A DNA stretch of 12,057 nucleotides from Octopus sinensis (Eukaryota). The stretch spans positions 1 through 12,057 of the forward strand of contig NW_021826670.1 of the NCBI RefSeq assembly GCF_006345805.1, in the 5' to 3' direction. Shown piece by piece: positions 1 to 12,057 of this stretch. The number at the start of each line of letters is the position of its first letter. The first letter of the stretch is position 1. A model generated the notes under the pieces. That model had not been told where the DNA came from. It saw nothing but the letters and a program-made list of their open reading frames with translations, and searched no databases. The translations under genes were made by a program, and so were the position numbers.

Positions 1-177
1 GCCTCATTGTGCTTTAAAAAAAAAAAAAGAACAATGTTTTAGAGAAGCGAAAGTCGGCGGGCGCTTTCGTCTTCTCCCATCCTTATCATCCTTGTATTAT
101 CATCATTCATCCCATTAATGTCTGTGTCCAGCCCTCAAGCTTCTCTGTATGCTGCCCTTGTGGAAAATTTAATGAAA

Positions 178-342
178 TAAAGAAGCTTGCTTTCCAACCA
201 TATGGTTCCTTGTTCAGTCTCCTGTGTGGCACTTTGGGCAGCTGTCTTCTACTATAGTCTCGGTTCAGCCAAAGCTTTTTGAATGGATTTGGTAGATGGA
301 AACTGAAAGAATCCCATCGTATACAATTATATATTTATGTGT
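178..342 (+). mobile_element. SINE family A, 5' part (tRNA-related head plus body, ending in its internal TA/TG microsatellite)
   Basis: TAAGAAGCTTGCTTTCCAACCATATGGTTCC...GGATTTGGTAGATGGAAACTGAAAGAA aligns by eye to the copies at 1145-1553 and 9014-9180. Confidence 0.85.
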
Positions 343-409
343 GTGTGGTCTGATCAATAAGTATCCGGACTGTTGCTATAGTGATGAACCTAAAGCCTAC
401 AGAGTGACC

Positions 410-489
410 ATGACGGAGAAAGTTGAGCAGAGAATCTGCTTCAAATTTTGCCAAAAGCTTGGCGACACCTGCTCAGTGGCCTACGCAAG
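410..489 (+). pseudogene. Mariner transposase N-terminal fragment (first HTH region)
   Basis: Translates to MTEKVEQRICFKFCQKLGDTCSVAYA, matching the typical mariner N-terminus EQRxCIKFCxKLGxS/T. Confidence 0.8.
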
Positions 490-490
490 G

Positions 491-917
491 TTTTCAAAAA
501 GTTTTCATCGTTCTCGACACAATCAAGGAGATCTTGTGCAACTGAAACCCGAGTGTCTTTTTGGTCAGCTGAAAGCAGTTTTGGCACAAACTTGGCAGAC
601 ACGCTTCTTGTATCCAAATCTTCAGTGATAATGGACTGAACTGAACCGTAACTAATTTGCACATCCTCTGAAAACTCACGGATGGTGATTCGATGATTTC
701 CCTTCTCGGCTGCACGCACATTTGCGTTGTTTATCTCAGATCTTCTGGTTGCGGGTCTCCCAAAACATTCGTCAATATCAACATTTTTTCTGCCATCTTA
801 GAAACGTCTGAACCACTCATACGCTTGTGTACGGTTCATACACTCCTCTCCATACACTTTCATCAATTTTGCGTGGGCCTCAGAGCACTGTATCGATATG
901 ACAGCTTTCGCTATCAT
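491..917 (-). pseudogene. Mariner transposase N-terminal half, disrupted
   Basis: Minus strand reads SEAHAKLMKVYGEECMNRTQAYEWFRRF*DGRKNVDIDECFGRPAT...NHRITIREFSEDVQISYGSVQSIITEDLDTRSVSAKFVPKLLSADQKDTRVSVAQDLLDCVENDENFLKTL. It contains GRP and WVPxxL-like (FVPKLL) motifs, an in-frame stop at 798-800, and ends before the catalytic domain. Confidence 0.9.
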
Positions 918-1144
918 GGTCAATGTGACGATCACACGCTACACACATTTCTTCCAAACACTGCTGTAAACAGCAGAAATGAAGTTAAGCGTTAAAACTT
1001 AGTGCACATGCACAGCATAGTTCAAGGGTAATTTTTGCCAAGTGGCTTCACTCTGCGTGTTTTAGCTTTGTTACTATAGCAACAGTCCGGATATTTATTG
1101 ATCAGACCGCGCATATATATTATATATATAGTGGCTGTGGGTAA

Positions 1145-1553
1145 GGCGCAGAAGTGGCAGTGTGGTAAGAAGCTTGCTTACCAACCACACGGTTACGGGT
1201 TCAGTCCTACTGCGTGGCACGTTGTGCAAGTGTCTGTTTCTATGGCCTCGGACCGACCCAAGCCTTGTGAATGGATTTGGTAGACGGAAACTGAAAGAAG
1301 CCTGTCGTATATATGTACATATATATGTGTGTGTGTGTGTGTGGGGGGGGGTTGTGTGTGTTTGTCCCCCCAATATAGATTGACAATCCATGCTTGATTG
1401 TTTACATTCCCGTAACTTTGCGGTTCGACAAAAGAGACAGTTAGAATAAGTACTAGACTTACAAAGAATAAGTCCTGGGGTCGATTTGGTCGACTAAAGA
1501 CGGTGCTCCAGCATGGCCGCAGTCAAATGACTGAAACAAGTAAAAGAATAAAA
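1145..1553 (+). mobile_element. SINE family A, near full length
   Basis: Head GGCGCAGAAGTGGCAGTGTGGTAAGAAG with a B-box-like GGGTTCAGTCC. Internal (TA)/(TG) tract at 1307-1360. 3' tail CCAGCATGGCCGCAGTCAAATGACTGAAACAAGTAAAAGAATAAAA is shared with other copies in the window. Confidence 0.9.
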
Positions 1554-1555
1554 CG

Positions 1556-1643
1556 ATATATACTTATATTATATATACCCTGTATGGGTATATATATATA
1601 TATAGATATACATACACCACACACACACACACACCACCACACG

Positions 1644-1681
<38 letters not shown>

Positions 1682-1692
1682 ATATATATATA
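1556..1692. repeat. Compound (TA)n/(CA)n microsatellite
   Basis: Directly visible. Confidence 0.95.
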
Positions 1693-1724
1693 TTCATTTT
1701 TACTTCCGCTATACCCCAAGCTCG

Positions 1725-2223
1725 CCCCTCCTCGTTTTATCCTCCCTCTCTCTCTCTCTCTTTCTCTCTCTCTCACTCTCTCTCTCATCTTTCTTACTCT
1801 ATTCACCTACCTGCTCCACCTCCTCCCACTCTTACTCGTCTTCCTCCCACTACCTTTCTAGCTTATCCACTCCTCTTCTCTCTCTCTCTCCCAAGCTTAC
1901 CCATCGCCCATCTTTCCGTTTTTCTTCTTTAACCCACTCTCCCTTCACCTTATTCCCTCCTCCCATCCCGCACTCTCCTACTAGTATTTATCTCCCTGCT
2001 TCATCTTTTCTCCCTCCCTAAGCTCACTTCTCCCTCCCTAAGTCACCCACTGCTCTCCTTCCCTCCCTCCATCTTCTCATCTAATGCCTATTTCTCTTCC
2101 TTTCACTCAAAGTCATCTAACCCGAACCCTAACTACCGCTTTCTCTTTATCTCTCTAATTCTCTAGTTTAATTAACTCGAGCTAACCCAACTCTCTCTCT
2201 CTCTCTCTCTCTCTCCCTCTTCC

Positions 2224-2259
<36 letters not shown>

Positions 2260-2260
2260 A
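1725..2260. repeat. Polypyrimidine low-complexity tract with (CT)n runs
   Basis: (CT)n at ~1746-1786, 1878-1890 and 2191-2255; strongly C/T-biased strand. Confidence 0.9.
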
Positions 2261-2299
2261 AGTCTCACTTTTTCTCGTTCATCCAACCATTTCTCTCAC

Positions 2300-2710
2300 T
2301 TTCTCCGCATCTCGTCAAGCTTAGCCTGTTAGAAATTGCGACCAAATCCATCTCAAACCACATTGTACAGCCCTGGGAAAAGAAGCAAAGCATAAATGTG
2401 GCCATAGAAAAAGAAAGAATGGTCCCAACTGGAATCTCTTTGATCGTTGGTCTGGCTGTACCAGAGCTGACATGCAGATAAAGAACCTCACCTCTCTGAC
2501 TGTCTCTCTCAATCTTTGTCTCTCCGCATCTCTCCAAGTCATGGTGGATTGGAGAGCTAGAAGCAGTCAAACCTCCTTCAAAGCACGCTGTACCGTCGTA
2601 GGAAAAGACAGGGTAACCGTGGCCCCAGGGAAAGGCGGGAAGTTCATAATTGGAATACTTTTGATCGTAGGTCGTGCTCTATCAAGGATCACCAGGAGCT
2701 GCTCAGCAAC
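2300..2710 (+). mobile_element. Two tandem diverged copies of dispersed repeat family D
   Basis: Each copy starts near TCTCCGCATCTC (2302, 2521) and carries a CTAGAAATAGCAGCCAAAT-like motif (2328-2347, 2557-2572) and a TGGAAT..CTTTGATCGT.GGTC motif (2430-2452, 2651-2673). Confidence 0.65.
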
Positions 2711-3159
2711 TTCCACCTTTCTCTCATTCTCTCTTCCACACACACACACTCTCTTTCTCTCTTGATCATTCAACTGTCTCTCAAACATTCTATCCTCCTT
2801 CTCCCTTCTGTGGCAGTCAGATGTGTATCAATGAAGTACGAAGGGAGTTGAGGAAGGGGTCGACATAATAAATAAACTGTAAGGGCCACCCACCCTTGAA
2901 CGGCCGGCTGACAACTGTGTGACAAGTCAAGCGAGAGAGAAAGAGAAAGGGAGTAAGACAGAGAGAGAAGTAAGCGGAGAAACAGGGAGATAGAGTGAGG
3001 GGAGAAGGGGCAAAGGCACTGACCTTACAGGTGTTGACAAATGAGTATTTCAGGGAGAGAAGGTTCTCAATTGTTTCCCCTTCTCAGCCCGCTACACCTC
3101 GATGCCCTTCCCTAAAAACTACTGACAGGGCACCCTCTCAGTCTCTGTTTCTCTCTGTC

Positions 3160-3255
3160 GCTCTCTCCACCCTCCCTCCCTCTCTCCACCCTCCTCCCTC
3201 TCTCCACCCTCCCTCCCTCTCTCCACCCTCCCTCCATCTCTCTCTCTCGCTCTCC
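3160..3255. repeat. (CCCT/CTCTCTCCACCCTCC) pyrimidine minisatellite
   Basis: CTCTCTCCACCCTCC repeated about 4 times. Confidence 0.85.
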
Positions 3256-3499
3256 AACACTTTTAATTAACTACCGTCTTCCAACACATACCTACAATCA
3301 TACACACACTCACCCTTCCATCTTAACACACACACACACACACTCGGGCACATGCGGGCACACACAGTCACATCCACTGACGCAAACCCGTTTACACTGC
3401 TCTTTCGATCACGCTCTTGCCTACCCAAACAAACACACCAACAGGCTCACACGGCTGCTTCAACACAGATACACGCAAATACCTCGTCATACATATCCT

Positions 3500-3591
3500 A
3501 CACACACACACACACACACATACACACACACACACAAACACACACGCACACACACAAACACACACACAAACAAACACACGCACACACACAA

Positions 3592-3622
<31 letters not shown>

Positions 3623-3759
3623 AAACACACACAACACAAACACACACACCACACACACAAACACACACACACACAAAGACACACACACACACACAAACAC
3701 ACACACAAACCACACACACACATACAAAAACACACACAAAGACACAAACACACACACAA

Positions 3760-3826
<67 letters not shown>

Positions 3827-3833
3827 AACACAT

Positions 3834-3914
<81 letters not shown>

Positions 3915-4004
3915 CACACACACAGACACACATGCAAACACACACACACAGACACACACACACACAAACACACACACACAAACACACCCACAAACGCATA
4001 CACA
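3500..4004. repeat. Long (CA)n microsatellite punctuated by CAAA
   Basis: Directly visible. It explains the overlapping THTH/CVCV ORFs. Confidence 0.97.
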
Positions 4005-4104
4005 AGAGATTCTCCGTCGGTTTCGACGACTACTAACTATACAGTTGTTTAATCAACTTCTTTCACTCCATCCATATCGGCTCCGTTTGAGTTGGCAAAT
4101 ATTC

Positions 4105-4245
4105 GAAGGTTATCCAACCATGACAATCCTTGCAGAAAAATGTACCGCAGACTAAATCATTCTAAATGTTCTCCTGTTAAAACAGCTGAGTGAGATTTAA
4201 AAGCAATTTGACTGCTATTTCTAGAATATGGACCTACCACCTAGC
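4105..4245 (-). mobile_element. Dispersed repeat family D, diverged copy
   Basis: ATTTGACTGCTATTTCTAG (about 4206-4224) is the reverse complement of the family motif. Confidence 0.55.
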
Positions 4246-4307
4246 TGCTCCCTCGTTCGCTTGCTTTCCTTTTATATTTTTTAACGTTTTTTCTTCTTTT
4301 TTTTACC

Positions 4308-4522
4308 TTTTACTTGTTTCAGTCATTAGACTGCGGCCATACTGGGGCATCGCCTACACAATCTTAGACGAAGAATTTTAGCCCAGCACTTTTAGTTTTC
4401 TAAGTTTGGCACTTATTCCATTGGTGTCTCTTGCCGAACCGCTAAGTTACGGGAAAGTAAACAAATCAATACCGGTGTTCAAGCGGTGGAGGGTGGCACG
4501 AACACACACGCGCAAGCGAGCG
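4308..4522 (-). mobile_element. SINE family A, 3' half (interrupted copy)
   Basis: TTTTACTTGTTTCAGTCATTAGACTGCGGCCATACTGG...GAACCGCTAAGTTACGGG is the reverse complement of the tail of 1145-1553. Confidence 0.85.
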
Positions 4523-4848
4523 CTGGTACTCCGTCGGTTACGACGATGAGTATCGAAGTCGATCCGATCAACGGAACAGCCAGCTCGTGAAATTAATATG
4601 CAAGTGGTTGAGTACCCCACAGACACGCGTACTTTAATGTAATTCTCAGAAGAGATTCCGCGTGACGCAGAAGGTGACAAGGCTCGCCCCCTTGAATTAC
4701 AGGTACCACTCATTATTGCCAGCTGAACAGACTGGAGCAATGGGAAACAAAATGTCTTGCTCAAGGACACAACGTGTCACCGGGATTTAAACTCAACACC
4801 TTACGACCATGAGCCGAATATCCTAACCACTGAACCACTCGCCTTCAC
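4523..4848 (-). mobile_element. tRNA-derived SINE family B, near full length
   Basis: Minus strand GTGAAGGCGAGTGGTTCAGTGGTTAGG (A-box-like) and GAGTTTAAATCCC (degenerate B-box), followed by TGTGTCCTTGAGCAAGACA, a motif common in SINE central domains. Confidence 0.75.
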
Positions 4849-4873
4849 ACACACCTTTACACACATATACACC

Positions 4874-4908
<35 letters not shown>

Positions 4909-5236
4909 TCACACACACACACACACCTTCACACACATATACACCTTCACACACACACACACCTTAGCACACACACCTTCACACACACACACCTTCACAC
5001 ACACACCTTCACACACAAACACACACACCTTCACACACACACACACACCTTCACACACATATACACCTTCACACACACACATACCTTAGCACACACACTT
5101 TCACACACACACACCTTCACACACACACACCTTCACACACAAACACACACACCTTCACACACACACACACCTTCACACACATACACCTTCACACACACAC
5201 CTTCACACACAAACACACACACCTTCACACACACAC
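4842..5236. repeat. Minisatellite of CCTT(CA)n units
   Basis: About 20 units of ACCTTCACACACAC with variable CA length. Confidence 0.95.
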
Positions 5237-5254
5237 GCGCGCACTCACACACAC

Positions 5255-5400
5255 ACGACGAGCTTCTTTCAGTTTCCGTCTCCCAGATTCTCTCACTAAG
5301 TTTTGCTTGACCCCTGGCTACAGAAGAAGACACTTGTCTTAAGTGGTAGTCGGTGGGATTGAACCCGGAACCACGTTTTACGGAGCATCTTAACTACACA
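5255..5400 (-). mobile_element. SINE family A, 5' half (partner of 4308-4522)
   Basis: CGACGAGCTTCTTTCAGTTTCCGTCT...AGAAGACACTTG...GTGGGATTGAACCCGGAACCAC is the reverse complement of the family A head and body. Confidence 0.8.
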
Positions 5401-5409
5401 TTTCTGTTC

Positions 5410-5617
5410 TTGTTATTGTTGATGTGTCAATACTGAACAAGAAAACCTATGTTCAAAGCCGTTCCAGTCGCGACCCACATGTCTTTCATTCAGACATTAA
5501 ATTGAGAACCACATAATCCAACGTATTCTTCCATCCTTTAAGACAGCAAGATGCGGTATGAGGGTGATCTGGCTGCTATTTCCAGCAGATCACGCAACCA
5601 CATAAAGATTTCATCTA

Positions 5618-5650
<33 letters not shown>

Positions 5651-5812
5651 AAATTTATCTCCCACTGAAGCCTTGATCAGGGAGACCAATATTTAAAGAC
5701 ATTCCAGATGTGACCATTCTGCCTTTATATTTTTCAGATTTCAGATTTCAGATAACGTTCATCAGGAAAATGTATCCTTCTTTTAAAATTTGGCTGCTGT
5801 TTTTAGCAACTG
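5410..5812 (-). mobile_element. Two copies of dispersed repeat family D separated by (TAG)n
   Basis: ATCTGGCTGCTATTTCCAG (5567-5585) and ATTTGGCTGCTGTTTTTAG (5788-5806). TTCCAG..GTGACC motifs at ~5462-5475 and 5702-5717. (TAG)n at 5618-5650. Confidence 0.6.
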
Positions 5813-5850
5813 ACCATTTTATCATTTTTAAGTCTTATTTAAGGAACCGA

Positions 5851-5947
5851 AATGGCAGAAATTTTACCAAACGTGCCAAAACGCTGAGCTGCATTGCTTT
5901 CGTTTCTTTGCGTTCCCAGTTCAAATGCCGCCGAGGTTGACTTAGCC
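5851..5947 (+). mobile_element. SINE family C, diverged 5' fragment
   Basis: TGGCAGAAATTTTACCAAACG...AGTTCAAATGCCGCCGAGGTTGACTT is homologous to the head of the adjacent minus-strand copy. Confidence 0.7.
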
Positions 5948-6172
5948 ATTACTGCCCACAAGAGGCTAAACACAGAGGGGACAAACAAGGATAGACAAAC
6001 GGATTAAGTCGATTATATCGACCCCAGTGTGTAACTGGTACTTATTTAAATCGAACCCGAAAGGATGAAAGGCAAAGTCGACCTCGGCGGAATTTGAACT
6101 CAGAATGTAACGGCAGACGAAATACGGCTACGCATTTCGCTCGGCGTGCTAACGTTTCTGCCAGCTCACCGC
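5948..6172 (-). mobile_element. tRNA-derived SINE family C, full length
   Basis: Minus strand GCGGTGAGCTGGCAGAAACGTTAGCACGCC...TGAGTTCAAATTCC (B-box)...GCCTTTCATCCTTTCGGGTTCGATTTAAATAAGTACCAG (resembles the Meta/MESC-type SINE domain, from memory)...CCTCTTGTGGGCAGTAAT. Confidence 0.85.
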
Positions 6173-6179
6173 ATTTCTG

Positions 6180-6447
6180 AGAGATATATATTGAAAGGCA
6201 TTCCGGCCGTGGCCATCACTTCTTTTAGGAATATCTAAGACTACACTAACATGTCCTGTTTTTAAAGATGTTTTTCTTTAGCTCCAGCTTAGACTTGATT
6301 AATTAAAAGCAGACCATCAATGACCATTCCGTTCTTTTTCCCCCTAGTGTATCAGGAACCTACATGCTCTTCTTTTAAGACAGCAGACTGCAATTTGAGG
6401 GAGACAGAGCTGCTATTTCTAGCATATCGAATGATGACATAGAAGCT
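6180..6447 (-). mobile_element. Two further family D copies or fragments
   Basis: AAAGGCATTCCGGCCGTGGCCATC (6195-6218) and GCTGCTATTTCTAGC (6409-6423). Confidence 0.55.
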
Positions 6448-6459
6448 CTTTCGCTGGCT

Positions 6460-7416
6460 TGGTTAGTAGTGGTGGTTGTGGTAGTGGTATGGTGTTGAGG
6501 TGGTGGTATGGTGTTGATGGTAGCAGTATTGTTGTTGTTGATAGTGATGGTAGTGATGGTGGTAGTGAGATGGGAAAGAGGGATGATGCTGTAGTTGACG
6601 TTGTTGTCATTGACAACATTATCGTTTGCTGTTGGTAGTTATAACGTTGCTGTGGCTGAGGTTGTAGTTTTGGTGTTGTTGCTGATGACGGCGGTGATAA
6701 TAGTGATGGTGGTGATTGTGGTGGTGGCGGTGGTGGTGGTGGTGACGGTGACGTAGTTGTGGTGGACGTTATTGTTGTCAACATCGTCTTCGTTTTTGAC
6801 AGTGGTGACGTTATCGTGGTTGACGCTGTTGTTGACATTATTTGTCGTTGTTGTCCATGTTCTTTGAGACAACGTGGTCGATGACGTTGTTGTTGTTGTT
6901 GCTGCTGCTTCTACTACTACTGCTGCTGTTGTTGTTGTAGTTGTTGTTGCTGCTGTTGTCGCTTCTGATATTACAGTTGTTAATATAGAGATGGTGGCGG
7001 TGACGTTATTGTGGTTGACGTTTTTATTGACGCTGCTGTCGTTTCCCGTGTTGTGTTGGCGACATTATTATTATTGTCCGTTATTTTTGAAGCTGTCGTC
7101 AGCGGCAACTTCGTCGTTGTTGACGACAAATGTTGCTGTCGACTTGACAGAGTTACTATCTTTGTCGTTGTTGTTGACGATAACATTCTTTCAATCTTTG
7201 TTACCATTGCTGTTGTTGTTGTTGTTATTGCTAATGTTAATTCTAACACTATTGTTGCGATAGATGTCGCTGCTCTTGACATTGTTGTTATTAGTGACAT
7301 TGCTATAATTGTTATCTTTGTTATTGTTTGTTGTTGTAGTTGTTGTAGCTATTGTTGTTGTTGTTGTAGTTGCTGCTGTTGTTCTTCTTCTTCTTGTTGT
7401 TGTTGATGATGATGAC
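6460..7416. repeat. Degenerate trinucleotide low-complexity tract (GTT/GGT/GAT/GCT)n
   Basis: Directly visible. It generates poly-V/T/L/N pseudo-ORFs in several frames on both strands. Confidence 0.92.
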
Positions 7417-7711
7417 ATTGTCCGTTTCTAGTTAAGGGTGTGGAATTACTGTCAATCATTCGGGGTGGGCATACAACGTTAGTTAAAAAGTAGTTGAGAT
7501 CTCGTGAGCTTCTCTAAAAAACACATCTGACACCCGCCACCTTTTCATGACGGGTAAGTGTCTAAGCTTCACCTACCATCGTGCCACCCGACCACACTTC
7601 ACCCCGAGTATTACAATAACCACCGTTGCTAGGATCATTACGAACACACCACCATCACCACTAACATACAGCACCGTGTGAGAATTTGAACTAAGAAGGG
7701 TAGGATGTGCC

Positions 7712-7905
7712 ACTATGTGGTCAGGTGATGCGCTAGAAATAGCAGTTAAATTTCTCTTCAGTCGTACCTTACAGTTTTGAAAAATGATATCTAACATAAT
7801 AGAATCTGGGAAGGATTATATACATGACACTTGAAAAAAGATGGAATGGTCACGGCTGTTATGTCTTTCGTTATAGGATTGCTTGATCAGGGGGTTTAAG
7901 CAACA
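7712..7905 (+). mobile_element. Dispersed repeat family D copy
   Basis: CTATGTGGTC...GCTAGAAATAGCAGTTAAAT...GAAAAAAGATGGAATGGTCACGGCTG...TGCTTGATCAGGG. Confidence 0.65.
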
Positions 7906-8059
7906 CCGACCACAGCCAAAAATTAGCTGCCAATGTGTTAAGGAAGAATCACCAAAAACCATTTCCCCACCAACACCCACACCAACATAGCCAGACATTC
8001 ATAGCGACCCGGGCTATACTCGATGTATATGAGTGCAGAGTATTTTTGTTTACTGATAT

Positions 8060-8170
8060 GCACACACGCACACTCACACGTACACACGCACACTCACACG
8101 TACACACGCACACTCACACTCACACATGCATGCTCATACAAACTTAAACACAAACAAACATACAAACATA
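8060..8170. repeat. Degenerate (CA)n microsatellite
   Basis: Includes a tandem of CACACGCACACTCACACGTA. Confidence 0.9.
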
Positions 8171-8310
8171 CGAGGTGGTATAAAAAAGTTTCCGGACTAA
8201 TTCTGTAGCGCGCCAGCAGATGGCAGCATACGGCTGCGTGCTTAGTGAGAGCTAGCAGTGACCTTCATGGGGCAGCGTGCCGAGTAACATCGCTGTGTTT
8301 ACTTTGCAAG
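8171..8310 (+). mobile_element. Solo mariner-like terminal fragment
   Basis: TA|CGAGGTGGTATAAAAAAGTTTCCGGACT is a typical mariner TIR start after a TA and resembles the TIR at 347 (shared AAGT.TCCGGACT). No partner TIR was found. Confidence 0.65.
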
Positions 8311-8311
8311 C

Positions 8312-8786
8312 AATTACGGAGGAACATCGAGTTAACTTGCCAAAGTCACTGTGTGACGCGGCTTATCACCAAAAGAGTTAATTAAATCATTTTTATTAAC
8401 AGAAATGTGATTCCATTTACTTGAACATGCTGTGACTTTCTATCTCACCAAGCATTCAAGAAGACTTTGGAGATGTGGAGTTTTATTCCCAGCAAGATGG
8501 GGATACCCACCACACAAACACAGACATGAAAGGCACTTTTTTAATGCAATTTTGCCAAAATTGTCGAATGAACGAACCTCCCACAACTAGACTTTTCTTC
8601 AAGAGGATACTAAAAATATAAAGTTTACGGCACAAAATCTGTAGTAGTCGACGAATCGAGGGCATTGAATGAGAATGCACAATAACATTGAAAGAAATGT
8701 CCCATGATGTTTATGATTCCATTACATTCTGTTATCGACAATGTCCGTAGCAGAACAGACATCAGTTTAACAACAGGTGCTCATAA
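8312..8786 (+). pseudogene. Decayed IS630-Tc1-mariner (Tc3-like) transposase catalytic/C-terminal region
   Basis: Frameshifted translation: EEHRVNLP/VTV*RGLSPKELIKSF...YLNML...IQEDFGDVEFYSQQDGDTH...LDF..GY*KYKVYGTK...QNRHQF. This matches the VxVWCG, FQQDGAPPH, LDFFLWGYLKxKVY and GxHFE motifs. Confidence 0.75.
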
Positions 8787-9013
8787 AAAAAAAATTAATA
8801 TTCTACTTCATTTTAAAAATCAAATACCATTTTTCTGACGCAGTCTTTACAATCATTCAATGTCTGTTTGCATCGTTTTCACTCGCCCTGGATATTCACA
8901 TTCTATTTTTTATTCAAAAAAAAGAAAAAAAAACTTTTAAGCAATTGATATTTTTTTCAGAAAATCTTTCATCAGATATTGTGGTTGTATCAAGTATTTT
9001 TCGTGAAAACATA

Positions 9014-9180
9014 TGTAGACGTGGCTGTGTGGTAAGAAGCTTATTTCGCAACCACATGGTTCTGAGTTCAGTCCCACTGCGTGGCACGTTGGGCACGTGT
9101 CTCCTATCATAACCTTGGGCCAACCGAAGCCTTGTGAGTGGATTTGGTAGAAAGAACTGAAAGAAGTCCATTCTATACAT
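9014..9180 (+). mobile_element. SINE family A, 5' half
   Basis: GTGGCTGTGTGGTAAGAAGCTT...AGTTCAGTCCCACTGCGTGGCAC...GGATTTGGTAG. Confidence 0.88.
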
Positions 9181-9183
9181 TAG

Positions 9184-9267
9184 GGGCAGATGTGGGTGCG
9201 TGTGTGGTAAGAAGCTTGCTTCATAACCACATGGTTTCGGGTTCAGCCACACTGCGTGGCACCTGGG
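9184..9267 (+). mobile_element. SINE family A, head only
   Basis: GTGTGGTAAGAAGCTTGCTTCATAACCACATGGTTTCGGGTTCAGCCACACTGCGTGGCACCTGGG, truncated at the next element. Confidence 0.85.
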
Positions 9268-9409
9268 TTCTCATTCCTACGGTATTTTTCGATGTTATCA
9301 TTATTATTAATATTATTATTATTCAGGTCACTGCCTGGAACCGAACTCGGAATCTTGGGGCTAGAAGCTCGCACTCATAACCACTACGCCATATGTCCGT
9401 GGGCAGTGA

Positions 9410-9412
<3 letters not shown>

Positions 9413-9470
<58 letters not shown>

Positions 9471-9501
9471 TAATAATAATAATAAAAGAAGAAGAACAAC
9501 A

Positions 9502-9554
<53 letters not shown>
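9413..9554. repeat. Compound trinucleotide microsatellite (AAT)n(AAG)n(AAC)n(TAC)n
   Basis: Directly visible. Confidence 0.97.
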
Positions 9555-9594
9555 ATCGAAAAACACCTTAGGAATGAGAACCCAGGTTCGAAAT

Positions 9595-9638
9595 TTCCTG
9601 ATGAAGGCTGGAAGGTATATCAACCGAAACGCTGTGTT
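9595..9638 (+). ncRNA. Degenerate hammerhead ribozyme-like core
   Basis: CTGATGA (9598-9604), then aGGCTG...CAACC (stem II with one mismatch), then GAAAC (9626-9630). Stems I and III are poorly formed in this copy. Confidence 0.45.
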
Positions 9639-9791
9639 AACAACAAACACGTTGAGGACAAATATCCGTCAATTGTAAATAATGTAAATAATGAATGTAT
9701 GAGATGTTCTGTATAAAATCAGGCTAACATCAGAGTAAAGTAATACTCAATACTTTTAATAAAGTACAAGTTTATTAACATTCACAAAGTT

Positions 9792-9837
9792 CACAGTGAC
9801 GTCGACGTTTCAGTTTGTTCGTGTTCATCAGACAGCG
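9792..9837 (-). ncRNA. Degenerate type I hammerhead ribozyme
   Basis: Minus strand cgctgt-CTGATGA-acacgaacaaact-GAAACG-tcga-CGTC-actgtg. Stem III is the palindrome ACGTCGACGT, the cleavage triplet is GUC, stem I pairs 5/6, and stem II is decayed. AATAAA follows downstream. Confidence 0.55.
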
Positions 9838-9871
9838 GTTTTTGTTTACGTCTTCGTATGTAAGAGGATCA

Positions 9872-10004
9872 GGAAAAGAGACGAATGGATCCTGGTGTTA
9901 GAATTCTGAAGAATAAGTACGGGGTCGTTTTGTTCGACTAAATCCTTCAAGACATGGCCCAGCAAGGCTGCAGTCCAATGGCCTGTCCAAATACAAGTAA
10001 AAGG
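9872..10004 (+). mobile_element. SINE family A 3' tail fragment
   Basis: AGAATAAGTACGGGGTCGTTTTGTTCGACTAAA...CCAGCAAGGCTGCAGTCCAATG...ACAAGTAAAAG. Confidence 0.7.
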
Positions 10005-10010
10005 TATTAT

Positions 10011-10067
<57 letters not shown>

Positions 10068-10130
10068 GATATATACATATATACATATATGAGTGTGTGT
10101 GTGTGCATATATATATATATATATATATAA
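10011..10130. repeat. (ATAG)n followed by (TA)/(TG) microsatellites
   Basis: About 14 ATAG units at 10011-10066. Confidence 0.97.
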
Positions 10131-10307
10131 TAATAAATATTAGGGAATAAATCCAAATTTACAGGGAAAAAATCAGATTTAGGATTAAATCCAATTTTAT
10201 AGTAAAATATTATAAAATATTATTAGAGACAAAACCACTATTTTGCAAAACAAACAAGGAAAGACTTAATCAATACATAAAATTTTAATAAATAGTCAAA
10301 AAAACCG

Positions 10308-10350
10308 CCACTACAATTGTTTCTTGTCTTGATCGACAATCTTCAGGTGG
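10308..10350 (-). ncRNA. Minimal type I hammerhead ribozyme, structurally intact
   Basis: Minus strand CCAC-CTGAAGA-TTGTC-gatcaa-GACAA-GAAAC-aatt-GTA-GTGG: stem I 4 bp, stem II 5 bp, palindromic stem III ACAATTGT, GUA cleavage site. Confidence 0.85.
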
Positions 10351-10379
10351 ACTTCCAATCAAAGAAAGCTGAAACAGAA

Positions 10380-10560
10380 CTGATTGAGCAGTTCAGACCC
10401 TTTTCAATCTTGAATGTAGATGGCAAGATTTATATGGGTCCAGTTGCCAAGAGATCAGCTACACATCTCCAAAATAATGACTATGAGACCGAGAGTGTCC
10501 AGGATGCTGGAATTTCCAGAACCACTGGATGGGTAGAACATGATTTTTCAATCTTCCATA
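10380..10560 (+). pseudogene. Non-LTR retrotransposon reverse transcriptase fragment (mirrored on the minus strand at ~11015-11192)
   Basis: LIEQFRPFSILNVDGKIYMGPVAKRSATHLQNNDYETESVQDAGISRTTGWVEH resembles the motif FRPISLLNVxGKI...AKRLxxYLxxNxYIDxSVQKxGxxGxxGCxEH of RLE-type (R2-superclade, e.g. HERO-like) RTs. Confidence 0.75.
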
Positions 10561-11221
10561 TAACGTGTTATTAGATTCGCTCATTTTAGGAGAAAACAAA
10601 ACTGGTTGAACTCAATAGACGTCATTGATTGGTTGAAATTGCAGAAATTGAAGAAAAAAAACAACAAATATCTTACAAACTATAGAATCTTCTCAATAAA
10701 GCCAAGAGAAAAAGATGTTTTATAAACATATTCTACCAGTATACGAAGTTTAAAAGTGTTTAGTTAACTAGAAATTATTTTTTAAATCTGTAGGTCAAAA
10801 GGTAAAGACCGTAGCAGAATATATGAGTAAGCTTTCTTAAAATAATTAGGTGTAAAGAAAATTAAAAAAGAAACTGAAAGTGAGATAGTTGAGAAAATGA
10901 AACTAATTTGTTGTTTTTTTTCTTCAATTTCTGCAATTTCAACCAATCAATGACGTCTATTGAGTTCAACCAGTTTTGTTTTCTCCTAAAATGAGCGAAT
11001 CTAATAACACGTTATATGGAAGATTGAAAAATCATGTTCTACCCATCCAGTGGTTCTGGAAATTCCAGCATCCTGACACTCTCGGTCTCATAGTCTTATT
11101 TTGGAGATGTGTAGCTGATTTCTTGGCAACTGGACCCTTAATATCTTGCCATCTACATTCAAGATTGAAAAGGGTCTGAACTGCTCAATCAGTTCTGTTT
11201 CAGCTTTCTTTGATTGGAAGT

Positions 11222-11262
11222 CCACCTGAAGATTGTCGATCAAGACAAGAAACAATTAGTGG
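11222..11262 (+). ncRNA. Hammerhead ribozyme copy with a 2-nt deletion in stem III
   Basis: CCAC-CTGAAGA-TTGTC-gatcaa-GACAA-GAAAC-aatt-A-GTGG. It lacks the GT present in the left-arm copy. Confidence 0.7.
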
Positions 11263-11411
11263 CGGTTTTTGTTTTTTGACTATTTATTAAAATTTTATGT
11301 ATTGATTAAGTCTTTCCTTGTTTGTTTTGCAAAATAGTGGTTTTGTCTCTAATAATATTTTTTATATATATATATATATTATAGGAAAAAAGCAACAAGA
11401 ATGGATTAAAA

Positions 11412-11499
11412 TCTCGGTACGATCGTTTCGTACGAGGACATCTTTAATAAGCTACAAAAAATGCAGTGAATACAGATGGCTCGTACTCGTCAGCCGAAA
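11412..11499 (-). ncRNA. Type I hammerhead ribozyme with extended stem II, structurally intact
   Basis: Minus strand TTTCGG-CTGACGA-GTACGAG-(43 nt including a CATCT/AGATG helix)-CTCGTAC-GAAAC-gatc-GTA-CCGAGA: stem I 6 bp (one G-U), stem II 7 bp with the canonical G-C closing pair, palindromic stem III ACGATCGT. Confidence 0.9.
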
Positions 11500-11567
11500 A
11501 AACATCAGAGAATTCCCAAACATCAAAAGGGGTAGATACAAAGTAATTGAATCTCAATTACTTAACC

Positions 11568-11581
11568 GTATATATATAATA

Positions 11582-11626
<45 letters not shown>

Positions 11627-11704
11627 ATGTATGTATGCATGCATGTATGTATGTATGTATGTATGTGTATATGTGTATACAAACACACACACACACATAT
11701 ATAT
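11568..11704. repeat. (TA)n/(TATG)n/(CA)n microsatellite
   Basis: Directly visible. Confidence 0.95.
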
Positions 11705-12057
11705 TTTTACTCTTTTATTCTTTCCGTTGTTTCGGTCATTTTGACTGCGGCCATGCTGGAGCATCGCCTTTAGTCGAACAAATCGACCACAAACTTATTC
11801 TTTGCAAGCCCAGTACTTATTCTATCGGTCTCTTTTGCAGAACCGGTAAGTTACGGGGACGTGAACACACCAGCATCGGTTGTCAAGCGGTGATGGGGGA
11901 ACAAACACAGACACACAAATACATACATATATATGTATACAAATACATTCATACATACACACACACATACATACGTGCGCGCGCACAGACACACAAACAC
12001 AAAACACAAACATACACATATATGACAGGTTTCTTTCAGTTTCCGTCTACCAAAATC
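11705..12057 (-). mobile_element. SINE family A, running off the window end
   Basis: TTGTTTCGGTCATTTTGACTGCGGCCATGCTGGAGCATCG...TAAGTTACGGGGACG...(CA/TA)n...TTCTTTCAGTTTCCGTCTACCAAA. Confidence 0.9.

What the first reader, a model, noticed from the sequence alone, without database searches (positions are those of the whole stretch)
9595..11499. Cluster of five hammerhead ribozyme motifs from four unrelated families within 1.9 kb
Seen: CUGANGA...GAAAC cores at 9598 (+), 9792-9837 (-), 10308-10350 (-), 11222-11262 (+) and 11412-11499 (-). Their helices are unrelated in sequence, yet three families have a self-complementary stem III (ACGTCGACGT, ACAATTGT, ACGATCGT). No comparable motif was found in the first 9.5 kb. 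Known: Penelope-like retroelements and retrozymes carry minimal type I HHRs with a palindromic stem III, thought to cleave as dimers. Inference: this is an insertion hotspot for several non-autonomous HHR-bearing retroelement families that may be undescribed in this taxon. No Penelope RT or GIY-YIG ORF is visible here.
Basis: partly seen in the sequence, partly recalled or inferred. Interest (0 to 1): 0.85.

Follow-up and report, generated by a model that had tools for sequence, protein, structure and literature searches.

The report
Penelope-type hammerhead mini-elements, one tRNA-headed
Four small mobile-element copies lie side by side here, each with a minimal hammerhead motif (a predicted self-cutting RNA) of a kind already known from Penelope-like jumping genes; most are damaged, and the only unusual one is a very abundant family that likely starts with a tRNA-like promoter.

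Summary
The five hammerhead cores are real (5 observed, shuffle mean 0.08) but come from four insertions: 10308-10350 and 11222-11262 are the two arms of one 96%-identical inverted duplication. Only two motifs are intact (10308-10350, 11412-11499). 9598 lacks stem I through a 10-base deletion, 11222 lost its cleavage triplet, and 9792 has no stem II. Contigs of four public runs show that other copies of the 9598 family have all three stems and a palindromic stem III, and that three of the four families are very abundant (rough depth ratios of thousands to over 100,000). These are minimal type I hammerheads of the Penelope pseudo-LTR kind, in short non-coding elements that mostly end at (TA)n tracts. 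A true hotspot is not established. That suggests a SINE carrying a Penelope-type ribozyme, seen at this locus only. Cleavage, host taxon (probably octopus, recalled) and the mobilising enzyme are untested.

The parts
9261..9398 (-). Element 1, left (inverted) arm: tRNA-like head (predicted +1 at 9398, A box 9391-9381, B-box-like 9346-9338), 12-base segment 9335-9324, (AAT)n 9323-9295, 34-base linker 9294-9261; cut off at 9261 by a different SINE-like repeat
   Evidence: Exact A-box match, B box with one mismatch 45 bases on; 3 of 3000 shuffles give such a pair; linker 94% identical, inverted, to 9554-9587; no ARAGORN or Rfam tRNA call
9399..9401 (.). Inversion junction of element 1, 1-3 bases outside the predicted tRNA +1
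   Evidence: Sequence; position of +1 inferred from the A box
9402..9693 (+). Element 1, right arm: same 12-base segment, (AAT)n 9414-9485, (ACT)n 9502-9554, linker 9554-9587, hammerhead core 9598-9633, tail ending in a 9-base tandem repeat at 9693
   Evidence: contigs of X1, X3 and X16 run from 9565-9578 through the core with a gap of about 10 bases (table 8)
9598..9638 (+). Motif 1: damaged copy (10 bases missing at 9598/9599 remove the 5' strand of stem I; 9623 and 9632 differ from the family). Family form: stem I 5 bp, unpaired A after A9, stem II 5 bp closed by G-C, palindromic ACGU stem III, cleavage predicted after 9633 (GUU)
   Evidence: loose ends at 9597/9598 in 4 of 4 runs; 9623 A>G in 88-96% and 9632 C>T in 94-98% of depth
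9694..9837 (-). Element 2: motif 9837-9792 (core 9831-9825, 10-base palindrome 9808-9799, cleavage predicted after 9798, stem I 5 of 6 pairs, no stem II) and AT-rich tail running to the end of element 1; ends uncertain
   Evidence: near single-copy in the runs (depth ratio 3 and 7); single-copy contigs 9671-10001 (X1) and 9667-10001 (X3)
10130..10351 (-). Element 3: intact motif (stem I 10350-10347/10311-10308, core 10346-10340, stem II 5 bp closed by U-A, palindrome 10320-10313, cleavage predicted after 10312, GUA) and 180-base tail ending at (TA)n 10107-10128
   Evidence: depth ratio about 22,000 (X1) and 69,000 (X3)
10360..10554 (+). Decayed fragment of a non-LTR (LINE) reverse transcriptase, antisense to motif 3; not a Penelope RT
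   Evidence: phmmer best E 8e-12, 85 hits; 6 of 6 long hits tested carry RVT_1; 56% identity to P0013, whose best solved relatives are R2 proteins
10611..10808 (.). Piece of another very high-copy repeat of unknown class, spanning the inner end of the left arm and part of the 236-base spacer (10670-10905)
   Evidence: Depth up to 4.5 million in X1, loose ends at 10611, 10776-10778 and 10964
10906..11369 (+). Inverted duplicate of 10207-10669, holding motif 4 (core 11226-11232) with a 2-base deletion at 11257 that removes palindrome and triplet
11379..11568 (-). Element 5: about 190 bases between (TA)n 11363-11378 and 11569-11614; intact motif 11499-11412 (stem I 6 bp, stem II 7 bp closed by G-C and extended, palindrome 11426-11419, cleavage predicted after 11418, GUA)
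   Evidence: fold z -3.5; homodimer minimum-energy fold has hammerhead form; depth ratio about 3,300-3,600; a contig of X11 is identical over 11425-11541

Best explanation
This is a pile-up of four short, non-coding repeat copies with minimal type I hammerhead motifs, likely non-autonomous passengers of Penelope-like retroelements, whose RNA is predicted to cut itself only when two copies pair through the palindromic stem III. Shown: the motifs, their damage, the inverted duplication, the family-level restoration of motif 1, the abundance, the (TA)n ends of elements 3 and 5. Inferred mechanism: each element is transcribed; a Penelope RT/GIY-YIG protein made elsewhere nicks AT-rich or microsatellite DNA and reverse-transcribes from the tail through the uncleaved hammerhead; copies are 5'-truncated and sometimes fold back into head-to-head inverted pairs (elements 1 and 3/4). 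Shared AT-rich targets plus high copy number produce local clusters. Element 1 likely supplies its own RNA polymerase III promoter through a tRNA-like head. Most copies here are decayed and would not cut.
For: Motifs far above chance. In the family form of motif 1 the majority bases restore a C-G pair in stem II and the palindrome, and the missing 10 bases restore stem I, in 4 of 4 runs. It has the unpaired base after A9, the G10.1-C11.1 pair and the palindromic 15.2-16.2 listed for Penelope min-HHRs (PMC4209133, parts 1-2 read). Motif 5 hits Hammerhead_1; its monomer minimum-energy fold mispairs the core while its homodimer fold has stems I, II and an 8-bp intermolecular stem III; for motif 3 the active dimer is within 1.6 kcal/mol of the best fold when trimmed to 10306-10352. 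Head-to-head pairs, 5' truncation and microsatellite targets are described for Penelope-like elements (PMC8557442 passages); pairs of min-HHRs 100-700 bp apart on opposite strands and mostly solo motifs are described in Schistosoma; the anole element cuts AT-rich DNA and uses uncleaved RNA (PMC11167929). Elements 3 and 5 end at (TA)n.
Against: No Penelope ORF could be linked to any family: no genome is held and five collection scans gave one chance match in a bacterium. No compensatory change was demonstrated; the common variants at 9630, 9631 and 10318 look like CpG decay and break the palindrome in a third to a half of the depth in X1. Motif 3 has U-A, not G-C, closing stem II, and with longer flanks folds into an inactive shape. 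Motif 2 has no stem II and no family was recovered. No cleavage ends or circular joints could be seen, because all runs were contigs. Element 1 has no (TA)n at its 3' end, and no target-site analysis was possible.
Confidence: 0.75

Rival explanations
1. A true insertion hotspot: something special at this locus (for example open chromatin or a self-reinforcing nest) attracts several hammerhead-bearing families.
For: Four insertions in 1.9 kb and none in the first 9.5 kb. At 10,000-100,000 motifs per 2.8 Gb, four or more in 1.9 kb are expected in only 0.0001-1.2 windows per genome under uniform placement.
Against: At 300,000 motifs about 90 such windows are expected, uncounted families raise this, and the window was picked by a scan. 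If the host is Octopus vulgaris (recalled, not shown), Penelope-like DNA is 6.83% of the genome in 190 families (PMC13282606 supplement row). Microsatellite targeting alone clusters insertions. The motifs differ in state of decay, so they did not arrive together.
Confidence: 0.2
2. The elements are LINE-dependent SINEs or non-LTR retrozymes (rolling-circle, tandem) rather than Penelope passengers; the hammerhead serves to release or circularise monomers.
For: Element 1 has a tRNA-like head and ends in a short tandem repeat, as LINE-moved SINEs do (general knowledge). Schistosoma SINE-like elements combine a Pol III promoter with a hammerhead (review PMC6765202 passage).
Against: No tandem units at this locus; helices are of the minimal Penelope type; two head-to-head inverted structures; retrozymes themselves are now argued to derive from Penelope pseudo-LTRs (10.64898/2026.07.22.740005, abstract, part 1 and passages), so the two views partly merge.
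Confidence: 0.15
3. The tRNA-like head belongs to a separate short SINE with an (AAT)n tail, and a hammerhead-bearing Penelope stub inserted into that tail at this locus before a local inversion; head and ribozyme are not one family.
For: Linkage is seen at one locus, and both arms derive from one template. Read laying skipped 9230-9563. Penelope endonuclease prefers ATT sites. Two earlier scan notes of 'SINE plus hammerhead' in other genomes did not hold up.
Against: The inversion point sits 1-3 bases from the predicted transcription start, which fits copying of one RNA from tail to head. The linker beyond the (AAT)n is continuous with the hammerhead in contigs of X1, X3 and X16.
Confidence: 0.35
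4. The right arm 10906-11369 (motif 4) is an assembly error or a DNA-level fold-back duplication rather than a product of retrotransposition.
For: Differences between arms are indel-rich (6 gaps, 4 substitutions); the duplicated unit is a patchwork of unrelated repeats; no contig was laid on 11047-11204 in 4 of 4 runs while contigs match the left-arm LINE fragment with 0-1 substitutions.
Against: Ties are laid on one place only and contigs drop rare variants, so the hole proves nothing; inverted, partly truncated arms are normal for Penelope insertions.
Confidence: 0.3
5. The motifs are chance matches in repeat-rich DNA.
For: Rfam finds none in the whole-window scan; three of five are incomplete.
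Against: 0 of 2000 shuffles reach the observed counts at three stringencies; family majority bases complete motif 1.
Confidence: 0.02

Closest known systems
Minimal type I hammerheads (min-HHR) of metazoan Penelope-like element pseudo-LTRs (Cervera and de la Pena 2014, PMC4209133)
   Same: Intact CUGANGA/GAAA core, short stem I, 5-7 bp stem II, palindromic stem III suited to dimers, many unrelated families in one genome, mostly solo copies, some pairs on opposite strands within 1 kb.
   Different: No link to a Penelope ORF shown here; motif 3 closes stem II with U-A; motif 5 has a 57-base stem II region; one element has a tRNA-like head; my searches found no description for cephalopods.
Schistosoma Sm-alpha/Sj-alpha SINE-like elements with a hammerhead (as reviewed in PMC6765202; the primary papers were not read)
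   Same: Pol III-type promoter upstream of a type I hammerhead in a short non-coding repeat (element 1).
   Different: Those are often tandem and carry canonical hammerheads shown to cleave; element 1 is dispersed here, has a microsatellite between head and ribozyme, a minimal hammerhead and a head-to-head inverted structure.
Non-LTR retrozymes (PMC7229834; 10.64898/2026.07.22.740005)
   Same: Short, non-coding, type I hammerhead, AT-rich, probably Penelope-derived.
   Different: Defined by tandem units and circular RNA; no tandem units at this locus and circles could not be tested.
Naiad elements of Octopus (Naiad_Obim, Naiad_Ovul; PMC8557442 supplement)
   Same: (TA)n insertion preference, inverted structures.
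   Different: They lack canonical hammerheads, and the core motifs of elements 2, 3 and 5 do not occur in that supplement file (0 hits for 3 of 3 motifs; long protein runs in the file are cut and line breaks could hide a match).

Membership tests
Minimal type I hammerhead (PLE-type) | Core CUGANGA ... GAAA ... UH in type I order | tested here: met
   Motifs 2, 3, 5 in the window; motif 1 in family form; motif 4 lost the triplet
Minimal type I hammerhead (PLE-type) | Stems I and II able to pair | tested here: met
   Met for motifs 3 and 5 and the motif 1 family; not met for the window copies of motif 1 (stem I) and motif 2 (stem II)
Minimal type I hammerhead (PLE-type) | Palindromic stem III allowing a dimer | tested here: met
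   8-10-base palindromes in motifs 2, 3, 5; 4-base (6 with flanks) in the motif 1 family; dimer folds
Minimal type I hammerhead (PLE-type) | G10.1-C11.1 pair closing stem II | tested here: inconclusive
   Met in motifs 1 and 5, not met in motif 3/4 (U-A) or motif 2
Minimal type I hammerhead (PLE-type) | Covariation among copies | tested here: inconclusive
   Only per-site variant tables (40 of 46 rows shown), no individual copies; no compensatory pair demonstrated
Minimal type I hammerhead (PLE-type) | Self-cleavage | not testable with these tools
   Needs in vitro assay or raw stranded reads; all 24 runs listed were contigs
Rfam Hammerhead_1 (RF00163) | Score at or above the gathering threshold of 34 bits | tested here: not met
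   Best 21.4 bits for motif 5; no hit for the others
Penelope-like element | RT plus GIY-YIG ORF linked to the pseudo-LTR | not testable with these tools
   None seen in the window; no genome; the only RT fragment found is LINE-type
Penelope-like element | 5'-truncated, inverted or partial-tandem insertion structure | tested here: met
   Two head-to-head pairs; other origins of the inversions are not excluded
Penelope-like element | AT-rich or microsatellite target | tested here: inconclusive
   Elements 3, 4 and 5 end at (TA)n; elements 1 and 2 do not; no empty sites available
tRNA-derived SINE | A and B boxes at tRNA spacing at the 5' end | tested here: met
   Exact A box, B box with one mismatch, 45 bases apart; 3 of 3000 shuffles. 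Consensus patterns are recalled.
tRNA-derived SINE | Detectable homology to a tRNA | tested here: not met
   No ARAGORN call, no Rfam tRNA hit, fold no better than shuffles; common for aged SINE heads (general knowledge)
tRNA-derived SINE | Head and body linked across many copies | not testable with these tools
   9230-9563 was skipped by read laying; a translated-frame search found nothing
Non-LTR retrozyme | Tandem units each with a hammerhead | tested here: not met
   No such array in 9200-11720; arrays elsewhere in the genome untested

The most novel reading that the evidence does not exclude
Element 1 is a tRNA-headed SINE of about 260-300 bases that has captured a Penelope pseudo-LTR with its minimal hammerhead and is mobilised by Penelope RT/GIY-YIG rather than by a LINE, reaching tens of thousands of copies or more: a Penelope-dependent SINE, among the most abundant ribozyme families in its genome, whose Pol III transcripts could pair through the palindrome and cut each other in trans.
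Probability: 0.4. Interest if true: 0.65.

Novelty: new member of a known kind. Interest (0 to 1): 0.4.

Why it matters
As a cluster it is ordinary: abundant, mostly solo minimal hammerheads are known across animal genomes with Penelope-like elements. It adds an apparently unreported host group and three abundant families, one young enough (element 5) for cleavage tests. If element 1 is a Penelope-mobilised SINE, it extends the SINE-partner rule beyond LINEs and offers a natural, self-transcribing minimal substrate for defining what Penelope protein recognises and what the hammerhead is for, which is open (the anole element transposes in vitro without cleavage). I found no such pairing in print in searches, apart from the Schistosoma elements, but the library lacks most subscription papers and Repbase/Dfam were not searchable.

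Tried and rejected
Own genome: not held. Scans for other copies of element 1: viral contigs 0 and 0, metagenome contigs 0 and 0, prokaryote genomes 1 match in a Planctomycetaceae contig, treated as chance and not examined. Earlier findings by place, by three sequences and by two word sets: nothing. Translating the head-linker frame to find spurious proteins that span head and ribozyme: no candidate; ESM Atlas best score 0.80, uninformative. First protein search of the RT fragment: no hit; Pfam on the fragment itself: none; solved-structure search only E 0.7-1.3 to LINE-1 ORF2. Shared tail motif between families: only elements 3 and 5 reach 38 of 1000 shuffles, one of six tests, not accepted. 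Rfam miRNA hits are microsatellite artefacts. Joints between 10281-10301 and 11271-11290 join the two arms of a high-copy repeat and were not taken as evidence. Only 4 of 24 listed runs were laid. Lunse et al. on dimer cleavage (PMC5785218) is not held and is known to me only from a reference list. Supplements of PMC8967140 hold no matching sequence; the O. vulgaris repeat library is on Zenodo and could not be seen, and may already contain these families under SINE, Penelope or unknown labels. bioRxiv supplements are closed.
Full report
Setting. The window is repeat-saturated animal DNA: microsatellites, several SINE-like repeats and a mariner fragment whose best named relatives are from a land snail and a spider. 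I recognise the SINE and microsatellite pattern as octopus, but that is recall; no call names the host. No genome is held.

The observation. In 9560-11520, 5 cores, 3 motifs with palindrome plus stem I and 2 complete motifs compare with shuffle means of 0.083, 0.0015 and 0; 0 of 2000 shuffles reach any of the three counts. In 1-9559 there is one bare core, at chance level (110 of 300 shuffles), and nothing more complete. Rfam sees none in the whole-window scan; a narrow scan gives Hammerhead_1 at exactly 11412-11499 with 21.4 bits, below the gathering score of 34, and the narrow scans of motifs 1 and 3 give no hammerhead.

Four insertions, two intact motifs. 10207-10669 and 10906-11369 are inverted copies, with 4 substitutions and 6 gaps in 469 columns. 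Motifs 3 and 4 are therefore one sequence, and motif 4 lacks two bases of the palindrome and triplet. Motif 3 (stem I 4 bp, stem II 5 bp, 8-base palindrome, GUA) and motif 5 (6 bp, 7 bp, 8-base palindrome, GUA) are complete. Motif 2 has a 10-base palindrome and 5 of 6 stem I pairs but no stem II. Motif 1 has no stem I. Motif 5's monomer fold mispairs the core, whereas its homodimer minimum-energy fold has stems I and II, an 8-bp intermolecular stem III and an open core. For motif 3 the active dimer is -23.0 against a best fold of -24.6 kcal/mol when trimmed, but with longer flanks an inactive fold wins. Motif 2 does not fold as a hammerhead.

Other copies. I laid 4 of 24 listed runs (organisms A, A, B, C; contigs only; two are guessed to be RNA). 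At 9597/9598 all four give loose ends showing 10 further bases that supply the 5' strand of a 5-bp stem I. At 9623 the majority base (88-96% of depth) restores a C-G pair in stem II, and at 9632 the majority base (94-98%) restores the palindromic stem III and a GUU triplet. So motif 1 is a dead copy of a family whose majority form is a textbook minimal hammerhead, with the unpaired base after A9 and the G10.1-C11.1 pair listed by Cervera and de la Pena (PMC4209133, parts 1-2 of 4 read). Against this, the frequent variants at 9630, 9631 and 10318 sit in or toward CpG dinucleotides and break palindromes in many copies, and no compensatory pair could be shown (40 of 46 variant rows were displayed). 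Summed depth over single-copy depth gives about 23,000-82,000 (X1) and 102,000-253,000 (X3) for element 1, 22,000 and 69,000 for element 3, 3,600 and 3,300 for element 5, and 3 and 7 for element 2. The tool warns that summed depth is not a copy number, and overlapping short contigs inflate it, so I use these only as 'thousands to a hundred thousand'. Element 2 is old or rare at the 80% threshold.

Anatomy. Element 5 is about 190 bases between two (TA)n tracts; element 3 ends at (TA)n 10107-10128 and the right arm at (TA)n 11363-11378. Upstream of motif 3 the family stops at about 10351, at the 5' strand of stem I. What follows is a patchwork: a 195-base decayed LINE RT fragment in the opposite sense (best E 8e-12; 6 of 6 long relatives tested carry RVT_1; R2 proteins are the closest solved relatives of one of them), 56 unassigned bases and a piece of another very high-copy repeat. 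The inverted duplicate could be a Penelope-type inverted insertion carrying upstream sequence, a DNA-level fold-back, or an assembly error; the indel-rich differences keep the last two open. Tails of the four families are unrelated (5 of 6 comparisons at shuffle level; elements 3 and 5 at 38 of 1000).

The 34 bases before motif 1 (9554-9587) recur inverted at 9261-9294. Read on the minus strand, 9398-9261 is a tRNA-like head with an exact A box and a one-mismatch B box 45 bases on (3 of 3000 shuffles), then a 12-base segment, (AAT)n and that linker. The plus strand from 9402 repeats the 12-base segment, (AAT)n and linker and runs on into the hammerhead and tail. The inversion point (9399-9401) lies 1-3 bases outside the position that would be tRNA +1. 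The simplest reading is that one RNA, head-(AAT)n-linker-hammerhead-tail, was copied to its 5' end and folded back, the same head-to-head form as elements 3/4. Limits: ARAGORN and Rfam do not call the head a tRNA; read laying skipped 9230-9563; the linkage is one locus; and a Penelope stub inserted into the (AAT)n tail of an ordinary SINE is a real alternative. I put family-wide linkage at about 0.65 and Penelope mobilisation given linkage at about 0.6.

How it most likely works. Shown: motifs, damage, duplication, abundance, ends. Inferred from published Penelope biology: a Penelope protein made elsewhere cuts AT-rich DNA and starts reverse transcription in the tail, using uncleaved RNA; in the anole element the hammerhead cuts only with protein and cleavage is not needed for insertion in vitro (PMC11167929, parts 1-2 of 4 read). 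Insertions are 5'-truncated, often with an adjacent inverted copy, and biased to microsatellites (PMC8557442, passages). The palindrome would let two hammerheads complete each other's stem III, so solo copies would be silent or weak; min-HHRs showed none or low activity in vitro. Confidence 0.75.

Hotspot. Under uniform placement in a 2.8-Gb genome (size borrowed from O. vulgaris), windows of 1.9 kb with three or more motifs number 0.08, 2, 73 or 1780 for 10,000, 30,000, 100,000 or 300,000 motifs; with four or more, 0.0001, 0.01, 1.2 or 90. So the cluster is locally enriched but is not shown to be exceptional, given uncounted families, shared microsatellite targets and selection by the scan. 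In O. vulgaris Penelope-like DNA is 6.83% of the genome in 190 families (supplement row); that paper (parts 1-2 of 3 read, plus term search) does not mention hammerheads or ribozymes.

Comparison and novelty. It works like, and by structure belongs with, the min-HHRs of Penelope pseudo-LTRs; membership of the elements in a Penelope family is untested because no ORF could be linked. It fails the retrozyme test of tandem units at this locus (definitions from PMC7229834 passages, and 10.64898/2026.07.22.740005 part 1 and passages). The nearest precedent for element 1 is the Schistosoma SINE-like hammerhead repeat (review PMC6765202, passages). Searches for hammerhead with octopus or cephalopod returned only the Naiad paper and a twister survey (listings); searches for a tRNA-derived Penelope-dependent SINE returned nothing on point (listings; passages of PMC10886601 and PMC4758252). 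An earlier scan note on another genome reached the same 'real, abundant, known kind' verdict; it is unchecked and not independent support. Verdict: new members of a known kind, interest 0.4; the SINE reading has probability 0.4 and would deserve 0.65.

Noticed in passing
window 11426, 11431, 11444, 10286, 10329 in run X16: X16 (organism B, guessed RNA) has 9 T>C sites against 1-2 in the other three runs; on the ribozyme strand these are A>G, one at core position A15.1 of motif 5 (51.9 of 83.5 depth, 7 contigs; 0 in the other runs). Could be A-to-I editing of ribozyme-strand transcripts or simply a species difference; no DNA run of organism B was laid.
   Followed up: partly
window 10611-10808 and 10906-10964: A repeat with the highest depth in the region (up to 4.5 million in X1); loose ends on its two sides contain short complementary stretches, suggesting internal inverted repeats; class unknown.
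   Followed up: no
window 10360-10554: The decayed LINE RT fragment is matched with 0-1 substitutions by contigs of all four runs (organisms A, B, C) at low multi-copy depth, which continue unlike the window on both sides; one (X11) lacks 17 bases at 10498. A degenerate RT piece copied recently as part of some other element. 'Hero clade' is my recalled guess.
   Followed up: partly
window 9692-9693 (loose ends): Copies of element 1 diverge just past 9693 with low agreement (0.42-0.60), while some carry about 30 further shared bases; resembles the optional 30-40-base Penelope tail but cannot be resolved from consensus ends.
   Followed up: partly
window 180-347, 1150-1553, 4307-4515, 5255-5373, 9017-9262, 9909-10003, 11713-11918, 12013-12054: Several copies and fragments of another tRNA-like SINE family (A/B boxes 44 bases apart at 1155 and 9022); one truncates the left arm of element 1 at 9261.
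   Followed up: partly
window 328-1128: Mariner-type remnant with inverted ends (328-407 and 1048-1128, 81%) and a transposase fragment 441-794 on the minus strand (best E 2e-32). A further related-looking end lies near 8170-8230, not tested.
   Followed up: partly
window 10130-10215, minus strand: The 3' end of element 3 folds into a 13-bp AT-rich hairpin (z -2.3, 3 of 200 shuffles), a candidate reverse-transcription start structure.
   Followed up: partly
PMC8557442 supplement, 3' end of Naiad_Obim: Shows GAAAC followed some 20 bases later by CUGAUGA, i.e. the two core halves in the reverse order; unrelated to the window's families.
   Followed up: no
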